A DNA stretch of 64,000 nucleotides from Alphaproteobacteria bacterium (GTDB taxonomy: Bacteria; Pseudomonadota; Alphaproteobacteria; UBA828). Under the pieces are notes generated by a model. The model worked only from the letters and a program-made list of their open reading frames with translations, did no database searches and was not told where the DNA came from. The translations under genes and the position numbers were made by a program. This document shows, piece by piece, positions 1-64,000 of this stretch. The stretch lies in assembly GCA_965221125.1 (NCBI GenBank), contig CBDCRW010000007.1:512001-576000 (forward strand). The letters are read 5' to 3'. Positions within the stretch are counted from its first letter, which is position 1, and each line of letters begins with the position of its first letter.

Positions 1-192
1 AGTACGCGATTTCTCGACACCCAACAAACTGCTGAAATTCGTATTCAACGGTCTGGAAAATCCAATCGTAATTCTCCAGAACCCCTCCTCTTCTGCGTCA
101 ATTTCTTCCAATGCGACGTTCATTATTTGCTCTTCCGCGAACAAGTCCTCCACGTATTTTCTTGCTACTTCGACAGCTTGCTTGACGTTCAT
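1..192 (-). CDS. Small conserved hypothetical protein (3' end outside window)
   Basis: Not in the ORF track. My translation from ATG at 192 is MNVKQAVEVARKYVEDLFAEEQIMNVALEEIDAEEEGFWRITIGFSRPLNT..., open to the window edge. GGAGGGG RBS upstream. Lower GC than its neighbours. Confidence 0.7.
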   Translation of the reverse strand, partial: MNVKQAVEVARKYVEDLFAEEQIMNVALEEIDAEEEGFWRITIGFSRPLNTNFSSLLGVEKSRT

Positions 193-212
193 CTTCCCCT
201 CCAGCTTTCGGC

Positions 213-1100
213 TCAGCCGCGGTTAGCGTCGAGGAAGCCGAGCAGGATCTCGAAATAGGCCTCCGGCTCCTCGAACATCGGCAGGTGGGACGAGTTGGGG
301 AACACCTTGATCTGCGCGTTGGGGAGCGCATCCGCGATCTTCATGGAGCACGCGGGCGTGAGCTCGTCGTGCTGGCCGCAGACCACCAGCGCCGGCTGGT
401 GGATGCGGTGCAGCTCGGGCAACCAGTTCTTGTCCTTGATGCTGCCGGTGTAGCAGAACTCGTTGGGCCCCTGGATCGCCTTGTAGGGCGCCATGTTCCA
501 GTCGCCGAGCGAGCGCATGACCGGCGCCGGCCACGCGTCGAGCCGGCAGACGTGGCGGTAGTTGAGGATGGTGATGGCGGCCTGGTAGGTGGGATGCTCC
601 AGGGTGCCCTCGGCCTCGTGGCGCTGCATCATCGCCACGGTCTCTGGGCCGAGCGCGTCCCGCAGCCGGTGCAGCTCGCTCACGAGGTGGGGGATGTCGC
701 CGGCGCCGTCGGCAAGCGTGATGGTCTTGAAGCTCTCAGGGTACGCGAGCGCCCATTCCTGCCCGAGCCATGTGCCCCAGGACTGGCCGAGGTAGTGCAC
801 CGGCCCGAGACCCAAAGCGGTGCGCACGGTCTCCGTCTCCTCGACGTAGCGCTCGATGGTCCAGAGCGCCTCGTCCTCGGGCCGGTCGGACTTGCCGGTG
901 CCGAGCTGGTCGAAGGAGACGACGCGATATCCCTTGTCCGCGAGCCAGGAGTGGCTGTCCCGCAGGTAGTCGCAGGGGAGCCCCGGCCCGCCGTTCACGC
1001 AGAACAGCACCTCGTCGCCGGCGCCGAAGCTGTAGGCGACGACGGTGTGGCCGTCCACGGCGACGTCGATGGTCTCGTCCGGCGCGCGATCGTCCATCAT
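213..1100 (-). CDS. Proline iminopeptidase-family alpha/beta hydrolase
   Basis: NGGPG oxyanion motif, GQSWG nucleophile elbow, G-x-x-DE acid and SSH base motifs. Start moved to MMDDRAP (1100), after a GGGAG RBS. Confidence 0.9.
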   Translation of the reverse strand: MMDDRAPDETIDVAVDGHTVVAYSFGAGDEVLFCVNGGPGLPCDYLRDSHSWLADKGYRVVSFDQLGTGKSDRPEDEALWTIERYVEETETVRTALGLGPVHYLGQSWGTWLGQEWALAYPESFKTITLADGAGDIPHLVSELHRLRDALGPETVAMMQRHEAEGTLEHPTYQAAITILNYRHVCRLDAWPAPVMRSLGDWNMAPYKAIQGPNEFCYTGSIKDKNWLPELHRIHQPALVVCGQHDELTPACSMKIADALPNAQIKVFPNSSHLPMFEEPEAYFEILLGFLDANRG

Positions 1101-1260
1101 GGCCCGCGTCTCCCTCCCGCTCTGGCGGGGCGGACTATTCCACATTTGCAGGGTGCCTCCAAGCCGGGCGACGGGGGGCTTGATGCGGGCCGCGCTTGCT
1201 TCTATATCCCCGCCGTTACGCGTGGAAGCGGATGAATGAATAAGTCGTCGAGCGAGAGAG

Positions 1261-1857
1261 ATGAGCGAAGCCAAGAGCAGCAAGAAGAAGGCCCCCAAGG
1301 CCAAGACCGAGACGGCGCCCAAGGCCGAGAGCAAGAGCGAGAGCGCTGCGCCCGAGGGTGCCGCGCCCAAGGCGGCGGCGAGCGCGGACAGCAAGCCGAG
1401 CACGGAGGCCGCGTCCTCCGACGCGAAATCGTCGGAGAGCGGCAAGGATGGCGCTAAGGAGAGCGGCAAGGACGCCGGCAAGTCCGCCCGCGAATCCGCC
1501 GGCGGCAAGTCCGACGTTCACTACGGCTACTTCTCCAGCGTGCGCACGCCCGAATACCGCAGCGGCTGGGACGCGATCTGGGGCGGCAAGAACGGCGATA
1601 ACGCCGTGGGCGGCGACAACGACGACGAGACGCCCCGGCGGCGCCGGGCGGCGGCGGCGCGCACGAGCCGGCCGGCGAAGGCGCGGAAGCGCCGCGACCC
1701 CGTCACCGTCACCCTCGACCTCGACGACCTGCCGCCGGCGCTGAGGCAAGGCCTGGTCGAGATCGCGAGCGCGCGGCTCAAGGAATCCCGCGTGAGCTAT
1801 GCGCGCCGCGACAAGGCCGGCGCCATCGACTGGCGCATCACCTGCCGCGCGGACTGA
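1261..1857 (+). CDS. Hypothetical protein with a low-complexity charged N-terminus
   Basis: 198-aa ORF with high-GC codon usage. Non-repetitive core YGYFSSVRTPEYRSGWDAIW. Confidence 0.7.
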   Translation: MSEAKSSKKKAPKAKTETAPKAESKSESAAPEGAAPKAAASADSKPSTEAASSDAKSSESGKDGAKESGKDAGKSARESAGGKSDVHYGYFSSVRTPEYRSGWDAIWGGKNGDNAVGGDNDDETPRRRRAAAARTSRPAKARKRRDPVTVTLDLDDLPPALRQGLVEIASARLKESRVSYARRDKAGAIDWRITCRAD

Positions 1858-2057
1858 GGGCGCAGCCCGAGATCGGGTGAGGGGAGGGCCGGGCCGACAG
1901 GCCCGGAGCGCGCGACCGTGCGCCGCGCGAAGCGCGTAGGCAAGCGAGCGGAGCGAGCGCCCGCCGTTGAGGGAAATGAATGAGCGCGGCCGATATTCGT
2001 TGCAAACCGGCGCGCGCCGGTCCATCTGTAAGGGGACGACTTGCGGAGGGCCGGGCA

Positions 2058-2468
2058 ATGCTGAGGATCGCCGTTTTCTGCGCCATGCTCGTCGCGGGCG
2101 CCGTGCCGCTCCATGCGGACGTAACGCAAGTGGACAGCGCCGGGCTGGAGCGGCTGCGGGCGGAGGGCGTCCCCGTCATCGACGTCCGCCGGGCCGACGA
2201 GTGGCGCAAGACCGGCGTCATCGAAGGCAGCCACCTGCTGACCTTCTACGACGCGAAGGGGAACTACGACCTGGAGCGCTGGCTGCCGGCGCTTGGCCGG
2301 ATCGCGGAAGCCGGCCAGCCCGTCGCGTTCATCTGCCGTAGCGGCAAGCGCAGCGGCCGGGTCGCGCAAATGCTGGACGAGCGGTTCGGCTACAGCCGCG
2401 TCTACACCGCGCAGGACGGCATCCTGGGATGGATCGGGGAGGGGCGGTCCACCGTGGAGCACCCGTAG
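2058..2468 (+). CDS. Exported rhodanese-like domain protein
   Basis: Signal-like N-terminus, VIDVR..EW..G.IEGS, CRSGKRS active-site loop, GILGW. GGAGGG RBS before 2058. Confidence 0.85.
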   Translation: MLRIAVFCAMLVAGAVPLHADVTQVDSAGLERLRAEGVPVIDVRRADEWRKTGVIEGSHLLTFYDAKGNYDLERWLPALGRIAEAGQPVAFICRSGKRSGRVAQMLDERFGYSRVYTAQDGILGWIGEGRSTVEHP

Positions 2469-2521
2469 CGGCCGGGGCTCAAGGGCCGCCGAGACCCCAC
2501 CGTCTCACATTTATAGGGTGT

Positions 2522-2553
2522 GACAGATAGTAGGCGAGACAGATAGTAGGCGA
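2522..2553. repeat. Perfect 16-bp tandem duplication GACAGATAGTAGGCGA x2
   Basis: Read directly. It sits where high-GC coding DNA changes to a low-GC intergenic block. Confidence 0.9.
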
Positions 2554-3078
2554 GAGCGCCTATCTACACACGACTATACAGCGCCGCTCCATCCTCCTTA
2601 TAATGCAGTGAATACAATGCATTGTGTCTATCGTCAAGAGTTTCTTGCAGATCGATGATGCCATAAGTTTCGACGACGCATCGCTGCGTAGTTGCACTTG
2701 GGGAAGTGAACCGGATGCTTTGTCCAGATATGCGGCAGATCTCGCTGTTGCAGAAATCACCTGTAAAACTTGGATTCAAGGAGATACAACATATATACAC
2801 CATATGCGCGGCTGCGATGCGGAACATAGGTATTCCGTAGGGGATTCTCTGTTTGTGTCGGTTTTCCTGCAGTCCGTCAGGCGTTTCATTGTATGGGTGA
2901 CGCATGGTCCACGGGAAGGCCCCGCGCGCGGGGTGACGCGCCCCGCTGTGCGCGGCTGCAAGTGTCAGGACAAAGCTAGTCGGGCCGCGAGTGTCTCTGG
3001 CGCATGAGTATGCTTGGCTGACTGTCCACCATCACAAGAGATATGATAGCCAGCCGCATTACTTGCCACCTTACTAAA

Positions 3079-3103
3079 GACAATGCCAATCATTCTTATT
3101 GTC
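3079..3103. promoter_or_regulatory. Fur-like iron-responsive operator upstream of bfr
   Basis: GACAATGCCAATCATTCTTATTGTC has inverted GACAAT/ATTGTC arms around an AATCATT core, resembling a Fur box. Confidence 0.6.
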
Positions 3104-3315
3104 GAAAATGGCGAGAATGAATTTCAGGGGTAAAACTCCCATATTCTAAAATTTATGCTCGAATTCTACACGTAAGAGTACTTTTATGCTTGCGCTTATC
3201 TTCCAATTTTACCATTATGCGGATAAAGGAAGGGCGACGATCATTAGTGGACAAAGGGATAGCATCTCACCGGTGGTCGCCAACCGCGGACGAGTTGGAG
3301 CGAGTGGAGGAGAGC

Positions 3316-3795
3316 ATGAAGGGCGACGCGAAGGTCATTGAGTATCTCAATGCGGTGCTCAAGAACGAGCTGACCGCGATCAACCAGTATTTCCTGCACT
3401 CGCGGATGCTCGGGAATTGGGGCGTGACGAGGCTGGCCAAGTACGAGTACGAGCAATCCATCGACGAGATGAAGCACGCGGACGACCTGATCGAGCGCAT
3501 CCTGTTCCTCGAAGGGCTGCCCAACCTGCAGGACCTCGGCAAGCTCATGATCGGCGAGGACGTGAAGGAGATCCTCGACTGCGACCTCGCCCTCGAAAAC
3601 ATGGCGATCCCCACCCTGCGCGAGGGCATCGCGCACTGCGAGCAAGTTGACGACTACGTGACGCGGCACCTCCTGCGCGAGATCCTCCAGAGCGAGGAGG
3701 AGCACGTCGACTGGCTGGAGACGCAGTACGAGCTGATCAAGCGGATGGGCCTCGAGAACTACGTCCAGCTCCAGAGCAAGCCGGCGGAGGATTAG
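3316..3795 (+). CDS. bfr: Bacterioferritin
   Basis: [31 protein letters not shown] (heme-ligand Met), EEEHVDWLE. 159 aa, GGAGGAG RBS. Confidence 0.97.
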
Positions 3796-3997
3796 GGCGG
3801 ACGATACCGGGCGCCGAGACTGGCGAGCGCCTATTCGGCGGGGGCCGAACCGCCGGCGGGCACATCATCCGAGGGTGTGGCTTCGCCGGGGGGTGCGTCA
3901 TTCGCGTCGCCGCTGGGCTCCACGCCCGCAACCATGTCTCGAAGGGCGCGCGTCGCCGACACGATATCCGCCGGTTTGAGCGCGGCCCAGGCGTGCA

Positions 3998-4228
3998 TCA
4001 GGGGCGCGCGCCCTCGCGGACGGCCTCTCTCCGATCGGCCGGGAGCGGGCCGCCGCGCGGCCGGTCTTCGTGGACCCCGTCGATCAGGCCCTGAGCGAAG
4101 CTGAGGCAGCGCCCGCACTGGGGCCCGTTGCCGAGCTCCTGATACGCCTTCTTCGCGCAGCGGACGCCGGCCTGCGCCACGGCGCGGATCTCGGTGTCCC
4201 GATAGGCGTTGCAGACGCACACGTACAT
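3998..4228 (-). CDS. bfd: Bacterioferritin-associated [2Fe-2S] ferredoxin
   Basis: MYVCVCN...QCGRC motif. Convergent with bfr. Confidence 0.9.
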   Translation of the reverse strand: MYVCVCNAYRDTEIRAVAQAGVRCAKKAYQELGNGPQCGRCLSFAQGLIDGVHEDRPRGGPLPADRREAVREGARP

Positions 4229-4264
4229 CGCGGCACTCCGCTTGACGCTGCCAATCCTGAAGAG

Positions 4265-4292
4265 AATGCGAACGAATGTCAATGAGAATTCG
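4265..4292. promoter_or_regulatory. Fur-like operator upstream of bfd
   Basis: AATGCGAACGAATGTCAATGAGAAT resembles the alpha-type TGCGA-N5-TC(G/T)CA pattern, about 40 bp before the bfd start. Confidence 0.55.
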
Positions 4293-4327
4293 TGTCAGGC
4301 GCGTTTGCAGATGGGGAGCCTTCCACG

Positions 4328-5458
4328 TCAACTCGTTCGCGCCGCGATCAGGTGATTGTCCCAGCGAGCGCCTTCGAGGCCGCCAACGGCGAGCGGCCGT
4401 GTTGTTCCCGACTGCGCATCGATGACGACCACGCCGCCCTGCCCACTGCTCGCCAGGAATTCGCCCGGCCCCGCGCCCGGCGCCACACCGCAGCCGTCTG
4501 CAACATCAGCCGACGACAGGTAACTGCCCGCGCCGGCATCCCAGAGCGTCACCATGCCGCCGCGTGGCGCGGTGACGGCAATAATATGGCTGCTCGCGTC
4601 GAAGCACACGCTGCCGCAATAGTTCTTCATCGCGTGCAGGGTGGCGCGTGGCGCGTGCAGCAGGCGTAGCCCGCCGCCGCGCCGTTGCACGCCGACCAGC
4701 GGAACCAGATTATGCGCAGGCCCCTCGTACTGCATGGCGACGGCGACCGTGTCGTCTGGGCTCACGGCCAGATGACGGATGCTCAGTTGGTGCAGGGCAG
4801 GTTCGAGCCTGCTCTCCCGTAGCAGCGTGCCGTCGCGCCGGTCGATGTGGCAGAGGGAGGGCGCCATGGTCGGCAGGTTCAGCTTTACGCGCGGCAGGTC
4901 GGGATGCGTCGCGATGCCGCCGTTGGCGACGACGAGGGTCTCGCCGTCGGAGAGCAGCGCGATCTCGTGCGGGCCGACGCCGTGGGAGGGTATCTCGCCC
5001 ACGCGCCGGTAGTCGCGCGCCGCGTCGTAGACGCCGATGACGCCGCGCTCGCCCACAAAATCGTTCTCGGTGGCGTAGAGCAGGCGCCCATCCCGACTGA
5101 ACACGCCGTGACCGTAGAAATGGCGCTCAGGCGGCGTCTCCAGCCCGCGAACAATTGTGCCTTGCGCGAGGTTCACGACCAGCACGAAGCGGCCCGGTCG
5201 GCGGGCGAAGTGCACGGCCTCTCGACCGCCGGGGCGCACTGCGAAGGAATGACCCCGCCCCGGCAGCGGCAGATCGAAGAGCGAGGCGCCGCCCTTCGTG
5301 AAGCCGCTGATCCGGTAGCCACCGCCGGCGTCGGCGCGGGCGCTCAGGTAGAGCGGCGCGGCGGAGTCGACGCTGTCGGCGCGGAGGGATGCCGGCAGGA
5401 AAGAACCGGCAAGCCCCCCGGCCAACAGCAGCAGCGCGTCGCGGCGCTTAATCTCCAT
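4328..5458 (-). CDS. DUF1513-family Tat-exported beta-propeller protein
   Basis: KRRDALL twin-arginine signal, RGH, FARRPG, RHFYGHGVFS..G.LLYATEN, GVGPHE, VANGGI.THP, WDNH. Confidence 0.9.
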   Translation of the reverse strand: MEIKRRDALLLLAGGLAGSFLPASLRADSVDSAAPLYLSARADAGGGYRISGFTKGGASLFDLPLPGRGHSFAVRPGGREAVHFARRPGRFVLVVNLAQGTIVRGLETPPERHFYGHGVFSRDGRLLYATENDFVGERGVIGVYDAARDYRRVGEIPSHGVGPHEIALLSDGETLVVANGGIATHPDLPRVKLNLPTMAPSLCHIDRRDGTLLRESRLEPALHQLSIRHLAVSPDDTVAVAMQYEGPAHNLVPLVGVQRRGGGLRLLHAPRATLHAMKNYCGSVCFDASSHIIAVTAPRGGMVTLWDAGAGSYLSSADVADGCGVAPGAGPGEFLASSGQGGVVVIDAQSGTTRPLAVGGLEGARWDNHLIAARTS

Positions 5459-6539
5459 CGAGGGCGTTGAAGCCGATGGCGAGGCCGAGCGCAGGCGCCA
5501 GGCGATCCCTCACGATCTGTCTCAGCGCTCGCACCTGTTTGGCGAGTTTTTCGGCCTTCGGGCGAAGCGCGGCGTCGGCTGCGGCGTTCTCCACGGGGCC
5601 GCCGAGGGACTCCGCCGTGGCGAGGGTGAGGTGGAACGCCTTTCGCATCAGCCGGTCAAGCTTGGGGTCGGCCACGGCCGTGAGATCGCCCAGGCCGGCG
5701 CCGCCCTCGCCGAGATAGAGCGCCTGCAGCGCCTCCAGCGTCACCACGATGTTGCGCTGCGACCGCCCGCTCAGGCGGGATTCCGCCAGCACCGGGCGCA
5801 CCTGCTGCGCGCTCTCGCCGATGACCGGCTTGAGCTTCACGTCGTGGATGAGCTGCAGGCTGTCGTGCAGGCTCTGGAAGAAGGCCAGCGTGACTGCGGA
5901 ATGATCCTCGAACTGCGGATTGTCGGGACCCGGCGCCGCCATTAGGCTGGCAAACGCGCTGTCGCCTTCCCGCCAATCGGCGAGACTCCCCGCCGCCATG
6001 GTGCGCATGTTCGCCGCCACGGCCGCGAGCAGCCCGCAGCCCCTGGCGTCGGCGCCGAGGTAGCGTTCGTCGTAGAGCAGCACTTCCGCCGCCAGCAGGC
6101 CCTGGACCGCCACGTTGGCGCTCCCGATACGCGCGGCGAGCGCAGCGGCGTCCTCGTCCGCGGCAACGATCTCGGCGACGGCATCGGCCACCTTGGCGCG
6201 CGCCTGGGGCCAGAAATAGAAGCGATAGGCGCGGTTGAACGACTCGACGGGGCCGAAGCGCAGATGCTGAACGCCCAACCACGCGTCCATTGCGTCGTGG
6301 AAGCGCGCCCGAAGCGGCTCGGTCTCGCCCTCACCGGCACAGTACGTCCGCGCAGAGTCGGCGAAAGCCTCGGTCGCCGCCGCCAGGCGCTCGTAGCGGG
6401 GCAGCGCATGGGTCTCGACCAGGGCCGCGTTGACGCGCGCGTAGTCCGCCGGGCCGATCTCTTGCGCGCTCGACGCAGGCTCCGCGCAGACGAAAACCGA
6501 CAGGAACAAGGCCGCAATCACGGTCGCGCGGGTCATCAA
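5448..6539 (-). CDS. Imelysin-family protein (iron uptake)
   Basis: Signal peptide, RFGP, FWP, VQGL.A.E.LL, ES..SG.S, and C-terminal GFNALDGD. Confidence 0.85.
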   Translation of the reverse strand: MMTRATVIAALFLSVFVCAEPASSAQEIGPADYARVNAALVETHALPRYERLAAATEAFADSARTYCAGEGETEPLRARFHDAMDAWLGVQHLRFGPVESFNRAYRFYFWPQARAKVADAVAEIVAADEDAAALAARIGSANVAVQGLLAAEVLLYDERYLGADARGCGLLAAVAANMRTMAAGSLADWREGDSAFASLMAAPGPDNPQFEDHSAVTLAFFQSLHDSLQLIHDVKLKPVIGESAQQVRPVLAESRLSGRSQRNIVVTLEALQALYLGEGGAGLGDLTAVADPKLDRLMRKAFHLTLATAESLGGPVENAAADAALRPKAEKLAKQVRALRQIVRDRLAPALGLAIGFNALDGD

Positions 6540-6553
6540 AGCAGATCCCTCCG

Positions 6554-8113
6554 TCAGAGCGAGCGCAGGAAGGCGAGCAGCGCAGCCCGCTCCTCACGCG
6601 ACATCGAGACGACGCGCTCTTTCGCCGCCTCCGCCTCGCCGCCGTGCCAGAGAATGGCTTCGAGGAGGCTGCGGGCGCGGCCGTCGTGCAGGAAGAAGGT
6701 ATGGCCGCTCACGGTCTCGGTGAGGCCGATGCCCCAGAGCGGCGGTGTGCGCCACTCACGGCCGCCGGCCTCGCCCTCTGGCCTGCCGTCGGCGAGCCCT
6801 TCGCCCATGTCGTGGAGCAGCATGTCGGTGTAGGGCCAGATAAGCTGGAACGACTGTTCCTCGCCGATGGAATCCCGGCGGGTCACGAACTTGGGCCGGT
6901 GGCAGCCGGTGCAGTTCGCGTCGTAGAAGAGCCGCTTGCCTTCGAGCACCTGCGGATCGCCGATGTCGCGGCGTGCCGGCACGCCGAGGTTGCGCGTGTA
7001 GAAGACGAGCAGCTCGAAGAGGGCGGCGCTGGCCTCGACCGTGCTCTGCGCCGAGGCGCCGCCGTGCGGCGCGTCCCGGCATGCCTCCTGCACTGCCGTG
7101 CAATCGCCGTGCGGGCGCGGGTAGAGCGGGGTCGAGATGCCCACGTCGCCGCGAAAGGCTGCCGCCGCCTGCTGCGAGACGGTGGGCTGGCCGGCCTTCC
7201 AGCCGAAGCGGCCGAGCATGGGCCGGCCTAGCTCGTCGCTCCATACGGTGTTTGCCCGGCCCGAGATGCCGTCCCCGTCGCGGTCTTCCGGGTCGGCGCC
7301 GGCGAGGATGTCGGCATCGGAAATCGCTTCCAACAGGCCCATGCCGATGACCGGCGGCGCGACGCGAGGCGAGAGCATCGTCTCCGGGTGCAGCGGGCCG
7401 TAATGAAGACCGGAGACGCCGTAGCTGGGCTTGCGGAGGCTGACCGTCTCGCCGTCGGCCAGCGCCACCGGCACCTCCTCGTAAGCGATCGTTATGTCGC
7501 CTTCGCCCTTGATCCCCTGGATCGAGAAATTTTGAAGCTGCCCGCCGTAGGTGGGCTCGGGAACCGTGGCCTGCCGGTGCTCGCGCAGGGCCGCGCGCTC
7601 GGCCTCGGTCTGGGGCGGGATGGAGAGCCGCATGAGCATCGTCTCGGCGCGCTCCCCTGCGGCCGGCGGGCGGCCGCGGCCATCCTTCAGGTGGCAGCGC
7701 TGGCAGGCGCGCGCGTTGAAGAGCGGGCCGAGCCCGTCCGACGACGTGGTCGAGCTCGGCGACGACACCCAGATCTTCCTGAAGATGCCGTTGCCGACGT
7801 GGAAGTCGCGCTGACGCTTGAAGGGCATGTTGGCGGAGGGGTGCGAGAACGCGTCCCGGTTCAGGGGCTTGAACACCGTCGCCGCGCCTGCCGGGCGGCG
7901 CTCGTAAGGCTCGGCCTTGGAGAAATCCTGCGTCGGCTGCGTCACCGCCGCGATGCGCGCCCGCTCGTCCCCCGGTTCCGCTGCCGATAGAGCCTGGGCC
8001 GGACTCAAGAGCACGAGCGCCCCGGCCAACACGGGCACCGCGCGCCCGGCCGTTCTCGCGATCTGCGCGCGACCGAAGGCTAACGCGGCGGAGAGCAGTC
8101 GTGAGAATGCCAC
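6554..8113 (-). CDS. Di-heme oxidoreductase family protein (DUF1111-type)
   Basis: Two CxxCH motifs (CQRCH, CTGCH), DGLGPLFN, GRFGWKA, WRTPPLWGIG, LHDGRAR. True start is probably downstream of 8113 because that codon overlaps a Fur-like box. Confidence 0.9.
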   Translation of the reverse strand: MAFSRLLSAALAFGRAQIARTAGRAVPVLAGALVLLSPAQALSAAEPGDERARIAAVTQPTQDFSKAEPYERRPAGAATVFKPLNRDAFSHPSANMPFKRQRDFHVGNGIFRKIWVSSPSSTTSSDGLGPLFNARACQRCHLKDGRGRPPAAGERAETMLMRLSIPPQTEAERAALREHRQATVPEPTYGGQLQNFSIQGIKGEGDITIAYEEVPVALADGETVSLRKPSYGVSGLHYGPLHPETMLSPRVAPPVIGMGLLEAISDADILAGADPEDRDGDGISGRANTVWSDELGRPMLGRFGWKAGQPTVSQQAAAAFRGDVGISTPLYPRPHGDCTAVQEACRDAPHGGASAQSTVEASAALFELLVFYTRNLGVPARRDIGDPQVLEGKRLFYDANCTGCHRPKFVTRRDSIGEEQSFQLIWPYTDMLLHDMGEGLADGRPEGEAGGREWRTPPLWGIGLTETVSGHTFFLHDGRARSLLEAILWHGGEAEAAKERVVSMSREERAALLAFLRSL

Positions 8114-8170
8114 TGAGAATCTTTCGCAATTATGTTGACGCGCATTCTAGGAACGATTATCAGTCGCAGG
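8112..8170. promoter_or_regulatory. Two Fur-like boxes in the divergent promoter of the iron locus
   Basis: ACTGAGAATCTTTCGCAAT (8112-8130) and AACGATTATCAGTCGCAGG (8152-8170). Confidence 0.65.
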
Positions 8171-8298
8171 ATAAGGCTGTCAACGTCGCCACGCTCGGGA
8201 TGGTAGCCGCACGACGGGGAACGCAACCCGCCGCGGCCGGTCGGCCCGCTTCCGGCCTGCGTTGGCAACACCGCTGACTGCAGCAAAGGGGACAACCG

Positions 8299-9369
8299 AT
8301 GAAGTTCACAGGTTTGACAGGAGTGGGCGTGGCGACCGTCGCAGCGCTCGGGTTGAGTGCGCCGGCGATGGCGGACGACATGGTCGAGGACAAGCTCGCG
8401 ACCATGGAACAGCGCATCAAGTACTTGGAGAAGCGTGTTGCCTCTCAGGACCAGATGATCGTCGACAAGGAGAGCGAGATCTCCGCTCTCTCCGACGGCT
8501 GGTTCAACAGCGTCGAGATCGGTGGCGTCATCAAGGTCGAGCTTATCGGCGAAAGCCCGGCCGAGGGTGACAGCGGTACCAGGACGAACTTGAGGAAGGT
8601 CGAGCTCGGCATTGCGGCTGCGATCAACGACGAGTGGGGCGGCGAGGTCGTCGTGGAGAACGACGACGGCACAATCGCGCTCGCGGACGCGTTCCTGACC
8701 TACGAGCCGGGGGGCGGGCTTTCCGCTGCGATAGGCCAGCAGACTCTGCCCTTCGGCGTTTATGACACCAACCTGATCACCGATCCGCTTACCAAGGATC
8801 TCGGCGAGACGGCCCACACCGCGATGGTGCTGGGCGGCGACGCCGCTCAATTCGGTTGGACGGTATTCGCGTACTACGCGGATGAAGAGGCGCGTGTCGA
8901 CGGTTTCGGCGCCGGAGTCGGCATGGCCATGGAAGGCGATGCCTCGGCCTTTGGCGTCGATGTGGTGTGGATCAGCGACATCGGCGACTCCAACGGGCTC
9001 AGCGGGATGTTCGACGACGATGTGCCGGGCTTGAGCGCCAGCGCCGGAGGCAGCGTTGGACCGGTCGCTGCGATGGTCGAGTTGGTGACCGCGCTTGATG
9101 CCGAGGGCGCCAACGCCGAACCGTCGGCATGGCATGCCGAAGCCGCCTACGGATTCGACCTGATGGGCAGGGAAGCAACCCTCGCCATTGCGGCCGGCGG
9201 CACTGAGGACGCCGAGGCCGCCGACCTGGCGGAGACGCTGATGCTACTCGGGATTTCCGTGGGCATCTCCGAGGGCGTCGGGATCGGCCTCGAATGGAAG
9301 CAAGAGGAAGGCTACGGCGCGAATGCCGTTGACGACGCCGTTACCGTGCAGCTCGCAGCCGAATTCTAA
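8299..9369 (+). CDS. LbtU-like outer-membrane porin / siderophore uptake protein
   Basis: Signal peptide, N-terminal coiled coil, G..LPFG.Y.T.LI.DPLT..LGET motif, terminal Phe (QLAAEF). Confidence 0.8.
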   Translation: MKFTGLTGVGVATVAALGLSAPAMADDMVEDKLATMEQRIKYLEKRVASQDQMIVDKESEISALSDGWFNSVEIGGVIKVELIGESPAEGDSGTRTNLRKVELGIAAAINDEWGGEVVVENDDGTIALADAFLTYEPGGGLSAAIGQQTLPFGVYDTNLITDPLTKDLGETAHTAMVLGGDAAQFGWTVFAYYADEEARVDGFGAGVGMAMEGDASAFGVDVVWISDIGDSNGLSGMFDDDVPGLSASAGGSVGPVAAMVELVTALDAEGANAEPSAWHAEAAYGFDLMGREATLAIAAGGTEDAEAADLAETLMLLGISVGISEGVGIGLEWKQEEGYGANAVDDAVTVQLAAEF

Positions 9370-9396
9370 GGCTCCGGAAAAATGAGGAGACTGAAG

Positions 9397-10659
<1,263 letters not shown>

Positions 10660-10786
10660 GCGCTTTCCCGGCGGTCTGCCGAACCCAACGACCCGGCAGA
10701 CCGGGGCCGCCCCGCTCTACCCCCTGCGGGGCGGCCCTCGAGCCGGCCCATCCGACGACCGTATCGCACGACGACGGAAACGCGTC

Positions 10787-11107
10787 ATGTGCGAACTTTG
10801 TGCCGCCTCCCCCTCCTCCACGGCCGGTCGGCGCCGCAAGCTCTGGGAGATCCGGCCGGACCTGCTTTGCAGCGTCCTCGGCACCTGCCTCAGCTATGCC
10901 GACCTGCTCAAGATCGGCCGCAAGTCCGGGGTCATGCCGAGCGAGACCGCCACCGAGTACGAGGTGCACAACTACTTCGCGCACCGTGCCGAGGAGCCGG
11001 ACCGTCTCGCGCGCCTGATGCACGGACAAGGGCAACGCTATTTCAGTGCCATAGCACCGCAGGTGCGCATTATAGGGTGTACATCGCACGGAACCCGCTA
11101 TATGTAG
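10787..11107 (+). pseudogene. Truncated DUF2325-type protein (N-terminal part only)
   Basis: RRRKLWEI...CSVLGTCLS..L...EYEVH matches my recollection of the N-terminus of DUF2325-containing proteins found in iron/heme loci. It degenerates after about 11025 and stops at 106 aa. Confidence 0.55.
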
Positions 11108-11159
11108 CGGCTGGACCGCGTTCGAGTCGCGATCGGGAACGACAGAGGAGCCGCGCGCC

Positions 11160-11447
11160 ATGAGCAGAGCCGCATTCATCGAGAACGTCGCCAAGAAGGG
11201 CAAGATGAGCAAGGCCGAGGCCAAGCGCACCGTGGACCTGGTGCTGGGCGAGATCGAGGCCGGGATCAAGAAGTCGAAGAAGGAAGGCCGCTACACCATC
11301 GGCAACTTCGGCACCTTCAGCATCGTCAAGCGCAAGGGCCGCAAGGGCCGCAACCCGCAGACCGGCGAGGCGATCCGCATTCGGGCGTCGAAGGCGCTCC
11401 GCTTCCGCCCCTCCGCCCAGCTTAGGAGAGCGGCTGGGGCGAAGTAG
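11160..11447 (+). CDS. HU-family DNA-binding protein
   Basis: IGNFGTF...R.GR.GRNPQTGE.I.I.A.K...FRPS motif. 95 aa, GAGGAG RBS. Confidence 0.92.
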   Translation: MSRAAFIENVAKKGKMSKAEAKRTVDLVLGEIEAGIKKSKKEGRYTIGNFGTFSIVKRKGRKGRNPQTGEAIRIRASKALRFRPSAQLRRAAGAK

Positions 11448-11456
11448 GCGCGGCGC

Positions 11457-11783
11457 GGCGCAACGGGCTCCAAGGTGTTCACCGACGAGTTCTGCGCGTA
11501 CAATGGGGTAGGTCAAGGCTTCGATCACGAAGCTGTCAACCACTCAGTTGGTGAGTAGGTCCCGGTCATGGTGGACACGAACGGTATCAAGTCTTTCTGG
11601 TCCATGCTCAAGCGGGCGCACAAGGGTACGTTTCACAAAATCGGCGCGAAACAGCTGCAACGGTATGTCAACGAGTTTGCCGGACGGCACAATGTGCGGG
11701 AGGCTGGCACCATCCGCCAGTTGGAGTCGGTGGTAATCTGTCTGGTCGGCAAGCGGTTGATGTATCGTGATCTGATCGCCTGA
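11457..11783 (+). pseudogene. IS1595-family transposase remnant (C-terminal third, internal stop)
   Basis: Frame reads GSKVFTDEFCAYNG..FDHEAVNHSVGE*VPVMVDTNGIKSFWSMLKR...KRLMYRDLIA, colinear with the intact transposase at 50643-51614. Confidence 0.9.
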
Positions 11784-12511
11784 TGCGCACGGGCGCTTCG
11801 GCTCGCGCTCTAACCGTACAGAGCACGGGAAAACGCCGAGTCCGCAATGGTGAAGCAACCAACGATCTTGTTTTCAGCGCCTATGCAGATGGCAATGACA
11901 GGACATTTCCCCGTATTCTCGACCTATATGTGAGCGAGGGAAGCACCATCGCGGATGTGACTTTCGGCAAAGGCGTGTTCTGGCGACATGTGCCTGATGA
12001 TCGGTACGAAGTTTTAGCAACTGACATTCGAGATGGGGTGGATTGCCGCGATCTGCCCTACGAAGACTGCACAATTGACTGCGTAGTTCTGGATCCACCG
12101 TATATGCACACCCCCGGCGGGACGGCGCATAAGACTCACACACCCTTTGAAGAACACTATCGCAACAATGGGAGCGGGCGTCGGACCGCGGGTAAGTATC
12201 ACGAAGCGGTGCTCGATCTCTACCGCCAAGCAGGCGAAGAGGCATATCGGGTTTTGCGGGATCGTGGTGTTCTCATCGTCAAATGCCAGGACGAGGTGTG
12301 CTCGAACCGCCAACGGTTCACCCATGTTGAAATCATGCAAATGTACGACGATATGGGCTACGTTGGTGAGGACCTATTCGTGGTTGTGCGGAACAATCGA
12401 CCGGGTGTCAGCCGCACCATTCGCCAAGTACACGCTCGCAAGAACCATTCCTATTTCTTGGTGTTCTGGAAGCGCGGCAAGACCAAGGGGCTTTGGGAGC
12501 CACCCGCGTGA
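11783..12511 (+). CDS. Amino (m6A/m4C) DNA methyltransferase
   Basis: SAM-binding IADVTFGKG followed by catalytic LDPPY. Lower GC. Start overlaps the transposase stop (TGATG). Confidence 0.85.
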   Translation: MRTGASARALTVQSTGKRRVRNGEATNDLVFSAYADGNDRTFPRILDLYVSEGSTIADVTFGKGVFWRHVPDDRYEVLATDIRDGVDCRDLPYEDCTIDCVVLDPPYMHTPGGTAHKTHTPFEEHYRNNGSGRRTAGKYHEAVLDLYRQAGEEAYRVLRDRGVLIVKCQDEVCSNRQRFTHVEIMQMYDDMGYVGEDLFVVVRNNRPGVSRTIRQVHARKNHSYFLVFWKRGKTKGLWEPPA

Positions 12512-13002
12512 ACCCAGTTGAGCTTTTGGTCGAGGTCATCAAGGAACATTCACCTGAAGACATTTGGCTCGACTCCCCACTCGCCGGCTACCGCAAACTG
12601 GGGAACACAAACCGAGGCGAAATTGGAGAGGAATTCATTCGACGCTACTTGCGCGCCGCTGGAATTAAGGTCAAGAATGGCGGTCGAGTCTCTGCCACGG
12701 ATATAAAAATTGGGAAACACCGTTTTGAAGTGAAAACCGCGTCTCTTGGTGCCAACGGGACCTTCCAGTTCAATCATGTGCGGTTAGACCGCCGATACGA
12801 CCATTTGCTGTGCCTTGGAATATGTCCGCATGAAATCGTCTTCAATATGTGGCGGAAGGGTGAAGTAGCCGAGGAAAAGGCCGGACGGCTAGTCAGAATG
12901 GCTGAGGGCCAAGCCGTCACTTACAAGCTCACCAAGAAGTTAGATGATATGCAACCAATTGAAGGGTTGCCCGGCGTCCTGCGCCATACGTTAGGAATTT
13001 GA
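12508..13002 (+). CDS. Putative type II restriction endonuclease (PD-(D/E)xK)
   Basis: RGEIGEEF helix, then TD..I...RFEVKTA, then FQFNHVR..YD.LLCLGI.P. GTGA overlap with the methyltransferase stop. Confidence 0.7.
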   Translation: MNPVELLVEVIKEHSPEDIWLDSPLAGYRKLGNTNRGEIGEEFIRRYLRAAGIKVKNGGRVSATDIKIGKHRFEVKTASLGANGTFQFNHVRLDRRYDHLLCLGICPHEIVFNMWRKGEVAEEKAGRLVRMAEGQAVTYKLTKKLDDMQPIEGLPGVLRHTLGI

Positions 13003-13056
13003 GGGAAACGCATCACCGCGAACCCAGAGCCTAATTGACGTTGGGCATTTGCCCCC

Positions 13057-13767
13057 CTAATCGATCCCTAAATCAAGGCTGAGCGTATCCACACACCGCT
13101 CATCGTCGTTCGCGGGCTTGTTGACCAGCGGGCTCACGGGGTGCGCGGTCATGGCGTCTGCCGGGTAGGGGGCGAGCGGGACCGGCTCGCCGCTTAGCCA
13201 GGGGTCGAAGGCGGCGGGCGGCAGGATCACGGGCATGCGGGGGTGGACGGGGGCCACGGTCTCGTTGGCCTGCGTGGTGAGGATGGTGCAGGTCTCCACC
13301 GTATCGCCGGGGCCAAGTTCGGCGAGGGAGCCGGTGAGCGCGAGGCCGCCCGGCACCCTCCAGCTCTCCCACAGCCCGGCGAAGGCGAAGCCGCTTCCGT
13401 CCTTCATCTGGAAGAGCCAGGGCTGCTTGGCCCGGCCCTTGGGCGCCTTGGCCCACTCATAAAAACCGTCCGCCGGGATCAGGCAGCGGCGGGCGCGGAA
13501 GGCGGCGCGGAACGAAGGTTTCTCGTGCGCGGTCTCGGCGCGCGCGTTGATCAGCCTGTAGCCGATGTCGGGCTCCTTGGCCCACGCGGGGATCAGGCCC
13601 CAGCGGAGCATGGAGAGCGTGCGGCCGCCTGCGCCTGCGCGCACCACGGCGATGGTCTGCGCCGGTGCGACGTTGTAGCGCGGCCTCACGTTCTGCACCG
13701 GGCCGATCAGGTTGAGCAGCTCCTGCAGCTCGCGCCACGAGAGGCGCTGGGTAAAGCGGCCGCACAC
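13057..13767 (-). CDS. SOS response-associated peptidase (SRAP/YedK family, abasic-site processing)
   Basis: N-terminal MCGRF, RYNVAP, WGLIP.W, INARAET, RCLIPADGFYEW, H.RMPVIL. Confidence 0.95.
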   Translation of the reverse strand: MCGRFTQRLSWRELQELLNLIGPVQNVRPRYNVAPAQTIAVVRAGAGGRTLSMLRWGLIPAWAKEPDIGYRLINARAETAHEKPSFRAAFRARRCLIPADGFYEWAKAPKGRAKQPWLFQMKDGSGFAFAGLWESWRVPGGLALTGSLAELGPGDTVETCTILTTQANETVAPVHPRMPVILPPAAFDPWLSGEPVPLAPYPADAMTAHPVSPLVNKPANDDERCVDTLSLDLGID

Positions 13768-13797
13768 GGGCGGGGCTCCGGCGGCGGGCCGCGCGCC

Positions 13798-14553
13798 CTA
13801 CCAGGCGGTCCAGCCGAGGTCGATCATGAGGTGGGCGCCGTGCACGGCCTTCGCGTCGTCGGAGACGAGATAGGCCACCGCGCCCGCCATGTCGTCGGCC
13901 TCCGCCCAGTAGCGGCCCATGGGGGCGAGGGCGTTCATGCGCTCCTCCTTGCCGGGCTGGGCGCGGATGGCGGCGTTCATGTCGGTGACCGTGGCGCCGG
14001 GGGCGACCGCGTTGACGTTGATGCCGTGCGGCCCAAGCTCCAGGGCGAGCGCCTTGGTCAGCAGCATCTGCCCGCCCTTGGACGCGCAGTAGGCGGCGCC
14101 GGCGCTTGAGCCCACGACGCCGAGCGTCGACGTGATGTTGACGATCTTGCCCGCGCCCTTCGCCTTCATCACCGGCGCCACCGCCCTGGCCATGAAGAAG
14201 CTGCCCTTGAGGTTGATGTCGATCTGCGCGTCCCACAGCGCCTCGGTGGTCTCCTCCATCGGCAGCGGGTGGTAGACGCCGGCGTTGTTGACGAGGATGT
14301 CGATGGTGCCGAGGGTCTCGGCGACCTCGGCCGCGAGCCGCTCGCAGTCGGCGACCCTGGAGACGTCGGCCTGGAAGGGCGCGGCGCGGCCGCCTGCGTG
14401 TGCGATCTCCTGCGCCACCGCTTCGGCCTTCGCGCGCGCGGTGTGCGCGACAACGGCGACAGTCGCACCCTCCGCGCCGAGCCGGCGCGCGATGGATGCG
14501 CCGATCCCGCGCGAGCCGCCCGTGACGATCGCGACCTTGCCCTCGATCTTCAT
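13798..14553 (-). CDS. Short-chain dehydrogenase/reductase
   Basis: TGGSRGIG, NNAG, YCASK, NAVAPG. Confidence 0.93.
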   Translation of the reverse strand: MKIEGKVAIVTGGSRGIGASIARRLGAEGATVAVVAHTARAKAEAVAQEIAHAGGRAAPFQADVSRVADCERLAAEVAETLGTIDILVNNAGVYHPLPMEETTEALWDAQIDINLKGSFFMARAVAPVMKAKGAGKIVNITSTLGVVGSSAGAAYCASKGGQMLLTKALALELGPHGINVNAVAPGATVTDMNAAIRAQPGKEERMNALAPMGRYWAEADDMAGAVAYLVSDDAKAVHGAHLMIDLGWTAW

Positions 14554-14671
14554 GCCGTGCCTCCCTCTCGCTGCCGCCGGCACGATAGCATGGGGGCGGC
14601 GCGGCCTTGATCCCGCCATAATCGGCTCCCAACTGCCCAAGCCAGACGGGCTTCACACAAGGGGTTCACCC

Positions 14672-16141
14672 ATGAACGACGCCGGGCACATGACGCCGGA
14701 CGAGTTCCGCCGCGCGGGCCACGCGGTCATCGAGCGGATCGCGCGCTACATGGAGGAGGTGGAGCGCTACCCGGTGCTGAGCCGGGCGGAACCGGGGTCT
14801 GTCCGGGCCAAGCTGCCCAACGCCGCACCCGAGCGGGGCGAGTCCTTCGCCGACGTGCTGCGCGATGTCGACGAGATCGTCCTGCCCGGCATCACGCACT
14901 GGCAGTCGCCCAACTTCTACGCCTACTTCCCGGCCAACGCGTCGGGCCCCTCGATCCTGGGCGACCTGCTCACCTCGGGTTTTGGGGTGCAGGGCATGCT
15001 GTGGGCGACGAGCCCGGCCTGCACCGAGCTCGAGACCCACGTGCTCGACTGGCTGGTGGATCTGCTGGGGCTGCCGGATGGGTTTCGGTCCAGCGCGGCC
15101 GGCGGCGGGGTGATCCAGGACAGCGCGTCGAGCAGCACGCTGACGGCGCTGATCGCGGCCCGCGAGCGGGCGAGCGCGGGCGCTGCCAACCGCCACGGCG
15201 TGGGCCTCGGGCCGGAAGGCGCGGGGCCGCGGCTCACGGTCTACACCTCGCGCCACGCGCATTCCTCCATCGAGAAGGCGGTGAAGATCGCGGGCCTCGG
15301 GAGCGAGAACCTGCGGCTGGTCGATGCCGACGGGAGCCACGCGATGCGCGCCGACGCGCTGGAGGCGGCGCTCGCGGCGGACCGCGCGGCCGGTGCCCTG
15401 CCCGCGATGGTCTGCGCCACCGTGGGCACGACGTCGTCGGGCGCGGTGGATCCGCTGCGTGCCATCGGCGCGGTCTGCCGGCGGGCAGGCGTCTGGCTTC
15501 ACGTCGACGCCGCGCACGCGGGCAGCGCCACCGTCTGCCCCGAGCAGCGCGGCCTCATCGACGGGCTGGAGCTCGCCGACAGCTACACCTTCAACCCGCA
15601 CAAGTGGCTGCTCACCAACTTCGACTGCAGCTGCTTCTGGGTGGCGGATCGCGCCGCGCTGATCGAGGCGCTGAGCGTGCTGCCCGAATACCTGCGCAAC
15701 CGGGCGACGGACTCGGGCGCGGTGATCGACTACCGCGACTGGCAGGTGCCGCTCGGCCGCCGCTTCCGCGCCCTGAAACTCTGGTTCGTGATCCGCCACT
15801 ACGGGGCGGAGGGCCTGCGCGCGCACGTGCGCCACTGCGTGGCGCTGGCGGACTGGTTCGCCGCGCAGGTGGAGGCGAGCGAGGAGTTTGCGCTGGCGGC
15901 GCCGGTCTCGGCCGGGCTGGTGTGCTTCCGCCACCGCGCGGGCGACGGGTTCAACGAGGCGCTGATGAACCGGCTGAACGAATCCGGCGCGCTCTACCTC
16001 ACGCACACGAAGCTCGACGGCCGGCTGGTGCTGCGCCTCGCGGTGGGCGGCGCAGCCACCCGGCGCGCGCATGTCGAAGGCGCCTGGGCGCGCATCGCCG
16101 AGACGGCGCGGGCGCTTGCGGGCGAGGCGGCGTGCGCGTAA
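14672..16141 (+). CDS. PLP-dependent aromatic-L-amino-acid decarboxylase (group II)
   Basis: PGITHWQSP.F.AYFP, SPACTELE, HSSIEKA, HVDAA, NPHKW (PLP lysine), LGRRFRALKLW. Confidence 0.92.
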   Translation: MNDAGHMTPDEFRRAGHAVIERIARYMEEVERYPVLSRAEPGSVRAKLPNAAPERGESFADVLRDVDEIVLPGITHWQSPNFYAYFPANASGPSILGDLLTSGFGVQGMLWATSPACTELETHVLDWLVDLLGLPDGFRSSAAGGGVIQDSASSSTLTALIAARERASAGAANRHGVGLGPEGAGPRLTVYTSRHAHSSIEKAVKIAGLGSENLRLVDADGSHAMRADALEAALAADRAAGALPAMVCATVGTTSSGAVDPLRAIGAVCRRAGVWLHVDAAHAGSATVCPEQRGLIDGLELADSYTFNPHKWLLTNFDCSCFWVADRAALIEALSVLPEYLRNRATDSGAVIDYRDWQVPLGRRFRALKLWFVIRHYGAEGLRAHVRHCVALADWFAAQVEASEEFALAAPVSAGLVCFRHRAGDGFNEALMNRLNESGALYLTHTKLDGRLVLRLAVGGAATRRAHVEGAWARIAETARALAGEAACA

Positions 16142-16155
16142 GCCCCGTGCCAGCA

Positions 16156-16620
16156 ATGGCGATCTGCGACCTGAGCGCGCTGAACGACCGACTGGGGCCG
16201 GACGCGCGCCTGATGGGGCTCGATCTCGGCGCCAGGACGATGGGCGTCGCGGTCTCCGATGTGAGCCGCACCATCGCCACGGCGCGGACGACGCTGCGCC
16301 GCACCAGGCTCTCGCGCGACATCGAGACGCTGCGCGCGATGATCGAGGCGGAGGGGATCGGCGGCATCGTGGTGGGGTTGCCGGTCAACATGGACGGGAG
16401 CGAAGGCCCGCGCGCGCAGTCCGCCCGCGACATCGCCGCGCGGCTGGCCGAGGGGCTGGCGCTGCCGGTCGCCTTCTGGGACGAGCGGCTTTCCACCGTC
16501 GCCGCCGAGCGCCCCCTGCTCGACGCCGATCTCTCGCGCCGCAAGCGGGCCCGCGTCGTCGACCAGGTGGCCGCCGCCTACATCCTCCAGGGCGCGCTGG
16601 ATCGGCTTCGGGCGCGGTAG
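16156..16620 (+). CDS. ruvX: YqgF/RuvX pre-16S rRNA nuclease
   Basis: GLDLG...GVAVSD, VVGLP.NMDGSEG, WDERLST, D..AA..ILQ. Confidence 0.93.
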   Translation: MAICDLSALNDRLGPDARLMGLDLGARTMGVAVSDVSRTIATARTTLRRTRLSRDIETLRAMIEAEGIGGIVVGLPVNMDGSEGPRAQSARDIAARLAEGLALPVAFWDERLSTVAAERPLLDADLSRRKRARVVDQVAAAYILQGALDRLRAR

Positions 16621-17574
16621 TTACCGGAACTCGCGGATGGCGCCGCGCTGCACCACGAAGCTTGCCGCGAGCACGATGGCGAGGCCGGGGACGGTCATCA
16701 GCGGCGGCGCGGGCTTGCCGAGCGCGAGGTCGAGCAGCAGCACGATCGCCGGCAGCGCGTAGCCGTAGGCCTGCACCCGGGTCGGGCCGAGGCGGAGCGT
16801 CGTGTACTGGGTGAGGAAGAAGGTGACGAGGGTTGGCAGGACCGCGAGGTAGACAATGCCGCCGAGGACCACCGCTTCCACCTCGGACCAGTCGGTGCGC
16901 CAGAGCTTGACGTTGCTCGCCGCGAGCAGCCAGACCGCCGCCGCCACCATCGTCCAGAAGGACTGCACCACGATCGGCTCGCCCCGGTGCAGGCGCTTGA
17001 TGAGCGAGCTGTAGACGGCGTAGCCGACGCAGCCGGCGAGGAAGATCCCGTCGCCGATGTTGACCTCGAGGTTGAAGAGACGCGCGGGATCGCCCCGGAA
17101 GATGATCCAGAGCGCGCCGATCATGCCGAGGAAGAGGGCCGCGACACGGTGGAGGCCGATCCGCTCGCCCACCAGCACCGCGCCGAAGAGCGCGGCGAGG
17201 CCCGGCACGATGGTGAAGATCGCGCTCTCGTTGAGGCCGCTGGTATAGCGCAGCGCCTCGAACATGCACCAGAAGAAGAAGGCTAATGGCCCGCCCAGCG
17301 CGAGGTAGCGGACGCACGAGCCGGCCGTCGGCAGCGCGAGCCCCTCGCGCCAGGCCACGATGGGCGCCATAAGAAGGGCGGCGAGGACGAAGCGGATGCA
17401 CATGAGCACCGCGGGGTCGAGGCCGTGGGTGATGTGCTCGCCGAGCGGGAAGGACGTGGAGATGATGACGATGATGAGGAAGGCGAGCGCGTGCGCGTGC
17501 GCCTTGCCCCCCGGCGTGGGCGCGTCCGGCTGCGCGTCCGGCTGCGAGGCCGCCTGTGGAGGCTCCCTGTCCAT
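16621..17574 (-). CDS. DMT/EamA-family transporter
   Basis: About 10 hydrophobic segments with the duplicated EamA pattern (RF.LA, AL.YT, GE.I). Confidence 0.88.
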   Translation of the reverse strand: MDREPPQAASQPDAQPDAPTPGGKAHAHALAFLIIVIISTSFPLGEHITHGLDPAVLMCIRFVLAALLMAPIVAWREGLALPTAGSCVRYLALGGPLAFFFWCMFEALRYTSGLNESAIFTIVPGLAALFGAVLVGERIGLHRVAALFLGMIGALWIIFRGDPARLFNLEVNIGDGIFLAGCVGYAVYSSLIKRLHRGEPIVVQSFWTMVAAAVWLLAASNVKLWRTDWSEVEAVVLGGIVYLAVLPTLVTFFLTQYTTLRLGPTRVQAYGYALPAIVLLLDLALGKPAPPLMTVPGLAIVLAASFVVQRGAIREFR

Positions 17575-17583
17575 GCGTCACCC

Positions 17584-17730
17584 TAGAGCGTTTCCGTTTT
17601 GCGCGGAAACGCTCTGAGTCTTTGTCGCTCACGGCAGTTGGCCTGCGGCCAACGCCTGCGCGGGCGCGCCGCATACGCGGCGGGCCGCGGTCGCGGCCTG
17701 TCGCGCGACCGCCAAAGTCGGACGCGCTCC
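17584..17730. repeat. ~147-bp palindromic intergenic repeat, copy 1
   Basis: GAGCGTTTCCG..GCGCGGAAACGCTC hairpin ... CAAAGTCGGACGCGCTCC, colinear with 55076-55220. Confidence 0.88.
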
Positions 17731-17801
17731 GACCCGGCGCGAGGGTCAGGAAACAGCAGCGTGTTGGGGGTCGCCGGGATCGGGTCGGGAGCGAGCGGCG
17801 G

Positions 17802-18320
17802 TCAGAACGGCTGGGTGAGCATCGGGAAGCTCTGGTCGCAGTTCGTGAGGTCGACGCGCTTGCGGCGGATGCGGAGCCCGTCGCCTTCCTGCACGATGGT
17901 GTGGGCGTAGCGGCCGCCGAAGACGCGCTGCGGGTTGCCGGGGCGATCCTCCACCATCACGAACTTGGAGCGCACGAGCCAGGCGCCGTCCTCCGTCACC
18001 TCGCCGAGGCGGGCGCCGGAGATCACGCGGACGCAGGTGCTGGGCGGGCTCTGGCAGTGGATGCGGGGATGGTTGAGCCGCTGCACGCGGACCCGCATGG
18101 TCGCCTTGTCGTCGTAGAAGAGCGAGACGTGGTCGTCCCAGCTCTGCTGCTCGGGCGCGGCGGGCACCCAGTAGACGGCGTCCTCGGTGTAGAGGTCGAG
18201 CCACTCGTCGAAGCGGCGCTCGTCCAGCAGGTCGGCTTCGTGCTCGATGAAGCGGCGCAGCTCGTCCAGCGGGAGCGCGTTGGAGCCGGCGGCGGTGCGG
18301 GCCTCGGCCGTGACGCTCAT
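17802..18320 (-). CDS. Aromatic ring-hydroxylating dioxygenase beta subunit
   Basis: EADLLDERRFDEWL.LY..D..YWVP, IRRKRVDL.N. Confidence 0.92.
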   Translation of the reverse strand: MSVTAEARTAAGSNALPLDELRRFIEHEADLLDERRFDEWLDLYTEDAVYWVPAAPEQQSWDDHVSLFYDDKATMRVRVQRLNHPRIHCQSPPSTCVRVISGARLGEVTEDGAWLVRSKFVMVEDRPGNPQRVFGGRYAHTIVQEGDGLRIRRKRVDLTNCDQSFPMLTQPF

Positions 18321-19600
18321 GCGCCCATCAGGTCGCGCCACGCCTCGTGCTGGGCGCGCTGGCCGATCTCGCTGGAGCGCGGGCCGAAGAGGACGCCACT
18401 GCCCTCGTCGATCTCGGCGCCGAGGCCGCGGGCGACGAGCACCCAGTCGGTGCCTTGCGCCGTGAGCCCCTCCTGGCAGCGCTCGAACGCCTCCATGTCG
18501 TCGGACTGGATGAAGGAGGCGGCGGCATGCGTCATGTTCACGAAGCGCACGAGGTCGTCGGAGATGCTCGCGGGCGCGCCCATGAGGCGGACCGGCCAGA
18601 CCTCGACCTTGGTGAAGTCCACCGCGACCGGGCGGATCACGCGCACGGAGGTCTGCGCCAGCAGGATGTCGGAGCTTGGGAAGAAGGTCATGCTGTGGCG
18701 GCGGTTCTTCAGGATGTCGGCCGTGCGCTCCTCGCCGTAGCGGGCCACCATGATGGCGCGGTAGTCGTCCCAGTGGCCGCCGGACTGCTCCTTGTCGAAG
18801 AGCGACGCCTCGGAGCTGTGGCGGTTGTTGAGGCCGCGCACGCCGGTCTGGGCGACGATGGCCTCGCCGTTCGGCGCGAAGAACGCGGCATCGCCGCCTT
18901 CGTCGCCGGCGCGGCGCTTGAACTGGCGGCCGTCGGGGCCGACGGTGGACGCGTGGCAGGCGGCGGGGTGGTACATGTCCGCCAGGTTCTCGAGCTGGAG
19001 CTTCCAGTTGCCGCGGTAGTGGTAGCGGTGGCAGCCGGCGCTGAGCGCCACCTCGCCCTCCGGCGAGCGGTCCACCAGCTCGTCGATGCCGCGCCGGGCT
19101 TCGGCCAGCCAGTCGAGCAGGGGCTCGGCGTCCGCGTTGAAGGAGGCGAAGACGAAGCCGCGGTAGCTCTCGGTCCGGGGCAGCCGCGCCATGCCGAACT
19201 GCGGGTCCGCGAGCGGCTCCTCCGGAAAATCCTTGCGCATGGGCACGCCGGCGAGCGCACCGTTCGGCCGGAAGCTCCAGCCGTGATACATGCAGGTGAA
19301 GACCTTGGCGTTGCCGCGCTCGGCGTTGAGCACCTTGGCGCCGCGGTGGCCGCAGCGGTTGAAGAGCACGCAGATGCCGTCGTCCTTGTGGCGGCTCAGC
19401 ACCACCGGCTGGCGCGCGAGGTGGGTGCAGTAGAAGTCGCCGGGGTTCGGCACCAGGCTCTCGTGGCCGACGTAGAGCCAGACCCGGCGAAAAATCTTCT
19501 CCATCTCGATCTCGAAGATCGCCGGGTCGGTGTAGATGGCGCGGTGCACCCGGTCGGGCTGCACCATCTCCCGCAACTCGTCGCGCGTGTAGCCGGCCAT
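18317..19600 (-). CDS. Aromatic ring-hydroxylating dioxygenase alpha subunit
   Basis: Rieske C.H...C..H (NRCGHRG/CMYHGW), NWKL..EN..D.YH....H mononuclear iron motif, DD.E.FE. Confidence 0.93.
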   Translation of the reverse strand: MAGYTRDELREMVQPDRVHRAIYTDPAIFEIEMEKIFRRVWLYVGHESLVPNPGDFYCTHLARQPVVLSRHKDDGICVLFNRCGHRGAKVLNAERGNAKVFTCMYHGWSFRPNGALAGVPMRKDFPEEPLADPQFGMARLPRTESYRGFVFASFNADAEPLLDWLAEARRGIDELVDRSPEGEVALSAGCHRYHYRGNWKLQLENLADMYHPAACHASTVGPDGRQFKRRAGDEGGDAAFFAPNGEAIVAQTGVRGLNNRHSSEASLFDKEQSGGHWDDYRAIMVARYGEERTADILKNRRHSMTFFPSSDILLAQTSVRVIRPVAVDFTKVEVWPVRLMGAPASISDDLVRFVNMTHAAASFIQSDDMEAFERCQEGLTAQGTDWVLVARGLGAEIDEGSGVLFGPRSSEIGQRAQHEAWRDLMGA

Positions 19601-19959
19601 CGCTCCCTCCGCCCGGTACGGACGCAGGAGCATCTTAGACCGGGCGTGGCCTTGCCGGGAGTCGCTCGTGGGCGCCGTCGAGCCCGGTGGTGCTGCCGAT
19701 GGCGCGCCAGGGAGACCTGAGCGTCATAGTAGCTGACGACGGTGAAGGTAATGCCGGGGTCGTAATCGCGCGAACACGTGCAGACAATACTGCGCGTGAT
19801 GCTGTCCTTCGAATCGTTGCAGGACCCCCCGGACTGCGCGCAATGGTGTCGACCCGGTGAACGCACGACCCCTCCGGCCCGTGCCTGGCATGACCGCTAG
19901 TCGCCACATGACTGTTTAAAGAAGTCTGATGCTATCGGTGAATACTGTACGAAACAGAC

Positions 19960-19988
19960 TTGACGGCAGCCGACAGAAGTTCGATAGT
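19960..19988 (+). promoter_or_regulatory. Sigma70-like promoter for structured RNA copy 1
   Basis: TTGACG-N17-GATAGT. Predicted start (~19994) coincides with the 5' end of the RNA closing stem. Confidence 0.55.
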
Positions 19989-19993
19989 ATAGG

Positions 19994-20130
19994 TGCCAGT
20001 ATCTTTCGGGCATCCCGCTGAGTCGGGTCGCCCGCTGAATAGAACAGCCTGATTCCGGGTCACGGTAGCTCCTTGGCCCCAGGTGAATAGGCGGGGAGTT
20101 TCTCTTAAAATTTCCTGAGAGATACTGGCA
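19994..20130 (+). ncRNA. Unidentified structured RNA / leader, copy 1
   Basis: 17-bp closing stem (19994-20010 with 20114-20130, two G-U pairs), CCCG/CGGG hairpin, CCCGCU/GGCGGG stem, GAAUAGAACA/GAAUA internal loop, GG-UAGCU-CC apical loop. Same architecture at 52019-52144. Confidence 0.75.
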
Positions 20131-20187
20131 AGGCCCGACGCCAGGTCGGGCCAATGCCACTATACCGAGCGGGATGGAGGAACTAAA

Positions 20188-20700
20188 ATGCGAACCCCTA
20201 AAAAAGTCTCAGCGGCCGTCTTGTCAGCAGCGGCCCTCGGCCTTGCCGTGATGGCATGCCAGCCGCAAGGCATGCCTGCCGCGACCGACGCGACGGAAGC
20301 CGAAGTCGAGACCGCGCCCAGTGCTGAAGCCTCGGCTACCGCCGAATCTGCCGGAGTAATGACCGCAGCCGAGATCGCCGATCTATTCGCCGGAAACACC
20401 ATTATTGGTGTTCTGGACGCGTGGAAACTGCGCTGGGCCGAGTTCTTTTCCCCTGACGGAACCTCGAAGGCATTGCTGAGGTTCGAGGGCCAGGCGGATA
20501 TGCGGATTGTCGGGAAATACTACGCAAACGATCAGGACCAATTCTGTACTTTTTACCCGGAGCTGCCCGATCAGAAAGAGTTCTGCCATGGTGTGGTGCC
20601 GTTGGGTGATGGAACGTACCAGCAGGTCTATGCTGACGGCACAAGAGGCGGAATTTACATGCAAATTCTGGAAGGCGAGCAACTCGAAGCGCTCGAATAA
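20188..20700 (+). CDS. Hypothetical lipoprotein (possibly DUF995-like)
   Basis: Basic N-terminus, hydrophobic stretch and VMAC lipobox-like site, GGAGG RBS. Core MTAAEI..LF.GNT...FFSPDG...C......C. Lower GC. Confidence 0.75.
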   Translation: MRTPKKVSAAVLSAAALGLAVMACQPQGMPAATDATEAEVETAPSAEASATAESAGVMTAAEIADLFAGNTIIGVLDAWKLRWAEFFSPDGTSKALLRFEGQADMRIVGKYYANDQDQFCTFYPELPDQKEFCHGVVPLGDGTYQQVYADGTRGGIYMQILEGEQLEALE

Positions 20701-20756
20701 TCCCTCCACAATTCGCTTGCACGAGCGGATTATGGGCGGAGGCGGAGTATTGTGAG

Positions 20757-20790
20757 GGATTGGGCAGGCTCCAAGGAACCTGCCCAATCC
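20757..20790 (+). terminator. Strong hairpin downstream of the lipoprotein gene
   Basis: GGATTGGGCAGG ... CCTGCCCAATCC 12-bp stem, without a clear U-tract. Confidence 0.45.
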
Positions 20791-21227
20791 GACGGAGTCT
20801 AGGCCGGCCATGCGCTGGATTCGCGATCCGAGTTTTCGGACTGCTGAAACCGGCCGATGAGCTGCTACGCCCTGACCGGCGTCGGATGAGGCACGATCGA
20901 ACCCTTGCCGTTCAATGAGGCCGGAGCACGGGTCGAACGGCGAAGAGGACGTGTTGCCGACACCTGTGCTTCCTGACGGACCCGCCGGTCACGGTACGCG
21001 TTCAGCGTTGGCAGAATGTGCAACCGGCGTGACTGTGGGATTGCTGGGATAGCAAGCACGACCGGCGACACTTGGCACCTGCGGCACCCCCATGCTTCGG
21101 TTGTTTATTGGCGTCTGCCCAATGTTCGGGACGGACGGCACCGGGGTGCGCACGCCGGCACGGCGGCAGCTTCGGCGATTGGAGGCGACCCGTTCGATCT
21201 CGGGACCGTGCGCCAGGGGCAACTGGC

Positions 21228-22883
21228 CTAGTCCAGTTGCGGCCCGGTGGCCCGGCGGGCGTCGGCGAAGGTGTCGGCGAGGCGGTGGGCGGCGCGGTAG
21301 GCCAATGCGGAGATCGTGCTGGTCGGGTTGATGGCGGCGCCGGTCGCCATGACGCTGCCGTCGGTGATGTAGAGGTTGGGGCAGTCCCAGGCCTGGTGCC
21401 ACTTGGTGACGACCGAGTCCTCGGGATCGGCGCCCATGCGCGCGGTGCCGAGCAGGTGCCAGGCGGGGGGCGCGTAGACGCCGCCCGCATCGCGGAAGGG
21501 GTTGACCTTGACGTCCCAGGCGTCCATCGCGTTCGCCAGCTCCACGGCGCGGTCGATGCCGAAGCGGGCGAGGCGGGCATCGTTCTCGCACATGCCGTAA
21601 GCGATGCGGGGCGCCGGCAGCCCCGACGAATCGACCACGCTGTCGGAGAGTGTCACGCGGTTATCAGACCGGGGCAGGTCGTCGCCCACGACGAGGATGC
21701 CGATGCCGTGGCCGAAATGGCGGGCGAACCACGCATGGTGCGCCGCGCCCCAGGGCGCGACGTTGCCGGAGTGCGAACCCAAAGCCTGATAGCCCGCGCC
21801 GTTCTGGCGCACGACGTGGAGCGTGAAGCCGTTGACGAAACCGCGGGCAGTGTCGCTCTCCGCGAACTCCTCGCAGATGGCGATGGCGGAGATCAGGCCC
21901 TTGTGCGATTCGGTCGGCGCATCGACCCAGCACTCCACCATGCCGAGGGTGTGGTGCATGAGGTTGCGGCCCACCTGGTCGGAGCGGTTGGCGAGCCCGT
22001 TCGGATGCGCCGTGCTCTCCGACAGCAGCAGCAGGCGCGGCGTGCCGACGCCGTTGGCGGCGAGGATCACGACGTCCGCGGTCTGGCGGTGGCGCACGCC
22101 GGTGTTGCGCTCGACATAGACGACGCCAGTGGCGCGGCCTGCGGCATCGGTCTCGATGCGCTCGACCCGGCTGTCGGTGCGCAGCTCGACGCCCGCCGCG
22201 AGCGCCTTCGGCCAGTGCGTCACGGCCATGTCGTTGAGCGAGCCGCGCGGGCAGCCGCTCTGGCAGGCGCCGCAGTTGTTGCAGGCGAGGCGGCCGTCGT
22301 AGCCCTCGCCCAGGATGGCGCAGGGCATGGGCCACCAGTGCCAGCCGAGCGCATCGAACCCCCGCGTCACGACCGCGCCCATGGCGCCAGGCGCGCAGGG
22401 GCGGGTCTGGAAGGGGCCGCGCGGCGGCATGGCGGGATCGCCCGCCCAGCCGGAGACGCCGCAGGCCTCGTCCGCCATCTCGAAGTAGGGCGCGAGGTCC
22501 TCGTAGGTGATCGGCCAGTCGGGTGCCAGGCCGTGCTCGGTGCCCTTGCGGAAATCGGACGGGCGGTAGCGCGGCCATGTGGCGGTGTAGATGCCGGTGG
22601 AGCCGCCGACGCCGTTCCACATGAGCGTGGTCTCGTCGGTGCTGTCCACCGGGTAGTCGTGCGGCTGCGCGCGCACGTTGACGGCGATGGACCAGTCGGT
22701 GGCGCGGCGCCATTCCCAGTCGCGGCCGTGATGGGGGCGCTCGCCCGGCGGGAACCATGGGCCCTGCTCCAGGCAGACGACCCTGATGCCCCTCCGCGCT
22801 AGCACCAGGGCCGGAATGACGCCGCCAGGGCCGGAGCCGACGATGACGACGTCGGCGTGGTCGTGGGAGGTGCGCTCTGCCAC
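21228..22883 (-). CDS. GMC-family FAD oxidoreductase
   Basis: GSGPGG, GVGGS, C..CG.C..GC, VGRNLM.H, H.LGTARMG, NPT.TI.ALA. Confidence 0.92.
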   Translation of the reverse strand: MAERTSHDHADVVIVGSGPGGVIPALVLARRGIRVVCLEQGPWFPPGERPHHGRDWEWRRATDWSIAVNVRAQPHDYPVDSTDETTLMWNGVGGSTGIYTATWPRYRPSDFRKGTEHGLAPDWPITYEDLAPYFEMADEACGVSGWAGDPAMPPRGPFQTRPCAPGAMGAVVTRGFDALGWHWWPMPCAILGEGYDGRLACNNCGACQSGCPRGSLNDMAVTHWPKALAAGVELRTDSRVERIETDAAGRATGVVYVERNTGVRHRQTADVVILAANGVGTPRLLLLSESTAHPNGLANRSDQVGRNLMHHTLGMVECWVDAPTESHKGLISAIAICEEFAESDTARGFVNGFTLHVVRQNGAGYQALGSHSGNVAPWGAAHHAWFARHFGHGIGILVVGDDLPRSDNRVTLSDSVVDSSGLPAPRIAYGMCENDARLARFGIDRAVELANAMDAWDVKVNPFRDAGGVYAPPAWHLLGTARMGADPEDSVVTKWHQAWDCPNLYITDGSVMATGAAINPTSTISALAYRAAHRLADTFADARRATGPQLD

Positions 22884-22895
22884 GGCGGACTTGCC

Positions 22896-23975
<1,080 letters not shown>

Positions 23976-23984
23976 GATCCGCCC

Positions 23985-24572
23985 CTAGGTCCCGCCGGCC
24001 GGGCGGCTGCCCGCGCCCCTGGCGATGGCGCCGCGGCCGGTCGCCACCGCGTCGTCCTCCGATACCGTCTCCGGCGCCAGCGGATCGGCCGGCAGCGGCG
24101 CGAGGTCGAGGCGGGCCACGTCCCCCGTCCGCACGTAGTGGCCGCGCCGGTGCGCGGGCGCCTGCAGGGGATCGCCCTCGTCGAAGGGGGCCATGACGTA
24201 GCCCGCGGGCTGCGGCGCGTCGTTGTAGACGTGGCCGAGGGCGCGGACGGCGCGCACCACGGCGGGGCTCTCGTAGTAGGCGAGGTAGGCGATCGTCCGA
24301 AGCGTCTCGAACTGCTCCGGGTGATCCGCCTCGAAGCGGCGGACGACCGCCTGCCGCTCCGCCGCGCTCAAGGGGCCGAGCGGGCCGCCGCACGCCGCGA
24401 GCGCGCGGGCCAGATCGTCCAGCGCGTCCTCGCCCGCCTGCGCCACCAGTCGGTCCGCCACCAGGCCGTGGGTGCCGGCGTCGCTCGCGGGCGGAAAGCG
24501 CCCGTCGCCCGGCAGCAGCACGTCCACCAGCGCCTTGAGCATGGCCGCGATTTCGGCGGGTTCCATCGCCAT
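23985..24572 (-). CDS. Gluconate-2-dehydrogenase subunit 3-like partner of the GMC oxidoreductase
   Basis: LVD.LLP....P.A, L...E...P..F..LR...Y.AYY..P pattern. Inside the GMC operon. Start moved to 24572. Confidence 0.65.
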   Translation of the reverse strand: MAMEPAEIAAMLKALVDVLLPGDGRFPPASDAGTHGLVADRLVAQAGEDALDDLARALAACGGPLGPLSAAERQAVVRRFEADHPEQFETLRTIAYLAYYESPAVVRAVRALGHVYNDAPQPAGYVMAPFDEGDPLQAPAHRRGHYVRTGDVARLDLAPLPADPLAPETVSEDDAVATGRGAIARGAGSRPAGGT

Positions 24573-24574
24573 CG

Positions 24575-25441
24575 CTATCTCGTGCTCCCTGCCGTCAGCC
24601 CGCGGATGAGCCAGCGCTGGAAAAACATCGCCAGCAGGTAGACCGGCACGATGCCGATGAGGGACGCGACCGACATCTGGCCGTAGCGAAGCTGCCGGTC
24701 CCCCTGGTAGAGCGAGAGGCCGACCGGCAGCGTCTGCGTGCTCTCGCTCCGGGTGAGGAACGAGGCCAGCAGGAACTCGTTGTAGGCGAGGATCAGGCAG
24801 ATGATCCCGGTGCTGATGATGCCGGGCATGAGCAGCGGCACGGTGATGCGGAAGAGCACTGAGCCGTAGCCCGCGCCGTCGATGCGGGCTGCGTCCTCCA
24901 GCTCCTCCGGCAGGCGGCGGACGAAGCTCGAGAGCAGCCAGAAGGCGACGGGCAGGTTCATCACGCCGTAGACCAGCGCCAGGCCGAAAAGCGTGTTCAC
25001 CAGCCCGATGGAACGCAGCAGGAAGAAGAGGGGAAAGAGCGCCACGATGGGCGGCGCCACGTATGTGGCCAGGATGAAGGCCGGCAGGAACTTGCCGCCG
25101 ACGCGGTAGCGCACGATGGCGTGGGTCGCGGGCACGGCGATGACGAGGGTCACCAGCGCGCCGAGCGCGGCGGCGACGATGGAGTTGCGCAGGTACGTAC
25201 CGACGGCGACGGAGTTCCACGCATCCGGGTAGTTCTGCCAGAACCACTCCTGCGGGATGAAGCCGCCGCTCGCGATGTCGGGCTGCGTCTTCAGGGAGAC
25301 CATGAACATGAAGATCATGGGGAAGATGAAGAAGAGGACGACCGCCGCGGTCCCCGCCCAGCGCGCGAGCGTCCAGAGGTCGACCGGCGCGTCGGAGAGC
25401 CAGGTGCCGCCGTCGAACTTTCTGACCCGGGTGGCGGTCAC
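24575..25441 (-). CDS. Carbohydrate ABC transporter permease
   Basis: LP.ELEDAARIDGA EAA loop, NS..VA, NEFL.A, TLPVG. Confidence 0.93.
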   Translation of the reverse strand: MTATRVRKFDGGTWLSDAPVDLWTLARWAGTAAVVLFFIFPMIFMFMVSLKTQPDIASGGFIPQEWFWQNYPDAWNSVAVGTYLRNSIVAAALGALVTLVIAVPATHAIVRYRVGGKFLPAFILATYVAPPIVALFPLFFLLRSIGLVNTLFGLALVYGVMNLPVAFWLLSSFVRRLPEELEDAARIDGAGYGSVLFRITVPLLMPGIISTGIICLILAYNEFLLASFLTRSESTQTLPVGLSLYQGDRQLRYGQMSVASLIGIVPVYLLAMFFQRWLIRGLTAGSTR

Positions 25442-26394
25442 GTGAGCCTCTTCTCGGCGACGTCGTGGGCCGTGGTGAAGGGGATGGTGACGAGGCCGAC
25501 CACCACCGCGAACATCAACGTCTGCGCCGCCGCCGCGCCGATGTCGAACTGCTGGATCGCCACCCGGTAGATGTAGAAGCTCGAGACGGTCGTGGCCTGC
25601 CCCGGCCCGCCGCCGGTCAGCACGAAGACGAGGTCGAAGACCTTGAAGGCGATGACGAGCTTGAGCACCGCGATGGCGAGCAGCGCCGGAGCCAGCATGG
25701 GGAGCGTGATGGACCAGAACATGGCAAGCCCCGAGGCGCCGTCGAGCTTGGCCGCCTCGTAGATGTCCTCCGGCAGGGTTTGCAGCGCCGCATAGGTCAT
25801 CAGCGCGATGAAGGGCGTCCACTGCCACACGTCCGCGAGGCACACGAACGGAAACGCCATGGTGGGCGAGCCCAGGAAACTCACGGGCTGGCTGAAGAGC
25901 GCCATGTCCATGAGGAAGCTGTTGAGCCAGCCGCCCTTGGGCATGAGCAGGAGCTGCCACATCACGGCGACGGTGATCGGCGGCGTCATCAGCGGCAGGA
26001 GGATCAGCGTGCGCAGGATCTGCCCGCCCTTCACCGCGCGGTCGAGGAGAAGGGCGACGACGACGCCGAGGACGAACGACGCCGCCGTGGTCATCAGCGC
26101 GAAGATGATGGAGCGGAGCAGGGATTTGGTGAACTTCGCCTGCCCGATGGAGTCCGTGTAGTTGTCTGTGCCCACCCAGCCGCGGAACAGCGTACCTAGG
26201 TTGGAATCGGAGAAGGAGAGGAAGATCAGGTAGATGAGCGGATAGACGGCGAAGACGATCAGGCCGCCGATGAGCGGCATGACCACCGCCCAGCCGATCA
26301 GCCTGCGCCGGTCGAGCGAGAGCAGGCGGTCCCAGCGCCCGGCTGCGTGCGAGCCTTCGAGCGTGCGCTGCGGCGCGGAGTCCAGCTCAGCCAT
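25438..26394 (-). CDS. Carbohydrate ABC transporter permease
   Basis: WQWTPF, YEAAKLDGA, ITLP.L.P, T.GGPG. Confidence 0.95.
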   Translation of the reverse strand: MAELDSAPQRTLEGSHAAGRWDRLLSLDRRRLIGWAVVMPLIGGLIVFAVYPLIYLIFLSFSDSNLGTLFRGWVGTDNYTDSIGQAKFTKSLLRSIIFALMTTAASFVLGVVVALLLDRAVKGGQILRTLILLPLMTPPITVAVMWQLLLMPKGGWLNSFLMDMALFSQPVSFLGSPTMAFPFVCLADVWQWTPFIALMTYAALQTLPEDIYEAAKLDGASGLAMFWSITLPMLAPALLAIAVLKLVIAFKVFDLVFVLTGGGPGQATTVSSFYIYRVAIQQFDIGAAAAQTLMFAVVVGLVTIPFTTAHDVAEKRLT

Positions 26395-26464
26395 GACGGC
26401 AAGGGAGGGCGGCCGCCGCCAGGGTGCCCCCCGTGCGCGCGGCCGCCCGGCCCAAGGCTATGCT

Positions 26465-27796
26465 CTAGCTAAGGATGTCCTCCCAGGAGGCCTGGGCATC
26501 GGCCATGGCCTGCTCGGCGGTCTTGTCGCCGGCCATCATCAGGCCGAGCTCGTCAGTGAGCGACTGCATGAGCTTGGGCGATTCCGGCTTGGTCGGCCAC
26601 GGGAAGGCGTCGTCGATGGCCTGCTCCACGGCGTCCGCTTGCAGCGGCGCGAAGTCGCGGTAGGCCGGCATCGCCGAGCGCCGGGTCGGGTCCACGCCGG
26701 TCGTGTTGTCGGTGAGCACGCGGACATGAAAATCCTTGCTCGACGACATGCGCACGAACTCCCACGCCATCTCGGGATTGTGCGAGCCCGTCGAGACGCC
26801 GAAGGACCAGCCCGCGTTCATCGCCGGCCGGTTGACCGTGTTGCTGCCGGCCACCGGCATGGGCACGACGCCCCACTTGTCGACGATCTGGCTCTGGTTC
26901 GCGTCCTGCGCCCAGGTGCCGAGGTCGGTCCAGAACTCGATCATGGCCGCACCCCCGCTCAGGAACACGGGGATCGAGTTGCCGAACTCGGTCTCGAGCG
27001 GCGTCGGCACCGCAGACGGGCCGGCGTCCAGCATGGTCTGCGCGGCGCCGATGGCGGCATCGCTGGTGAGCGCCGGCGCGCCGTCGGCATCGAGGAAGTC
27101 GCCGCCGTAGCCGCCCAGCCTGTTCGCGTAGGTCGAGCAGAGGATGATCGGGAACTGCTTGCACATGAGCAGCGCGCCGTAGACGCCGTTGGCGGATTCC
27201 GCGTCCGTCACCGCCTTGGCGACCGCGTTGTACTCGTCCCACGTGGCCGGCGGCGCGAGGCCGTTCCGGTCCAGGATCTCCTTGTTGTAGAAGAGGACGT
27301 GCGTGTCGCCGTCGTAGGGCAGGCCGTAGCGGCGCCCGTCCACCAGGGTATACGAGTCGTAGAGCGCGCCCAGGAAGTCGACCGGGTCGATGTCGGCCTC
27401 CTCGGCCGCGATGCGGTCGGTGATGTCGGCGAGCACGCCGTCGCGCACCAGCGCTTCCTTGTCGACGTACCAGTACTGGAAGACGTCGATCTCATTGGTG
27501 CCGGACATCACGTCGAGCGTCGATTGCGCCGTGATCTGGTCGTAGGGGACCTTCACGCCTTCGACCGTGGCGCCGGTGAGCGCGTTGAAGCCCTCCGACA
27601 GCGGCTTGATGGAGCCCGCGTGCGGGTTGATGATCATGAAGCGCAGGGTCTCGCCAGACCAGTCCGACGCCTGAGCGCGCCCCGCGAAGGCGCCCGAGCC
27701 TGCGGCGGTCAGCGCGGCAGCGCCCGCCGCCGAGCCTTTCAGGAACGTCCGCCGCGAGAGCGGGCCGCCGAATCTGAACTTTCCGTGGTCGGTCAT
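26465..27796 (-). CDS. Carbohydrate ABC transporter substrate-binding protein, Tat-exported
   Basis: SRRTFLK signal, YGLP, LFYNKEIL, PP.TWDE. Confidence 0.92.
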   Translation of the reverse strand: MTDHGKFRFGGPLSRRTFLKGSAAGAAALTAAGSGAFAGRAQASDWSGETLRFMIINPHAGSIKPLSEGFNALTGATVEGVKVPYDQITAQSTLDVMSGTNEIDVFQYWYVDKEALVRDGVLADITDRIAAEEADIDPVDFLGALYDSYTLVDGRRYGLPYDGDTHVLFYNKEILDRNGLAPPATWDEYNAVAKAVTDAESANGVYGALLMCKQFPIILCSTYANRLGGYGGDFLDADGAPALTSDAAIGAAQTMLDAGPSAVPTPLETEFGNSIPVFLSGGAAMIEFWTDLGTWAQDANQSQIVDKWGVVPMPVAGSNTVNRPAMNAGWSFGVSTGSHNPEMAWEFVRMSSSKDFHVRVLTDNTTGVDPTRRSAMPAYRDFAPLQADAVEQAIDDAFPWPTKPESPKLMQSLTDELGLMMAGDKTAEQAMADAQASWEDILS

Positions 27797-28089
27797 CGAG
27801 TAATTCCTTCTTTCAGGCTGACTTGAGACACGCCGATTGGCGGCGTGTCGACCTTGCGTCCTGAATAGGGGAAGCGTGCCGTGCCAGCAACTCAAAACGT
27901 CGGGAATCGCTGGCTATGCGCTTGCGGCATATGCGGTTGTGCTCGCTGACCGGCCGGCGGAGCGTCGATGGCTCCTGCCGCGGGCGCTTCCGGGTCATGA
28001 GCCAGTTGGGCTATCCTTACGAGTTGGCGTGCATTTCGCGCCCGATGCCGGCGCGCACGGCGTCGAAATCAGCACCGGGACGGTGATCG

Positions 28090-29700
28090 ATGGGCAAGGC
28101 AGTCGGCGAGGGGGAGCCAGCCGCCGAAGAGGGCGAGAGCGGGCTCGAGGTCGAGCTGACGCTCGGCGGCGATGCCGCGGCCCTCGACCGAGGCTGGCGC
28201 GCGGCGGTGCCCGCAGGCGATGGCGGAACGGCGCGGCGGCTGCGCAGTGCCTACTACGACACGGGCGATTTCCGCCTGCGCCGGCGCGGCTTCACGCTGC
28301 GCGTTCGCGACGACGGGGAACGTCTGGTCCAGACCCTGAAGGCGGATGGCCCCGCCGGCGGCGGCGCCGTGCTCAGGCGCAACGAGTGGTCCCGCCCGGT
28401 CGAGACGCCGGAGCCGAGCCTCCCGGTGGCCTCTGACAAGACTGTCCGCGATGCGGTGGGGCCGCTCAGCCCGGCGGAGCTGGCGCCGGCATTCACCACC
28501 GACGTGATGCGCCGCACCGCGGTGGTGGAGGTTTCGGCGCCGGATCGCGGCAAGGCGCTGGTCGAACTGGCTCTCGACAGCGGCGAGATCAGGGCGCGGA
28601 ACAGGCGCGAGACCGTCTCCGAGCTGGAACTGGAGCTCGTCGAGGGGCCGGCGAGCGCGCTCTACGATCTCGCCATGTCGATGCAGGCCTCCGCGCCGCT
28701 CCAGATTCAGACGGCGAGCAAGGCGAAGCGCGGCTACGTCCTCGCCGGCGGGGAGGGCTATGGCGGCCACAAGGCGCCGGCCCTCGCGCTCGCCCCGGGC
28801 ATCTCGGTGGACGAGGCGCTTGCGAAGATCTTTCGTGTCTGCGCGGATCAGTGCGCAGCGAACCACGATGCGGTGCTGGCCCGCGCCGATCCCGAAGGCG
28901 TGCACCAGTTTCGCGTGGCCCTGCGGCGGATGCGCTCGGCCCTCGTGGTCTTCAAGGCGGTTCTCCCGCAGGGCGACGCCGCCTGGCTGAAGCGGGAAGC
29001 CAGCCGCCTCATCGACCTGCTGGGCCCGGCGCGCGACTGGGACGTGTTCATCACCGAGACGCTGGCGGCCGTCCGTGCGGCCCGGCCCGACGACGAGACG
29101 CTGGAGAGCGTCGCTGCGGCGGCCGAGGAAGAGCGGGCGCGGGCCTACGAGAAGGCGGAGGCGTTGCGCGCGCCCGCGCACACGGCCTTCCTGCTGCGCT
29201 TCGGCCGGTGGATCGAGACGGCGGGCTGGCGCGCGCATGCCGACCGTGCCGCGCTCGACCGGCCGCTCGTGGGCCTCGCGGCGCCCCTGCTCGACAAGCG
29301 GCACAAGCGCGTGCTCAAGCGCGGGCGCGACTTCGAGCAGCTATCCGACGCGCGCCTTCACCAGCTTAGGATCACGCTCAAGAAGCTGCGCTACGCCGGC
29401 GAGTTCTTCGCCGCGCAGTTCCCGGACGGCAAGCCGCGCCCGTACATCAGGGCGCTGCGCCGGCTCCAGGACGATCTCGGCGGGCTCAACGACGCCGCCG
29501 TCGCGGAGCATTGCCTGCGGGAACTCGTCCACGCGCGGCGCGGACGCAGCGACCTCGCGGCGCTCGGCGTGGGCGCCGGGCAGGTGATCGGCTGGCACGT
29601 CCGCGCCTCTGCGGAGGCCCGGCCGCGCATCGACGAGGACTGGCACGCCTTCGCAGCCGCCGCGCCCTATTGGCGCGCCGGCGGCGGCTCGATGGCGTGA
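28090..29700 (+). CDS. CYTH + CHAD domain protein (inorganic triphosphatase-like)
   Basis: EVEL, YYDT....L, LRVR, QTLK, ELELEL, then CHAD motifs VHQFRVALRRMRS, LG.ARDWDV, H.LRI..KKLRY, LQD.LG.LND. Confidence 0.93.
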   Translation: MGKAVGEGEPAAEEGESGLEVELTLGGDAAALDRGWRAAVPAGDGGTARRLRSAYYDTGDFRLRRRGFTLRVRDDGERLVQTLKADGPAGGGAVLRRNEWSRPVETPEPSLPVASDKTVRDAVGPLSPAELAPAFTTDVMRRTAVVEVSAPDRGKALVELALDSGEIRARNRRETVSELELELVEGPASALYDLAMSMQASAPLQIQTASKAKRGYVLAGGEGYGGHKAPALALAPGISVDEALAKIFRVCADQCAANHDAVLARADPEGVHQFRVALRRMRSALVVFKAVLPQGDAAWLKREASRLIDLLGPARDWDVFITETLAAVRAARPDDETLESVAAAAEEERARAYEKAEALRAPAHTAFLLRFGRWIETAGWRAHADRAALDRPLVGLAAPLLDKRHKRVLKRGRDFEQLSDARLHQLRITLKKLRYAGEFFAAQFPDGKPRPYIRALRRLQDDLGGLNDAAVAEHCLRELVHARRGRSDLAALGVGAGQVIGWHVRASAEARPRIDEDWHAFAAAAPYWRAGGGSMA

Positions 29701-29834
29701 ATTTGCCGGAATCCGACAAGAGCACGTCCGATAGAAGCCGAAAGTCTCCCGCTCTCGCGTGATAAGAGGGTGGGGGACGTGTGACGGCCCGGCCGCGACG
29801 CGGTCCCGGCCGCCGCAGGGGAGAGCGTGCCGCC

Positions 29835-32321
29835 ATGCCTGAAATCCTGCGCGACGAGAGCGCCGACGCTGCCGACAAGCCGCTTCCGAGCCACGCGAGG
29901 GTGGTCGTCATCGGCGGCGGCGTGGTGGGCTGCTCGATCCTCTTCCACCTCGCGAAGTTCGGCTGGAAGGACGTGATCCTGCTGGAGCGCTCGGCGCTCA
30001 CCGCCGGCTCGTCGTGGCACGCGGCCGGGATGATCCACACGCTCTCCTCCGACCCCAACATCTCCCGCCTGCAGGGCTACACGATCAACCTCTACAAGGA
30101 GATCGAGGAGACCTCGGGGCAGTCCGTTGGCCTGAACAACACCGGCGGCCTCTACCTGGCGTCGACGCGGGACTGGTACGACTACCTGAAGCGGGAGCGC
30201 TCCAAGGCGCGCTACATGGGGCTCGACCAGGAGTTCATCTCGCCGAAGGAGGCCGCCGAGCGCCATCCGCTGATCGACCCGAGGCACTACTACGCCGCGC
30301 TCTGGGACGAGCTCGACGGCGACCTCGACCCCTCCGGCGCGACCTACGCCTTCGCCAAGTCCGCGCGCGTCCACGGCGCGCAGTACTTCACGCAGACGCC
30401 GGTGGTCGAGACCAGTCAGCGCGCGGACGGCTCGTGGGACGTGGTCACGCCGCGCGGCACGGTCAACGCGGAGCAGATCGTGAACTGCGGCGGGCTGTGG
30501 GCGCGCGAGGTCGGCGACATGGCGGGCGTGGCGCTGCCGGTGCAGCCCATGGAGCACCACTACCTCATCACCGAGCCGATCCCGGCGATCGTCGAGCGGA
30601 TGGGCGAGGGCGGCGCCGGCCGCCTGCCGGGCGGCATCGACTACGAGGCCAACATCTACTTCCGGCAGGAGCGGCACGGCATGCTGCTCGGCACCTACGA
30701 GCCCAAGTCGACGCCGTGGAACGTCTCCGGCACGCCCTTCGATTTCGGCCAGGAGCTGCTGCCGCCCGACCTCGACCGCATCGCCGACCGGCTGGAGATG
30801 TCGTTCGAGCGCATACCGGCGTTCGGCGAGGCCGGGATCAAGGACATCATCTGCGGCCCCTTCACCTTCGGCCCCGACGGCAACCCCATGATCGGCCCGG
30901 TGCCGGGGGTGAGGAACTACTGGGTGGCGGTCGGCGTCATGGCCGGCTTCTGCCAGGGCGGCGGCGTCGGGCGCAGCATCGCCGAGTGGATGATCGACGG
31001 CGAGCCTTCCATCGACGTGTGGGCCATGGACATCGCCCGCTTCGGCGAGTTCGCGACGCCCGAGTGGGGCACGGTCAAGTCGGCGGAGAACTACGAGCGC
31101 CGCTTCGTGATGACCTTCCCCAACGAGACCCTGCCGAAGGGCCGGCGCCAGAAGACCACCGCGCTCTACGACCGGCTTCTCGCCAAGGGCGCGGTCATGG
31201 ACCAGGGTTTTGGGCTGGAGCACGCGCTCTGGTTCGCCGACGGGCCCGAGGACGCCCACGAGGATCCCTCCTTCCGCCGCTCCCGCGCCCACGACTACGT
31301 GGCAGAGGAGGTGAAGGCGGTACGCGAGGCCGTGGGCTGCATCGAGATCGCCAACTACTCCAAGCACGAATTCACCGGCCCCGGCGCGCGCGCCTTCCTG
31401 GATCGGGTGCTGGCCGGGCGCGTGCCGAAGCGGGGCCGCCTCACGCTCACGCCGATGCTGACGGAGCAGGGCAAGCTCTACGGCGACCTCACCGTCGCCT
31501 GCCTCGCCGAAGACCACTTCATGGTGTTCGGCTCGGGCGCGATGCAGGAGGCGCACCGGCGTTGGTTCGAGCAGCGCCTCGGCACGGGCGTCGACTACCG
31601 CAACCGCTCGGACGACCTGCACGGCATCGGCGTCTCGGGGCCGAACGCGCGCGATCTGCTGGCGCGGATCACCCGTGCCGACGTGTCGGCCGACGCCTTC
31701 CGCTTCCGCGACATCCGCCGGATGTTCGTGGGCGGCGTGCCGGTCATCGTCTCCCGGCTCAGCTTCTCCGGCGAGCTCGGCTACGAAATCTATGTCGCGC
31801 CGCAGTTCCAGATCGCGCTGGCGGAGGCGGTCGAGGAGGCGGGCGCGGACCTCGGGCTGCGCTGGTACGGCGCGCGCGCGCTGATGTCGCTCCGGCTGGA
31901 GAAGGCCTGGGGCGTCTGGACGCTCGACTATCGGCCCGACTTCACGGCGGCGGAAAGCGGCCTCGACGCCTTCATCCAGTGGGACAAGGAGTTCGTCGGC
32001 AAGGCTGCGGCCGAGGCGGAGCGGAAGGCGGGGCCGGGCAGGCGCCTGGTGCCGCTCGTCATCGACTCGCCGACGATCGACGGCGAGCCCATCGACGTCT
32101 CGAACGACGAGGCGATCCTGCGAGAAGGCGCGGCGGTGGGCTACGTCAGCTCCGGGGGCTACGCGCACCACGTGGGGCAGTCCATGGCGCTGGGCTACGT
32201 GCCTTCGGAATTCGCAACGACGGACGAGCGCTTCGATGTGGAAATACTGGGCGAGATGTTCCCGGCACGGGTTCACGCCGCGCCGCTCTACGACCCCAAC
32301 GGCGGGCGGATGCGGAGCTGA
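29835..32321 (+). CDS. GcvT-family FAD-dependent oxidoreductase (dimethylglycine dehydrogenase-like)
   Basis: IGGGVVG, LTAGSSWHAAG, GPFTF.PDG, SFSGELGYEI, SLRLEK, C-terminal YDP.G.RMRS. Confidence 0.92.
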   Translation: MPEILRDESADAADKPLPSHARVVVIGGGVVGCSILFHLAKFGWKDVILLERSALTAGSSWHAAGMIHTLSSDPNISRLQGYTINLYKEIEETSGQSVGLNNTGGLYLASTRDWYDYLKRERSKARYMGLDQEFISPKEAAERHPLIDPRHYYAALWDELDGDLDPSGATYAFAKSARVHGAQYFTQTPVVETSQRADGSWDVVTPRGTVNAEQIVNCGGLWAREVGDMAGVALPVQPMEHHYLITEPIPAIVERMGEGGAGRLPGGIDYEANIYFRQERHGMLLGTYEPKSTPWNVSGTPFDFGQELLPPDLDRIADRLEMSFERIPAFGEAGIKDIICGPFTFGPDGNPMIGPVPGVRNYWVAVGVMAGFCQGGGVGRSIAEWMIDGEPSIDVWAMDIARFGEFATPEWGTVKSAENYERRFVMTFPNETLPKGRRQKTTALYDRLLAKGAVMDQGFGLEHALWFADGPEDAHEDPSFRRSRAHDYVAEEVKAVREAVGCIEIANYSKHEFTGPGARAFLDRVLAGRVPKRGRLTLTPMLTEQGKLYGDLTVACLAEDHFMVFGSGAMQEAHRRWFEQRLGTGVDYRNRSDDLHGIGVSGPNARDLLARITRADVSADAFRFRDIRRMFVGGVPVIVSRLSFSGELGYEIYVAPQFQIALAEAVEEAGADLGLRWYGARALMSLRLEKAWGVWTLDYRPDFTAAESGLDAFIQWDKEFVGKAAAEAERKAGPGRRLVPLVIDSPTIDGEPIDVSNDEAILREGAAVGYVSSGGYAHHVGQSMALGYVPSEFATTDERFDVEILGEMFPARVHAAPLYDPNGGRMRS

Positions 32322-32536
32322 CATGAACCGGGCGTGCGCTCTCGCTCGGACAGGCCCGGCGAGCCGAGGCACCATGGTAACGTTCGGGCCGTTCGGCCGG
32401 AGGGGCGACAGGGCATCCGCCATGGGTTAGGCTTGGCGGACCAGTTCGGTTTCGGCAGGGAGAAAGCGGCCGCGCGTATCTGTCCCGAGATCGGTGCGGC
32501 GGTGGAGGCAACGGGCAACATTCGGAGGATCTACAG

Positions 32537-34267
32537 ATGAAAGACAAGAAAGTGCTAAGCCGCGATCCGCGGCGGTACACGCTGCCGTCGGAGCGCGCCC
32601 TGGGTGCGGAAACGCATTCCTACATGCCGGAGCTCTGCGACCAGTTGCAGACCGGCAAGATCAACCGGCGCGACTTCCTGCGTCAGGCGGCGCTGCTCGG
32701 CGTGGCGACCGGCACGGTCTATGCCATGGCCGACAAGCTGGTCGGCGGTGGCGACGTGACCGGATCGGCGATGGCCGACGAGATGCCCAAGGCGGGCGGC
32801 ACGCTCAAGGTCTCGATGCGCGTGCAGGAGATGACCGACCCGGCGACCTTCCCCTGGACGGAGAGGTCGAACGTCTCGCGCCTCATGGTGGAGTATCTGA
32901 CCAGGACTCAGTCGGACAACGTCACGGTCCCTTACCTTGCCAAGAGTTGGGAAGCCTCCGATGACCTCACGACATGGGTCTTCCACCTGAACGAGGGCAT
33001 CACCTGGTCGAACGGCGATGCCTTCACTTCGGCGGACGTCGCTCATACGGTCAACCGCTGGCTCGACCCGGCAGTCGGCTCATCGAACCTTGGGCTCTTC
33101 GGCGCCATGGTCGAGGAGGGCGAGGACGGCCAGCCGCGGGGCATCGCGGGCGCGGTGGAGGTGATCGACGACCACACCATCCAGTTCAACCTGAAGCAGC
33201 CCGCTCTGGCCATGCCGGAGAATTTCTACAACTACCCGACCGCCATCGTGCATCGGGGCTTCGGCGTGGACTACGAGGCCGATCTTTCGCAGAACCCCAT
33301 CGGCACCGGCCCGTTCGAGATGGCAGAGTACGCGCTCGGCGAAAGGGCCATCATGCGGAAGGTGCGCGACTGGTGGGCCGGGCCGTTCTACCTCGATGAG
33401 ATCCACTACTTCGACCACGGCGAGGACACCAACGCCTGGATCGCGGCGCTCGCGTCGCAGCAGGTGGACATGGTCTTCCGCCTGCCCAATAACCTCATCG
33501 ATGCGGCGGAGGCTCTGCCGTTCGTGAACCTTCATCCGGTGACGACGGCGCAGACCGCTGTCATGAGGTTCCGGATCACGGAGGCACCTTTCGACAATCT
33601 CAAGCTGCGCCAGGCGGTCGTGGCCTGCATGGACCACCAGGAGATCCTGGACAAGGCGTTCCAGGGCCGGGGTCAGATTGCCGAGAACCATCATGTCTGT
33701 CCCATCCATCCCGAGTACGCGACGCTGCCGCCGCTCACGCGGGACGTCGAGAAGGCCAAGGCGCTGCTGGCGGAGGCCGGTTACGCCGACGGGATCACCC
33801 TGGAGATCGCCAATGGCGACACAGAGGGCCCGTGGATGACCGATGCCTGCGCGATCTTCAAGAACCAGGCGGCGCCGGCAGGCATCAACATCAACATCAA
33901 CAAGATGCCGGCCAATCAGTACTGGGAGGTCTGGGACAAGGCGCCGTGGGGCTATACGGCGTGGACCCATCGCCCGCTCGGCACGATGGTGCTGGGGCTC
34001 GCCTACCGCAAGGGCGTGCCGTGGAACGAGGTCGCCTACGACAATCCGGCCTTCGATGCGGCGCTCGACGATGCGGAAGCCACGCTCGACGTGGGCGAGC
34101 GTAGAAAGAAGATGGAGGTCTGCCAACAGCTTCTGCAGGACGATGCAATCATCCCGCAGCCCTTCTGGCGCTCTGTCTACAAGGCGGCAAACAAGCGGGT
34201 GAAGGGCCACCAGACCCACCCGACGCTGTACCACCAGTTCCACAACGTGTGGTTGGACGACGCGTAA
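32537..34267 (+). CDS. Family 5 (peptide/opine-type) ABC substrate-binding protein
   Basis: NRRDFLR Tat motif, P.LA.SWE.S.D, W.F.L..G..W, PIGTGPF. Start uncertain (32537 or about 32624). Confidence 0.92.
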   Translation: MKDKKVLSRDPRRYTLPSERALGAETHSYMPELCDQLQTGKINRRDFLRQAALLGVATGTVYAMADKLVGGGDVTGSAMADEMPKAGGTLKVSMRVQEMTDPATFPWTERSNVSRLMVEYLTRTQSDNVTVPYLAKSWEASDDLTTWVFHLNEGITWSNGDAFTSADVAHTVNRWLDPAVGSSNLGLFGAMVEEGEDGQPRGIAGAVEVIDDHTIQFNLKQPALAMPENFYNYPTAIVHRGFGVDYEADLSQNPIGTGPFEMAEYALGERAIMRKVRDWWAGPFYLDEIHYFDHGEDTNAWIAALASQQVDMVFRLPNNLIDAAEALPFVNLHPVTTAQTAVMRFRITEAPFDNLKLRQAVVACMDHQEILDKAFQGRGQIAENHHVCPIHPEYATLPPLTRDVEKAKALLAEAGYADGITLEIANGDTEGPWMTDACAIFKNQAAPAGINININKMPANQYWEVWDKAPWGYTAWTHRPLGTMVLGLAYRKGVPWNEVAYDNPAFDAALDDAEATLDVGERRKKMEVCQQLLQDDAIIPQPFWRSVYKAANKRVKGHQTHPTLYHQFHNVWLDDA

Positions 34268-34273
34268 ACAGTG

Positions 34274-34313
34274 AGCGGCGCGGGCGTCTCCGGGCTCCCG
34301 CGCCGCGTCTTTC
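34274..34313 (+). terminator. GC-rich hairpin after the substrate-binding gene
   Basis: GCGGCGCGGG ... CCCGCGCCGC followed by GTCTTT. Confidence 0.5.
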
Positions 34314-34365
34314 CACCGCGGAGAACCGGGCGCGTGTGGGCATTGTCTGACGGTCGGAGACCGAT

Positions 34366-35298
34366 ATGGTCCAACTGATCGTAAGGCGCATCGGCATGAT
34401 GATCCTCATCATGCTGGTCGTCGCGCTACTGCTGTTCCTTATCAACGAGGGCGATCCCCGTCTCATCGCTCGCAGCATTCTCGGTCCCTACGCGCAGGAC
34501 CAGCAGCTCGACGCCTGGGTCATCGAGAATGGTTACGACCGCTCGGTGATTGTCCGTTACTTCGAATGGCTCGGCCGAATATTCGCCGGCGATCTCGGTG
34601 AGTCTGTCATCTACAAACGGCCTGTCAGCGAGATTTTCTGGGACCGCCTCGGCAACACCGGCATCCTCGCCGGCATCACCTTCGTTATCATGGTTCTGAT
34701 CGCGCTGACGCTGGGCGTGCTGGCGGGCATGAAGGAAGGCTCGCCGCAGGACCGCGTGATCTCGGTCTTCTCGATCATCACCACCTCGATCCCGGAATAC
34801 GCCAGCGCGGTCTTCCTCGTCGGCATCTTCGTCTTCTGGCTCGGCATACTGCCGGGCACCTCGTCGATGACGTCCGGGTTCGACCCGGTCCAGATGATCC
34901 TGCCTGTACTTGTGCTGACGCTATACGGCTTCGGCTACATCGCGCGGATGACGCGCGCGTCGATGGCCGAGGTGATGACCACGCCCTACATCCGAACGGC
35001 CGTGCTCAAGGGTCTGCCCTACCGGCACATCATCATGAAGCACGCGCTGCGGAACGCGCTGATCGCGCCGTTTACCGTGATCATGCTGCAGATCAACTGG
35101 CTGCTGTCCGGCGTGGTCGTGACCGAGTTCGCCTTCGGCTACAAGGGATTCGGCGCGCTGCTGCTGGAGGCGGCGCTCCGGCGCGACATCTTCGTCATCG
35201 AGGCCTGCGGCGTCGCGGCGGTCTTCGTCGCGGTCTTTACGCAGACCGTCGGCGATCTCGGCTACACCTATCTGAACCCGAGGATCAGGTTCAAGTGA
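34366..35298 (+). CDS. ABC permease (DppB type)
   Basis: GDLGES, S.PE, R.TRASM.EV, YIRTA..KG, HALRNA, NPRI. Confidence 0.94.
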   Translation: MVQLIVRRIGMMILIMLVVALLLFLINEGDPRLIARSILGPYAQDQQLDAWVIENGYDRSVIVRYFEWLGRIFAGDLGESVIYKRPVSEIFWDRLGNTGILAGITFVIMVLIALTLGVLAGMKEGSPQDRVISVFSIITTSIPEYASAVFLVGIFVFWLGILPGTSSMTSGFDPVQMILPVLVLTLYGFGYIARMTRASMAEVMTTPYIRTAVLKGLPYRHIIMKHALRNALIAPFTVIMLQINWLLSGVVVTEFAFGYKGFGALLLEAALRRDIFVIEACGVAAVFVAVFTQTVGDLGYTYLNPRIRFK

Positions 35299-36200
35299 GC
35301 GACGTGCCCCGCATGAGCCCTGCCAGCACGCCGCTCAGCCGGCTCGGCGCGAGTTTCTCGGCGTCCCTCAAGCCTGTCCTTCTGCTTCGGGAGAGCCCGG
35401 TCGGCATTGTCGGGGGCGGAATCGTCCTCGGTTTCGTGATCCTGGCGATCTTCGCCGAGTACATCGCGCCCTTCGATCCCAATGCGACGATGGTGCCCTT
35501 CACTTTTCCCGGTGCGGAAGCGCCGGACGGGGGCATCTTCCTGCTCGGCACCGACCATCTCGGCCGAGACATCCTGTCGAGAATTATCTTCGGCGGTCAG
35601 CGGGTGCTCTTCTACGCGACCGTTGCCACCGCCGCCGCCTATGTCGTGGGCATCCTCATGGGCCTCGCGGCGGGCTACTTCCGGGGCTACCTGGACGAAC
35701 TCCTGTCGTTCGTCGCGAACGTCATTCTCTCCTTCCCCATCATGGTGCTCTACGTGCTGATCATCGCGAAGGTCGGCGCGTCGGGGATCAACATCATCTT
35801 CGCGGTCGTGTTCGCGTCCTCGCCCGGCATCATGCGCATCGTGCGGGGCGTGACCATGGACATCGCGACCCGCGACTACATCGCCGCCGCCCAGACCCGG
35901 GGCGAGGGGCCCTGGTACATCATGCTGATGGAGATCCTGCCCAATGCGCGGGGGCCGCTGATCGTCGATTTCTGCCTGCGCATGGGCTACACGACCATCA
36001 CCATCGGGGCGCTCGGCTTCCTCGGCCTCGGCCTGCCGCCGCCGGATCCCGACTGGGGCGGCATGATCACCGAGACCCGCGCCTTCGTCTCCGGCGGCTT
36101 CCCCCACATGGCGATCCTGCCGGCCTGCGCCGTCTCCCTGCTGGTGCTCGGCTTCAACCTGCTGGCGGACGGCCTGCGCGAAGTGTCGCTGAAGGACTAG
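35295..36200 (+). CDS. ABC permease (DppC type)
   Basis: LGTD.LGRDILSR, EILPN, LGFLGLG..PP.PDWG, FNLLADGLR. Confidence 0.94.
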   Translation: MSDVPRMSPASTPLSRLGASFSASLKPVLLLRESPVGIVGGGIVLGFVILAIFAEYIAPFDPNATMVPFTFPGAEAPDGGIFLLGTDHLGRDILSRIIFGGQRVLFYATVATAAAYVVGILMGLAAGYFRGYLDELLSFVANVILSFPIMVLYVLIIAKVGASGINIIFAVVFASSPGIMRIVRGVTMDIATRDYIAAAQTRGEGPWYIMLMEILPNARGPLIVDFCLRMGYTTITIGALGFLGLGLPPPDPDWGGMITETRAFVSGGFPHMAILPACAVSLLVLGFNLLADGLREVSLKD

Positions 36201-36208
36201 GAGGCGAT

Positions 36209-38320
36209 ATGACCGACCAAGGCTCCGATCCTCCGGTCCTCGAGATCAACGGCCTCTGCCTCAGCTACTACACCCGCGCCGGCGAGGTGCCGGCGGTCTA
36301 CGACTTCGACCTCACCGTGGCCAAGGGGGAATCGGTGGGGCTCGTGGGCGAATCCGGCTGCGGCAAGTCCACCGTCGCCAACGGCATCATGCGCTACATG
36401 GGGCACAACGGCGACATCGTCGGCGGCACCATCAGGTTCAAGGGCCGCGACATGGCCGAGATGTCCGAGGAGGAGATCCGCCGCGTGCGCGGCAAGGACA
36501 TCGCCATGATCTACCAGGAGCCCATGGCGTCGCTCAACCCGAGCCTGACCATCGGCCAGCAGCTCATGGAAGTGCCGATGATCCACGAGGGGGCGAGCCG
36601 GGCCGAGGCCTTCGAGCGCGCCCACGACATGCTGGCGGCGGTGCACATCCCGGACCCGAACCGCCTGATGATCTCGTATCCGCACCAGGTCTCCGGCGGC
36701 CAGCAGCAGCGCGTGGTGATCGCCATGGCGCTGCTCTCGCGGCCGGCGCTGCTGCTGCTCGACGAGCCGACGACGGCGCTCGACGTGACGGTGGAGGCGG
36801 GCATCGTCGAGCTGATCGCCGAGCTCAGCCGCCAGACCGGCTCGTCGCTGCTCTACATCTCCCACAACCTCGGCCTGATGCTCGAGGTCTGCGACCGCAT
36901 CTGCGTGATGTATTCCGGCGAGGTGGTGGAGGAGGGGACGATCGATTCGATCTTCTCCTGGCCCAAGCACCCCTACACGCAAGGGCTCTTCGGCTGTATC
37001 CCGCTGCCGCACGCCGACAAGAACGCGCGCCCCCTCGTTTCCATCAAGGGCCAGCTGCCGCTGCCGCACGAGCGGCCCGAGGGCTGCAACTTCGGCCCAC
37101 GCTGCGGCTTCTTTCAGGGCGGGAAGTGCGACACGGGCCTGATCCCGATGGAGGGCGTGCACACGGACGACGATCCTGCCCATCGCGTGCGCTGCGAGCG
37201 CTGGAACGAGATCGACGTCTCCGAAGTGGTGCGCGTCGACGAGAGCCGCGAGCCCATCGCGGTCGGCGAGACGGTTCTCGAGGTCGCCGACATGCGCAAG
37301 TACTACAAGGTGCGCGACCGCTCGCTGGCGGCGCTCGTCTCGGGCGGCGCCGTGCGGGAAGTGAAGGCGAACGAGAGCATCAGCTTCCGCGCGGGCGAGG
37401 GCGAGACGGTCGCCATCGTGGGCGAATCCGGCTGCGGCAAGTCCACCTTCGCCAAGGTGCTGATGGGGCTGGAGACCGCGACCGACGGCGCGGTCACGCT
37501 GGACGGGACCGACCTCGGCAGCATTCCGGTCAACAAGCGCACGGCGGCGCAGCTCTCCTCGCTGCAGATGGTGTTCCAGAATCCCAACGACACGCTCAAC
37601 CCGTCCCACTCCGTCGGCTACCAGATCGGCCGGGTGATCAAGCGCTTCGGCATCGAACGCGATTCGATCAAGCGTCGGGAGCTGGTGTACGAGCTGCTGG
37701 ATACGGTGAAGCTGCCGCGCGAATTCATGACGCGGAAGCCGCGCCAGCTCTCCGGCGGGCAGAAGCAGCGCGTCGGCATCGCCCGCGCCTTTGCCGGCAA
37801 ACCGAAGACGGTGATCGCGGACGAGCCGATCTCGGCGCTGGACGTCTCGGTGGCGGCGGCGGTGACGGAGCTGCTGATGGACATCCAGCGCGAGCACCGC
37901 ACCACGCTGCTCTTCATCAGCCACGATCTCTCCGCCGTGCGCTATCTCTCGGACCGCGTGGTGGTGATGTACCTCGGCCAGATCATGGAGCGCGGCTCGA
38001 CGGAGCAGATCTTCGCGCCGCCCTATCATCCCTATACCGAGGCGCTGCTCTCCGCCGTGCCGATCGCGGACCCCGAGATCGAGCGGCGGCGCATCGTCCT
38101 GGAAGGCTCGCTGCCGAGTCCGCTCGACCCGCCCAAGGGGTGCCCGTTCTCCACGCGGTGCCCGCGCAAGCTCGGCGCCATCTGCGAGGAGGAGGCGCCG
38201 CCGCTGCAGACCAACGCCGAGCGCCACGTCATCGCCTGCCACATCCCGCTCGATGAGCTGCGCGAGGTCGAGCCCGTGATCTCCATTCCCGACCGCGACG
38301 AAGTCCACGCCGCCCAGTGA
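36209..38320 (+). CDS. Fused double ABC ATPase (DppD/DppF type)
   Basis: Two GESGCGKST Walker A motifs, two SGGQ signatures, two HPYT/GC.F..RC tails. Confidence 0.95.
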   Translation: MTDQGSDPPVLEINGLCLSYYTRAGEVPAVYDFDLTVAKGESVGLVGESGCGKSTVANGIMRYMGHNGDIVGGTIRFKGRDMAEMSEEEIRRVRGKDIAMIYQEPMASLNPSLTIGQQLMEVPMIHEGASRAEAFERAHDMLAAVHIPDPNRLMISYPHQVSGGQQQRVVIAMALLSRPALLLLDEPTTALDVTVEAGIVELIAELSRQTGSSLLYISHNLGLMLEVCDRICVMYSGEVVEEGTIDSIFSWPKHPYTQGLFGCIPLPHADKNARPLVSIKGQLPLPHERPEGCNFGPRCGFFQGGKCDTGLIPMEGVHTDDDPAHRVRCERWNEIDVSEVVRVDESREPIAVGETVLEVADMRKYYKVRDRSLAALVSGGAVREVKANESISFRAGEGETVAIVGESGCGKSTFAKVLMGLETATDGAVTLDGTDLGSIPVNKRTAAQLSSLQMVFQNPNDTLNPSHSVGYQIGRVIKRFGIERDSIKRRELVYELLDTVKLPREFMTRKPRQLSGGQKQRVGIARAFAGKPKTVIADEPISALDVSVAAAVTELLMDIQREHRTTLLFISHDLSAVRYLSDRVVVMYLGQIMERGSTEQIFAPPYHPYTEALLSAVPIADPEIERRRIVLEGSLPSPLDPPKGCPFSTRCPRKLGAICEEEAPPLQTNAERHVIACHIPLDELREVEPVISIPDRDEVHAAQ

Positions 38321-38324
38321 CCCC

Positions 38325-39533
38325 ATGAGCACGGTGCCGCCGGCGCCCGACGAGACGGCTCTCCGGCTGGGCCGGCTCGCCCGCTTGCGCGCGGAGATGG
38401 CGCGGCTGGATTTTGCGGCGCTGGTGCTGACCGACCCGCACAACGTCCGCTACGCCACCGGCGCGCGGAACATGCTGCCCTTCGTGCTGCGCAACCCGGC
38501 CCGCTACGTGTTCGTGCCGCAGGAAGGGCCCGTCATCCTGTTCGAGTTCGCGGGCTGCGAGCACCTGGAGCGGGACAATCCGGCGATCGACGAGATCCGA
38601 GTTTCGACGACGGTCTCCTACGTGGCGCGCGGGCCGCTGCTGGACGAGACGGCGAAGGCCTGGGCGCGGGAGATCGCCGCGCTGATGCGCCGGCACTGTC
38701 CGGGCGAGACGCGGATCGGGCTGGAGCGGATCGATGCGCGCGCCGTGGGCTACCTGGCGGAGATGGGGTTTGCGATCCTCGACGCGCAGGCGCCGGCGGA
38801 GAGGGCGCGCTCCGTCAAGACGCCGGAGGAAATCGCCTGCTCGCGGCGCTCGATGGCGTCCGTCATGGCGGCGGAACGGGCGCTGCAGGATGCGGCGCGG
38901 CCGGGGATCACGGAGAACGCGCTCTGGGCGGAATTCCATCGCCACGTCATCGCCAACGACGGGGACTACGTGGAGACCCGGCTGCTCAGCTCGGGCGCGA
39001 GAACCAACCCCTGGTTTCAGGAGACCGGCACGCGCACGATCCAGGCCGGCGAGCTGATCGCCCACGATACCGACGTCATCGGACCGCACGGCTATTACGT
39101 CGACTTCTCGCGGACCTTCCTCTGCGGCGATGGCCGGCCGACCCCGGAGCAGCGAACGCTCCACCGGCTTGCTTACGAGCAGATCCAGCACAACATGGCG
39201 CTGATCGCGCCGGGGCGGACGTTCCGCGAGATCACGGAGGCGGCCTGGACGATCCCCGAGCCCTATTACGCGAGACGGTACTACCTGATGATTCACGGCA
39301 TCGGCGCCGCGGGCGAGTATCCCTACATCGTGTACGAAGCCGACTACGACGGCGGGCAGGACTACGACGGCATCGTCGAACCCAACATGACGCTCTGCAT
39401 CGAGAGCTTCATCGGTCGCGAGGACGGCGGCGAGGGCGTGAAGCTGGAGGAGCAGGTCCTGGTCACGGAGAGCGGGATCGAGCCGATGAGCACGTTCCCC
39501 TTCGACGAAAGGCTGCTCGGCCGCGAGATCTGA
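38325..39533 (+). CDS. M24-fold protein, DddP-like paralogue 1
   Basis: DP.NVRYATG, ETRLLSSG.RTNPWFQE, HDTD, VDFSRT, HGIG, CIES, KLEEQ. Confidence 0.85.
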   Translation: MSTVPPAPDETALRLGRLARLRAEMARLDFAALVLTDPHNVRYATGARNMLPFVLRNPARYVFVPQEGPVILFEFAGCEHLERDNPAIDEIRVSTTVSYVARGPLLDETAKAWAREIAALMRRHCPGETRIGLERIDARAVGYLAEMGFAILDAQAPAERARSVKTPEEIACSRRSMASVMAAERALQDAARPGITENALWAEFHRHVIANDGDYVETRLLSSGARTNPWFQETGTRTIQAGELIAHDTDVIGPHGYYVDFSRTFLCGDGRPTPEQRTLHRLAYEQIQHNMALIAPGRTFREITEAAWTIPEPYYARRYYLMIHGIGAAGEYPYIVYEADYDGGQDYDGIVEPNMTLCIESFIGREDGGEGVKLEEQVLVTESGIEPMSTFPFDERLLGREI

Positions 39534-39535
39534 AC

Positions 39536-40180
39536 ATGGGGACGCTGTTTCCGCCTCTGCCGCCCGGCCCGTTCGACATCGTCTACGCTGACCCGCCGTG
39601 GGACTACAAGGGGCAGCTCCAGCACGCGGGCGAAGGCAGCGGGGATACCGGCGGCGCGGCCAGGCACTATCCGACCGTGACGCTGGACGACCTCAAGACG
39701 CTGGGTGTCCGAAGCATAGCGGCCGAGGACTGCCTGCTCTTCATGTGGGCGACCAATCCGCACCTGGATCAGGCGATCGACCTGGGCAAGGCCTGGGGCT
39801 TCGCCTGGGCCACGGTCGCCTTCGTCTGGGACAAGGAGAGGGTGAACCCCGGCTTCTACACCATGAGCCAGTGCGAGCTCTGCCTCGTGTTCAAGAGGGG
39901 GAAGATCCCGTCCCCGCGCGGCGCGCGGAACGTGCGCCAGCTCGTCACCGCCCGGCGCGAGGCGCACTCGCAGAAACCCGACGAGGTGCGGTTGCGGATC
40001 GAGAGGATGTTCCCTCGTCTGCGGAAGATCGAGCTGTTCGCACGCGAGCAGGGCGGGCGCGGCCCGGCCGACGGCGGCTGGCAGACATGGGGGGTCGACG
40101 CGAATGACACGCGAGCGCCCGCAGGGGCACGAAGGCTGGCAACCCAGGGCTTCCATGAGAGGGAAGGAGCCAAACCATGA
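39536..40180 (+). CDS. MT-A70-family adenine methyltransferase
   Basis: IVYADPPW, HYPT, LFMWAT, WGF...T..FVW.K, HS.KP, KIELFAR, W..WG. Confidence 0.92.
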   Translation: MGTLFPPLPPGPFDIVYADPPWDYKGQLQHAGEGSGDTGGAARHYPTVTLDDLKTLGVRSIAAEDCLLFMWATNPHLDQAIDLGKAWGFAWATVAFVWDKERVNPGFYTMSQCELCLVFKRGKIPSPRGARNVRQLVTARREAHSQKPDEVRLRIERMFPRLRKIELFAREQGGRGPADGGWQTWGVDANDTRAPAGARRLATQGFHEREGAKP

Positions 40181-41415
40181 GGCGTAGCGCAGATCGCACC
40201 AACACCGCGCGCCAGCACGGCGCGATGGAGCACACCATCCCGCCGTGCGATCTCGACGCGGTGAGGCGCTATCGGCTGGCGCGCGTGCGCGAGGCGCTCG
40301 CGGCGCGCGATCTCGCCGGCATCATCCTCTACGACCCGGTGAACGTCCGCTACGCCGTCGACTCGTCGAACATGGAAATCTGGTGCTCGCGCAACGAGGC
40401 CCGCTACCTCTACGTGCCGACGGAGGGGCCGACCAGCCTCTTCGAGTTCGGCGGCGGCAGCGACCTGCTCACCACGGGCCTGCCCACCGTCGACGAGGTG
40501 CGCCCCACCATCTCCTTCCTCTACTTCATCGCCGGCCGGCGGCACGAGGACAAGGCGAGGGAATGGGCGGCCGACATGGACTCGGTCATTCGCGCGACCA
40601 ACGGCGGCAACCGGCGCGTCGCGCTCGATCGCGTCATGCCGCTCGGCGTCTTCGAGCTGCAGCGGCTGGGCTACGAGATCGTCGACGGCTTCGAGGTGAT
40701 GGAGAACGCGCGCGCCATCAAGTCGCCGGAGGAGATCGCGTTGATGCGCCACTCCATCGCCGTGTGCGAGCAGGCCATCGGGCAGATGCGGGACGCGCTG
40801 CAGCCCGGCATCACCGAGAACGCGCTCTGGGCGGAGCTTCACCGCGGCAACATCGCGGGCGGGGGCGAGTGGATCGAGTGCCGGCTGCTGGCGTCCGGGC
40901 CGCGCACCAACCCGTGGTTCCGCGAATGCTCCATGCGGGTCATCGAGCGGGGCGACATCGTGGCCTTCGACACCGACCTCGTGGGCCCCTACGGCTACTG
41001 CAGCGACATCTCGCGCACGTGGGTGTGCGATGCGCGGCCGAACGACGAGCAGCGGCGCCTCTACGCCGAGGCCTACGCGCACATCCAGGAGAACAAGGCG
41101 CTGCTGAAGCCGGGCGTGACCTTCGACGAGCTGACGCAGAGGCTGCGCCCCCTCGGCGACGAGTTCGCCGAGCAGCGCTACGTGGCGGCGATGCACGGGG
41201 TCGGGCTCTGCGACGAGTACCCCGTGATCCACTACCCGGAGGACTGGGAGCCGGGCGACGACGGCGTGCTGCAGGAGGGGATGGTGTTCTGCGTGGAGGC
41301 GCTCACCTCGCCCGTCGGCGGCCGCGAGTCGATCAAGCTGGAGGAGCAGGTGCTGATCACGGCGGACGGCCACGAGCAGCTCTCGTCGTATCCGCTGGAG
41401 GAGGACTGGCTGTAG
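40177..41415 (+). CDS. M24-fold protein, DddP-like paralogue 2 (candidate DMSP lyase)
   Basis: DP.NVRYA.DS.NM..W, NI..GGEWIE.RLLASGPRTNPWF.EC, FDTDL.G.YG...DISR.W, MHGVGLCDE. Start may be 40225. Confidence 0.85.
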   Translation: MRRSADRTNTARQHGAMEHTIPPCDLDAVRRYRLARVREALAARDLAGIILYDPVNVRYAVDSSNMEIWCSRNEARYLYVPTEGPTSLFEFGGGSDLLTTGLPTVDEVRPTISFLYFIAGRRHEDKAREWAADMDSVIRATNGGNRRVALDRVMPLGVFELQRLGYEIVDGFEVMENARAIKSPEEIALMRHSIAVCEQAIGQMRDALQPGITENALWAELHRGNIAGGGEWIECRLLASGPRTNPWFRECSMRVIERGDIVAFDTDLVGPYGYCSDISRTWVCDARPNDEQRRLYAEAYAHIQENKALLKPGVTFDELTQRLRPLGDEFAEQRYVAAMHGVGLCDEYPVIHYPEDWEPGDDGVLQEGMVFCVEALTSPVGGRESIKLEEQVLITADGHEQLSSYPLEEDWL

Positions 41416-41446
41416 GGGAGGGGGGCGAACCTCGGGGAGTACAGTC

Positions 41447-42265
41447 GTGAGATCGATTCTGGACCTCGATCGCTGGCCCGTGGATGCGCTCGATGGCGAG
41501 CGCGGCCGGGCGCTGGTCGAACGCTGCCGGGATGCGTTGCGCGACGCCGGCATGTTCAGCCTGGATGGGCTGATCCGGCCCGAGGCGCTGCGGGCCGCCA
41601 CCCGTGAGGTCGAGCCGCTCATCGACACCGCGTCCTTCACTCACGCCAGGGATCACAACATCTACTTCGACGACGACATCGAGGGCTTGGAGGCCGGGCA
41701 CCCGGCGCTCGGCCGGCACACGACCGTCAACCACACGATCTGCGGCGACCAGATCCCGGACAGCACGATCGCGCGGGTCTACGCGTGGCGGCCGCTCATC
41801 GACTTCCTGGCGGCGGCGATGGAGAAGCCCAGGCTCTACCCGATGGCCGATCCACTGGGGCGCGTCAACGTCATGGCCTACCGGGCGGGCGAGCGGCTCA
41901 ACTGGCACTTCGACCGGGCCGAGTTCACGGTCACGCTGCTCCTGCAGGCGCCGGATGCGGGCGGGGCGTTCCAGTACCGCAGCGGCCTCAGGAGCGAGAC
42001 CGATCCGAACTACGAGGGCGTCGCCCGGCTCCTGGCCGGCCGCGACGATCGGGTGCAGACCCTGCCGCTCGCACCGGGCACGCTCAACGTCTTCAAGGGC
42101 AAGAACACGGCGCACCGGGTGACGCCGGTCGAGGGCCGGCGGCCACGGATCATCGCCGTCTTCTCCTACTACGAGACGCCGGACGTGCGCTTCAGCGATG
42201 CGGAGCGCCTGGGATTCTACGGCCGGACCGGCCCCATCTCGGGCGGCCGGCAACCGCGGGCATAG
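41447..42265 (+). CDS. 2-oxoglutarate/Fe(II) oxygenase (ArpA/BesD-like fold, HxD type)
   Basis: HNIYF, LYP..DPL...N, LNWHFD, LLLQ.P..GG.F, F.G....HRVT, R...VFSY. Confidence 0.82.
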   Translation: MRSILDLDRWPVDALDGERGRALVERCRDALRDAGMFSLDGLIRPEALRAATREVEPLIDTASFTHARDHNIYFDDDIEGLEAGHPALGRHTTVNHTICGDQIPDSTIARVYAWRPLIDFLAAAMEKPRLYPMADPLGRVNVMAYRAGERLNWHFDRAEFTVTLLLQAPDAGGAFQYRSGLRSETDPNYEGVARLLAGRDDRVQTLPLAPGTLNVFKGKNTAHRVTPVEGRRPRIIAVFSYYETPDVRFSDAERLGFYGRTGPISGGRQPRA

Positions 42266-42273
42266 GCGCGACC

Positions 42274-42588
42274 GTGGCCGTCTCCCTCTACTACAACGCG
42301 ACGTGCCCCGACTGCGTGCGCCAGGCGCAGCTCACGGCGCGGATGGACTGGCTGGGCCGGGTCGAGCTGCGGACGGACGATTCGCCGCTGGGCGAAGTGC
42401 CGGTCGGCGAGATCGTCGTGGTGGAGAAGGAAAGCAGCCGCGCCTTCACCGGCGTCTACGCGACGCGCAAGGTCTGCCTGCAGGTGCCCCTGCTGTTTCC
42501 CTACGGGCTCGCGCTGTACCTGCCGCCGGTCCGCGCCTTGCTCGGCCGCGGCAAGCAGGGCTGCAACGGCGACGCCTGCGAGATTTGA
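42274..42588 (+). CDS. Small DCC1/DUF393-like thiol-disulfide protein
   Basis: LYYN..CPDC near the N-terminus and a C-terminal CNGDACEI. GTG start inferred within a longer listed ORF. Confidence 0.65.
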   Translation: MAVSLYYNATCPDCVRQAQLTARMDWLGRVELRTDDSPLGEVPVGEIVVVEKESSRAFTGVYATRKVCLQVPLLFPYGLALYLPPVRALLGRGKQGCNGDACEI

Positions 42589-42604
42589 GGGGCGACGGTG
42601 CCGC

Positions 42605-43822
42605 TCAGCCGGCGCCGTTGGTCTCCGCCGCGTCTGCCATCTTCCCGGCCACCCAGCGGTAGAAGCAGTGGGTCGTGCGCTCCAGCGCAGGCGAGAGCAC
42701 GCCGCCCTTGTAGGCGGGCGAGGTGCGGCCGCGCTGCATCCCTTCGACGACGAAGCGGTCCTCCTCGAAGATGCCGCGCCACTGCCGCGTGTTGGCCTGC
42801 CTGAGCTCGGCGCAGCCCTCGCCGAGGGCTTCTGCGGCGAAGTAGTAGATGTCCACGTGCTCGAATGTGCGCCCGGTGCCTATTGGCATCAGCGTGCCGA
42901 CGAAGCAGTGATCGGCATGGACGCCCAGCACCGCGGTCGGGAACAGCGCCACGTATTCCGCCGTGCCGTGCCAGCGCTCCGGCAGGCCCGGCATGAGCGG
43001 AAAGCCGTTGCCGTTCTCCACGAGCTGCGGCCGGTAGGCGGTGCTGCCCTGGCCGGCGTAGCCGTCCTCCTCCTCCGCGATCTGGTAGTGATCCTCGAGC
43101 CTGGAGTAGCTGTTGAGGCTGGGGTGGATCCACGGCAGGTGGTAGGCCTCGCAAAAGTTCTCGACCGCGAGCTTCCAGTTGCAGGCGACGTCCAGGGTGA
43201 AGGAGGAGTCGCTCTCCTCATAGTGCAGGTCGGCGCCGTCGAAATCCTGCCAGCGCCCGGCCACCGGCGCGATGAAGGTCTCGAAGGGCGGCGCGTCGCC
43301 GCTCAGGTTGATGAACACGGCGTCGAACCACGTGGCGCAGCGCACCGGCTTCAGGCCGTGCTTCGCGCGCTCGAAGCCTTCGCAGGTGTTCTTGTCGGTG
43401 CCGCCGATCATCGGCGTCGACCGGAGCGAGCCGTCCAGGTCGTAGGTCCAGGAATGGTAGGGGCAGCGGATCGTGCCGCGCGTGCGCGCGGGCTTCTCCA
43501 TCAGCACCATGCCGCGGTGGCTGCAGACGTTGTGGAAGACGCGCACCTCGCCGTCGTTCCCGCGCAGCATGATGAGCGGCAGGCCCGCGAATTCGATGGG
43601 CCGCGCGTCGCCCACCTCGGGCACGCGCCTGCCGGTGCCGATGCACGCCCAGGTGCGCGCCAGGAGCACATCCTGCTCCCACGCGGCGAACTCGTCCGAG
43701 ACGTAGGCCTCGTTGGGCAGCCCGCTCGCCCACTCCTCGATCGGGCGCGTCACGTTCGCGAGCGTGGCGCTCACGCCTGCGCTGCTCTCCCACCAGCGGT
43801 CCGTCATGGCTGCGTTTCCCAC
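42605..43822 (-). CDS. Rieske oxygenase alpha subunit, choline monooxygenase/betaine demethylase-like
   Basis: NVCSHRG, CPYHSW, NWKLAVENFCE.YH...H, F.ED...VE.MQ.G. Start 43822 or 43807. Confidence 0.9.
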   Translation of the reverse strand: MGNAAMTDRWWESSAGVSATLANVTRPIEEWASGLPNEAYVSDEFAAWEQDVLLARTWACIGTGRRVPEVGDARPIEFAGLPLIMLRGNDGEVRVFHNVCSHRGMVLMEKPARTRGTIRCPYHSWTYDLDGSLRSTPMIGGTDKNTCEGFERAKHGLKPVRCATWFDAVFINLSGDAPPFETFIAPVAGRWQDFDGADLHYEESDSSFTLDVACNWKLAVENFCEAYHLPWIHPSLNSYSRLEDHYQIAEEEDGYAGQGSTAYRPQLVENGNGFPLMPGLPERWHGTAEYVALFPTAVLGVHADHCFVGTLMPIGTGRTFEHVDIYYFAAEALGEGCAELRQANTRQWRGIFEEDRFVVEGMQRGRTSPAYKGGVLSPALERTTHCFYRWVAGKMADAAETNGAG

Positions 43823-44001
43823 TAGCCGGGGGCCTCTCCAGGCCGCGAAATCACGTTAGCGCGAATTAGCGTTAATCGCTGCAATCGCTAGGAATTCCGA
43901 GCTTTCCACTGGTAACATTTTCGTGATCGCGATGGCAATATCGTCAATCCGACATGTTTGCCGCTGCACGCGTCGCGCCATCCTGGCGGTGGCCCTCGCC
44001 A

Positions 44002-45159
44002 TCAACGGGATGTGTCGGCGGCGGGACCGATCGCGAACGCGGCGAGCGCGTCGGCGTTCAGCGTCACGCCGAGGCCGGGGCCGGATGGCACCGCGATCGT
44101 TCCGTCGCTGCCGATCGCCCCGAGGCCGTATACGAGCTCGCGCCGCAGGCGCGACGGGCTCGTCGAGTACTCGACCAGGCCCGGCTCCTGCCGCGTGGCC
44201 AGGAAGTGGAGATTGGCCGCGATGGTGATGTCGGTGTTGTAGGCGTGGGGGACGATGCGCCGGCCGGTGCCGTCCAGCATCCGGGCGAGGCGCAGCGCCT
44301 CGGTGAAGCCGCCGAACACGGTGAGGTCGGGCTGCGCGATGTCGAAGGCGTCGGCCGCGAGAAAGGGCGCGAACTCCCTGCAGGTGGTGAGGCCCAGGTC
44401 GCCGACGCCGACGGGAATGCGGGTCGCGGCGCACAGACGCGCGTGCTCCGCCACGTCGTCCGGCGGGAAGGGCGCCTCGATCCAGGCGAAGTCGAGGTCG
44501 GCCAGCAGGTCGAGGAAGGGCGCAAGCTGGTCGAGGCGCGTGAACTCCTGCGCGACATCGAGCATCAGGCCGCGCTCCGGCCCCACGAGGCTGCGCAGAT
44601 GGGTGAGGTTTCGCTGCACCCGCGCGGGCTCCGCCCACCAGGGCTCGACGCAGACCTTGAGATGGCGAAAGCCCTGGTCGAGCAGGGGCGTGACCTGCGC
44701 CGTGATGCGCGCGGGCGTCTCCTCCAGCGGATAGATGGTCGCGTAGGCGGGGAGGCGCGCGTGATGTGCGCCGCCCAATGCCGCGCAGACCGGGACGCCC
44801 GCAGACCGTGCGAAGAGATCCCAGATCGCGATGTCGAGCGCGCTGATGGCGTGAATGGCGGCGCCGCGCCGGCCGAACCACTGCGTCCGCGCGTACATCT
44901 CGTCCCACAGGCGGCGCGGGTCGTCCACCGCCTGCCCGGTGACGATGGCGGCGAGCCCCTCCGCCAGATGGTTGTACGGCGCCATCTCGATGGCCGCCTT
45001 GACGAGCTCGGGCGGGGCGTCGCTCTCGCCGATGCCGGTATGCCCGTTGTCGCCGTGGACGAGGACGACGACGTTCCGATAGCTGCCCTCGAAGCGGTAG
45101 TAGGGGGCCTGCGGGTCCTGGAGGCAGACGACCTCCACCCGCTCGATCCTGACGGTCAT
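44002..45159 (-). CDS. Mandelate racemase/muconate lactonizing enzyme family protein
   Basis: G.GE, AISALDIAIWDL, LGG, LMLD, WIEAP, QPD...GG.TE, PH, P.GPGLG. Start moved to 45159. Confidence 0.88.
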   Translation of the reverse strand: MTVRIERVEVVCLQDPQAPYYRFEGSYRNVVVLVHGDNGHTGIGESDAPPELVKAAIEMAPYNHLAEGLAAIVTGQAVDDPRRLWDEMYARTQWFGRRGAAIHAISALDIAIWDLFARSAGVPVCAALGGAHHARLPAYATIYPLEETPARITAQVTPLLDQGFRHLKVCVEPWWAEPARVQRNLTHLRSLVGPERGLMLDVAQEFTRLDQLAPFLDLLADLDFAWIEAPFPPDDVAEHARLCAATRIPVGVGDLGLTTCREFAPFLAADAFDIAQPDLTVFGGFTEALRLARMLDGTGRRIVPHAYNTDITIAANLHFLATRQEPGLVEYSTSPSRLRRELVYGLGAIGSDGTIAVPSGPGLGVTLNADALAAFAIGPAADTSR

Positions 45160-46280
45160 GCCGGGAACGTCCGCCGCGCGTAGACGCAGGGCTCGATCCG
45201 ATCCCAGTCCATCTCGACCCCCAGCCCCGGCAGGCCGCTCGGGCGGACGACGCCGTCGGCGTCCGGCCGAATGACCCGCATTGCCCCGAACTCGTACTTC
45301 TCGAACGGCGCCGCCTGCTCGAAGTGGTCGCAGATTGCGTGGCTCAGCATGTGGTGCAGGTTGGCCGCCTGCGTGAGCGTGTATCCCCAGCTCTGCACCT
45401 CGCAGGTCTTGCCGAACGCGCGCGTGGCCGCCACGACCTCGGCGGCGCCGGTGAAGCCGCCGATGCCGGTCACGTCGAATCGGCTGCGGTCCCACGCGCC
45501 CGCCCGCAGCGCGAACGCGATCAGCTGCGGCCAGGGGAGGGTGTTTCCGCCGCAGATCACGTCGATGTCGAGGGCCTTCGCGAGGTCCTGGTAGCCCTGC
45601 AGGTCCGCGTCGGGGAGCGGCGCCTCGAAGAATTCCCAGCCGGCCGTGTCCAGGATTCGGCCGATGCGGAGCGCCTCGGCGTGCGTATAAGAGCCGTCCG
45701 CATCGAAGCTCAATCCGATGTCATGCTCGCCGAATTCTTCGGTCAGAACGCGAAGCAAGCGCTCGTCGTCGTCGGCCATGCAATAGGGATGAATCTTGAT
45801 CGCGCGATAGCCGTGATCCAGCATCGTTCGGCAGTAGTCGATGTAGGCTTGGTCCGACGCCAACAGCGGGCTGGATGCGTAGGCGCGGATTTCATGCCGG
45901 GCTGCGCCGAGCATCTCGTAGATCGGCTGGTTCGACGACTTCGCCTTGCCGTCGTGCAGCGCGATGTCGAAGAGCGATGTCGCCAGGTGGCCGAGCGGGA
46001 CATGGCGGCGGCGCATGTCGCGGTAGACTTCCGGGATGTCGAACGCGTCGCGTCCCAGCACGAAGGGCGCCATGAGGGCGGCCGCGTGAAACAGCGACCT
46101 GTCGAACTCGTGCTCGGTATAGGTGGTGGCGCCGGCCAGGGCCTCCACGCCGTTGGAGAGGGAGAGCCGCGCCACGATCATCGCCTCGTACATGGGGCCG
46201 AGACGGGCGGACCAGGTGACCCGCTCGCCCTCGGGCCCGATTGCCAGAAGCTCGATCCGATCGACGGTGGCGGCGCGCAT
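45156..46280 (-). CDS. Mandelate racemase/muconate lactonizing enzyme family protein
   Basis: DIALHD..AK...PIY.MLG, GY.AIKIH, FFEAP, GG.T, PGLG. Confidence 0.88.
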   Translation of the reverse strand: MRAATVDRIELLAIGPEGERVTWSARLGPMYEAMIVARLSLSNGVEALAGATTYTEHEFDRSLFHAAALMAPFVLGRDAFDIPEVYRDMRRRHVPLGHLATSLFDIALHDGKAKSSNQPIYEMLGAARHEIRAYASSPLLASDQAYIDYCRTMLDHGYRAIKIHPYCMADDDERLLRVLTEEFGEHDIGLSFDADGSYTHAEALRIGRILDTAGWEFFEAPLPDADLQGYQDLAKALDIDVICGGNTLPWPQLIAFALRAGAWDRSRFDVTGIGGFTGAAEVVAATRAFGKTCEVQSWGYTLTQAANLHHMLSHAICDHFEQAAPFEKYEFGAMRVIRPDADGVVRPSGLPGLGVEMDWDRIEPCVYARRTFPA

Positions 46281-46324
46281 AGCTATCGTTTCAGGTTATG
46301 AAATACACAGAACACTCTGCTATT

Positions 46325-46338
46325 ATGTATGAATACAT
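46325..46338. promoter_or_regulatory. Palindromic operator (GntR-family-like) upstream of the enolase pair
   Basis: ATGTAT-GA-ATACAT inverted repeat in an AT-rich promoter, 45 bp before the start at 46280. Confidence 0.5.
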
Positions 46339-46375
46339 CGATCTGTGAGAGGCAAGGGAGACGGCCACATAGGCT

Positions 46376-47752
46376 TCAACCTCCAGGGTCGTGCGCTCTC
46401 ATCCGCTCGGCGACGGCGACGCCGTCGATCTCCCGATAGGGCACGTCCTCCTTGATGGACATGTCGGTGGCGAGCGCGGCCGCGCGGCCGTACTCGAAGC
46501 ACTGGGCGGTCACACGGCAGCTCGCCAGCGCCTCGTGCTCGGCGCTGAGGCAGCGGCCCGCGACGATGATGTTGCGCCCTTCCCTGGGCACGAGGGTGCC
46601 GAACGGCACTTCGTAGTGGTCGTCGATCAGCCACTCCGTCCTGGGCTTGGCGCCGTAGTGCAGCTCGATGGGCCAGCTCGAGCGGGCGATGCAGTCGGGG
46701 CGCTTGCGCTTGCCGACCACGTCGTCGTTCATGAGGCGCTCGATACCGTCGATCGAGCGTGTCTGGCGCACGCCGACCTCGGCGCCGTAGTCGATGAAAT
46801 AGGCGTTCTCGCAGCCGGGAATGTTCTCCTTCATGAACGCGAAGAAAGCGCGGGCCTGGTAGATCGAGAACTGCTCCGCTTCGGTGTGATCGACGGGATC
46901 GGTCACGTCGAGAGCGCGCCCGTCGAAGCCGGTTATCTTGGTCGCGTTCACCAGGATTTCGCGCGGATTGACCGTGGGAAACAGCCAGACCTTCTTGCGG
47001 ACAAGCTCGTCCCGCGCCTCAAGCATCGAGATGACCTTGGGCGGGGAGATCGTGTCCTCGCCCCAGTAGTCGAGATAGCGGGGCACGTCGACGTTGCCGA
47101 CCTTGAACATCATGGTCGGGTTCTGAATGACGCCGTTATTCCCCTTGGTCGTGCGCAGGCCGGACCTGAAGACCACGTCCGCGTCGCCGCTGGCGTCGAC
47201 GATCCGCGCGGCGCTCACCTTGGCGAAGCCCGACTTGGTGTGGAGCACGAGGGTATCGGGCGTGCCGCCCTCGGGTGCGCCGTCGTCGGCCACCACGTCG
47301 ATCACCTGCGTGTGGTAGAGGGCAGCGACGCCGGCGGCGCGGATCAGGTCGGTCGCGACCCGCTTGTAGGAGGCGCAGTCATGCGTCACCACCCAGGTCT
47401 TGCCGTAGATCTGGGGCCGGGTGACGCCGCCAACCGCTTCCAGCGCGGCCCGGAAGCGCTCGGCAAAGCCGAAGATGACCTGCCGGGGCTGGGTCCGGCG
47501 CGGCTCGTCGACCGTCATGTAGAGGCCGCAGATCGTGCCGGACATGCCGGAGACCGCAGCGCCGCCGCAATAGCCGAGCCGCTCGATCAGAAGGGTCCTG
47601 TGCCCCAGCTCGGCGGCGGTGGTGGATGCCGCGATGCCGGCCGGGCCGCCGCCGACCACGACCACGTCGTAGTGGCCGAACGAGGGTACGTCCCGAAAGG
47701 CGTGCGCGCCGAGGCTCCGAAGAAATCCGTCCGTGCGCGTCGCGTCCTGCAT
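46376..47752 (-). CDS. FAD-dependent oxidoreductase (FAD_oxidored type)
   Basis: VGGGPAG, DASGDAD, GVRQTR.I.G, WPIE.H, Y.VP...LVP, VAGRCLSA.HEA.AS.RV. Confidence 0.9.
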   Translation of the reverse strand: MQDATRTDGFLRSLGAHAFRDVPSFGHYDVVVVGGGPAGIAASTTAAELGHRTLLIERLGYCGGAAVSGMSGTICGLYMTVDEPRRTQPRQVIFGFAERFRAALEAVGGVTRPQIYGKTWVVTHDCASYKRVATDLIRAAGVAALYHTQVIDVVADDGAPEGGTPDTLVLHTKSGFAKVSAARIVDASGDADVVFRSGLRTTKGNNGVIQNPTMMFKVGNVDVPRYLDYWGEDTISPPKVISMLEARDELVRKKVWLFPTVNPREILVNATKITGFDGRALDVTDPVDHTEAEQFSIYQARAFFAFMKENIPGCENAYFIDYGAEVGVRQTRSIDGIERLMNDDVVGKRKRPDCIARSSWPIELHYGAKPRTEWLIDDHYEVPFGTLVPREGRNIIVAGRCLSAEHEALASCRVTAQCFEYGRAAALATDMSIKEDVPYREIDGVAVAERMRAHDPGG

Positions 47753-47811
47753 GACGCGGACATCCTATACCCCGCCTCTCGGCGGGTGGGAGAGAAAGGG
47801 CCGCGCGCGGT

Positions 47812-49113
47812 CTATTCCGCGGCGGCAGCCACCCGGCGGCGCGGCTGCGGCGGCTTGTGGTACGCGCCGTCCTTCATGATCATCAGAATGTTGTTCTTGT
47901 CCTGGAACAACGTGAGGTCCGCCAGCGGATCGCCGTCGATCATGATGAGGTCGGCGAGATAGCCTTCCCTGACCTCGCCCATCTCGGCAATGCCGCTGCC
48001 CTGCGCGTTGGCGTAGGCGTAGAGCTCGCCGCCGAGCTTCGTGGCGGCGTGCAGCACCTCCGCCGGGGTGAAGTCGAAGTAGTTCACGAAATGCTCGAAG
48101 TCCCGCGCGTCCGTGCCGTGCGGCACCCAGGCGAAGGCGTAGTCGCCGAAGGGCAGGACGCGCACGCCGCGCGCGCGGATCTTCTTGATGGTCTCGCTGA
48201 CGATGGCCAGCTCGTGGTGGTGCCTGAGCGCGATCTCGCTCTCCGGCGGCATGCCGAACTCCGCCGACTCGTAGGCCGTGTTGTGGGTGATGCCGATGGC
48301 CGGGATGACGAAGACCTCGTCCCTGGCGGCCGCCAGCATGTCGATGGTCTCGTCGTCGGCGTAGGTCGCGTGGTGGATGATGTTGACGCCGTGTTTCAGG
48401 CAAAGCTGCACCGCCGCCGACGAGCGGGCGTGGGCGCCGACGCGGCGGTTGCGCTGCTTCGCCACCTCGCAGACCGCCGCGATCTCGTCCTCCGTCATGA
48501 CAGTGGTGTCGCCCCGGCCGTAGGGATAGACGAACTCGTCGCCCGACGGCATGATCTTGAGGACCTCGACGCCCTCCCGGCACAGCATCCGCGCGGTCTG
48601 GCGGAACTGCTCCGCGCCGTCGCAGATGATCGAGAACGCCCCGTGATACATGTGGAGCTGGCGCGCGTCGCCGAGGCCGCCGGTGACGGTAAGCTCGGGC
48701 GAGGCGGCGATGACGCGCGGCCCCGCCATCCTGCCCGCGTCGATCTCGTTGCGGATCACGATGTCCATGCGGGTCTTGCCCGTAGCGGCGCAGACCAGGG
48801 CGGTGAAGCCGTGGTCGTAGAGGATCTGCGCGTGGCGCATGGTGATGAGCGTGTTCTCCTCGGGCGGCGTGTCGCCGAGCGAGTAGAGGCTCGTCCCTTC
48901 CTCGGAGTAGCCGATGTGGGAGTGGCCATTGACGAGGCCCGGCATGAGCGTGGCCCCGCCGCCGTCCACCACCTCCGCGCCGTTCCGTTCGATCCGCTTC
49001 TTGCCCTTGGCCACCTTCTTGATGCGGTTGCCCTGGACCAGGACCTCGCCCCGATAGGATTTCTTGCCGGAGCCGTCGAATATCGAGATGTTGGTGAACA
49101 GCGTCTGCGTCAT
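47812..49113 (-). CDS. Metal-dependent amidohydrolase (Xaa-Pro dipeptidase-like)
   Basis: TLMPGLV..HSH, K...SG, AHA, I.H, GD, AT..G, G.LADL...DGDPL, IMKDG. Confidence 0.9.
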   Translation of the reverse strand: MTQTLFTNISIFDGSGKKSYRGEVLVQGNRIKKVAKGKKRIERNGAEVVDGGGATLMPGLVNGHSHIGYSEEGTSLYSLGDTPPEENTLITMRHAQILYDHGFTALVCAATGKTRMDIVIRNEIDAGRMAGPRVIAASPELTVTGGLGDARQLHMYHGAFSIICDGAEQFRQTARMLCREGVEVLKIMPSGDEFVYPYGRGDTTVMTEDEIAAVCEVAKQRNRRVGAHARSSAAVQLCLKHGVNIIHHATYADDETIDMLAAARDEVFVIPAIGITHNTAYESAEFGMPPESEIALRHHHELAIVSETIKKIRARGVRVLPFGDYAFAWVPHGTDARDFEHFVNYFDFTPAEVLHAATKLGGELYAYANAQGSGIAEMGEVREGYLADLIMIDGDPLADLTLFQDKNNILMIMKDGAYHKPPQPRRRVAAAAE

Positions 49114-49282
49114 TCTCGCCCCCTCTCGCCCGCTCGTCCGGCGGTACGTGGCGAACGCGTGTTCTTGTTCTTGCCGGCGCCCGTCTCGCCCGTACCGCCA
49201 TGGGGTGCGGGCATGGGAAGCCACGCCTGCCGGCCGATTGCACCGATCAACGCCGGATGCACCTCGGTCGCTCAGCACAGCA

Positions 49283-49412
49283 TAGAGCGTATCCGCTTCG
49301 CACGGAAACGCTCCGTGCGTCGATCGCTCACGCCCCGGACCATGGTGCGGTGGGCGGCGCCCGCCGCGTGGGTCAGCATCGCGCCATGAGCCGAGCAAAG
49401 TCCCACGCGACC
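49283..49412. repeat. Degenerate third copy of the ~147-bp palindromic repeat
   Basis: TAGAGCGTATCCGCTTCGCACGGAAACGCTC...TCGCTCACG...CAAAGTCCCACGCG. Confidence 0.6.
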
Positions 49413-49422
49413 ACATCTTCAA

Positions 49423-49573
49423 CGCGCCTTCGGCGGTCCTTTGATTATGCGCGCCTTCGGCGGCCTTTCGATGCCGCGCGCCTTCGGCGGCCTTTCGATG
49501 CCGCGCGCCTTCGGCGCGACCGAATTCCGCGCGCCTGGCGGCGCGACCGATTCCGCGCGCCTGCCGGCGCGAC
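49423..49573. repeat. Tandem array of about six degenerate 25-28-bp units (CGCGCCTTCGGCG core)
   Basis: GCGCGCCTTCGGCGGCCTTTCGATGCC repeated, drifting to GCGCGCCTGGCGGCGCGACCGATTCC. Confidence 0.85.
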
Positions 49574-49699
49574 TGTTGCGGGGCTTTTCGGAACCTCGTC
49601 AGCCGTTCTGCCCTATCTCACCTTGTCTCGGCTTGTCTCGGCTTATCTCGGAATTTTGGCCAAAAAAATGGGAATTACATACCTGACTTGACAGCCCCG

Positions 49700-49825
49700 C
49701 GCTGACCTCTCCCGCCCAAACCGACCTATATGCGCTGGGCGGGAGTGGGGGTTACCTCACCACAGCTCGTCACGTCATGCCACACCATGCCTTGACGCTG
49801 ACCTCTCCCGTCCACACCGCCCTAT
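49700..49825. repeat. Subterminal ~29-bp direct repeat x2
   Basis: GCTGACCTCTCCCGCCCAAACCGACCTAT and GCTGACCTCTCCCGTCCACACCGCCCTAT, each shortly after CTTGAC. Confidence 0.8.
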
Positions 49826-49885
49826 CAGCCTAGGGTGCGCTCGCTCTAATCCCCACCCTGTGGGCCGTAATCCGCATTTGCGGTC

Positions 49886-49914
49886 TTGACCCGAAATTCC
49901 TGTCACCGTATAAA
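49886..49914 (+). promoter_or_regulatory. Sigma70-like promoter inside the IS
   Basis: TTGACC-N17-TATAAA. Confidence 0.65.
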
Positions 49915-49918
49915 CGGC

Positions 49919-50133
49919 CCGGCGGGCCGCTCTGGTCCGTCAGTGTTTCGGATCCGATTTCAGGGAGAGTCATTCGAGCTCGATTCAGAATGGTGATCGG
50001 CGCGGTCGTCGCTCCTGCCCTTTTGGAGGGGCGTTCACCGCATCAACCCGCCGGTCTGGGCTAAGTCGGTTGGACCCGACCGCCCGTTTCCATCCCGCGC
50101 CGCCCTGCCACAGAGGGCGGCGCAACTCCTTTG
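49919..50133 (+). ncRNA. Candidate structured RNA (or small-peptide mRNA) between convergent promoters
   Basis: CCGGCGGG (49919-49926) pairs with CCCGCCGG (50047-50054). Further hairpins follow, including a 10-bp GCGCCGCCCT/AGGGCGGCGC stem before CTCCTTTGT. No long ORF. Confidence 0.4.
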
Positions 50134-50159
50134 TATAGAGGGATTCTCGCTCCCGTCAA
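50132..50159 (-). promoter_or_regulatory. Sigma70-like antisense promoter inside the IS
   Basis: Minus strand TTGACG-N16-TATACA. Confidence 0.5.
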
Positions 50160-50642
50160 CCGGCATCCCCGCCCGTTCTTAACCCTTTGCTTTTACGTTA
50201 TTTTCGTAGTTTTGGGTTCCTTCTGCCGCTGACCTTATCGCTCTCGCGTATATGACTTTGACGCGCCTCCGCCTCGCGGTGCCCTCGACTCCATCCATCC
50301 CCGCCGTGCCGGACGTGCCCGCGCTGCCCACGGTTCCCGAAATCTCCGCAGAGGCCGCTGAGCGCCCCGTCAGCGCCGCTGCCGATTCTCCCACCCCTCG
50401 CCCTTCAGCCGTCGAGCGCGCCTCTCCACCCGGTTTTCGTCGCGTCCGCGTCCGCGACTAGGCCCCGCGTCCCCATTCTGCCGTCCCCCTGACGGTCCGC
50501 AAATTTCTTTGCGGACCATCTGCAACTTTCCCCGTCCTGATCATTATATGCCTGGGTGCAGTCGGCTCTCCCTGCGCTCGCCCCTCCGCTCTCCCCGCGC
50601 GATTACCGCCAAACTTCTCAGCGGTGGCAGCGAATCCGGGGC

Positions 50643-51614
50643 ATGCCCCAAGCTGCACCCGGCAAGTTCTATCGTCAGGGCATCTCCTGGCCCGAACTGT
50701 TCGCCCGCTTCCCCGACGACGCGGCCGCCGAGGCGTGGTTCGAGGAGCAACGTTGGGGTACTCCTGGTCAGCCGTCCTACTGCCCGCTTTGTGGTGACAC
50801 GGAGCGCCTCCGCCCCACCCCCAACCGCCGCCCGCTCCCCTACTGGTGTGGCGCTTGTCGGTCGTACTTCTCCGTCCGCACCAACACCGTCATGCACCGT
50901 TCCAAGCTCCCGCTCCAGAAATGGGTCATCGCCATCTACCTCTGGGCCACCTCGCTCAAGGGCGTGTCCTCGATGAAGCTCCACCGCGACCTCGGCATTA
51001 CGCAGAAGTCCGCGTGGTTCCTCGCCCAGCGGCTGCGTGCCGCTTGGTCCGCCCCTGCCGACGCGCCGCCCCCGCCGCCCTTGTTCGCCGGTCCCGTGGA
51101 GGTTGACGAGACCTACCTCGGCGGCAAAGAGCGGAACAAACACGCCAAGAAGAAGTTGCGCGCCGGGCGGGGTGCCGTCGGCAAGACCCCCGTTGTTGGT
51201 GCGCTCGATCGCACCGCCAACCAGATCGCTCTCGCCGTGCTGCCCTCGACCGACCGTCCCACCCTGCACGGCTTTATCGAGCAGCACGTGCAACCGGGTG
51301 CCCAAGTGTATACCGACGAGGCCAGCGCCTATCAGCGCATGCCGTTCCCGCACGACGCTGTGAACCACTCGGTCGGCGAGTACGTCCGCGACCAAGCGCA
51401 CACCAACGGCATCGAGTCCTTCTGGGCGACCTTGAAGCGCGCCTACGCCGGCACCTACCACCACATCTCCCCCGAGCACCTCCACCGCTACGTCGGCGAG
51501 TTCGCCGCCCGCCACAACCTCCGCACCCAAGATACCGAGGCTATGATGGCCGAGGCGGTGGCGCAGATGATCGGCAAGCGCCTCACCTACAAAGAACTGA
51601 TCGGGAAGAACTGA
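50643..51614 (+). CDS. IS1595-family transposase
   Basis: Zinc ribbon CPLC...CGAC, FSVRT.T.M..S..PL.KW, KG.SS..L.R.L.I.QKSAW, VEVDETY, YTDE, HTNGIESFW..LKR, KRLTY.EL. Confidence 0.96.
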   Translation: MPQAAPGKFYRQGISWPELFARFPDDAAAEAWFEEQRWGTPGQPSYCPLCGDTERLRPTPNRRPLPYWCGACRSYFSVRTNTVMHRSKLPLQKWVIAIYLWATSLKGVSSMKLHRDLGITQKSAWFLAQRLRAAWSAPADAPPPPPLFAGPVEVDETYLGGKERNKHAKKKLRAGRGAVGKTPVVGALDRTANQIALAVLPSTDRPTLHGFIEQHVQPGAQVYTDEASAYQRMPFPHDAVNHSVGEYVRDQAHTNGIESFWATLKRAYAGTYHHISPEHLHRYVGEFAARHNLRTQDTEAMMAEAVAQMIGKRLTYKELIGKN

Positions 51615-51635
51615 CTTTATGCGAAGATTATTCCT

Positions 51636-51662
51636 TGTGGAAAACTTGTATTGTGTGGATAA
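51636..51662. promoter_or_regulatory. Two DnaA-box-like 9-mers downstream of the transposase
   Basis: TGTGGAAAA (one mismatch) and TGTGGATAA (perfect reverse complement of TTATCCACA), 18 bp apart, each followed by CTTG. Confidence 0.55.
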
Positions 51663-51752
51663 CTTGAATCGACTATCGTTGGGTTTTTAACGGTTTGTTA
51701 GACTCGAGTTTGGTCGAAGGTGTCGGTGGGGCCGCGAGGCTCGTCCGGTGTT

Positions 51753-51843
51753 TGGCGGAGGAGGTGGGATTCGAACCCACGGTACGGCACAGCCGTACAC
51801 CGGTTGCCTAGACCGGCGCCTTCGACCGCTCAGCCACTCCTCC
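51753..51843 (-). tRNA. tRNA with a serine-type body and atypical anticodon loop (AGG anticodon, C37)
   Basis: GGAGGAG/CUCCUCC acceptor stem, G73, encoded CCA, D-loop GG, CCGGU-CUAGGCA-ACCGG anticodon arm, 7-bp variable arm GUACGGC/GCCGUAC, GUGGG-UUCGAAU-CCCAC T arm. 91 nt. Confidence 0.93.
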
Positions 51844-51855
51844 GCGACCTTAGAC

Positions 51856-51885
51856 ACCATAACTTGATCGCGTGGCGGTCGTCAA
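51856..51885 (-). promoter_or_regulatory. Sigma70-like promoter of the tRNA gene
   Basis: Minus strand TTGACG-N18-TATGGT, ending 12 nt before tRNA G1. Confidence 0.6.
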
Positions 51886-51982
51886 CGCAACAGGTCGCCG
51901 GATACGCCAGATGTAGCAAGCCGGCGCCGGCTTGCTACATCCCGCCTGCCTCGTGAGGCGCATCAGTTCCAGCATCTAGCGA

Positions 51983-52011
51983 TTGCGCCCGCATTGTGCC
52001 TCCGTTACGCT
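51983..52011 (+). promoter_or_regulatory. Sigma70-like promoter for structured RNA copy 2
   Basis: TTGCGC-N17-TACGCT. Predicted start (~52019) coincides with the first base of the closing stem. Confidence 0.55.
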
Positions 52012-52018
52012 CTCCCTC

Positions 52019-52144
52019 GTCAATGACACGCGGAGCCCGCACGTCGGGTCGCCCGCCGAATACAACAGCCGCACGACCCGGCACGGGGTAGCTCCCCGCG
52101 CTTGGCGAATAGGCGGGACTTCACGCTATCCGTGTGTCGTTGAC
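52019..52144 (+). ncRNA. Unidentified structured RNA / leader, copy 2
   Basis: 16-bp closing stem (52019-52034 with 52129-52144, two G-U pairs), CCCG/CGGG hairpin, CCCGCC/GGCGGG stem, GAAUACAACA/GAAUA internal loop, GG-UAGCU-CC apical loop. Confidence 0.75.
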
Positions 52145-52213
52145 ACGGCCCGGCACCCGCCGGGCCGCGAGCCGCCCTATATCGGTCGGTTCCAGCGGGC
52201 AGCGGAGGGCGAC

Positions 52214-52588
52214 ATGTGGAAAGCCATTACTCTCAGTCTAGTTCTGGCCTTGAGTTCGGCTGCGCCGACCTGGGCGCAGGATTCTGGCAACGAATTCGTC
52301 ATCACTGTGCCAACAGACTTGGATACGCGCTTGTTCTTTGTGGCGGAGACGCTATCTCCCCATAGGGTGCAAGTGGGGTCGCCGTACAATTATGGTTCGA
52401 TGTACGAAGGTGAGCGGCAACGGCTGGTTCAATTCGCTCGCTGGGGGTGTCAACTCTATGGTCGGGATCGTCTTGCTTATGTCGGAATACAAACCAATGA
52501 TCAACGTTGTGACGAAATGGGTGCGGCCGCCGCCGAGCGCGATCCTCATTGCTACCACATCCACACCTTCGTGTGCGTTGAGCGGTGA
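52214..52588 (+). CDS. Hypothetical secreted cysteine-containing protein (IS passenger)
   Basis: MWKAITLSLVLALSSAAPTWA-QD signal peptide, GGAGGG RBS, four Cys, lower GC, 124 aa. Confidence 0.75.
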   Translation: MWKAITLSLVLALSSAAPTWAQDSGNEFVITVPTDLDTRLFFVAETLSPHRVQVGSPYNYGSMYEGERQRLVQFARWGCQLYGRDRLAYVGIQTNDQRCDEMGAAAAERDPHCYHIHTFVCVER

Positions 52589-52771
52589 GTCGAGTCTCTC
52601 GGCTCGACCTGATGCGCGCCAGTGTTGATGGCGGCGCGTCTAGGAGTTGAACCTAAAACGCCCTGGGGGACGTTCGCTCGGATTGTCAATCCGGCCTCCG
52701 GACCGCCGGAGATGGCGCGCCGCCATCTCCGGGAACCCACAATGTAATTCGCAGATCGCTCTGCTTCGCGC

Positions 52772-52784
52772 TAAGTGATTGATT
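52772..52784 (-). promoter_or_regulatory. IHF-like site next to the right IS end
   Basis: Minus strand AATCAATCACTTA fits WATCAA-N4-TTR, 5 bp inside the IRR. Confidence 0.5.
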
Positions 52785-52861
52785 CCACGTGTCAAGTCAG
52801 GTATATAAATCCCAAAAAAATGTCCTGCCAAACCGAGATACGCCGCATGGGAGCGCCGCAT

Positions 52862-52876
52862 GTTCTCTGTGTGTTC
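52862..52876. promoter_or_regulatory. Alphaproteobacterial LexA box
   Basis: GTTC-TCTGTGT-GTTC, an exact GTTC-N7-GTTC, intergenic. Confidence 0.55.
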
Positions 52877-53034
52877 CATGCGGGGAGGTCGCGGATATGG
52901 TCGTCTAAGGCGGCATCGCGGATGCTCACATCGCGGATGCGCCGGCTGCGTTTCGCCCGCCGCCCGACTATCCTGAACGCCCGCCGGAACGGTTCCGCCC
53001 GCGCCGCACAACCCCACAGCCGGAGGCCAGACGC

Positions 53035-55077
53035 GTGCCCCGAAGCGAAGCGCCATCCCGCCCAGCCGAGAACGATCCGCTGCTCCAGCCCTTCCGGCTG
53101 AAGCACCTCGTGCTCAGGAACCGCATCATGAGCACGAGCCACGCGTGCGGGCTCGCCGACGGCGGCATGCCGAGCGAGCGCTACCAGCGCTATCACGAGG
53201 CGAAGGCGAAGGGCGGGCTCGCGCTCACCATGTTCGGCGGCTCGTCCAACGTCTCGCCCGAGTCCGCGTGGCAGCTGCCGCAGATCAACCTCTACGACGA
53301 GCGGGTCGTCGAGCATTTTCGGCGGTTCGCGCGCCGCATCCATGCCCACGGCGCCGCGCTCATGTGCCAGGTGAGCCATGTCGGCGGGCGGGCCGAGGCC
53401 TACGCGGGCGCGGCGCTCGCCCCCATCGGCCCATCGCCGGTGCGCGAGACCCTGCACCGGGCCTTCGCCCGGGAGATGGACGAGAGCGACATCGCGCGGG
53501 TCGTGGCCGACTTCGCCGAGGCGGCGGCGCGCTGCAGGGACGGCGGGATCGACGGCATCGAGACCTTCGCCGGCGCGCACCTCATCGGCCAGTTCCTCTC
53601 GCCCGCGACCAATCGCCGCAGCGACAGGTTCGGCGGCTCGGTGGAGAACCGCTGCCGCTTCGGGCTGATGGTGCACGAGGCGATCCGCAAGCGAGTCGGC
53701 GATGATTTCGTCGTCGGCATGCGCTTCGTCATCGACGAGGCCGCGCCTGACCGCATCACCTTCGAGGACGGCCTGAAGATGGCCGCCATCTTCGAGGCAT
53801 CGGGCACCATCGACTTCTTCAACGCGATCTACGGCCGCATCGACACGGAGCTGAAGCTCGCCGTGGACTGCATGCCGGGCATGGCCTCGGCCGAAGCGCC
53901 GTTCCTGGCCCGCGCCGGTGCCTTCAAGCAGGCGGTGGGGCTCCCGGTCTTCCACGCGACGCGCATCACCTCGCTTGAGACGGCGCGGCACGCGATCCGC
54001 GAGGGCCTGCTCGACATGGTGGCGATGACCCGCGCACACATCGCGGACCCCGACCTGGTGGCGAAGCTCGCGCGGGGCGAGGCGGAACGGGTGCGGCCCT
54101 GCGTCGGCGCCACCCACTGCATGAGCCCGCTACGCCCGACCTGCATTCACAACCCGTCGACCGGCCACGAGGCTGCGTTGCCGCACGCCATCGAGCGGGC
54201 CGGGACGAGGCGCCGGGTGCTGGTAGCCGGCGGCGGGCCGGCCGGGCTCGAGGCCGCGCGGGTCTCTGCCGAGCGCGGCCATGCGGTGCGGCTTTGCGAG
54301 GCATCCGCGAGGCTCGGCGGGCAGGTGCTGCTGGCCGCACGGGCAAGCTGGCGGCGCGAGCTTGCCGGGATCGTCGAGTGGCGTGCCCGCGAGCTGGAGC
54401 GGCTCGGCGTCGAGGTCCGGCTCGACGCGCCCGTCGAGGCGGAGGGCGACGGCGCGCCGGAGGCCGATGTCGTCATCGTCGCGACCGGGGGCGTGCCCGA
54501 TCTCGACTGGATCGACGGCGCCGAGCACTGCACCAGCGTCCGGGACGTGCTCACCGGCGCGGCGGGCGCGGGCGAGGATTCGATCGTCTACGACGGGACC
54601 GGCCGCCACGCCGCGCTCACGGCGGCGGAGGCGATCAGGCAGGCGGGCGGGGAGGTCGCGTTCTTCGGCCTCGACGGCCACCTCGCGATGGAGATGTCCT
54701 ACGCCGAGCAGGTGGTCTGGCGGCGGCGCACCTACGAGATCGGCATCGAGCCCCGGCTCGACCGGCGCCTGGAACGTGTCGCGCGCGAGGGCAACCGGCT
54801 GCGCGTGACCTTCCGCAACGAACTCACGGACGAGGCGGAAGAGCATGAGACCGGCCGCATCGTGGTCGAGCACGGGACGCGCCCGGCCGACGCGCTTTTT
54901 CGGGGCCTCGCGGGCCGGTCGTCCAACCGGGGCGCCCTCGATCAGAAGGCTCTGCTCGCGGGGGAGCCGCAGCCGGAGGGCGAAGGTTTCCAGCTCTTCC
55001 GCATCGGCGACGCGGTCTCCAGCCGCAACATCTACGCCGCCGTGCTCGACGCCTTCCGCCTGTGCCGCACGATTTGA
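53035..55077 (+). CDS. NADH:flavin oxidoreductase (OYE family; N-methylproline demethylase/DgcA-like)
   Basis: LLQPF.LK.L.LRNRIMSTSH, AKGG.AL, H.HGA..M.Q..H.G, L..QFLSP.TN.R.D.FGGS.ENR, RPCVGA..C, CIHNP.TG, GGGPAGLEAA. Confidence 0.9.
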   Translation: MPRSEAPSRPAENDPLLQPFRLKHLVLRNRIMSTSHACGLADGGMPSERYQRYHEAKAKGGLALTMFGGSSNVSPESAWQLPQINLYDERVVEHFRRFARRIHAHGAALMCQVSHVGGRAEAYAGAALAPIGPSPVRETLHRAFAREMDESDIARVVADFAEAAARCRDGGIDGIETFAGAHLIGQFLSPATNRRSDRFGGSVENRCRFGLMVHEAIRKRVGDDFVVGMRFVIDEAAPDRITFEDGLKMAAIFEASGTIDFFNAIYGRIDTELKLAVDCMPGMASAEAPFLARAGAFKQAVGLPVFHATRITSLETARHAIREGLLDMVAMTRAHIADPDLVAKLARGEAERVRPCVGATHCMSPLRPTCIHNPSTGHEAALPHAIERAGTRRRVLVAGGGPAGLEAARVSAERGHAVRLCEASARLGGQVLLAARASWRRELAGIVEWRARELERLGVEVRLDAPVEAEGDGAPEADVVIVATGGVPDLDWIDGAEHCTSVRDVLTGAAGAGEDSIVYDGTGRHAALTAAEAIRQAGGEVAFFGLDGHLAMEMSYAEQVVWRRRTYEIGIEPRLDRRLERVAREGNRLRVTFRNELTDEAEEHETGRIVVEHGTRPADALFRGLAGRSSNRGALDQKALLAGEPQPEGEGFQLFRIGDAVSSRNIYAAVLDAFRLCRTI

Positions 55078-55220
55078 GCGTTTCCGCTTTGCGCGGAAAC
55101 GCTCAAAGCACTTTTCGCTCACGGCAGCCGGCTTTCAGCCGGCGCCTCCGCGAGGGCGCCGCATTCGCGGCGGGCCGCTGTCGCGGCCTGTCGCGCGTCC
55201 GTCAAAGTCGGACGCGCTCC
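55076..55220. repeat. ~147-bp palindromic intergenic repeat, copy 2
   Basis: Colinear with 17584-17730. It overlaps the stop codon of the upstream gene. Confidence 0.88.
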
Positions 55221-55278
55221 GGACTACTGTGGGCGAGAGTGGCTGCCGCGCCGTGCGCGTCCGTCTTTGACGGACGCT

Positions 55279-57657
55279 CTACGTTTCCGCGCGGGCAGCG
55301 CGGCGGCCGCGCACGAGTTGCGAGAGAAAGACCAGACCGAGCAGCGCGAGGCCGGCGGGATAGATCAGCTCCTTGGGCGGCAGGTCGGTCTGCTCCACGT
55401 CGACGTCCGTGACGTAGTCGCCCCAGTCGATGCCGGCCTGCTCGCCCAGACCGTTCCAGGCGAGGTCGACCACGGCGTAGCGGCCGTCTTCCTCCCGCTC
55501 CAGCCCGACGCCAAAAGTCTCCGCCGGGGTCGCCGCCAGCTCGTCCGGGGTCTCCAGCACGAACAGCTTGTAGCGCTCGCCGTAGTCGGTCTCCCGCGTC
55601 ACGTGCAGGCGGACCTTGCGGCCGGGCTCGGGTGTGAACGTGCCGGAGGCGAAGGACTGGAAGGCGACCGGCTGGAAGGGCGGCGCGATCTCGTCCATGA
55701 AGAAGCCGGGGCGGAACAGCATGAAGCAGGCCGCGGCGAGCAGAATCGCCTCGTACCAGCGCACCTTGACGAACATCCAGCCCTGCGTGAGCGAGCTGAA
55801 GGCGAGGATCGCGAGCAGCGACATGATCGCGACGAGGGCGCCGTGCCAGATGCTTTCCACGCCGATGAGCAGCAGCTCGGTGTTGAACAGGAAGACCAAC
55901 GGCAGGATGGCGGTGCGGATGTCGTACATGAAGGACTGCACGCCGGTCCTCAGCGGGTCCGCCCGCGATATGGCCGAGGCCGCGAAGGCGGCAAGGCAGA
56001 CGGGTGGCGTCGAATCCGCCAGCAGGCCGTAATAGAAGACGTAGAGGTGGACCGCGATCAGCGGCAGGACGAGGCCGGCCGCGTTGCCGAGCTCCACCAG
56101 CACGCCGGCCAGCAGCGAGGCGACCACGAGGTAGTTCGCGGTCGTCGGCAGGCCCATGCCGAGGATGATGCAGAGGATCGCGGTGAGCCCCAGCAGGATG
56201 TAGACGTTGCCGCCGGCGATCGCCTCGACCACGCCCACCATGGCGTTGTTGAGGCCGGTGGACGAGACGGCGCCGACGATGATGCCGGCGGCGGCGACGG
56301 CGACCGCGATGCCCACCATGTTGCGCGCGCCCGCCACCATGCCGACGTAGATCTCGGTGAAGCCGTCGCTCACCGCTTCGCGCATCGGCTGCTCCCCGCC
56401 CCGGGCGGAGGCGATGACGCGCCGCGCGACGATGATGACCATCACCGAGACGATCGAGTAGAAGACCGCACTGTGCGCGCTCCAGCGCTCGACCATCAGC
56501 AGGTAGACCAGCACGACGATGGGAATCAGGTGGTGCGCGCCGCTGAGGAAGGTCTTGCGCAGCGGCGGGATCTCGACGCGCGGCAGGCCCTTGAGGCCGA
56601 GCTTCTTCGCTTCCAGGTGGGAGATGTAGAGCAGCGCGAGATAGCTGAGCACGGCGGGGATCGCCGCCGCCGCGACCACCTCGAAATACGAGATGCCGAT
56701 GAACTCGGCGATGATGAAGGCGGCGGCTCCCATGATCGGCGGCATGAGCTGGCCGTTGGTCGACGCCGCGACCTCGATGGCGCCGGCCTTCACCGCGGGC
56801 ATGCCGATGCGCCGCATCACGGGGATGGTGAAGGTGCCGGTGGTGACGACGTTGGCGATCGACGAGCCGGAGATCATGCCCGTCATGCCCGATGCCAGGA
56901 TCGCCGCCTTGGCCGGGCCTCCGCTGAAGCGGCCCACCATGGCGAAGGAGAGCGCGAGGAAGTACTGGCCCGCGCCCGCCTTGTCGAGCAGCGCGCCGAA
57001 CAGCACGAACAGGAAGACGAAGCCGACCGAGACGCTGAGGGGGATGCCGAAGACGGCCTCGCCCGTCAGCCACTGGTAGCCGATCAGGCGGTTCAGGCTG
57101 AGCCCCTTGTGCGAGACGATGTCCGGCATCGACTGGCCGAAGATCGAGTAGACCAGGAAGACCCCGCAGACGATCACCAGCGGGATGCCGATCGCGCGTC
57201 GCGTCGCGTCGAGCAGCAGCAGGATGCCGACGCCGCCGAGGATGGCTTCGACCGGAACGCCGTTCCAGACGTAGAGCAACCCGTGGCGGGAGACCAGCCC
57301 GTCCCAGCCGAAGAACAGGTAGAGGGCGGCGACGCAGCCGGCGAGCGCGCAGGCGACGTCCCAGGGCGGCAGGCCGCGCTCGCCGAGCCGACGCGAGACC
57401 GGATAGATCAGGTAGCAGAGCAGCAGCGCGAACGAGAGATGGATGCCGCGCGCGGGCACGTCGCCGATGATGGCGAAGTCGAACATGAAGGGGAGGGGAG
57501 AGGCGATCCAGAGCTGGTAGACCGACCACAGGAAGCAGAGCAGGCTGATGAGCAGGGCCAGGCGCGGACCCTGCCGGCGACCCTGGTACTCGACCTTCTC
57601 CAGGGTTTTCTCGGCCTCGGCCTGGGCCGCGGCCGTATTCGGCTGGCTATCCGTCAC
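55279..57657 (-). CDS. TRAP transporter fused permease (TAXI-associated 4TM/12TM)
   Basis: FVLFGALL, GGPAK, GSS.ANV.TTG.FTIP, EVAAS..GQ.MPP.MGAAAF, LGMGLPT, TPPV.LAA. Confidence 0.95.
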   Translation of the reverse strand: MTDSQPNTAAAQAEAEKTLEKVEYQGRRQGPRLALLISLLCFLWSVYQLWIASPLPFMFDFAIIGDVPARGIHLSFALLLCYLIYPVSRRLGERGLPPWDVACALAGCVAALYLFFGWDGLVSRHGLLYVWNGVPVEAILGGVGILLLLDATRRAIGIPLVIVCGVFLVYSIFGQSMPDIVSHKGLSLNRLIGYQWLTGEAVFGIPLSVSVGFVFLFVLFGALLDKAGAGQYFLALSFAMVGRFSGGPAKAAILASGMTGMISGSSIANVVTTGTFTIPVMRRIGMPAVKAGAIEVAASTNGQLMPPIMGAAAFIIAEFIGISYFEVVAAAAIPAVLSYLALLYISHLEAKKLGLKGLPRVEIPPLRKTFLSGAHHLIPIVVLVYLLMVERWSAHSAVFYSIVSVMVIIVARRVIASARGGEQPMREAVSDGFTEIYVGMVAGARNMVGIAVAVAAAGIIVGAVSSTGLNNAMVGVVEAIAGGNVYILLGLTAILCIILGMGLPTTANYLVVASLLAGVLVELGNAAGLVLPLIAVHLYVFYYGLLADSTPPVCLAAFAASAISRADPLRTGVQSFMYDIRTAILPLVFLFNTELLLIGVESIWHGALVAIMSLLAILAFSSLTQGWMFVKVRWYEAILLAAACFMLFRPGFFMDEIAPPFQPVAFQSFASGTFTPEPGRKVRLHVTRETDYGERYKLFVLETPDELAATPAETFGVGLEREEDGRYAVVDLAWNGLGEQAGIDWGDYVTDVDVEQTDLPPKELIYPAGLALLGLVFLSQLVRGRRAARAET

Positions 57658-57758
57658 GAGCGCCCCTGTCCGGCGCGTGTGTCCCCTCGTACCGCCGGGG
57701 CAGTGCGAAAACTAGCGGCCGGCACCCGGTTTGAGGTGCCGGCCGCCATGGTGCAGGG

Positions 57759-58760
57759 CTACATCCAGCCCTGTTCCGAATAGTACTTCGCGGCACCCGG
57801 ATGGAGCGGCGCGCTCAGACCGTTCTTGATCATGTTCGCGGGATCAAGGTTGGCGAAGGCGGGATGCAGGGACCTGAAGTCGTCCAGGTTCTCCATCACC
57901 GCACGCGTGACCTCGTAGACCACGTCCTCGGGCACGCTCTCGTGGCTGACGAAGGTCGCCATCACGCCGAACGTCGTCACGTCGCTGGCCGTGGTCTTGT
58001 AGGTGCCGGCCGGGATGGTGGTGAAGGCGTAGTAGGGATTCTCCGCCACCAGTTTCTGCTCGACCTCGCCGTTGAGGTTGACGATGTAGGCGCCGCAGCC
58101 GTCGGTCGCCACCGAGACGCCGGCGTTGGGCACGCCGACCGTGTAGCCGTAGGCGTCGATCTTGCCGTCGCAGAGCGCCTGCGACTGCTCGGTGGACGTC
58201 AGCTCCGTCGCCGCCGAGAAGTCGTCGGTGGACATGCCGTAGCCTTCCATCAGCACCTCGGTCGTGCCGCGCTGGCCCGAGCCGGGGTTGCCGATGTTCA
58301 TGCGCATGCCCTTGGTCTCGGTGAAGGAGCCGATCTCCGTGCCCGCGCCGGCGATCAGGTGGAAGGGCTCGCCGTGCACGGAGAAGACCGCGCGCAGGCC
58401 GGGGCAGTTCGTGACCTTGTCGGAGCTGCCGTTGACCGCATGGAACTGCCAGTCGGACTGGGCGACGCCGAAGTCCAGCTCGCCCTGGCAGATCTGGCCG
58501 ATGTTGTAGGTCGAGCCGCCGGTGGACGGCGCAGCGCAGCGGATGCCGTGCTTGCGGCCCGACTTGCGGCCCTCGGCGGCCTCCTTGTGGACCATGCGGC
58601 AGACCGAGTTGCCGACCACGAAGTAGACGCCGGTCGGCCCGCCGGTGCCGATGGAGATAAACCTCTTGTCCTGCGCGCTCGCGTCGCCCGCTGTTCCGAG
58701 GGTCAGGCCCATCAGGGCCGCCGCGGCCAGCGCGCACGTTGCGAGTTTGAGTGTTTTCAT
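57759..58760 (-). CDS. TAXI-family TRAP solute-binding protein
   Basis: IGTGG.TGVY, STGGS..N, AQSD, G.PGSG, LHPGA.KYY.E.G. Confidence 0.95.
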   Translation of the reverse strand: MKTLKLATCALAAAALMGLTLGTAGDASAQDKRFISIGTGGPTGVYFVVGNSVCRMVHKEAAEGRKSGRKHGIRCAAPSTGGSTYNIGQICQGELDFGVAQSDWQFHAVNGSSDKVTNCPGLRAVFSVHGEPFHLIAGAGTEIGSFTETKGMRMNIGNPGSGQRGTTEVLMEGYGMSTDDFSAATELTSTEQSQALCDGKIDAYGYTVGVPNAGVSVATDGCGAYIVNLNGEVEQKLVAENPYYAFTTIPAGTYKTTASDVTTFGVMATFVSHESVPEDVVYEVTRAVMENLDDFRSLHPAFANLDPANMIKNGLSAPLHPGAAKYYSEQGWM

Positions 58761-58818
58761 GACCTCGCCTCCTCGTATTGCGATCTGCCAACAATACACG
58801 CGGGCCGGAAACATCCCA

Positions 58819-58851
58819 ACGGTTGTCGGCGTGACGGTTGTCGGCGTGACG
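58819..58851. repeat. 15-bp tandem duplication ACGGTTGTCGGCGTG x2
   Basis: Read directly in the aepY-TAXI intergenic region. Confidence 0.85.
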
Positions 58852-58874
58852 AAGCGCCGCCTGTCGCGCTCGGC

Positions 58875-60020
58875 TCACTCCGTGAGGAAGGAGCGAAAGC
58901 GCCGCGCAACGTCGCGGGGGGTGATGGTGGGCCGCCCCAGGCCTGCGCGGGAGCCGGGCGCGATCAGCGCGTGGATCAGCACCGGCTTCGGGCTCTCGGC
59001 GAAGGCGGCTTCCAGCGCGCGGGCGAAGCCGGCCTCGCTGTCGCAACGGAAGGCGCACGGGTAGCCGCAGGCCTGGGCGACGGCGGCAAAATCCACGTTG
59101 GGGGAGACGGTCGCCTGGCCGCCGGTCGAATCGTGCATGCCGTTATCGAGCACGACGTGGATCAGGTTGCCGGGCGCGTGCGCGCCGACCGTCGCCACGG
59201 TGCCGAGCTTCATCAATGCCGCGCCGTCGCCGTCCAGCACCAGAACCGGGCGCCGCGTGTTGAGCGCGATGCCGAGGCCCATGGCGGAGGCGCAGCCCAT
59301 GGAGCCCACCTGATAGAGCTGCTGGGGGCGGTCCTCGCAGGTGAAAAGCTCGCGGCCGGTCTTGCCGGTGGTCGCCACCACCGCGGCCTCGCCCGGCGCG
59401 AGCGCCTGGCCTACGCGCAGCAGGTCGATCCGCGCGGGCCGTTCGCCGCCCTGGCGCAGGTCTTCGATCCTGCCGCGCGGGCGGATCGGCCGGTCGGGCT
59501 GATCGAGGCCGTCGTCGCGCACGCTGCCCTTCTCCATGATGAGCGCGAAGGGCAGGTCGTCGGCCGCCATGGCCCGCTCGGCGCAGTCGAGCGTCGCCGC
59601 CACGGCGTCGGCTTGGCCGGGAAAGCCCGCGTGGCCGATGGCGATGGTGTCGAGAAGCGCTGCCGTCACCTGGCCCATCAGCTCGTGTTGGGGCTCGTCC
59701 CCGAGTCCCGGCTGGCCCCGCCAGGTGACGATCAGGAGCGTCGGGATGCGGAAGGGGTGGTTGAGGGAGGTCAGCGGGTTGACGGTGTTGCCGAGGCCGG
59801 AGTTCTGGCACATCACGACCGTGCGCCGCCCCGCGAGCCAGGCGCCCGCCGCGATCGCCACGGCTTCGCCCTCGCTCGCCGCGCCCACGTAGTCGAGCGC
59901 GGGGCTGGAGATCACCCGGTTGATCAGCGGCGTGAGGAAGGAGCAGGGGACGCCGGCGTAGAACGAGAAGCCCCGTTCCAGCGCCGGCTCCAGGAAGGCG
60001 TCGGCCGCGATCATTCGCAT
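58875..60020 (-). CDS. aepY: Phosphonopyruvate decarboxylase (fused, ThDP-dependent)
   Basis: GVPCS, EGEAV..AAG, QNSGLGN.VNPLTSL, WRG.PG..DEPQH..MG, TTGKT.REL, VGSMG, DGDGA.LM, H.STGGQ. Confidence 0.88.
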   Translation of the reverse strand: MRMIAADAFLEPALERGFSFYAGVPCSFLTPLINRVISSPALDYVGAASEGEAVAIAAGAWLAGRRTVVMCQNSGLGNTVNPLTSLNHPFRIPTLLIVTWRGQPGLGDEPQHELMGQVTAALLDTIAIGHAGFPGQADAVAATLDCAERAMAADDLPFALIMEKGSVRDDGLDQPDRPIRPRGRIEDLRQGGERPARIDLLRVGQALAPGEAAVVATTGKTGRELFTCEDRPQQLYQVGSMGCASAMGLGIALNTRRPVLVLDGDGAALMKLGTVATVGAHAPGNLIHVVLDNGMHDSTGGQATVSPNVDFAAVAQACGYPCAFRCDSEAGFARALEAAFAESPKPVLIHALIAPGSRAGLGRPTITPRDVARRFRSFLTE

Positions 60021-60150
60021 GTCTCCGGTGGTGGGAGATCGCGGGCATGATAGACCCGCACGCTGCCTGGAGGCACAGGCTGGTAACGAGAGCATCGTGC
60101 CCGGCCTGTCGTCAGTTGTCGTTTGACAGGCGACACATTAGAGTCCCTCA

Positions 60151-60429
60151 ATGATAGAGTCGTTCAGGCATCGGGGCTTGAAGGCGCTGTATCACGGCAG
60201 GACGGCCCGGTGGGTGGCTCCAGAGCACGTTCAGCGGCTAAGGGACATTCTGGCGGCTCTCGACAGCAGCCGAGAGCCGGAGGGCATGGACCTGCCGGGA
60301 TTTCGACTGCATGAGCTGACGGGGCGATTGAAGGGCCACTACGCGGTCTCGGTGTCGCGAAACTGGCGTGTGACCTTTCGCTTCGAGGACGAATCGGCGG
60401 TCGATGTCGATTACGTCGACTATCACTGA
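60151..60429 (+). CDS. higB: HigB/RelE-family toxin
   Basis: MI.SFRH.GL, LPG.RLH.L.G, SV..NWR.TF.F, VDY.DYH. Confidence 0.93.
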   Translation: MIESFRHRGLKALYHGRTARWVAPEHVQRLRDILAALDSSREPEGMDLPGFRLHELTGRLKGHYAVSVSRNWRVTFRFEDESAVDVDYVDYH

Positions 60430-60440
60430 GGAGGCCGGTC

Positions 60441-60728
60441 ATGGCGATGCACAATCCTCCACATCCGGGAGGGATCGTGAAACGGCAATGCCTGGAACCG
60501 CTGGGCCTCACCGTGACGCGCGCCGCGCAGGGCCTGGGGGTCACGCGTCAGGCGCTGTCCGAGCTTGTGAACGAACGGACCGGGGTCTCGGTCGACATGG
60601 CGATACGGCTCTCGAAAGCGTTCGGCTCGACGCCGGAATCCTGGCTCGGCATGCAGATGGCCTACGATCTTTGGCAGGCGCGCGACCGCGCGGGTCAGAT
60701 CTCGGTCGAGCGCTTTGTCGCGGCCTGA
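60441..60728 (+). CDS. higA: HigA-family HTH antitoxin
   Basis: M.NPPHPG, LGV.R..LS...N, MA.RL...FG.TPE.WL..Q..YDL. Toxin-first gene order. Confidence 0.95.
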   Translation: MAMHNPPHPGGIVKRQCLEPLGLTVTRAAQGLGVTRQALSELVNERTGVSVDMAIRLSKAFGSTPESWLGMQMAYDLWQARDRAGQISVERFVAA

Positions 60729-60830
60729 GGTCCGCTTCTCCGCTTCGCTCCGTGGCTCGTTCGACGGGGAAGCCGCCATTGACAGGGGCCCGGCTTCGAT
60801 AGACGGTCCGACGCAGGCTCCGGGCGGGGT

Positions 60831-61472
60831 GTGCCCGCGAACGCCGGCCGCCGCCACGACGCAGGAGTCGATCGGTTGCGCCGCTACCTGCTCCTCTACC
60901 GCTTCCTGATCGTCAACATCGTGGGCGCGGCCCTTCTCGGGCTCGCCGGCGCGCAGGGGTGGATCGCGCGCATCGCCGAGGCAGACCCCACGGGCCTCGT
61001 CTTCGTCATCTTCGGTGTCTTCGCGGTGGGCCTCGCGCTCTGCGGCTACCGCCTGTTCAAGACGAGCGCGGCCCTCAACAGGCTGGAGGAGGGCGGGGCG
61101 GCGGACCTCCCATCCGCCTGGACCCGGAGTACGCCCGTCCGCCCGGAATTCAGGGCCGAGGCGCTGAAGGCGCGGCTCTTCAGCCGCATCGCCGTGGTGC
61201 GTCAGATCGCGGCCGCGCTCGTCGTGCTGGGGCTGATCGGCACCGTGGCCGGCTTCATCATCGCGCTTTCCGGGGTCTCGGCGGAGGATGCCGGCACGCT
61301 CGCCGCCGTGCAGCCGATGATCTCCACCCTCATCAGCGGCATGTCGGTCGCCCTCTACACGACCCTGGAGGGCGCCATCCTGGGCCTCTGGCTCACCGTC
61401 AACTACCGTATGCTGGCGACCGGCACCGCCACGCTCTACAGCGAGCTCCTCGCGGCCGATGGACGAGTTTGA
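60831..61472 (+). CDS. MotA/TolQ/ExbB proton-channel family protein
   Basis: LGLIGTV.GF and GM..ALYTTL.G transmembrane motifs. Confidence 0.85.
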   Translation: MPANAGRRHDAGVDRLRRYLLLYRFLIVNIVGAALLGLAGAQGWIARIAEADPTGLVFVIFGVFAVGLALCGYRLFKTSAALNRLEEGGAADLPSAWTRSTPVRPEFRAEALKARLFSRIAVVRQIAAALVVLGLIGTVAGFIIALSGVSAEDAGTLAAVQPMISTLISGMSVALYTTLEGAILGLWLTVNYRMLATGTATLYSELLAADGRV

Positions 61473-62103
61473 CGACGACAGCGGCACGATCTTTCGCGAT
61501 GTCATTCTGCTGGCACTCGCGGCCTTCGTCGCGATGGTGCTCATGCTCCTGCCGTTCCTCAATCCGAGCGCGGAAGCCGAGATCGAGGCCGAGGGGATGG
61601 CCGACCCCGGCAACGTGATCATCGAGCTGCTGTGGGCGGCCGATCGCGACGCCGACATCGACCTCTGGGTCAAGGCGCCCGCCAGGCTGCCGGTCGGCTT
61701 CCCCAACAAGGGCAACGAGGTGGTCAACCTGCTGCGCGACGATCTCGGCTTGTTTCAAGACCTTACCGACATCAATTACGAGATTGTCTACAGCCGCGGC
61801 ATCGTCCCCGGCGAGTGGATCGTCAACGTCCAGGCCTACCGCCTGGAGGATCCGATTCAGCCGGTTCCGGTGCAGGTCCAGGTGGTCGTCAGCGTCAAGC
61901 GCGAGGGCGAGGACAGGCCGACGCCGATCCTGGAGAAGGAGGTCGAGCTGCGCTATCCGCGCCACGAGACGACCGTGTTCCGCTTCGCGCTCACCGGCAA
62001 GGGCGCGCTGGTGCACGGCAGCGTCAACGACGTGAGGCTCTCGCTGATACGGGAGTACGCCCAGAGCCAGCTCCGCTCCCGCGAGGTGCAGCCGGGTGGA
62101 TAG
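61459..62103 (+). CDS. Single-TM partner with a membrane-edge Asp and a periplasmic DIDLWV domain
   Basis: TIFRDVILLAL transmembrane segment, W....ADIDLWV..P, L.RDDLG, NYE, PGE..VNV..Y. Overlaps the upstream gene. Confidence 0.75.
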   Translation: MDEFDDDSGTIFRDVILLALAAFVAMVLMLLPFLNPSAEAEIEAEGMADPGNVIIELLWAADRDADIDLWVKAPARLPVGFPNKGNEVVNLLRDDLGLFQDLTDINYEIVYSRGIVPGEWIVNVQAYRLEDPIQPVPVQVQVVVSVKREGEDRPTPILEKEVELRYPRHETTVFRFALTGKGALVHGSVNDVRLSLIREYAQSQLRSREVQPGG

Positions 62104-62608
62104 TTTCGCCTATCTCTACATCGCGCTCGCGCTGGTCGGCGCGGCCCTGGCCAGCATTGCGGTCTGGTCCCGGCGGCGGGCGATCTGGAAGGCTGCGGCC
62201 GTGGGGCTGCTCGCGGCGCTCGTCGTCATCGGCTATTTCAGCTATTCCATGCTGCTCTCGCGGCCGAAGGCGCTGTCTCCCGACATGGACGGCGTGACGG
62301 GCGCGCGGGTGCTCTCTGCCGCACTGCGCGAGGACGAAGCCATTTACCTCTGGCTTTCCATCGAGGGAACGCCGCGCTTCTACGCGCTGCCGTGGGACCA
62401 GGCGGTCGCCCAGCGGCTTCAGTCGGTCATGCGCGAGACCCGGCGCTCGGGCCACGACGTGGAGATCCGCTCGAACGAGACGGGCGGCGATAACAGCGAA
62501 GCGGAGGAGGCGGACCCCGAGGTGCACACGTTCTACGCGGTGCCGCCGCCGATCCTGCTGCCGACGAAGCGGCTGCACGCCATCCGCGGGCCAGCGGGCG
62601 AGATGTAG
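62096..62608 (+). CDS. Hypothetical membrane protein
   Basis: Two N-terminal TM segments, LSRPK, AIYLW, PR.Y.LPW. Overlaps the upstream gene. Confidence 0.72.
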   Translation: MDSFAYLYIALALVGAALASIAVWSRRRAIWKAAAVGLLAALVVIGYFSYSMLLSRPKALSPDMDGVTGARVLSAALREDEAIYLWLSIEGTPRFYALPWDQAVAQRLQSVMRETRRSGHDVEIRSNETGGDNSEAEEADPEVHTFYAVPPPILLPTKRLHAIRGPAGEM

Positions 62609-62610
62609 CG

Positions 62611-63816
62611 GTGAGAAGCACGTGCTCCACGGAGGCGGTCCCGGCGGCGTCGGCCGCCCGCCGCGCGGCTGCGCCCTATGCCTCGCGCCCGGAGCGGAGC
62701 CGCGGCCGGCTCTACTCCGAGCCGGAAAGCCGCACCCGCACGCCCTTCCAGCGCGATCGCGACCGGATCATCCACTGTGCGGCGTTTCGGCGCCTGCAGC
62801 ACAAGACGCAGGTCTTCGTCCACCACGAGGGGGATCACTACCGCACCCGGCTGACGCACAGCCTGGAAGTGGCGCAGATTGCGCGCTCGATCAGCCGCGT
62901 GCTCGGTGTGGACGAGGACCTCGCCGAGGCGCTCGCGCTGGCCCACGATCTCGGGCACCCGCCGTTCGGCCATGCCGGGGAGGCCGCGCTCGATCAGGCG
63001 ATGGGGGCCTACGGCGGCTTCGATCACAACGCGCAGACCGTGCGCATTCTGACCGCCCTGGAGCACCGCTATAACGGCTTCGACGGCCTGAACCTCACCT
63101 GGGAGACCCTGGAAGGGGTGGCGAAGCACAATGGCCCGCGCCCGGCGGATGCCGTGCCGGGCGACATCGAGGCCTATTCCACCCGGCACGACCTCGAGCT
63201 CCACACCCATGCCGGCCTGGAGGCGCAGGTCGCCGCACTGGCGGACGACATCGCCTACAACAACCACGACGTCGATGACGGGTTGCGGGCGGGCCTCTTC
63301 GGCGTGGACGACCTGCGGGATGTCCCGTTCGTGGACGCGGTCCTCGACGATGCGAGCGCGGACAATCCGGGCGGCGACGAGGGCCGCCTCATTCACGAGA
63401 CCGTCCGCCGCATGATCGGCACCATGGTCGAGGACGTGATCGATACCAGCCGGCGGCGCCTGGAAGAGGCCGGTCCCGAGGACGTCGACGCCGTGCGCCG
63501 GCACGGGGCCCCGCTGATCGCCTTCTCGGCGACGATGCAGACCCATGGCGATGCGCTGAGGGCCTTTCTGCACGCGCGCATGTATCGCCATCACAAGGTC
63601 AATCGGATGGCGAGCAAGGCACGCCGGACCGTGCGCGAGCTCTTCGAGCTTTTCATCGACGAGCCGCAGTGCCTGCCCGAGGAATGGCGGGAGCGATGCG
63701 ACGGGCCCCGGACGATGACGACGGCCCGCGTCGTCGCCGACTACGTTGCCGGAATGACGGATCGCTTCGCCATACAGGAACATCGCAACCTCTTCGAAAC
63801 GGTGCTGTGGAGATGA
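62611..63816 (+). CDS. dgt: Deoxyguanosinetriphosphate triphosphohydrolase
   Basis: FQRDRDRI.H..AFRRL..KTQVF, RTRLTHSLEV, AHDLGHPPFGH.GE, ADDIAY..HD, DY.AGMTD. Confidence 0.96.
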   Translation: MRSTCSTEAVPAASAARRAAAPYASRPERSRGRLYSEPESRTRTPFQRDRDRIIHCAAFRRLQHKTQVFVHHEGDHYRTRLTHSLEVAQIARSISRVLGVDEDLAEALALAHDLGHPPFGHAGEAALDQAMGAYGGFDHNAQTVRILTALEHRYNGFDGLNLTWETLEGVAKHNGPRPADAVPGDIEAYSTRHDLELHTHAGLEAQVAALADDIAYNNHDVDDGLRAGLFGVDDLRDVPFVDAVLDDASADNPGGDEGRLIHETVRRMIGTMVEDVIDTSRRRLEEAGPEDVDAVRRHGAPLIAFSATMQTHGDALRAFLHARMYRHHKVNRMASKARRTVRELFELFIDEPQCLPEEWRERCDGPRTMTTARVVADYVAGMTDRFAIQEHRNLFETVLWR

Positions 63817-64000
63817 ACGTTTTCAGTTACTTGTCGGACAGTATTCGGGCAGAGCTTGAGGCGCTGTGCCAGGCCGGCGCGCTGCCCGCCGGCCTCGATC
63901 TCTCGTCCGTCTCGGTCGAGCCGCCGCGCGAGGCGGAGCACGGCGATGCGGCGTGCAACGCGGCGCTGGTTCTCGCCAGGCAGGCGCAGCGCAAGCCACG
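63813..64000 (+). CDS. argS: Arginine-tRNA ligase, N-terminus (runs off the window)
   Basis: MNVF...GALPAGLDL..V.VEPPRE..HGD.A.NAA.VLA...KP. ATGA overlap with dgt, in the usual dgt-argS order. Confidence 0.9.
   Translation, partial: MNVFSYLSDSIRAELEALCQAGALPAGLDLSSVSVEPPREAEHGDAACNAALVLARQAQRKP

Follow-up and report, generated by a model that had tools for sequence, protein, structure and literature searches.

The window, i.e. the whole stretch of 64,000 nucleotides of alphaproteobacterial DNA that was analysed, contains two small genes, each headed by a structured 5' leader of the same RNA family (Table 1). The family model R1 matches the window at 19990-20142 (copy 1) and 52011-52157 (copy 2) and nowhere else, and the two RNA copies align with each other. 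The region of copy 1, which had drawn attention, is one copy of a large, strongly conserved folded RNA, about 150-170 nt long, that starts the transcripts of many unrelated, mostly exported genes.

Table 1. Positions of leader elements, genes and flanking features in the window
Feature	Copy	Position	Strand	Remarks
Promoter-like site, TTGACG-17-GATAGT	1	19960-19988	+	9/12 consensus matches
V5', 5' arm of clamp helix	1	19994-20010	+	17 nt; pairs with 20114-20130; the two non-complementary positions are U.G
Pre-A segment, CAUCCCGCUGA	1	20011-20021	+	holds the 5' complement 20011-20019
A, 5' strand of helix P1, GUCGGGUCG	1	20022-20030	+	partner A' 20132-20139
Conserved core	1	20031-20095	+	covariation; R1 105.5 bits
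P2a	1	20031-20036 with 20090-20095	+	
Internal loop, GAAUAGAACA	1	20037-20046	+	opposite GAAUAG 20085-20090
P2b	1	20047-20049 with 20082-20084	+	
P3	1	20057-20059 with 20077-20079	+	
P4	1	20062-20065 with 20071-20074	+	loop UAGCU
V3', 3' arm of clamp helix	1	20114-20130	+	
A', GGCCCGAC	1	20132-20139	+	3' strand of P1
A'', GUCGGGCC	1	20145-20152	+	rival partner of A'; local hairpin excludes A:A'
3' complement, AGCGGGAUG	1	20168-20176	+	overlaps Shine-Dalgarno GGAGG 20176-20180
Cargo gene	1	20188-20700	+	170-aa predicted lipoprotein, beta-barrel domain, foreign base composition
Hairpin after cargo gene	1	20757-20790	+	16-nt arms, 94% complementary; 57 nt past stop codon; no U-run
Leader	2	52019-52166	+	R1 123.4 bits
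V5'	2	52019-52033	+	
Pre-A segment	2	52034-52042	+	
A	2	52043-52051	+	
Core	2	52052-52117	+	
V3'	2	52130-52144	+	
A'	2	52146-52154	+	
A''	2	52159-52166	+	
Cargo gene	2	52214-52588	+	124 aa, signal peptide

The genes behind the two leaders had been described in advance as small, exported, Cys-containing, lower in GC and not obviously related to each other, and the lengths, BLASTP results, GC3 values and N-terminal signals agree with this description. The two proteins give no BLASTP alignment with each other at E<=100, both carry an N-terminal hydrophobic signal, and GC3 amounts to 0.63 (copy 1) and 0.58 (copy 2) as compared with 0.93-0.96 in three neighbouring genes. The copy-1 protein has 10 homologues (52-95% identical), most of which possess the canonical lipobox IAGC, the corresponding motif in the window protein being VMAC. 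The lipobox Cys24 is invariant in 11/11 sequences, as expected of a bacterial lipoprotein, and two Cys residues besides it are invariant among the homologues. The copy-1 protein belongs to no Pfam family. Its predicted structure is beta-rich, with eight strands, and residues 55-170 mostly reach pLDDT above 90. The fold search proposed in the preliminary description gave nothing below E 0.16 for copy 2, and for copy 1 it gave weak matches, the best of them to lipocalin-like beta-barrel lipoproteins (Tp0435, PDB 4u3q; the ToxS periplasmic domain, 8u2f), with a best E of 4e-3, TM-scores of 0.39 (query length) and 0.64 (target length), and 8-18% identity among the top matches. The copy-2 protein has one homologue, which is 53% identical and has 4 Cys in common with it. 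In the whole family, 39 of 59 cargo proteins are without a Pfam family, the other 20 are distributed among about 17 families, and about two thirds look exported.

The transcript of copy 1 presumably starts a few bases before 19994. A -35-like box at -48 to -28 from the clamp helix is present in 44 of 80 distinct loci and in 10 of 80 in a control interval, and 38 of the matches are situated at -37 to -34. The preliminary description had named a promoter between the RNA and the gene as a refuting case; this is not the arrangement found, the -35-like box lying at a fixed distance upstream of the RNA. No canonical terminator was found after the copy-1 gene; the hairpin at 20757-20790 is possibly the transcript end. 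An IS1595 transposase gene is located at 50556-51614, and a tRNA gene lies between it and copy 2.

Spread and fold of the leader RNA

The family was sampled with a pattern scan, which collects copies keeping the 23 fixed bases of the search pattern. It returned at least 86 loci, 83 of which are matched by R1 at 75-135 bits, while the other three are chance pattern matches. The at least 83 further copies come from at least eight phyla, all in MAGs, and near-identical cores occur in Alphaproteobacteria, Acidobacteriota, Gemmatimonadota, Chloroflexota and other phyla. At the gathering score, Rfam matches in the whole window were confined to a tRNA and a tRNA-Sec-like gene, and the RNA copies stayed unmatched. 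Searches by blastn gave no match to plasmids for copies 1 and 2 and none to phages for copy 2, and no published description of the motif was found in the literature on sRNA-Xcc1, riboswitches, structured RNA motifs and sponge metagenomes. A general tie to tRNA genes is unsupported, since a tRNA lies within 1.2 kb in only 5 of the 83 listed loci.

The 5' end of the RNA is joined to a segment downstream of the core by the clamp helix V, which is 13-24 bp long and variable in sequence. It is found in 82/83 loci, with a mean energy of -29.9 kcal/mol compared with -11.8 kcal/mol for shuffled arms. The V pairs include 104 G.U as against 2 A.C mismatches, which indicates that the sense strand is the one that folds. 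When the V arms were considered as possible guides and searched against the window, those of copy 1 matched only themselves, and the copy-2 arm gave a chance number of matches. The core is closed by P1 (A:A'), which crosses V. Because the linkers are 5-7 nt in some copies, V and P1 together are estimated to be sterically tight, and either helix may exist only as an intermediate of folding.

The fold as a whole (80 sequences, 41 pairs) is paired in 96.5% of cells, and 31 of the 41 pairs show compensatory changes. The V counts among these derive from an alignment fitted to V; A:A' did not figure in the model behind that alignment. Compensatory cells number 662, in comparison with 160 in shuffles, none of 500 of which reached the observed value; when the partners are slid by 1-3 columns, no more than 47% of cells pair. 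In the A:A' helix, 96.6% of cells are paired, two pairs changing on both sides and five on one. The core helices are paired in 97.4% of cells and include 15 pairs with compensatory change, values reached by 0/500 shuffles. The length of the core varies between 72 and 94 nt by steps not divisible by three, which argues that it is not coding. The sequence CCCGCU in the pre-A segment is common among alphaproteobacterial copies.

A', the 3' strand of P1, can also pair just downstream, with A''. The A':A'' hairpin can be formed in 75/79 distinct loci, it is a part of the copy-1 minimum-energy fold, and its R position covaries (G-C in 50, A-U in 13, G.U in 8 and A.C in none). A' therefore has two mutually exclusive partners, A and A'', and both pairings covary. 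In 76/79 distinct loci no U-run follows the last hairpin; in the loci L018 and L063 the A':A'' hairpin is followed by a U-run and is terminator-like. A Shine-Dalgarno sequence and a start codon are situated 30-70 nt past A' on the same strand (58 distinct loci).

Reuse of the leader before unrelated genes

Leaders and cargo occur in varying combinations. In a set of 68 distinct ones, homologous cargo is found in only 10 of 2278 pairs; six pairs carry the same clamp-helix sequence before unrelated cargo, and in seven pairs homologous cargo stands behind different clamp sequences. Modules reaching from the promoter to the start codon are common to different genes, e.g. in L030/L067 and in L004/L025/L036. 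The idea of a portable cassette consisting of the RNA leader and a variable secreted protein thus holds as to the portability of the leader. Comparison of 51 tails after the cargo revealed only one 15-nt match, between two near-identical loci, and in the lack of a conserved 3' end the term cassette fits the promoter and leader only. As regards annotation, the two small genes of the window should be treated as acquired units with their own promoter and leader. Moreover, as the cargo is about two thirds exported, without assigned function, and belongs to hosts known only from metagenome bins, the leader may mark surface and secreted proteins that are co-regulated and shared by horizontal transfer.

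Putative mobile promoters (PMC3575422) are described as highly similar upstream regions before non-homologous genes, within and between genomes. The leader units likewise head non-homologous genes; they differ from mobile promoters in that what is reused consists chiefly of a large structured RNA conserved across phyla. The leader might accordingly be viewed as a constitutive module without any switching, in which a portable promoter and a structured leader stabilise the mRNA by a 5'-terminal helix and secure the expression of acquired genes in many hosts. The position of V at the inferred 5' end, the heterogeneous and compositionally foreign cargo, the reuse of promoter-to-start-codon units before different genes and the documented reuse of promoters before unrelated genes (PMC3575422) are consistent with this explanation. 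A stabiliser, however, needs neither a core of ~95 nt with many invariant unpaired bases nor a pair of exclusive, covarying partners for A', and a purely constitutive role is regarded as rather unlikely.

The unit could also be an element at the DNA level. An attC-like recombination site, or a MITE with the V arms as inverted repeats, would account for the long inverted repeats, and several V arms start with GCAA and end with TTGC. Like the leader units, integron gene cassettes are single small genes, often exported and of foreign composition, beside a structured imperfect inverted repeat, and the Xcc1 relatives discussed below occur in integron cassettes. However, in the leader family the repeat lies 5' of the gene, the copies are single and not in arrays, R''/R' core sites are lacking, an integrase was not found in the window, and a conserved 3' boundary is missing. 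The V arms differ between copies and so are not conserved terminal repeats, the excess of G.U over A.C pairs means selection on one strand, and the core helices covary as in RNA; selection is thus at the RNA level. The helix ends read GCAA..TTGC, unlike the attC consensus. In agreement with the earlier statement that no IS ends surround copy 1, a 2-kb scan detected no IS-like terminal repeats. Its five inverted pairs include two relevant ones, the clamp helix (19994-20010/20114-20130) and the hairpin at 20757-20790; no other inverted repeats bound copy 1, and with V arms that differ between copies the unit is classed neither as a MITE nor as an IS. A DNA-level element is therefore hardly credible.

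Complementarity beside the ribosome-binding site

The preliminary description proposed a translational switch based on pairing of the leader with sequence abutting the Shine-Dalgarno sequence. Direct reading confirmed the underlying matches. In copy 1, CATCCCGCT (20011-20019) is complementary to AGCGGGATG (20168-20176), which has one base in common with GGAGG, the ATG following at 20188. In copy 2, GCCCGC (52035-52040) is complementary to GCGGGC (52195-52200), ahead of GGAGGG (52204-52209) and the ATG at 52214. For an estimate of chance, the 31-nt stretch ending with the start codon was shuffled and compared with the 12 nt that precede helix A. Copy 1 gave a perfect complement of at least 9 nt in 9/20000 shuffles, and copy 2 one of at least 6 nt in 3116/20000. 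Chance is thus an unlikely source of the copy-1 match, but not of the copy-2 match.

As a conserved trait, the pairing did not stand up. For the pre-A segment paired with the 31 nt to the start codon, the duplex energy over 58 distinct loci is -9.7 kcal/mol, no better than in the controls (-10.0 with partners permuted across loci, -9.7 with the segment reversed, -9.4 with the segment shuffled). The longest perfect complement comprises 3 nt in 13 loci, 4 nt in 27, 5 nt in 14, 6 nt in two, 8 nt in one and 9 nt in one, i.e. no more than 5 nt in 54/58; the four longest belong to copy 1 (9 nt), L041 (8 nt), and L083 and copy 2 (6 nt each). In addition, when the leaders were folded at full length from the inferred 5' end, the minimum-energy structures of both copies did not use the anti-RBS pairing. 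The two window copies are paralogues and do not provide independent cases. The pairing beside the ribosome site is real in copy 1, but it is not common to the family. The geometry would be sensible, with the pre-A duplex forming an outer helix stacked below P1, and the copy-1 match together with those of L041, L083 and copy 2 speaks for it. Nevertheless, a conserved translational switch of this kind is considered quite improbable as the mechanism of the family. What remains of the original proposal is a sense-strand RNA leader before unrelated small exported genes.

Candidate modes of action and related elements

The best guess is a cis-regulatory switch. It is about an even call that the family consists of promoter-proximal structured 5' leaders which act in cis by toggling between a P1-closed state and the A':A'' hairpin, with an output wired separately at each locus. 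Each leader would thereby control its own gene. With P1 closed, the pre-A segment of the window copies would come to lie next to its SD-adjacent complement, and the ribosome site would be masked. In L018 and L063, the A':A'' hairpin with its U-run would act as a terminator. The logic predicted for the two arrangements is opposite, as closed P1 would mean OFF (masking) in the window copies and ON (antitermination) in L018 and L063. A ligand or a protein could be the trigger, as could temperature or folding kinetics. In a thermodynamic model with A' blocked, the SD became more open in 14 loci, more closed in 15 and remained unchanged in 29 (58 loci), without a consistent direction.

The family resembles riboswitch-type leaders in the following: it has a conserved core, covarying helices, invariant loop bases, a 5' UTR position, an alternative partner for the 3' strand of P1, and varied downstream wiring with two terminator-like cases. 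It differs from riboswitches in the lack of coherent regulated functions, of a consistent effect on the SD and of a known ligand; the cargo has no common function, unlike the regulon of a metabolite riboswitch. A clamp helix of 13-24 bp is unusual for riboswitch-type leaders. A large RNA with a crossing helix and many invariant loop bases across phyla is the kind of motif that yields new riboswitch or ribozyme classes. It is tentatively suggested, as an idea with well below even chances, that the leader represents a new class of signal-responsive RNA (a riboswitch for a ligand yet to be named, or a ribozyme) built on a permuted three-way junction, with the 5' end of the RNA supplying one strand of the third helix, and that horizontal transfer has carried it into at least eight phyla of uncultured bacteria, where it gates a shared pool of exported accessory proteins. 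A self-cleaving ribozyme or another catalytic RNA in the 5' UTR would suit the pseudoknotted fold, the many invariant unpaired bases, the several copies per genome and the unrelated genes across phyla, all traits typical of small ribozyme classes. However, no ribozyme family of Rfam 15 was matched, and a catalytic RNA is thought very improbable.

The closest known family is sRNA-Xcc1 of Rfam (RF02221), matched only below threshold. Its gathering score of 53 bits is not reached, copy 2 scoring 33.7 bits and L079 27.6 bits; copy 1 gave no match at E<=10, and L079 was the only match among 20 further loci. The layouts agree in an outer helix of GUCGGGUCG with CGGCCCGGC around an inner helix, in an internal loop AAUACAA opposite GAAU, and in ACC(C) after the 3' strand, and both shared helices covary in the leader family. 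The local third hairpin (P3) of sRNA-Xcc1 is replaced in the leader family by V, in which V3' pairs with the 5' end (82/83 loci). The window RNA is, moreover, roughly double the length, contains a P3/P4 domain with a UAGCU loop that sRNA-Xcc1 does not have, and lacks a terminator U-run, whereas sRNA-Xcc1 is a discrete RNA of ~88 nt with a terminal U-run of the sort absent from 76/79 distinct leader loci.

According to PMC2996969, sRNA-Xcc1 was detected as a discrete 88-nt species by Northern blot and end mapping. This observation, together with the Xcc1 layout of P1, P2 and internal loop in the window RNA, would fit a separate small RNA acting in trans, the annotation given to sRNA-Xcc1, with the genes simply happening to follow it. 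Such a role appears unlikely, as the U-run is absent after the RNA in nearly all loci, the SD and start codon follow on the same strand at a short, tightly clustered distance, and the module similarity reaches the start codon. The comparison also suggests that sRNA-Xcc1 itself may be one of a broader set of leaders that act in cis on mobile genes. L073 contains, as a second copy, a short one in which a local hairpin takes the place of V; this corresponds to the Xcc1 layout and is the only such case seen among the listed loci; against plasmids, blastn of this short copy gave only chance matches of 25-28 nt. Xcc1-family copies, too, precede small variable genes of mobile DNA: symE in a Xanthomonas integron cassette and, in APSE phages, an ORF6N gene. 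A Xylella island has five copies at intervals of about 385 bp.

Distribution of the leader RNA and its relation to sRNA-Xcc1

The structured leader RNA that precedes a small gene (the cargo) at two places in the window matched no Rfam family at the curated thresholds in either copy. At relaxed thresholds copy 1 gave no match and copy 2 matched sRNA-Xcc1 (RF02221) with 33.7 bits vs a gathering score of 53. Species-representative genomes were scanned with a pattern of bases common to both copies (AATANAACA, gap, GGTAGCTCC, gap, GAATAG), which returned at least 86 stretches; the 23 pattern bases are fixed by construction and are uninformative on conservation. A covariance model derived from the hits scored 83 of the 86 listed stretches at 75-135 bits and found exactly two copies in the window, while excluding three scanned loci (L001, L019, L038) as chance pattern matches.

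According to a taxonomy look-up, the 83 loci among the matches listed belong to Alphaproteobacteria (41), Acidobacteriota (13), Gemmatimonadota (11), Gammaproteobacteria (6), Chloroflexota (4), Latescibacterota (3), Binatota, Nitrospirales, Syntrophobacterales, unassigned 'Proteobacteria' and an unclassified 'bacterium' (1 each). All come from metagenome-assembled genomes; several are on chromosomes of megabase size, and the spread across phyla is thus not merely a binning artefact. The blastn search of plasmid and phage collections gave no match, and no published description of the motif was found in the openly accessible literature or among the motifs listed up to Rfam 15. The larger result is a pseudoknotted leader RNA with strong covariation and a wide distribution, akin to sRNA-Xcc1 and lying outside that family.

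sRNA-Xcc1 is a mapped 88-nt RNA (PMC2996969). Copies of its family precede symE in an integron cassette of Xanthomonas (bioRxiv 10.1101/2025.06.18.660453) and an ORF6N gene of APSE phages (10.1101/2020.03.17.996009), and a Xylella island carries five of them at a spacing of about 385 bp (PMC12189769). Such contexts echo the arrangement in the window, a leader followed by a variable gene. Promoter reuse ahead of unrelated genes has been described (PMC3575422).

Features of the window and, where named, of two loci returned by the pattern scan (L004, L073)
Feature	Position	Strand	Characteristics
IS1595-family fragment	11568-11780	+	71 aa; within low-GC patch at 11-13 kb
Copy 1, promoter-like site	19960-19988		TTGACG-17-GATAGT
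Copy 1, leader	19990-20142		105.5 bits (covariance model)
Copy 1, pre-A complement	20011-20019		CATCCCGCT
Copy 1, pre-SD complement	20168-20176		AGCGGGATG; shares one base with GGAGG
Copy 1, Shine-Dalgarno (SD)	20176-20180		GGAGG
Copy 1, gene	20188-20700		ATG at 20188; 170 aa
Hairpin after copy-1 gene	20757-20790		21-nt arm shared with the second site below, 81% complementary to it
Second occurrence of the arm	21103-21123		323 nt further
IS1595-family transposase	50556-51614	+	DDE_Tnp_IS1595, E 1e-43; upstream of odd tRNA
Odd tRNA gene	51753-51843	-	91 nt; long variable arm, Ser/Leu-type body, discriminator G; about 175 nt upstream of copy 2, divergent
Copy 2, leader	52011-52157		123.4 bits (covariance model)
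Copy 2, pre-A complement	52035-52040		GCCCGC
Copy 2, pre-SD complement	52195-52200		GCGGGC
Copy 2, SD	52204-52209		GGAGGG
Copy 2, gene	52214-52588		ATG at 52214; 124 aa
tRNA-Sec-like gene	52632-52722	-	Rfam tRNA-Sec, 52.9 bits (gathering score 47); 44 nt 3' of copy-2 gene
HigB-like toxin gene with HTH antitoxin gene	60151-60725	+
L073, second leader copy	108-222	-	115 nt, 35.5 bits
L004, SAM-II (SAM_alpha) riboswitch match	1413-1487	+	30.7 bits, below gathering score 36; strand opposite to leader, upstream of it

Architecture and covariation

Of 80 distinct upstream regions among the matches listed, 44 have a -35-like box (TTG[AC][ACT]) at -48..-28 relative to the first helix, with 38 matches at -37..-34; a control window has one in 10 of 80. 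The site of copy 2 is weaker (TTGCGC-17-TACGCT), was found by eye and was missed by the scan. The RNA opens with the 5' arm of a clamp helix, V (13-24 nt, no conserved sequence), whose partner V3' lies 3' of the core. Between V5' and segment A (GUCGGGUCG) stands a short pre-A segment, often CCCGCU. The core runs through P2a, an internal loop (GAAUASAACA opposite GAAUAG), P2b, P3 and P4 with loop UAGCU; among the matches listed it spans 72-94 nt, with length differences that do not keep to multiples of three, so the region is non-coding. A linker, V3', GCAAC, A' (GGCCCGRC), ACC, A'' (GYCGGGCY) and the SD with start codon follow. A' pairs with A as helix P1, or with A'' as a local hairpin. V and A:A' cross; relative to the Xcc1 model, V replaces the local third hairpin, with its 5' strand shifted to the RNA's 5' end, and the topology would be that of a permuted three-way junction. 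V and P1 may coexist or alternate; by our estimate, both together would be sterically tight in some copies, where the linker is only 5-7 nt.

The V helix is present in 82 of the 83 listed loci (L062 lacks the 5' arm), and its mean duplex energy among the matches listed is -29.9 kcal/mol vs -11.8 kcal/mol for shuffled arms. The 77 distinct helices listed hold 104 G.U pairs vs 2 A.C/C.A single mismatches, which indicates selection on the sense strand and a fold made by RNA. In a MAFFT alignment of 78 sequences (the 79 distinct listed ones without L062; L026 and L053 had been dropped earlier), 97.4% of the cells of the core and A:A' were paired, slid controls reaching at most 56%. Compensatory change occurred in 15 pairs and 102 cells, vs 20.7 cells in shuffles (0/500). 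When 80 sequences were aligned with a model that contained V and omitted A:A', 96.5% of the cells over 41 pairs were paired; 31 of these pairs had compensatory change, and compensatory cells numbered 662 vs 160 in shuffles (0/500). All 17 pairs of V varied on both sides, the alignment being fitted to V; A:A', which was not fitted, had 96.6% of its cells paired; both sides vary in 2 of its pairs and a single side in 5.

The rival A':A'' hairpin can form in 75 of the 79 distinct loci listed, and its R position, among the distinct loci listed, is G-C in 50, A-U in 13, G.U in 8 and A.C in none. A' thus has two mutually exclusive covarying partners, A and A'', which is the main argument for a switch. 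A cis-acting switch is our best guess for the leader RNA, with about an even chance of being right. A U-run follows the hairpin in L018 and L063, giving it the look of an intrinsic terminator; L064 is ambiguous, and the other 76 of the 79 distinct loci listed have no U-run.

Two loci carry additional copies or parts. L004 shows a tandem duplication of about 42 nt spanning V3', A' and A'', which provides two alternative 3' ends for both helices. In L073, a second, short copy is found beside tRNA-Asn, some 930 nt downstream of the main one; it has a local hairpin instead of V and no P3/P4, which is the sRNA-Xcc1 layout, and the Rfam Xcc1 model did not report it at E<=1.

Complementarity to the ribosome-binding site

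The preliminary description had proposed a translational switch in which pre-A pairs next to the SD. Both complementarities exist as described, and its caution that GC-rich matches can arise by chance holds for one copy. When the 31 nt that end with the start codon were shuffled 20000 times per copy, a complement at least as long as the observed 9 nt of copy 1 appeared in 9 trials, and one at least as long as the 6 nt of copy 2 in 3116. The pairing in copy 1 is thus real and improbable by chance, and is plausible as a local output wiring.

It is not a conserved mechanism of the leader family. Across 58 distinct loci among the matches listed, the pre-A:pre-SD duplex energy did not go beyond the controls: the observed energy was -9.7 kcal/mol, and the controls gave -10.0 (partners exchanged between loci), -9.7 (reversed segment) and -9.4 (shuffled segment). 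With A' blocked in a thermodynamic model of 58 loci, SD accessibility showed no consistent shift (14 more open, 15 more closed, 29 unchanged). The full-length folds predicted for both window leaders form V and the A':A'' hairpin, and the anti-RBS pairing is absent from them. The overall reading of the preliminary description is partly right: a portable leader before variable, exported cargo is supported, a conserved anti-RBS switch is not.

Cargo genes and their surroundings

An SD and start codon follow A' by 30-70 nt in 58 distinct loci among the matches listed, and 66 distinct ORFs start within 20-120 nt. Pfam was run on 59 proteins, namely the two of the window and 57 of these 66; left out were seven with start calls judged doubtful on inspection by eye (L004, L007, L034, L042, L062, L069, L079) and two near-duplicates (L071, L081). 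Among the matches listed, 39 of the 59 had no Pfam family, and the other 20 fell into about 17: T5orf172, TylF, another methyltransferase, dienelactone hydrolase, DUF932, CsgG (2 proteins), GT25 (3 proteins), Big_9 and LRR (2 proteins), weak HTH and Ivy matches, DNA methylase, DUF805, superinfection immunity, GH113, SNase and a TbpB-like lipoprotein. A crude rule based on hydrophobicity and lipobox, applied without a genome-wide control, assigns a lipobox to 21 of the 68 listed cargo proteins and a signal-peptide-like or membrane-anchor-like N-terminus to 25 more, leaving 22 with neither.

Of 2278 cargo pairs among the matches listed, no more than 10 are homologous; unrelated cargo follows a shared V in six pairs, and homologous cargo follows different V in seven. 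Leader and cargo are thus reshuffled relative to each other. The RNA is a portable leader that has a promoter of its own upstream. In five loci (L004, L025, L030, L036, L067) similarity begins at the promoter and ends at the start codon, and no conserved element was found 3' of the cargo genes among the matches listed. These five, of which L025 and L030 lie 13 kb apart on one contig, have a near-identical promoter region and SD context and three very different V helices, so V either evolves far more quickly than the sequence on either side of it or is exchanged as a unit.

As described earlier, the two window cargo genes are lower in GC than their surroundings and not related to each other: GC3 is 0.63 (copy 1) and 0.58 (copy 2) vs 0.93-0.96 in three neighbouring genes, and the proteins show no relationship. 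Both genes are compositionally foreign, and the absence of IS-like ends around copy 1 was confirmed. The copy-1 lipoprotein has 10 homologues (52-95% identity, all unnamed), in which three Cys, that of the lipobox and two others, are invariant, and a predicted eight-stranded domain (residues 55-170, mostly pLDDT above 90). The copy-2 protein is a near-orphan with one homologue (53% identity) and a model of mean pLDDT 74. The fold searches suggested for both were productive in part: copy 1 gave weak, lipocalin-like matches (Tp0435, with E 4e-3 and a TM-score of 0.64 by target length, followed by ToxS and Bla g 4), and copy 2 nothing below E 0.16.

Two unusual tRNA genes flank copy 2 and its gene. 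The upstream one is assigned anticodon AGG ('tRNA-Pro') by ARAGORN; a proline anticodon on a class II body is unusual, and the gene could be a pseudogene or encode a mistranslating tRNA. The downstream one, not called by ARAGORN, has 9-bp acceptor, 6-bp D and 4-bp T stems and a long variable arm; its anticodon loop is UUGACAA in the Rfam alignment, which makes the anticodon GAC and not UCA. We take it to be reminiscent of the 'allo-tRNAs' with Sec-like folds.

Follow-up and report, generated by a model that had tools for sequence, protein, structure and literature searches.

A complete IS1595-family transposon with two irregular tRNA genes and an sRNA-Xcc1-like RNA as cargo in an alphaproteobacterium

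Results and Discussion

A 64,000-nucleotide stretch of an alphaproteobacterial genome (lineage UBA828), referred to here as the window, contains a complete IS1595-family transposon of 3,144 bp (positions 49670-52813), inserted at an AAAAAAAT site. The sub-lineage to which it belongs has the fixed layout left inverted repeat (IRL), long leader, transposase gene, slot 1, sRNA-Xcc1-like (Xcc1-like) RNA with a small ORF for a putative exported protein, slot 2 and right inverted repeat (IRR); from one relative to another, the irregular tRNA genes in the two slots differ. From sequence comparison we propose, with a probability of about one half, that the transposon carries a mobile, swappable set of mismatched tRNAs, probably charged with serine and serving as weak missense decoders.

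Structure and insertion of the element

The transposon is bounded by 24-bp terminal inverted repeats, IRL at 49670-49693 on the plus strand (GGGAATTACATACC...TTGACA) and IRR at 52790-52813 on the minus strand, which match at 22 of 24 positions; the IRL terminus is of the GGGAATTATATAC type common to most related elements. Sequence inspection shows a copy of the 8-bp target-site duplication, AAAAAAAT, at each end (49662-49669 and 52814-52821). In a genome of the same genus (G007) the site is empty, with one AAAAAAAT and both flanks 108 bp apart, and because this relative has only a single copy of the duplicated 8-mer the element can be recognised as an insertion. The flanks are spaced 200-315 bp apart in three further members of the genus, and the element itself is present in one copy in its own genome.

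The transposase gene (50643-51614, plus strand) encodes 323 residues and accounts for 972 of the 3,144 bp. The protein matches the DDE_Tnp_IS1595 family (PF12762) at 1.1e-43 and 149 bits (cut-off 27). Its N-terminus scores 17.7 bits against PF12760 (E 0.0036), below the cut-off of 25.4, and a CxxC...CxxC zinc-ribbon-like motif is visible near the N-terminus in the translation. Relatives of the transposase reach 59% identity in genomes and 85% in one metagenome contig (L164), and those on plasmids carry the annotation 'IS1595 family transposase'. The first-pass annotation of this DNA had described the inverted repeats, the 8-bp duplication and an intact transposase filling less than a third of the element, all of which are borne out, and the empty site that it proposed to look for in relatives exists in G007.

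In its general organisation the element resembles the IS1595 'transporter IS' (ISXO2-like, PF12762), with one DDE transposase that bears a possible zinc-ribbon motif near its N-terminus, inverted repeats at the termini that are about 24 bp long and start GGG, 8-bp duplications that are also found in the relatives, and a passenger region that separates the transposase gene from the right end. By the usual account of the family (ISfinder), and reportedly also by that of Siguier and co-workers in 2009, the duplication is of 8 bp and the passengers are proteins. Here, in contrast, the passengers are mainly RNA, comprising two tRNA-type genes and a structured RNA, and occupy fixed slots that are refilled in relatives. 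The 949 bp between IRL and the transposase gene (49694-50642) contain no convincing ORF. Two 30-nt direct repeats begin at 49700 and 49796; neither the fetched loci nor the genome of the element contain a homologue of the region, which gave no Rfam match at E<=1.

It is very improbable that the element or its cargo is a chimeric join in this metagenome-assembled genome. The assembly consists of seven contigs with an estimated contamination of 5.8%, and the left flank of a second element (IS-B), common to two copies, could reflect a join at a repeat. The first-pass annotation had itself allowed for a misassembly, but separately built contigs from three runs (X1-X3), all of one sample that is probably the source sample, bridge both junctions and cover the whole interior of the element in overlapping pieces, with 0 differences. 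The duplication is also perfect, and the site is empty in a relative. A run from a different study (X5) yielded pieces of an element about 95% alike (93-97%), with another right flank and with slot 1 missing, and the 85% relative has the same layout in a separate metagenome.

The class-II tRNA gene of slot 1

Slot 1 (51615-52006) is a variable module of 392 bp made up of a class-II tRNA gene, a promoter-like site and a palindrome. The X5 contig fuses position 51614 straight to 52007, and in L164, where another tRNA occupies the slot 1 position, homology to the window starts again at 52007. The tRNA gene of the window (51753-51843, minus strand) had already been noted as complete, and was found here by both ARAGORN and the Rfam tRNA model (50.7 bits; cut-off 29). 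Its body is of the serine type, in 7/5 form and with a long variable arm; the ARAGORN cloverleaf is complete with every stem paired, position 73 is G and the CCA end is encoded. The 7-nt anticodon loop, CUAGGCA, has C at position 37 and presents the anticodon AGG (plus-strand CCT at 51807-51809), a proline anticodon on a serine-type body.

Alignment with the four tRNA-Ser genes of the host, at 78-83% identity (17-22% divergence), shows compensatory changes in the acceptor stem, and together with the cloverleaf it identifies the D arm and acceptor stem as tRNA-Ser-like. An ordinary tRNA-Ser was considered and rejected, the anticodon being AGG instead of NGA or GCU. Contigs of X1 cover the gene with 0 differences.

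A consensus scan places a promoter-like site, TTGACG-18-TATGGT, on the minus strand from 51885 to 51856, ending 13 nt upstream of the 5' end of the tRNA. Over 49600-52900 the scan gave this 1 site against 0.8 expected from shuffles, which is not above chance, and the four sigma70-like promoters listed in the first-pass annotation could not be upheld. A perfect palindrome of 16+16 nt lies at 51910-51941.

The 8/4 allo-tRNA gene of slot 2

Slot 2 (52629-52722, minus strand; mature tRNA 52721 to 52629) holds a second tRNA-type gene, which matches the Rfam tRNA-Sec model at 52.9 bits (cut-off 47). This match led us to reject the view of 52629-52722 as merely hairpin-rich, and what had been taken for a hairpin-rich sense/antisense stretch is an allo-tRNA gene. 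Read by hand, the tRNA has an 8-bp acceptor stem with one C.A mismatch and a 4-bp T stem. The D stem is of 6 bp with a CGGU tetraloop, the 6-bp anticodon stem contains one bulged A, the variable arm is of 8 bp, and G73 is followed by an encoded CCA. The anticodon is GAC, for valine (plus-strand GTC at 52685-52687). The fold has a z-score of -5.65, and the X1-X3 contigs cover the gene with 0 differences. When six allo-tRNAs were aligned, 95.6% of cells were paired and 24 of 32 pairs were compensatory, with the acceptor helix 97.9% and the T helix 100% paired, both with compensatory changes, and with G at position 73 in all six. Compared with the allo-tRNA of L078, the slot 2 gene has compensatory changes at 13 of 32 pairs. 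A search of its own genome found no other 8/4 allo-tRNA copy.

These features closely resemble those of the allo-tRNAs described by Mukai et al. (Nucleic Acids Res 2017, PMC5389517), the available part of which gives as criteria an 8/4 or 9/3 acceptor branch and a discriminator G73 or U73. Shared with that set are the 12-bp acceptor branch in the 8/4 form, the long D stem with a tetraloop, the longer anticodon stem, the long variable arm, G73 with a non-serine anticodon, detection by similarity to a tRNA-Sec model, and the company of other irregular 7/5 tRNAs. According to the same part of the paper, a valine anticodon was seen only once in the data set, and a link with transposable elements was already suspected, the case being one allo-tRNA(UAU) pseudogene that overlaps a transposon-related ORF. 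The genes described here differ in being cargo of complete IS1595 elements, with inverted repeats, duplication and empty site, and in having hosts outside the groups named in that part of the paper, for example a Dehalococcoidia MAG.

The Xcc1-like RNA and its downstream ORF

The structured RNA of about 126 nt that had been predicted in the element was located at 52040-52166 on the plus strand with our own covariance model R3 (119 bits). Against Rfam sRNA-Xcc1 (RF02221) it scores 33.7 bits (E 0.0033), below the cut-off of 53, and the Rfam scan gave no RF02221 match for the related copies, including that of IS-B; assignment to RF02221 was rejected on this score and the RNA was treated as a related family. 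Across 16 distinct sequences of the family, pairing holds in 93.4% of cells and compensatory changes occur at 11 of 24 pairs, far above slid controls, in an alignment that was fitted to the covariance model. The family to which the RNA belongs is conserved, shows covariation and is related to sRNA-Xcc1. Both families have a long closing helix around nested hairpins and the motifs AAUACAA and GAAUA, and the RNA here differs by an extra GGGGUAGCUCCCC hairpin.

The available part of the sRNA-Xcc1 literature describes that RNA as integron-, transposon- and plasmid-borne (Chen 2011) and as present in many copies per genome in Xylella, a further likeness to the family here. Like sRNA-Xcc1, which in the same accounts precedes symE in Xanthomonas integron cassettes, the Xcc1-like RNA is borne on mobile DNA upstream of a small gene; unlike it, the family lies as a leader ahead of varied small genes for putative exported proteins that share no protein family, and not of symE. 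Of 73 copies in the genus, only 34 have a listed IS1595 transposase at a distance of 5 kb or less.

In the window the RNA is placed as a leader 47 nt upstream of an ORF of 124 residues (52214-52588, plus strand) with a hydrophobic, signal-like N-terminus and several cysteines. The ORF matched no known protein family. A search of 5.8 billion clusters yielded one homologue, with 53% identity, and 400 other genomes of the class yielded none. The small secreted protein of the first-pass annotation is retained as an ORF, its secretion being suggested by an N-terminus judged signal-like by eye. The Xcc1-like RNA would most likely serve as a promoter-proximal leader or regulator of the exported-protein cassette that follows it.

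Recurrence of irregular tRNAs in related elements

Recurrence of tRNA or ncRNA cargo in related elements, which the first-pass annotation had named as a check, was found in L164 and in six further IS1595 elements from several phyla, counted within elements having inverted repeats and a duplication. L164 has the same layout as the window element, its slot 1 being occupied by a tRNA(UCC) and its slot 2 by a Ser-type tRNA(GCG). A Ser-type tRNA(GUU) adjoins an Xcc1-like RNA in L146, and L078 carries an allo-tRNA(GAG). In G003/L127 an allo-tRNA(GCG) occupies the slot that is held by a Cys-like tRNA(GGA) in IS-B and, in the equivalent position, by two odd tRNAs in L062. L081 combines an Ala-type body (G3.U70, A73) bearing the anticodon GCC with a Leu-type body bearing CGG. 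The cargo tRNAs of the relatives match Rfam tRNA or tRNA-Sec. Most cargo tRNAs have a body of the Ser, Leu or Ala type, and none with a recognisable body has the matching anticodon. The GGA tRNA of IS-B with its Cys-like body, those of L062 and the UCC tRNA of L164 are without clear identity. A Cys-type body needs a GCA anticodon for charging.

Such cargo turned up at 3 of the 80 genome loci and at 1 of the 80 metagenome loci, as well as in 2 elements of same-genus genomes other than G000, or about 3-4% of the sampled relatives. Of five strong allo-tRNA matches, two (the second copy in G101, and G159) have no IS1595 transposase within 6-8 kb. The rarity of the cargo, these matches away from IS1595 and the cargo tRNAs without clear identity all count against the proposed reading as mobile missense tRNAs.

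Host tRNA genes might simply have been captured through use of the more distant end of an adjoining IS1595 element and now be drifting without function. Ordinary host tRNA genes often lie just outside the ends of related elements (L045, L069, L035, L037 and L016), the AGG tRNA resembles the tRNA-Ser genes of the host genus at 81-83% identity, the cargo is sporadic, and some copies have defects such as a C.A mismatch, a bulge or odd loops. We nevertheless consider such passive capture improbable, as the AGG tRNA has kept all its stems paired despite its divergence, with compensatory acceptor-stem changes, and the many compensatory pairs of the allo-tRNAs argue for selection on the fold. The changes are moreover concentrated on the anticodon, and the non-cognate anticodons weigh against capture because random capture would mostly yield cognate ones. 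The 8/4 allo-tRNAs are also unlike ordinary host tRNAs, no other copy being present in the genome of the window, and the 85% relative fills the same two slots with different tRNAs.

No description of tRNA cargo in IS1595 elements was found in the literature searched, as far as those sources were available. The first-pass annotation had known of no described IS1595 with this cargo; the cargo is not wholly without precedent, since transposon-linked allo-tRNAs were suspected and sRNA-Xcc1 described on mobile DNA in the available parts of the papers cited above. Its broader picture of a mobile IS1595 element with mainly RNA cargo stands at the core, shorn of the promoter count and the hairpin-rich stretch. 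A functional parallel is offered by tRNA-ProX/ProRSx of Streptomyces (Schuntermann et al., J Biol Chem 2023, PMC10404621), natural bacterial tRNAs with a mismatch of anticodon and amino acid that, in the available part of that account, serve deliberate missense decoding and have a dedicated synthetase gene, placing proline at other codons. The elements described here carry no synthetase, and their tRNA bodies belong to the Ser, Leu or Ala types; that paper nowhere uses the words transposon or mobile.

Possible roles of the cargo tRNAs

If the cargo tRNAs act as missense decoders, each would have its own promoter, and its transcript would undergo tRNA-like processing. Host seryl-tRNA synthetase would charge both with serine, because recognition by this enzyme depends on the long variable arm and the discriminator base and disregards the anticodon. 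Serine would then be inserted at a low level at GUC/GUU and at CCU, which is rarely used here, and the transposon would spread interchangeable missense tRNAs between genomes. Leucyl-tRNA synthetase likewise ignores the anticodon. The same is stated for the Ser and Ala enzymes in the available part of Mukai et al. (PMC5389517), where allo-tRNAs of both kinds led to serine insertion in E. coli, both at stop codons and at sense codons, and six allo-tRNA(UAU) variants gave no translation there.

Several observations count against decoding. GUC is among the commonest codons of this genome, at about 34 per 1000 by a crude count over 1,334 long ORFs, and the transposase uses GTC/GTT at conserved valine columns, such as residue 248 (V in 74 of 75 relatives), so that efficient Val-to-Ser decoding would be harmful. 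A34 and a pyrimidine at position 37 are both unusual in a working bacterial tRNA, and the AGG tRNA has both. The C.A mismatch in the acceptor stem of the allo-tRNA and the bulge in its anticodon stem point the same way, as does the failure of the six allo-tRNA(UAU) variants to translate in E. coli.

A serious rival, though one we hold to be rather less probable, is that the tRNA-shaped genes are real and selected but do not decode, and serve the element or its cargo in another manner. At the 5' end of antisense transcripts they might function in processing, in stability or as promoter modules; they might also be insulators or terminators, or decoys for tRNA-cutting toxins, options that share this one tentative standing between them. 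In slot 1 the tRNA is directed into the transposase gene at its 3' end, in slot 2 into the small ORF, both being opposite in strand to, and converging on, the neighbouring protein genes. The same convergent arrangement is present in L164, L078, IS-B, L062 and G003, but orientation varies, the tRNAs of L146 and L081 lying on the transposase strand. A non-translational role would also fit the abundance of GUC and a transposase that is not recoded, as strong decoding would hurt, and the irregularities of the anticodon loops: position 37 is C in the AGG tRNA of the window and U in the tRNA(GAC) of L062, position 33 is C in L081, and the loops of L062 and G101 are of 8 nt. The position of sRNA-Xcc1 upstream of symE in Xanthomonas integrons, a toxin gene according to the available part of the literature, counts for a non-decoding role. 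Against it, no family of toxin-antitoxin or nuclease proteins was found in the window element or in ten neighbouring cargo ORFs, and the tRNA architecture is kept in full, with T-loop, G73, encoded CCA and intact acceptor stems, which would be needless for a mere hairpin or promoter module.

Should the preferred reading of the cargo as mobile, probably serylated missense tRNAs be correct, tRNAs capable of misreading the genetic code may be spread by a transposon.

Element boundaries and insertion site

The element occupies positions 49670-52813 of the window and, as the first-pass annotation had described, is bounded by 24-nt terminal inverted repeats (22/24 match) with an 8-bp duplication, AAAAAAAT, at either flank. 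Its transposase gene is intact (50643-51614, 323 aa), and the product matches the IS1595 transposase domain (1.1e-43) and, weakly and with a score under the cut-off, the IS1595 family zinc ribbon. Its domain, ends and duplication place the element in the IS1595 family. When the full genome (4.58 Mb, 7 contigs) was searched for the element ends, they occurred only here, and no IS1595-type ends were found elsewhere in the window. Part of a further transposase gene of this family is present at window 11466-11777 (C7:523466-523777; 51% identity over 104 aa). Among the loci fetched, no homologues were found for the upstream 949 bp of the element or for the segment containing the small ORF (52214-52588, +) and the allo-tRNA.

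An empty site is present in the same-genus genome G007, where the flanks lie 108 bp apart with a single AAAAAAAT and the site reads ...GGCAAAAAAATACTGG...; in G004, G014 and G002 the flanks are spaced by 200-315 bp. Since the flanks are close together in all four genomes, the tRNAs carried by the element are foreign to this locus. Immediately to the left of the insertion, at 49423-49575, there are tandem repeats of 27 nt (three units) and 26 nt (two units). Source-sample contigs have joints that skip 234-263 nt at these repeats, and G007 has fewer units; the repeat number seems to be variable.

The assembly was also upheld. Separately built contigs from three runs, all of a single sample that is probably the source, cross the left junction (49622-50984) with 0 differences, and contigs of the same sample (52095-53300 and others) bridge the right junction, likewise with 0 differences. 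Overlapping contig pieces of these three runs match the element interior with 0 differences throughout. A run of another study, labelled as a sponge metagenome, contains pieces 93-97% alike to the element; they include the 3' end of the transposase gene, the structured RNA with the small ORF, the allo-tRNA region and the right repeat. In this run one contig has different sequence beyond the right end of the element, and in another 51614 is joined straight to 52007. None of the runs listed with matches to the element is an RNA run.

The four sigma70-like promoters proposed for the cargo were not supported: a consensus scan returned a single site, where chance alone would give 0.8. This sole promoter-like site lies upstream of the first cargo tRNA, with 13 nt between its end and the tRNA 5' end.

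A serine tRNA body with a proline anticodon

Slot 1 of the element contains the complete tRNA gene originally noticed, at 51753-51843 (-) with anticodon AGG, which is ARAGORN's only call in the 64-kb window and scores 50.7 bits with the Rfam tRNA model. The tRNA(AGG) is a class II tRNA of 91 nt in which every stem pairs and the T loop is canonical; it has G73, and its CCA end is encoded in the gene. Its identity to the four tRNA-Ser genes of the host is 78-83%, and the variable arm, the D arm and the pattern of the acceptor are shared with them. The anticodon loop of 7 nt, CUAGGCA, has A34 and C37 and corresponds to the proline codon CCU. The slot-1 gene has the body of a tRNA-Ser, but not its anticodon. 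The host's own tRNA-Pro genes have anticodons CGG, UGG and GGG, and its tRNA-Val genes GAC, CAC and UAC.

A tRNA-Ser(CGA)-like gene elsewhere in the host genome (C3:534997-535084) has an acceptor-stem A.C mismatch and an anticodon loop of 6 nt, in which one A of the normal copy (C7:108417) is missing. It may be a pseudogene, or else reflects a homopolymer error of the assembly. Further odd ARAGORN calls at C6:916013, C7:261248, C7:897634, C4:555953 and C3:369163 were discarded; they resemble false positives in GC-rich DNA.

An allo-tRNA at the right end

The hairpin-rich stretch of slot 2 had been read as a sense/antisense locus. It folds with a z-score of -5.65 and is a second tRNA, at 52629-52722 (-), with an Rfam tRNA-Sec match at 52632-52722 (-) of 52.9 bits against a cut-off of 47, which is above the score of the general tRNA model. 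Read by hand, the acceptor stem has 8 bp with one C.A mismatch and is followed by a 2-nt linker, a D stem of 6 bp with a tetraloop, and an anticodon stem of 6 bp with one bulge. The anticodon loop UUGACAA gives GAC (valine); the variable arm has 8 bp, and the T stem of 4 bp closes a TTCAACT loop, with G73 and CCA at the end. These are the defining features of the 8/4 allo-tRNAs as described by Mukai et al. 2017 (PMC5389517), and in its predicted fold the slot-2 gene has all the structural characters of this class.

In a genome-wide search with Rfam tRNA-Sec the window allo-tRNA was not listed and ordinary tRNA-Ser genes were over the cut-off. This model alone is neither sensitive nor specific here, and two covariance models (R1 and R2) were therefore built. 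The slot-2-based model found relatives at L078 (anticodon GAG), in G003 (GCG), as a second copy in G101 (UAA), in G159 (GAG) and, with a weaker score, at L238 (UAU). In a six-sequence alignment, fitted to the model, 95.6% of cells are paired and 24/32 pairs are compensatory, compared with at most 8 in slid controls. Across 244 genomes (101 + 3 + 141, with G101 counted twice) there were five matches of at least 60 bits. Three of these, one each in the window and G003 and the first of the two G101 copies, lie within IS1595 elements, and two, the second copy in G101 and that in G159, have no IS1595 transposase in 6-8 kb; of the three matches not used in choosing genomes, one is IS-borne.

The second G101 copy (L246 8294-8468; G101:C1:2197293-2197467) is an allo-tRNA(UAA) with, 12 nt further on, a Cys-like tRNA of 74 nt whose anticodon loop has 8 nt, a tandem similar to the 'polycistrons of irregular tRNAs' described by Mukai et al. 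(PMC5389517). Next to it are an ORF of 189 aa and another with weak similarity to nucleoside 2-deoxyribosyltransferases.

tRNA cargo in related elements

Loci with transposase relatives were examined in species-representative genomes (80 kept of 528), in the genus (29 loci) and in metagenomes (80 kept of 590), using ARAGORN and our own models for tRNA cargo and Rfam for key loci. Irregular tRNAs recur, within elements that have recognisable ends, in 3/80 genome loci, 1/80 metagenome loci and two genus elements of other genomes, a count that leaves out the tRNAs of L168, L202, L215 and L243. tRNA cargo is rare, yet it is found across several sub-lineages and phyla.

The closest counterpart, L164 (transposase 85% identical, duplication matching at 7/8 positions), has its parts in the same order as the window element: transposase, a tRNA(UCC) of 72 nt, an Xcc1-like RNA (94% identical), a 152-aa ORF, a Ser-type class-II tRNA(GCG) and the right repeat. 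L146, in the same-genus genome G020, is flanked by the duplication TTTCAAAG and carries transposase, a Ser-type class-II tRNA(GUU) and an Xcc1-like RNA, while the related element L078, from a Dehalococcoidia MAG, carries the allo-tRNA(GAG) and has the duplication TTGAGAAT. The second IS1595 element of the window's own genome, IS-B (transposase 55-57% identical), is present as two identical copies, of which only that on C5 has a duplication, AATAGAAA. Between its left repeat and transposase gene it carries a 76-nt Cys-like tRNA with anticodon GGA. At this same position, relatives of IS-B carry the allo-tRNA(GCG) (L127 in G003, duplication ATTCATTT) and two odd tRNAs (L062, duplication CAAAATTG). 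In the related locus L081, the left end of an element on a 2.2-kb Chloroflexota contig with no duplication seen, anticodon GCC stands on an Ala-type body (G3.U70, A73), and anticodon CGG on a class-II body of Leu type. Wherever the body type of a cargo tRNA is recognisable, the anticodon does not match it.

Several candidates were not accepted as cargo: L067 had no Rfam confirmation, L214 had a poor cloverleaf inside the transposase ORF, and the tRNA-Cys of L016, the allo-tRNA(UAU) of L238 and the tRNAs at L035, L037, L038, L042, L045 and L069 lie beyond the element ends. The elements L045, L069, L035, L037 and L016 are 45-700 bp from ordinary host tRNA genes, which are just beyond their ends, and L238 and the window element are both at a AAAAAAAT-type target. 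A/T-rich spacers near tRNA genes may be preferred as targets, giving a route for tRNA capture.

The IS-B copies (L105 1248-4705, G000:C7 ~85.7-89.2 kb; L106 1255-4712, C5 ~3.4-6.8 kb) are identical over 3,458 bp; on the left their flanks agree for 1,247 bp or more, and their right sides differ at once, a pattern that points to recombination at the element or an assembly join. Transposases with 45-59% identity come from MAGs that bear the labels Alphaproteobacteria, Gammaproteobacteria, Rhodothermales, Acidobacteriota, Chloroflexota and Acidimicrobiales, and from a single archaeal one (L051, titled Thaumarchaeota archaeon MAG); many of the MAGs are apparently from host-associated marine samples. 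Either the transposases have spread widely by horizontal transfer, or some of these MAGs contain binning errors.

The Xcc1-like RNA and the reading frames behind it

The ~126-nt structured RNA noticed at 52040-52166 (+) matches Rfam sRNA-Xcc1 weakly (33.7 bits against a cut-off of 53) and is related to that family, yet below its threshold. BLAST and a model from 12 copies located it in 11/80 related genome loci, 4/80 metagenome loci and 8/29 genus loci, with further copies in IS-B and G003 and two more elsewhere in the window's own genome (G000). One of these two lies in the window at 20019-20151 (+), scores 81.6 bits and is followed 36 nt on by a 170-aa lipoprotein-like ORF (20188-20700, +). 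Over 16 distinct sequences 93.4% of cells are paired and 11/24 pairs are compensatory. A TAnnnT box is conserved in the alignment ~45 nt upstream of the first helix. There was no match to plasmids.

The genus contains 73 copies in 18/21 genomes, and at least 34 of the 73 are within 5 kb of one of 92 compared transposase places. This is a lower bound because ~42 of the ~134 transposase places, of 33-36% identity, were left out of the comparison. With 34/73 copies near transposases, the Xcc1-like RNA is not only IS cargo.

Behind 11 of the 16 copies examined is an ORF whose N-terminus is hydrophobic and resembles a signal or membrane segment, starting near or within 300 nt of the RNA 3' end. These ORFs show no sequence kinship to one another, and a Pfam scan of the small ORF, a second ORF of the window element (50252-50461) and ten ORFs downstream of Xcc1-like copies found no common family; the sole matches were to IalB and YccF, both weak, and one to T5orf172. 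The small ORF of the window element (124 aa) had no homologues in 400 other genomes of the class and one only in a large protein collection. The sRNA-Xcc1 of Xanthomonas integron cassettes is described in a comparable place, upstream of the gene symE.

The long helix is closed by an invariant CCCGGC (52150-52166 and aligned copies), which can pair instead with a downstream GCCGGG, seen by eye in ~10/12 aligned copies. These two predicted, mutually exclusive helices resemble a riboswitch-type expression platform.

Possible action of the cargo tRNAs

For the window element, the comparisons establish mobility, a conserved layout, covarying intact tRNA folds and a mismatch between tRNA body and anticodon. 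How the tRNAs act can be proposed from their structure. Once transcribed and processed, both would be charged with serine by the host seryl enzyme, which reads the variable arm and discriminator and not the anticodon (Mukai, PMC5389517). Serine would then be placed at a low level at CCU and GUC/GUU codons; in E. coli, allo-tRNAs put serine at sense and stop codons (Mukai, PMC5389517).

A private genetic code for the element was rejected on an alignment of the transposase with 75 relatives: its GTC/GTT codons occupy columns of conserved valine and its CCC codons columns of conserved proline, and serine is rare in these columns. As judged from this alignment, the transposase itself depends on standard reading of GTC and CCC. 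By a crude count GUC is common in the host genome (~34 per 1000) and CCU occurs at only 3.4 per 1000. The frequency of GUC, the standard-code transposase, C37 in tRNA(AGG) and the inactivity in E. coli of six allo-tRNA(UAU) variants (Mukai, PMC5389517) all oppose strong decoding, and because of them we put the probability of missense decoding by the cargo tRNAs at about 0.5. On the same grounds a non-translational role for these RNAs is a possible but less probable explanation, and that they are decaying hitch-hikers appears unlikely.

Natural tRNAs with the identity of one amino acid and the anticodon of another are rare. What is new here is a combination: exchangeable mis-matched tRNAs stand in fixed slots beside a leader RNA, within IS1595 elements that are complete and have proven ends and an empty site. 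No description of such a combination was found in the open-access literature, covered as text without figures or supplements and with subscription journals mostly outside. The element is a vehicle for such tRNAs with known ends, target duplication and empty site, and its slot architecture, with mis-matched tRNAs swapped between relatives, makes the question of mistranslating tRNAs as mobile traits a testable one. The allo-tRNA field gains natural full-length examples with known genomic context and in new phyla, sRNA-Xcc1 is widened from a virulence-linked sRNA of Xanthomonas to a family of leader RNAs preceding exported-protein cassettes, and IS biology gains a transporter IS with RNA genes as passengers.

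We tentatively suggest that this IS1595 sub-lineage may be a horizontal carrier of interchangeable 'code-bending' tRNAs (Ser-, Leu- and Ala-type bodies and allo-tRNAs, combining anticodon-blind charging with the anticodon of another amino acid), housed in two slots beside a conserved leader RNA and exported-protein cassette, in elements found across habitat-sharing phyla. If so, a recipient would gain heritable, transferable and tunable missense translation of a specific kind, or resistance to tRNA-targeting toxins.

Follow-up and report, generated by a model that had tools for sequence, protein, structure and literature searches.

A serine-type tRNA gene with a proline anticodon inside an IS1595-family transposon

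The element and its cargo

In the 64-kb window (the whole stretch of DNA analysed here, 64,000 nucleotides from an alphaproteobacterium) ARAGORN detects a single tRNA gene, at 51753-51843 on the reverse strand, which it labels tRNA-Pro(agg); a gene with a serine-type body is in this way annotated under the name of tRNA-Pro. The gene lies inside a 3,144-bp element (49670-52813) that is delimited by 24-nt inverted repeats and flanked by an 8-bp target duplication (Table 1). The corresponding empty site is preserved in the genome of a sister species (G007), where both flanks are adjacent and a single CAAAAAAAT is present. Taken together, the inverted repeats, the duplication and the empty site show that the 3,144-bp unit transposed to its present site with the AGG tRNA inside. 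The carrier has a transposase of the DDE_Tnp_IS1595 type (Pfam PF12762), terminal inverted repeats and an 8-bp duplication, which places it in the IS1595 family, and the guess contained in the original prediction, that the gene might be borne by an insertion sequence, has thus proved right. Both the 8-bp duplication and the existence of passenger-carrying subgroups are reportedly traits of this family.

Table 1. Features of the tRNA-bearing transposon and its flanks (positions refer to the window), followed by tRNA genes whose anticodon does not fit the body at related IS1595 loci of the genus
Feature	Position	Strand	Evidence
Left copy of the target-site duplication, 8 bp, AAAAAAAT	49662..49669		Sequence; empty site in sister genome
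Left terminal inverted repeat, GGGAATTACATACCTGACTTGACA	49670..49693	+	Repeat pair 92% complementary
IS1595/ISXO2-like DDE transposase, likely start ATG at 50643	50556..51614	+	Pfam PF12762, E 1.3e-43
91-nt 7/5 class II Ser-type tRNA, anticodon AGG (51809-51807), C37, G73, encoded CCA	51753..51843	-	ARAGORN, Rfam, sequence
Promoter-like site TTGACG-18-TATGGT, 12 nt upstream of the tRNA 5' end	51856..51885	-	Consensus match only
Perfect 32-nt palindrome between tRNA promoter and leader	51910..51941		Inverted-repeat pair
Conserved structured leader RNA, weak sRNA-Xcc1-like match	52021..52164	+	Rfam RF02221, 33.7 bits (below the gathering score of 53)
Small cargo ORF, 124 aa, N-terminal signal-peptide-like segment (putative gene)	52214..52588	+	ORF
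8/4 allo-tRNA-like gene, loop UUGACAA, anticodon GAC, G73, encoded CCA	52629..52722	-	Rfam RF01852, 52.9 bits; pairing
Right terminal inverted repeat	52790..52813	-	Pairs with left repeat
Right copy of the target-site duplication, AAAAAAAT	52814..52821		Matches left copy
Ser-type 89-nt tRNA, anticodon UUA (ochre type), all Ser determinants	L251:2698-2786 (G008)		61.8 bits
Class II 88-nt tRNA, G73, anticodon GUU	Genus IS1595 locus, inside mapped repeats		55.8 bits
77-nt tRNA, anticodon UCC	Genus IS1595 locus, inside perfect repeats		60.3 bits
GAC tRNA, extended acceptor stem	Genus IS1595 locus, inside mapped repeats		42 bits
tRNA pair: Cys-like body with 8-nt loop, and GAC tRNA	G004		43.6 and 52.5 bits
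76-nt class I Cys-like tRNA, anticodon GGA, U73	G000 C5:3581-3656 = C7:85974-86049		38.9 bits

The 3,144-bp element is present in one copy in its source genome and was not found in the 20 sister genomes searched. Its AGG tRNA and transposase genes are convergent. A sponge-metagenome contig fuses position 51614 straight to 52007, and for this reason the tRNA-bearing interval, from the transposase gene to the leader RNA, is a variable slot. The stretch of ~860 nt from the left repeat to the transposase gene (49694-50555) holds no convincing open reading frame and has no counterpart in the related elements and metagenome contigs compared. Just left of the insertion site, at 49423-49575, tandem 27-nt and 26-nt repeats (CGCGCCTTCGGCGG...) are found.

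The second tRNA-type gene of the element lies 790 nt from the AGG tRNA and shows the geometry of an allo-tRNA (8/4; the 6-bp D stem carries a tetraloop). It has an 8-position acceptor stem (including one C·A), a 4-bp T stem, a 6-bp anticodon stem with a bulge, and a long variable arm. The tRNA-Sec model of Rfam (RF01852) scores better here than the general tRNA model; because ordinary tRNA-Ser genes also reach 51-52 bits with it in a whole-genome search, this score is not specific, and the 8/4 reading rests on the base pairing. The cloverleaf is also the minimum-energy fold of this gene (z -3.3), which ARAGORN misses. Marine and sponge metagenome contigs contain sequences ~95% identical to it, in which the changes are limited to the variable loop and the anticodon-stem bulge, with none listed in the anticodon loop.

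The RNA at 52021-52164 has many relatives (75-87% identity; nhmmer E 6e-39), and from 14 aligned copies 31 pairs are predicted, of which six show compensatory changes. RNAs of this type, 130-140 nt in length, also occur at ~20022-20095 of the window and at a series of other loci (L018-L032). Each genome of the genus has many of them, and they often precede small ORFs, at a distance of 0.4-1.7 kb downstream of an IS1595 transposase. The RNA looks like an uncatalogued leader or a mobile RNA module. The 124-aa ORF that follows it here differs from the transposase gene in GC3 (0.58 versus 0.85); it matched no Pfam family, and its Atlas scores are all below 0.9.

The original prediction described an intact tRNA-Ser body, and this description is confirmed by ARAGORN, by Rfam (RF00005, 50.7 bits against a gathering score of 29, E 6.6e-8 in the window) and by the sequence itself: the gene at 51753-51843 is a real and intact serine-type tRNA gene with a proline anticodon. 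The acceptor stem is GGAGGAG/CUCCUCC (including G1-C72, G2-C71 and A3-U70), the D stem has 3 bp plus G13·A22 (a pattern typical of tRNA-Ser), the anticodon stem is CCGGU/ACCGG, the variable arm has a 7-bp stem with a 3-nt loop, and the canonical T arm is GUGGG-UUCGAAU-CCCAC. This fold is taken from covariance models and not from minimum-energy folding, which for the AGG tRNA alone (z -2.5) does not give the D and variable arms of the cloverleaf. In an alignment (A1) that takes in housekeeping tRNA-Ser genes, 94.9% of cells are paired as compared with 78.2% in shuffles. The predicted promoter of its own is present as a promoter-like site at a suitable distance from the gene; one sigma-70-like site was found in 49600-52900, with 0.8 ± 1.0 expected.

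The anticodon loop, CUAGGCA, occupies positions 51811-51805 (C32 U33 A34 G35 G36 C37 A38). Its bases had been singled out for a check in raw reads, and read-derived Logan contigs (run X1, over 50981-51782 and 51754-51939) showed 0 differences, none within the gene, in a comparison that is not fully independent, as runs X1-X4 represent one sample that is possibly the source of the assembly. The loop is unusual at two positions, as had been claimed. The only other tRNA in the genome with A34 is tRNA-Arg(ACG). Position 37 is a purine in nearly all of the 54 seven-nt loops called by ARAGORN in the genome (A in 41 and G in 12, in a count that includes false positives of the program), and C occurs in the AGG tRNA alone; all three tRNA-Pro genes of the native complement (GGG, UGG and CGG) have G37.

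Amino-acid identity and relatives of the gene

The four nearest matches of the AGG tRNA in its own genome are all tRNA-Ser (identity 0.82, 0.82, 0.79 and 0.73). The proposal that tRNA-Ser(UGA) is the closest of them holds for the anticodon arm, where the stems are the same and the loops differ at 3 of 7 bases, but not for the full length, over which tRNA-Ser(CGA) and tRNA-Ser(GCU) reach 82% and tRNA-Ser(UGA) 79%. The bacterial serine determinants listed by Giege and Eriani (PMC9976931, Table 1) comprise G73, C72, G2-C71, R4-Y69, C11-G24, a large variable region and G30-C40, and the AGG tRNA has the full set (with G4-C69 for R4-Y69). Among the bacterial proline determinants of the same table (A73, G72, G35, G36 and G37), G35 and G36 are present, while A73, G72 and G37 are replaced by G73, C72 and C37. 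The anticodon is not that of a serine isoacceptor (NGA or GCU), but SerRS does not need one: serine identity is anticodon-independent, as the original prediction had stated, and a yeast tRNA-Ser with a proline anticodon is still serylated and mistranslates (PMC9976931). The genome has one match to the SerRS N-domain; this search revealed no SerRS paralogue or dedicated synthetase in the genome, and the element contains no synthetase gene. Given the complete serine set and a T stem identical to that of the host tRNA-Ser genes, processing of the AGG tRNA, retention of its CCA, serylation and delivery by EF-Tu would be the default expectation, in agreement with the charging proposed at the outset.

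A pattern search of 44 genomes of the family (3 mismatches allowed) returned 26 places, which include 24 housekeeping tRNA-Ser(GCU) genes and two aberrant ones, namely the AGG gene and a gene in a sister genome (G006) with the loop UUCCGAG, the anticodon CCG and A73. Of the 84 body positions 6 differ between these two, and of the 7 loop positions 5 (Fisher p 1.8e-4), corresponding to a divergence of 7% in the body (93% identical) and 71% in the loop. The stem changes in the G006 gene keep the pairing (A6-U67 to G6-C67, U12·G to C12-G, and G7-C66 to G7·U66), which indicates that the tRNA fold is under selection; a random decay of stems among homologues, envisaged as a possible outcome in the original prediction, is not seen in this one close homologue. 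The homology is confined to a ~150-nt cassette extending from the -10 region to ~45 nt beyond the 3' end, and both copies have the encoded CCA and the promoter-like site (-10 region). The G006 gene is located ~87 nt inside an IS1595-like end and beside a Mu gp27-like ORF; an adjoining fragment reads as an IS4-type transposase.

In metagenomes, 70 tRNAs with the same anticodon stem were obtained among the matches listed (81 in 80 loci), and all 70 have canonical Ser loops (36 CUUGAAA, 28 UUGCUAA, 5 CUCGAAA and 1 UUUGAAA), with no further copy of the AGG or CCG type among them. Two patterns gave 0 matches to such copies in viral contigs, and 21 plasmid records gave matches to ordinary tRNA-Ser only, none covering 80% of the query. 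Elsewhere in the genome (G000 C3:534997-535084, L005:1489-1576), a gene resembling tRNA-Ser(CGA), but with the 6-nt loop CUCGAA and an A7·C66 acceptor mismatch, directly follows a fragment of an IS66-family transposase and looks like decay.

Relatives of the transposase (36-68% identity overall) are present in 17 of the 21 genomes of the genus. At 6 of 72 transposase loci scanned in the genus we found tRNAs, confirmed by Rfam, with an anticodon that disagrees with the body, three of them inside mapped inverted repeats (Table 1). The inverted repeats of the elements at L251 and L248 were not found, and the tRNAs there are candidate cargo. The relative orientation of tRNA and transposase varies among the copies. 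For example, the UUA tRNA at L251 is convergent with its IS1595 transposase, 215 nt past the stop, whereas the GGA tRNA of G000 (78% like the native tRNA-Cys) is divergent and forms part of a repeat of at least 6.8 kb, of which two contigs carry 100% identical copies. Overall, tRNAs with a mismatch of body and anticodon appear to travel on several IS1595 transposons of the genus. Two calls made by ARAGORN at other loci (L073, 95 nt, and L262) were dropped for want of confirmation by Rfam, and an ordinary tRNA-Gln (L291) was rejected as cargo, being located 34 nt outside the inverted repeat. At another locus (L208), a tRNA-Pro with the anticodon CGG lies 676 nt from a transposase fragment. Several IS1595 transposase copies of the genus have a single in-frame TAG, TAA or TGA.

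Ten IS-linked loops can be compared, from nine distinct tRNA genes (the siblings and the AGG tRNA) and the neighbouring allo-tRNA-like gene. U33 and a length of 7 nt are each found in nine of them, the exception on both counts being the 8-nt loop of L248, and position 37 is a purine in eight. The loops thus vary in anticodon, yet mostly stay decoding-shaped. The original prediction had set a conserved loop among homologues (a decoding role) against a hypervariable one (a role independent of the anticodon), and the answer is divided: the G006 gene combines a largely changed loop with a conserved body, yet U33 is almost always kept.

Across phyla, 45 loci with transposases 36-63% identical were compared, of which ~20 have similar ends, 2.1-6.8 kb apart, that enclose varied cargo. 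A tRNA lies inside the ends at one of the 45, in a Nitrospinota MAG (a 76-nt class I tRNA with the anticodon GGA and U73, 69.4 bits), and a 400-genome sample of the class yielded 27 loci, spread over 16 other genomes, with a cargo tRNA at none of them. In the literature searched we found no paper on tRNA cargo in the IS1595 family, although the supplements of PMC5389517 may hold relevant lists.

Decoding and alternative explanations

The explanation that we favor, with a probability of about 0.4, is that the AGG tRNA, charged with serine and encoded on a transposon, acts as a weak CCU-to-Ser missense suppressor and is one of a mobile set of tRNAs with swapped anticodons. Its body would derive from the tRNA-Ser of the lineage, and the gene would be a working one, carried as cargo of the IS1595-family transposon. 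The single SerRS of the host would charge the tRNA with serine and EF-Tu would deliver it to the ribosome, where the AGG anticodon would pair with CCU, a proline codon that is rare in the genome (2.9 per 1000 codons; 5% of the Pro codons), and more weakly with CCC, so that serine is inserted. Bacterial TadA is specific for the loop of tRNA-Arg(ACG), and m1G37 guards the reading frame at Pro codons. A34 of the AGG tRNA is probably unmodified and C37 lacks the m1G37 of a true tRNA-Pro, and because of both features decoding would be inefficient and perhaps frameshift-prone. The strongest partner of an unmodified A34 is U, while pairing is modest with C and weak with G and A (PMC11066159). Poor decoding and the rarity of CCU would keep the cost tolerable. 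The AGG tRNA would then belong to a set of missense or nonsense suppressor types that IS1595 elements move within the genus. Its expression and serylation, its use by the ribosome and a benefit of any kind to host or element are what we infer here.

Several observations speak against a suppressor. C37 suggests a poor or disabled decoder. The codons targeted by the sibling tRNAs are abundant (CGG 23.6, AAC 18.5 and GUC 34.1 per 1000), and efficient insertion of serine at them should be very costly. The A73 of the only close homologue, the G006 gene, would weaken the serine reading for that copy. Irregular tRNAs that are charged but unused in translation (PMC5389517) and the rarity of tRNA cargo outside the genus point the same way. 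A variant in which the element recodes its own gene was rejected: the four CCT codons of the transposase gene (6, 10, 70 and 167) do not fall on conserved Ser positions (homologues have mostly P or G at 70 and 167, and S in 3 sequences each), so the transposase does not depend on a reading of CCU as serine.

The same facts bear on an alternative that we consider unlikely but serious, according to which the product is a tRNA-folded and perhaps charged RNA that does not decode, its role requiring the tRNA body only. It might act as a regulatory RNA or a decoy, directed at enzymes that bind tRNA or at toxins that cleave it, as a non-ribosomal seryl donor, or as a module for the processing or stability of the IS transcript. 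A conserved body with a freely changing loop is what such a role would predict, C37 is unfit for a codon starting with C, the anticodons of the siblings fit very common codons, and read-through of the convergent tRNA gene would be antisense to the transposase. There are also parallels among irregular tRNAs, some of which are charged but unused in translation (allo-tRNA(UAU) types are inactive), and for which regulatory non-coding roles and links with transposons and toxin-antitoxin systems have been proposed (Mukai et al., PMC5389517). On the other hand, a role of this kind would not require the U33 and the 7-nt size kept by nine of the ten IS-linked loops, nor the purine 37 kept by eight, and the orientation relative to the transposase is inconsistent among the copies. 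Furthermore, no RNA partner was found for the AGG loop. A T-box-like or antisense partner was rejected, as the anticodon arm has no non-self complement in four elements other than 7-8-mers expected by chance, and no leader positions co-vary with the anticodon across six IS copies.

Another explanation, to which we attach a still lower probability, takes the gene for a functionless hitch-hiker: a tRNA-Ser of the host lineage would have been captured by the IS, only copies with a spoiled anticodon (in this case together with C37) would be tolerated, and the gene would now be decaying. The anomalous C37 fits this account, and so do the single-copy status of the element and its absence from the 20 sister genomes, the rarity of tRNA cargo outside the genus, and the decay-like copy beside the IS66 transposase fragment elsewhere in the genome. 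All five stems, however, are intact, the differences from the G006 gene are compensatory or pair-preserving and concentrated in the loop (71% as against 7% in the body), and both copies have retained the CCA and the promoter-like site. Moreover, a captive tRNA-Ser with a serine anticodon would be harmless, which leaves the replacement of the loop without an obvious reason.

Charging with proline is very improbable. A ProRS reading G35 and G36, which are among the bacterial proline determinants (PMC9976931, Table 1), would turn the gene into an extra and harmless tRNA-Pro for CCU, and correct decoding would remove any toxicity; yet the gene lacks A73, G72 and G37 alike, it has a class II variable arm and the full serine set, and the genome already has tRNA-Pro genes with the anticodons GGG, UGG and CGG. 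The absence of those three proline determinants was also part of the case for serine made above. Integrases have sublocation preferences within tRNA genes, including anticodon-loop regions. A role at the DNA level based on this, for example as a portable integrase attachment site whose 7-bp loop is exchanged by recombination, is the least credible of all, since, for all the swapping of loops between identical stems, the variable slot indicated by the sponge-metagenome contig and the short ~150-nt cassette shared with G006, there is no adjacent integrase or integrated element and the sibling loops have no common core.

The suppressor reading may be extended to the family of elements as a whole. 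In this broader form, which we regard as speculative and rather unlikely, IS1595 transposons would serve as vehicles for a diversifying, translation-active pool of identity-swapped tRNAs, with bodies of the Ser type, Cys-like and others, with missense or stop anticodons and in some cases with allo-tRNA geometry, so that a jumping gene would alter the reading of a single codon in the cell that it enters. The targets of the AGG and UUA tRNAs would be codons that are rare in a high-GC host and commoner in foreign DNA, and if such a pool exists, these tRNAs could harm invading genes more than host genes.

Comparison with known systems

To our knowledge, natural tRNAs that deliberately misread the code come from very few systems, and we know of a canonical tRNA-Ser body with a proline anticodon so far only as a laboratory construct. 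This combination is now found in nature, on a transposon that has moved and beside an allo-tRNA-like gene. If the tRNAs are active, horizontal transfer of a 3-kb element can alter the meaning of a codon, which would bear on the origin of genetic-code changes, on what mobile DNA costs in fitness and on annotation; such genes would also offer natural, host-tolerated suppressor scaffolds.

The carrier resembles the passenger-bearing members of the IS1595 family in its DDE_Tnp_IS1595 transposase, short terminal inverted repeats, 8-bp duplication and variable cargo. It differs from them in what it carries, namely a pair of tRNA-type genes together with a structured leader and a small ORF.

Of the precedents named in the original prediction, the allo-tRNAs and "polycistrons of irregular tRNAs" (Mukai et al. 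2017, PMC5389517) turned out to be the closer, one allo-tRNA-like gene being located in the very same element. They likewise combine a Ser-type body, a long variable arm and G73 or U73 with many non-Ser anticodons, and a function in missense or nonsense suppression, or as regulatory RNAs, has been proposed for them; they are linked to transposon-related genes and to toxin-antitoxin loci. The action that we favor for the AGG tRNA corresponds to the missense-suppressor reading of allo-tRNAs. The AGG tRNA has a 7/5 structure and the 3-bp D stem of an ordinary tRNA-Ser, in contrast to the 8/4 or 9/3 structure and the long D stem with a tetraloop, and by this geometry it is not an allo-tRNA itself; irregular tRNAs with a 7/5 structure are nevertheless mentioned in the same paper. 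IS1595 does not appear in the text of that paper as available, whose supplements may list similar genes.

The other precedent, the Streptomyces tRNAProA, is a loose one, as body and synthetase differ. The tRNAProX group (tRNAProA, ProN and ProT) and the associated ProRSx of Streptomyces and Kitasatospora (PMC11415595) also represent a natural bacterial mismatch of body and anticodon, with A34 in all of them, and tRNAProX causes mistranslation when expressed in E. coli (PMC11415595). The direction, however, is opposite, a Pro body being combined with Ala, Asn or Thr anticodons. Moreover, tRNAProX has A33, A15-A48 and a dedicated synthetase (PMC11415595), as opposed to the Ser body, the U33 and the lack of an element-borne synthetase in the case of the AGG tRNA. 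Nor is tRNAProX described as transposon cargo: the string "transpos" is absent from the available text of the 2024 review (PMC11415595).

The engineered tRNA-Ser(UGG) of yeast and flies (PMC6827378; PMC9976931) shares with the AGG tRNA a Ser body and a proline anticodon; it is serylated and inserts serine at Pro codons, and its toxicity is relieved only when second-site changes weaken the tRNA (PMC6827378). It differs in being man-made and eukaryotic and in having a UGG anticodon and a normal position 37. Overall, the AGG tRNA is the natural counterpart of this construct.

Follow-up and report, generated by a model that had tools for sequence, protein, structure and literature searches.

A P0-clamped structured RNA of the sRNA-Xcc1 kind ahead of mostly exported-protein genes in at least seven bacterial phyla

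The closest described relative of the RNA element analysed here is sRNA-Xcc1 (Rfam family RF02221), which has been presented as a free, trans-acting sRNA of about 88 nt, with a Northern band of about 100 nt and mapped ends (PMC2996969). Further reports find sRNA-Xcc1 ahead of symE within integron cassettes (bioRxiv 2025.06.18.660453) and, in APSE phages, ahead of an ORF6N gene (bioRxiv 2020.03.17.996009), and count seven copies in Xylella, where homologues were detected as separate RNAs (PMC12189769). Two further kinds of system resemble the present element in part. With riboswitches and other structured 5′ leaders it shares a multi-helix fold in the 5′ untranslated region, invariant unpaired nucleotides, mutually exclusive helices beside the Shine–Dalgarno sequence (SD) and occasional tandem copies, which were also seen among our loci; unlike riboswitches, it displays neither a terminator nor an SD-sequestering helix that we could find, and what unites its genes is where their products reside in the cell, not a metabolic pathway. 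Putative mobile promoters (PMC3575422) are likewise promoter-bearing upstream units that stand before unrelated genes, within and between distant taxa, whereas the unit reused here consists mainly of covarying RNA structure downstream of the promoter.

Two copies in the window

The window, i.e. the whole stretch of 64,000 nucleotides that was analysed (assembly GCA_965221125.1, contig CBDCRW010000007.1), contains two copies of the element on the + strand, copy A at 19990-20155 and copy B at 52013-52170, both confirmed on the window sequence. They have in common the core GUCGGGUCGCCCGCYGAAUASAACAGCC ... GGUAGCUCC ... GYGAAUAGGCGGG. A preliminary description, made from the letters of the window alone, had reported two such copies with closing stems of 16–17 bp that differ in sequence and nevertheless both pair, and had given the same order of parts for both: promoter, closing stem, CCCG/CGGG hairpin, P1, purine-rich loop, long arm, GGCCCG hairpin, SD and an exported-protein ORF. 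Each of these points was found again in both copies. More specifically, the closing stem, P0, comprises 16 bp in copy B and 17 bp in copy A; the two P0 sequences are unrelated, and every non-Watson–Crick pair in them is a G·U on the + strand. The parts of the two copies are as follows.

Copy B
51983-52011, + strand: promoter-like site read from the sequence (TTGCGC, 17-nt spacer, TACGCT)
52019-52034, + strand: 5′ arm of P0, paired with 52129-52144 (16 bp, 2 G·U)
52129-52144, + strand: 3′ arm of P0, partner of 52019-52034
52036-52039 and 52045-52048, + strand: small hairpin Pa, CCCG with CGGG
52043-52051, + strand: 5′ strand of the long-range helix, GUCGGGUCG, overlapping the 3′ half of Pa and aligned to the outer stem of RF02221
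52052-52117, + strand: P1–P2 arm, with P1 formed by CCCGCC (52052-52057) and GGCGGG (52112-52117)
52058-52067, + strand: internal loop GAAUACAACA, facing GAAUA at 52107-52111
52068-52106, + strand: P2, with the apical loop UAGCU at 52089-52093
52146-52154, + strand: 3′ strand of the long-range helix, CGGCCCGGC, overlapping hairpin P3 (whole region 52146-52166)
52147-52154 and 52159-52166, + strand: hairpin P3, GGCCCGGC and GCCGGGCC, separated by a loop
52204-52209, + strand: SD, GGAGGG
52214-52588, + strand: ORF of 124 aa with a signal-peptide-like N-terminus and no Pfam family

Copy A
19960-19990, + strand: promoter-like site read from the sequence (TTGACG at 19960-19965, −10-like TAGTAT at 19985-19990)
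19994-20010, + strand: 5′ arm of P0, paired with 20114-20130 (17 bp, 2–3 G·U)
20114-20130, + strand: 3′ arm of P0, partner of 19994-20010
20014-20017 and 20024-20027, + strand: small hairpin Pa, CCCG with CGGG
20022-20030, + strand: 5′ strand of the long-range helix, GUCGGGUCG
20031-20095, + strand: P1–P2 arm, with P1 formed by CCCGCU (20031-20036) and GGCGGG (20090-20095)
20037-20046, + strand: internal loop GAAUAGAACA, facing GAAUA at 20085-20089
20066-20070, + strand: apical loop UAGCU
20131-20139, + strand: 3′ strand of the long-range helix, AGGCCCGAC, overlapping hairpin P3 (20132-20152)
20176-20181, + strand: SD, GGAGGA
20188-20700, + strand: ORF of 170 aa with a lipobox-like LAVMAC and no Pfam family

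The family and its fold

BLAST of copy B against its own genome returned six places, itself included, and a covariance model built from four copies with P0 included (R1) returned seven at E values up to 0.1: five at 139–152 bits, two of which are an identical duplicate, and two at 34.9 and 21.1 bits. Taken together with those in other genomes, these places exceed chance by far. Beyond this genome, R1 matches are unevenly distributed. They occur in 23 of the 61 genomes searched, own genome among the 61, with 19 of the 20 other genomes of the same genus being positive (1–14 matches each) as well as three genomes of more distant genera, and none of the 16 genomes from other genera of the same family; an even sample of 150 other Pseudomonadota gave two weak matches only (33.3 and 24.8 bits). 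A degenerate pattern derived from the conserved core and applied to a species-representative collection picked out at least 92 stretches, 80 of which were taken as loci. R1 confirmed 79 of these 80, with 84 matches; each of the 79 confirmed records bears a title that marks it as a metagenome-assembled genome, and the single R1-negative locus belongs to the only cultured-isolate record among the matches listed. According to the record names, the 84 matches fall into Pseudomonadota (44), Acidobacteriota (15), Gemmatimonadota (12), Binatota (6), Chloroflexota (4), Verrucomicrobiota (2) and Nitrospirota (1), i.e. at least seven phyla altogether. The collection amounts to at least 118 distinct copies, all family counts given here being counts of related sequences and not of independent ones.

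The family appears restricted to a few lineages, many of which are metagenome bins linked to sponges, a link that we partly presume: the isolate prefixes in the record titles of many named bins are ones that we take to belong to sponge studies. Runs labelled 'sponge metagenome' contain 23–29% of the words sampled from a 9-kb stretch of the window, and one such run aligns to that stretch at 88–99% likeness. The core pattern had no match in viral contigs, nor did blastn with the element return a match in PLSDB plasmids. In a tree of 100 copies, 10 of the 97 inner branches are well supported, and the taxon labels, with 38 changes where shuffling gives a mean of 61.4, are clustered but at the same time mixed; the tree names no donor and no direction of spread.

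Members of the family are 150–170 nt long, typically about 155 nt, and have a P0 of 14–17 bp. Across 84 cross-phylum sequences, 90.9% of the cells of the nested structure pair, changes are found on both sides in 30 of the 38 pairs, none of 500 shuffles attains the observed value on any of five measures, and pairing falls to 37–51% when partners are slid by 1–3 columns, these figures deriving from an alignment that was fitted by the covariance model and leans toward the model's own structure. A plain MAFFT alignment (85 of the 100 sequences) submitted to RNAalifold recovered P1 and the base of P2. By mutual information, pairs in P0, P1 and P2 lead, with P0 on top, and P0 is lengthened by four outer pairs absent from the model; one P1 pair is CG 37 times, UA 32 times and UG 14 times. 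Hairpins Pa and P3, by comparison, displayed no convincing covariation in the 84 sequences. Among the modelled pairs of the 118 distinct sequences, G·U/U·G combinations number 457 against 67 for A·C/C·A (about 7 to 1), an excess that fits a + strand RNA, as the preliminary description had argued against a DNA palindrome. The covariation seen across family members likewise bears out its proposal of a functional structured RNA family.

The P1–P2 arm contains an invariant asymmetric loop, GAAUAsAACA opposite GAAUA. In 73 sequences the GAAUA-type loop shows little or no variation, and the unpaired segments GAAUAsAACA, GAAUA and ACGGCCCGGC are near-invariant although the stems have been rewritten many times. 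Two smaller features singled out in the preliminary description did not fare as well in the family: CTATA, listed there for both copies, is present in 3 of the 118 copies, and the kissing dimers envisaged through a self-complementary AGCU are unsupported, the apical loop being UAGCU in 61 of 118 copies (simple pattern) and the non-self-complementary UCGCU in 17 of 118.

The same description proposed a fully nested fold. This stands for P0, P1 and P2, all of which covary, but it overlooked a 9-bp long-range helix that competes with Pa and with the GGCCCG hairpin, P3. The helix joins GYCGGGYYN, directly 5′ of P1, with N′GGCCCGGC, directly 3′ of P0, with 0–2 nt between the 3′ arm of P0 and its own 3′ strand; it crosses P0 and occupies the 3′ half of Pa and the 5′ half of P3. 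In all, 97.9% of its cells pair. Of the nine pairs, eight either do not change or have only U/C opposite G, i.e. they are compatible with pairing and uninformative, and it is the ninth pair, absent from the model, that covaries (GC 66, AU 9, UA 6, GU 2, other 12; 95 cells), with the AU and UA variants spread over several phyla. The whole helix is also picked by RNAalifold on the structure-naive MAFFT alignment (85 of 100 sequences). Note that copy A has the only U-A at the second pair, and a G·A at the ninth. A tenth pair (columns 56–246) was considered and dropped, 60 of 92 cells being unpaired.

We also considered whether this helix could replace P0. The minimum free energy (MFE) fold, which contains P0, is very stable, and the long-range helix as a nested alternative without P0 was rejected: in 92 sequences it is never the MFE fold and its median energy is 18.9 kcal/mol worse. 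This penalty makes a simple two-state switch that opens P0 unlikely. Since the nested alternative is energetically so far worse, the long-range helix probably coexists with P0 as a pseudoknot, its covariation consisting of one pair. Such an arrangement would create a junction uniting the 5′ end of the transcript, P1 and the long-range helix.

Kinship with sRNA-Xcc1

At the gathering level of Rfam 15, the check suggested in the preliminary description, the window gave two tRNA-type matches only, and none for either copy. When E values up to 10 were allowed, RF02221 was the sole relevant family. The cut-off of this family is 53 bits; it scored 33.7 bits on copy B, 19.8 bits on a second copy of the same genome and 28.2–31.8 bits on five of 20 related loci, and did not match copy A at E values up to 10. 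Copy B aligns with RF02221 in the outer helix, in P1, in the AAUACAA.A/GAAUA loop and in the ACC tail, with an insertion of 30 nt placed in P2.

The kinship is also seen in the reciprocal direction. In the even sample of Pseudomonadota, 24 of 151 genomes have RF02221 elements above the cut-off, often several per genome, and ten true Xcc1 elements (63–77 bits) were drawn from it as test loci. R1, which includes P0, matched none of the ten loci at E values up to 10; a second model, R2, was therefore built from the new family alone, without P0. Its top match coincides with the Xcc1 coordinates and strand in 9 of the 10 loci, at 13–33 bits, with E values below 0.05 in 8 of the 10.

The two kinds of element thus compare as follows. 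Both have a 9-bp outer helix that begins with GYCGGG and ends with CCCGRC followed by ACC, both have a P1 hairpin with (G)AAUACAA.A opposite GAAUA, both are multi-copy, and in both an SD and an ORF come soon after the element, the Xcc1 elements being 24–109 nt ahead of an SD-preceded ORF in 9 of the 10 loci. The new family differs in that it adds the 14–17-bp P0, which crosses the outer helix, and has a longer P2, with about 30 nt inserted; it does not have the second inner hairpin of sRNA-Xcc1, the place of which is taken by a variable linker and the 3′ arm of P0, poorly aligned. It is also longer (about 155 nt against about 87 nt, range 85–90, for Xcc1), its predicted transcription start lies about 25 nt upstream of the outer helix, and its genes encode exported or surface proteins, whereas those behind Xcc1 elements are mobile-element genes (of eight scanned, three are Bro-N/P22 antirepressor-like). 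Finally, no copy of the new family attains the gathering score of 53. With the core in common and R2 matching Xcc1 elements in return, yet all scores below 53, we conclude from these sequence comparisons that the window element is a distinct, P0-clamped and P2-extended branch of the Xcc1 kind, outside RF02221 as defined. The earlier remark that it could not be matched to a known class does not stand as worded: no match attains the gathering level, but the core is that of sRNA-Xcc1. The literature searched yielded no description of this element, and the family is apparently undescribed. If this placement is correct, sRNA-Xcc1, which annotations have for 15 years called a virulence-linked trans-acting sRNA, would appear to be one branch of a promoter-proximal leader family.

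Downstream genes, function and competing readings

The element has a fixed place between a promoter and a gene. The pattern TTGNNN-N16-18-YANNNT is found at a fixed distance upstream of 68 of the 106 testable copies and in 1 of 106 control windows placed 100 nt further upstream, and the canonical TTGAC in 42 copies and no control (106 each); the position of the pattern puts the predicted transcription start a few nucleotides from P0. On the other side, 99 of the 118 copies have a same-strand ORF with an SD behind them; the gap that follows the model match has a median of 21 nt. A hydrophobic N-terminus is predicted for 75 of these 99 ORFs and for 111 of 638 control ORFs, and a lipobox for 39 of 99 and 19 of 638, respectively, where the calls follow our own heuristic (a simple hydropathy and lipobox rule) and the controls are ORFs of at least 200 aa from the same loci, spurious frames included. 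The search with covariance models and the tabulation of downstream genes that the preliminary description had advised thus recovered a family, with most ORFs having a hydrophobic N-terminus, and its notion of a leader ahead of exported-protein genes holds beyond the window. The exceptions, without such an N-terminus, are mostly family-25 glycosyltransferases or zinc-ribbon membrane proteins.

The proteins themselves are mutually unrelated and have a cellular location, not a pathway, in common. Of the 95 candidate proteins, 77 were compared with Pfam: they have no common family, most have none at all, and the families found include Glyco_transf_25, Rhodanese and TbpB-like (4 each), LRR and zinc ribbons (3 each), subtilase and CsgG (2 each). 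The downstream genes point to no ligand or binding protein. Both units in the window look monocistronic. No U-tract follows P3 in copies A and B or in the loci inspected, and no helix that consistently sequesters the SD was found in 94 sequences. In these the SD core has a median unpaired probability of 0.26, and the pairing probability between SD and leader exceeds 0.5 in 33% of them, values that stand without a control set.

As to expression, a metatranscriptome contig of 172 nt is identical to window positions 20024-20195, zero differences, so that core, P3 and SD of copy A are contiguous in an RNA library; other RNA-library contigs cover ORF A at 92–96% likeness. These are assembled library contigs, which can hold DNA, and their presence alone proves neither transcription nor transcript ends. 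The start of the contig at 20024 was accordingly rejected as a transcript end, and the bins left uncovered on either side of copy A in the RNA runs were not counted as evidence.

The reading that we favour, with reasonable though far from full confidence, is that the element is a cis-acting, sequence-specific structured 5′ leader RNA. A leader of about 155 nt would start a monocistronic mRNA transcribed from its own sigma-70-type promoter and encoding an exported, lipid-anchored or envelope-related protein. In a pseudoknotted three-helix junction, to which P0 and the long-range helix both contribute, the 5′ end of the mRNA would be buried and the segment just ahead of the SD held. A partner, either a small molecule or a widely conserved protein, may then read the invariant GAAUA loop and make the RNA lean towards either the long-range helix or the Pa and P3 hairpins, which would set the lifetime of the mRNA or the initiation of its translation, so that a set of surface proteins would be co-regulated.

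A more specific version, which we hold to be speculative, is a habitat-linked riboswitch, in which the P0-clamped Xcc1-type fold binds a compound characteristic of the sponge holobiont, either a metabolite or a second messenger, and has been passed between at least seven phyla. Recognition of a small molecule would explain how the element could function in seven phyla without a dedicated protein. Were this version true, the host would cue unrelated symbionts to switch a shared set made up of surface lipoproteins, leucine-rich-repeat proteins and LPS glycosyltransferases, and sRNA-Xcc1 in the mobile elements of plant- and insect-associated bacteria would consist of cis-acting sensors rather than trans-acting sRNAs.

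Whatever its partner, the element is a well-supported structured RNA, with at least 118 examples, strong covariation and probably a pseudoknot, that can be added to the few large bacterial RNAs still lacking an explanation. The new branch marks surface and secreted proteins, eukaryote-like repeat proteins included, in uncultured bacteria of at least seven phyla with a common habitat; it thereby offers a handle on the co-regulation of symbiont cell surfaces and on the spread of regulatory RNA between phyla. Being short and self-contained, it is open to test in a laboratory strain.

The preferred reading of a sequence-specific cis-acting leader has to be weighed against four others. The least unlikely of these, still a doubtful one, is that the element senses nothing and is a passive module, i.e. 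a portable promoter with a 5′ stabiliser and insulator that provides expression independent of context. P0 does begin at about the predicted +1, the P0-containing MFE fold is very stable, a single promoter–leader unit precedes unrelated genes in at least seven phyla, and the reuse of promoters before unrelated genes has been described (PMC3575422). Against this, the loops GAAUAsAACA, GAAUA and ACGGCCCGGC have remained invariant while the stems were turned over many times, which is more than a plain clamp would need, and the competing Pa, P3 and long-range helix are conserved too.

It is improbable that the element is a free sRNA released by termination or processing and acting in trans, with the downstream ORF incidental. 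In its favour are the shared core, the band of roughly 100 nt and the mapped ends of sRNA-Xcc1 (PMC2996969) and the detection of Xylella homologues as separate RNAs (PMC12189769). The new family, however, has no U-tract or terminator after P3, in 99 of 118 copies the SD and ORF come a median of 21 nt later, and the RNA-library contig spans the core through the SD. The strong bias of the ORFs towards exported proteins would moreover be unexpected were the ORF incidental.

The put RNAs of phage HK022 act on the transcribing polymerase. A comparable role in processive antitermination or anti-silencing, by which foreign genes would be read through, agrees with the position of the element directly behind the promoter, with its presence across at least seven phyla and with the mobile-element genes preceded by its Xcc1 relatives (Bro-N/P22 antirepressor-like in 3 of 8 scanned); we nevertheless regard it as very improbable, the window units looking monocistronic and no datum bearing on the polymerase.

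Hardly credible, lastly, is a DNA-level element (a MITE, REP or attC-like repeat) with palindromes serving a recombinase or transposase and transcription irrelevant: its multi-copy nature (1–14 per genome), its presence across at least seven phyla, the proximity of two of the five distinct own-genome copies to IS1595-type sequence (less than 2 kb) and the cassette-borne sRNA-Xcc1 (bioRxiv 2025.06.18.660453) speak for it, but P0 arms that covary without conserved sequence, the 7 to 1 asymmetry of G·U over A·C, the fixed orientation and distance to promoter and ORF, the lack of a conserved 3′ element after the ORFs of 77 loci and the absence of matches from viral contigs and PLSDB plasmids speak against it. 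The preliminary description had named a DNA repeat with randomly placed copies, or a MITE, as the alternative to its reading; the element is neither. A MITE or REP repeat was rejected on the grounds that the terminal repeats are not conserved in sequence and that 99 of 118 copies are on the same strand as their ORF, at a median of 21 nt. An integron attC was rejected in view of the position of the element 5′ of the ORF, with its own promoter, and of the lack of shared sequence 3′ of the ORFs at 77 loci: an all-against-all blastn of 77 downstream flanks returned two orthologous pairs and short chance matches only. As for the insertion sequence in the window, copy B had at first been placed inside it. 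The IS1595-type element, in which a transposase domain was found, is bordered by 25-nt inverted repeats at 50271-50295 and 51716-51740, and copy B lies outside these borders, beginning about 270 nt past the right end of the element, with a tRNA gene in between.

Abundance and genomic placement of sRNA-Xcc1

The sRNA-Xcc1 family (Rfam RF02221), a distant relative of the leader family, is far from confined to a few strains: matches above the gathering cut-off were found in 24 of the 151 evenly sampled Pseudomonadota genomes, with at most six matches per genome. In nine of the ten elements inspected (loci L136–L145), the RNA lies a short way 5' of a Shine–Dalgarno sequence and an ORF, and this placement suggests that sRNA-Xcc1 acts in cis; the accessible part of the literature on sRNA-Xcc1 contains no discussion of such a role. 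Three of the eight downstream ORFs that were scanned encode Bro-N/P22 antirepressor-like proteins.

Surroundings of leader copy B

The region around copy B (52013–52170, plus strand) contains the following features:

50271–51740: IS1595-family insertion sequence with 25-nt inverted repeats (DDE_Tnp_IS1595, 1.3e-43, in ORF 50556–51614)
51753–51843, minus strand: type II tRNA gene (ARAGORN: tRNA-Pro(agg), 91 nt; Rfam tRNA, 50.7 bits)
51910–51941: perfect 32-nt palindrome (16 + 16, loopless), between this tRNA gene and the copy B promoter
52632–52722, minus strand: tRNA-Sec-like gene (Rfam tRNA-Sec, 52.9 bits; cut-off 47)

The copy B leader–ORF unit is flanked by an odd tRNA gene upstream and the tRNA-Sec-like gene downstream. 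The upstream one has a long variable arm, an encoded CCA end and the anticodon AGG, and its body looks Ser/Leu-like, at odds with this anticodon and with the Pro call; sequences that are 78–83% alike occur at four further places in the genome. The downstream gene, for which ARAGORN made no call, combines a 9-bp acceptor stem with a 4-bp T stem, and its anticodon loop reads UUGACAA, which puts GAC in the anticodon position instead of UCA. It is reminiscent of the allo-tRNAs, which have 8/4 or 9/3 stems (PMC5389517).

The palindrome is probably a bidirectional terminator or an insulator. Further downstream, an open frame (51983–52588, plus strand) spans the entire leader copy B in phase with ORF B, the exported-protein gene that follows it, giving an extended ORF of 201 aa with a TTG start. 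Since nothing comparable crosses the leader in copy A (19990–20155, plus strand), this frame is probably due to chance.

Insertion elements and repeated copies at leader loci

The full-length IS1595-family element is present once in its own genome, and a fragment 69% identical to it is located some 1.5 kb away from a further copy of the leader, L007/L008. Some loci (L047, L114, L048, L082 and L059) hold two leader copies each, those of L047 being arranged in tandem, and L027 has a match to an intron domain beside its leader:

L047, 1320–1483 and 1514–1700: leader copies spaced by 30 nt
L027, 1351–1432: match to a group II intron domain (38.6 bits, below the cut-off of 40)

The latter match comes from a congeneric genome and lies immediately 5' of a leader copy.
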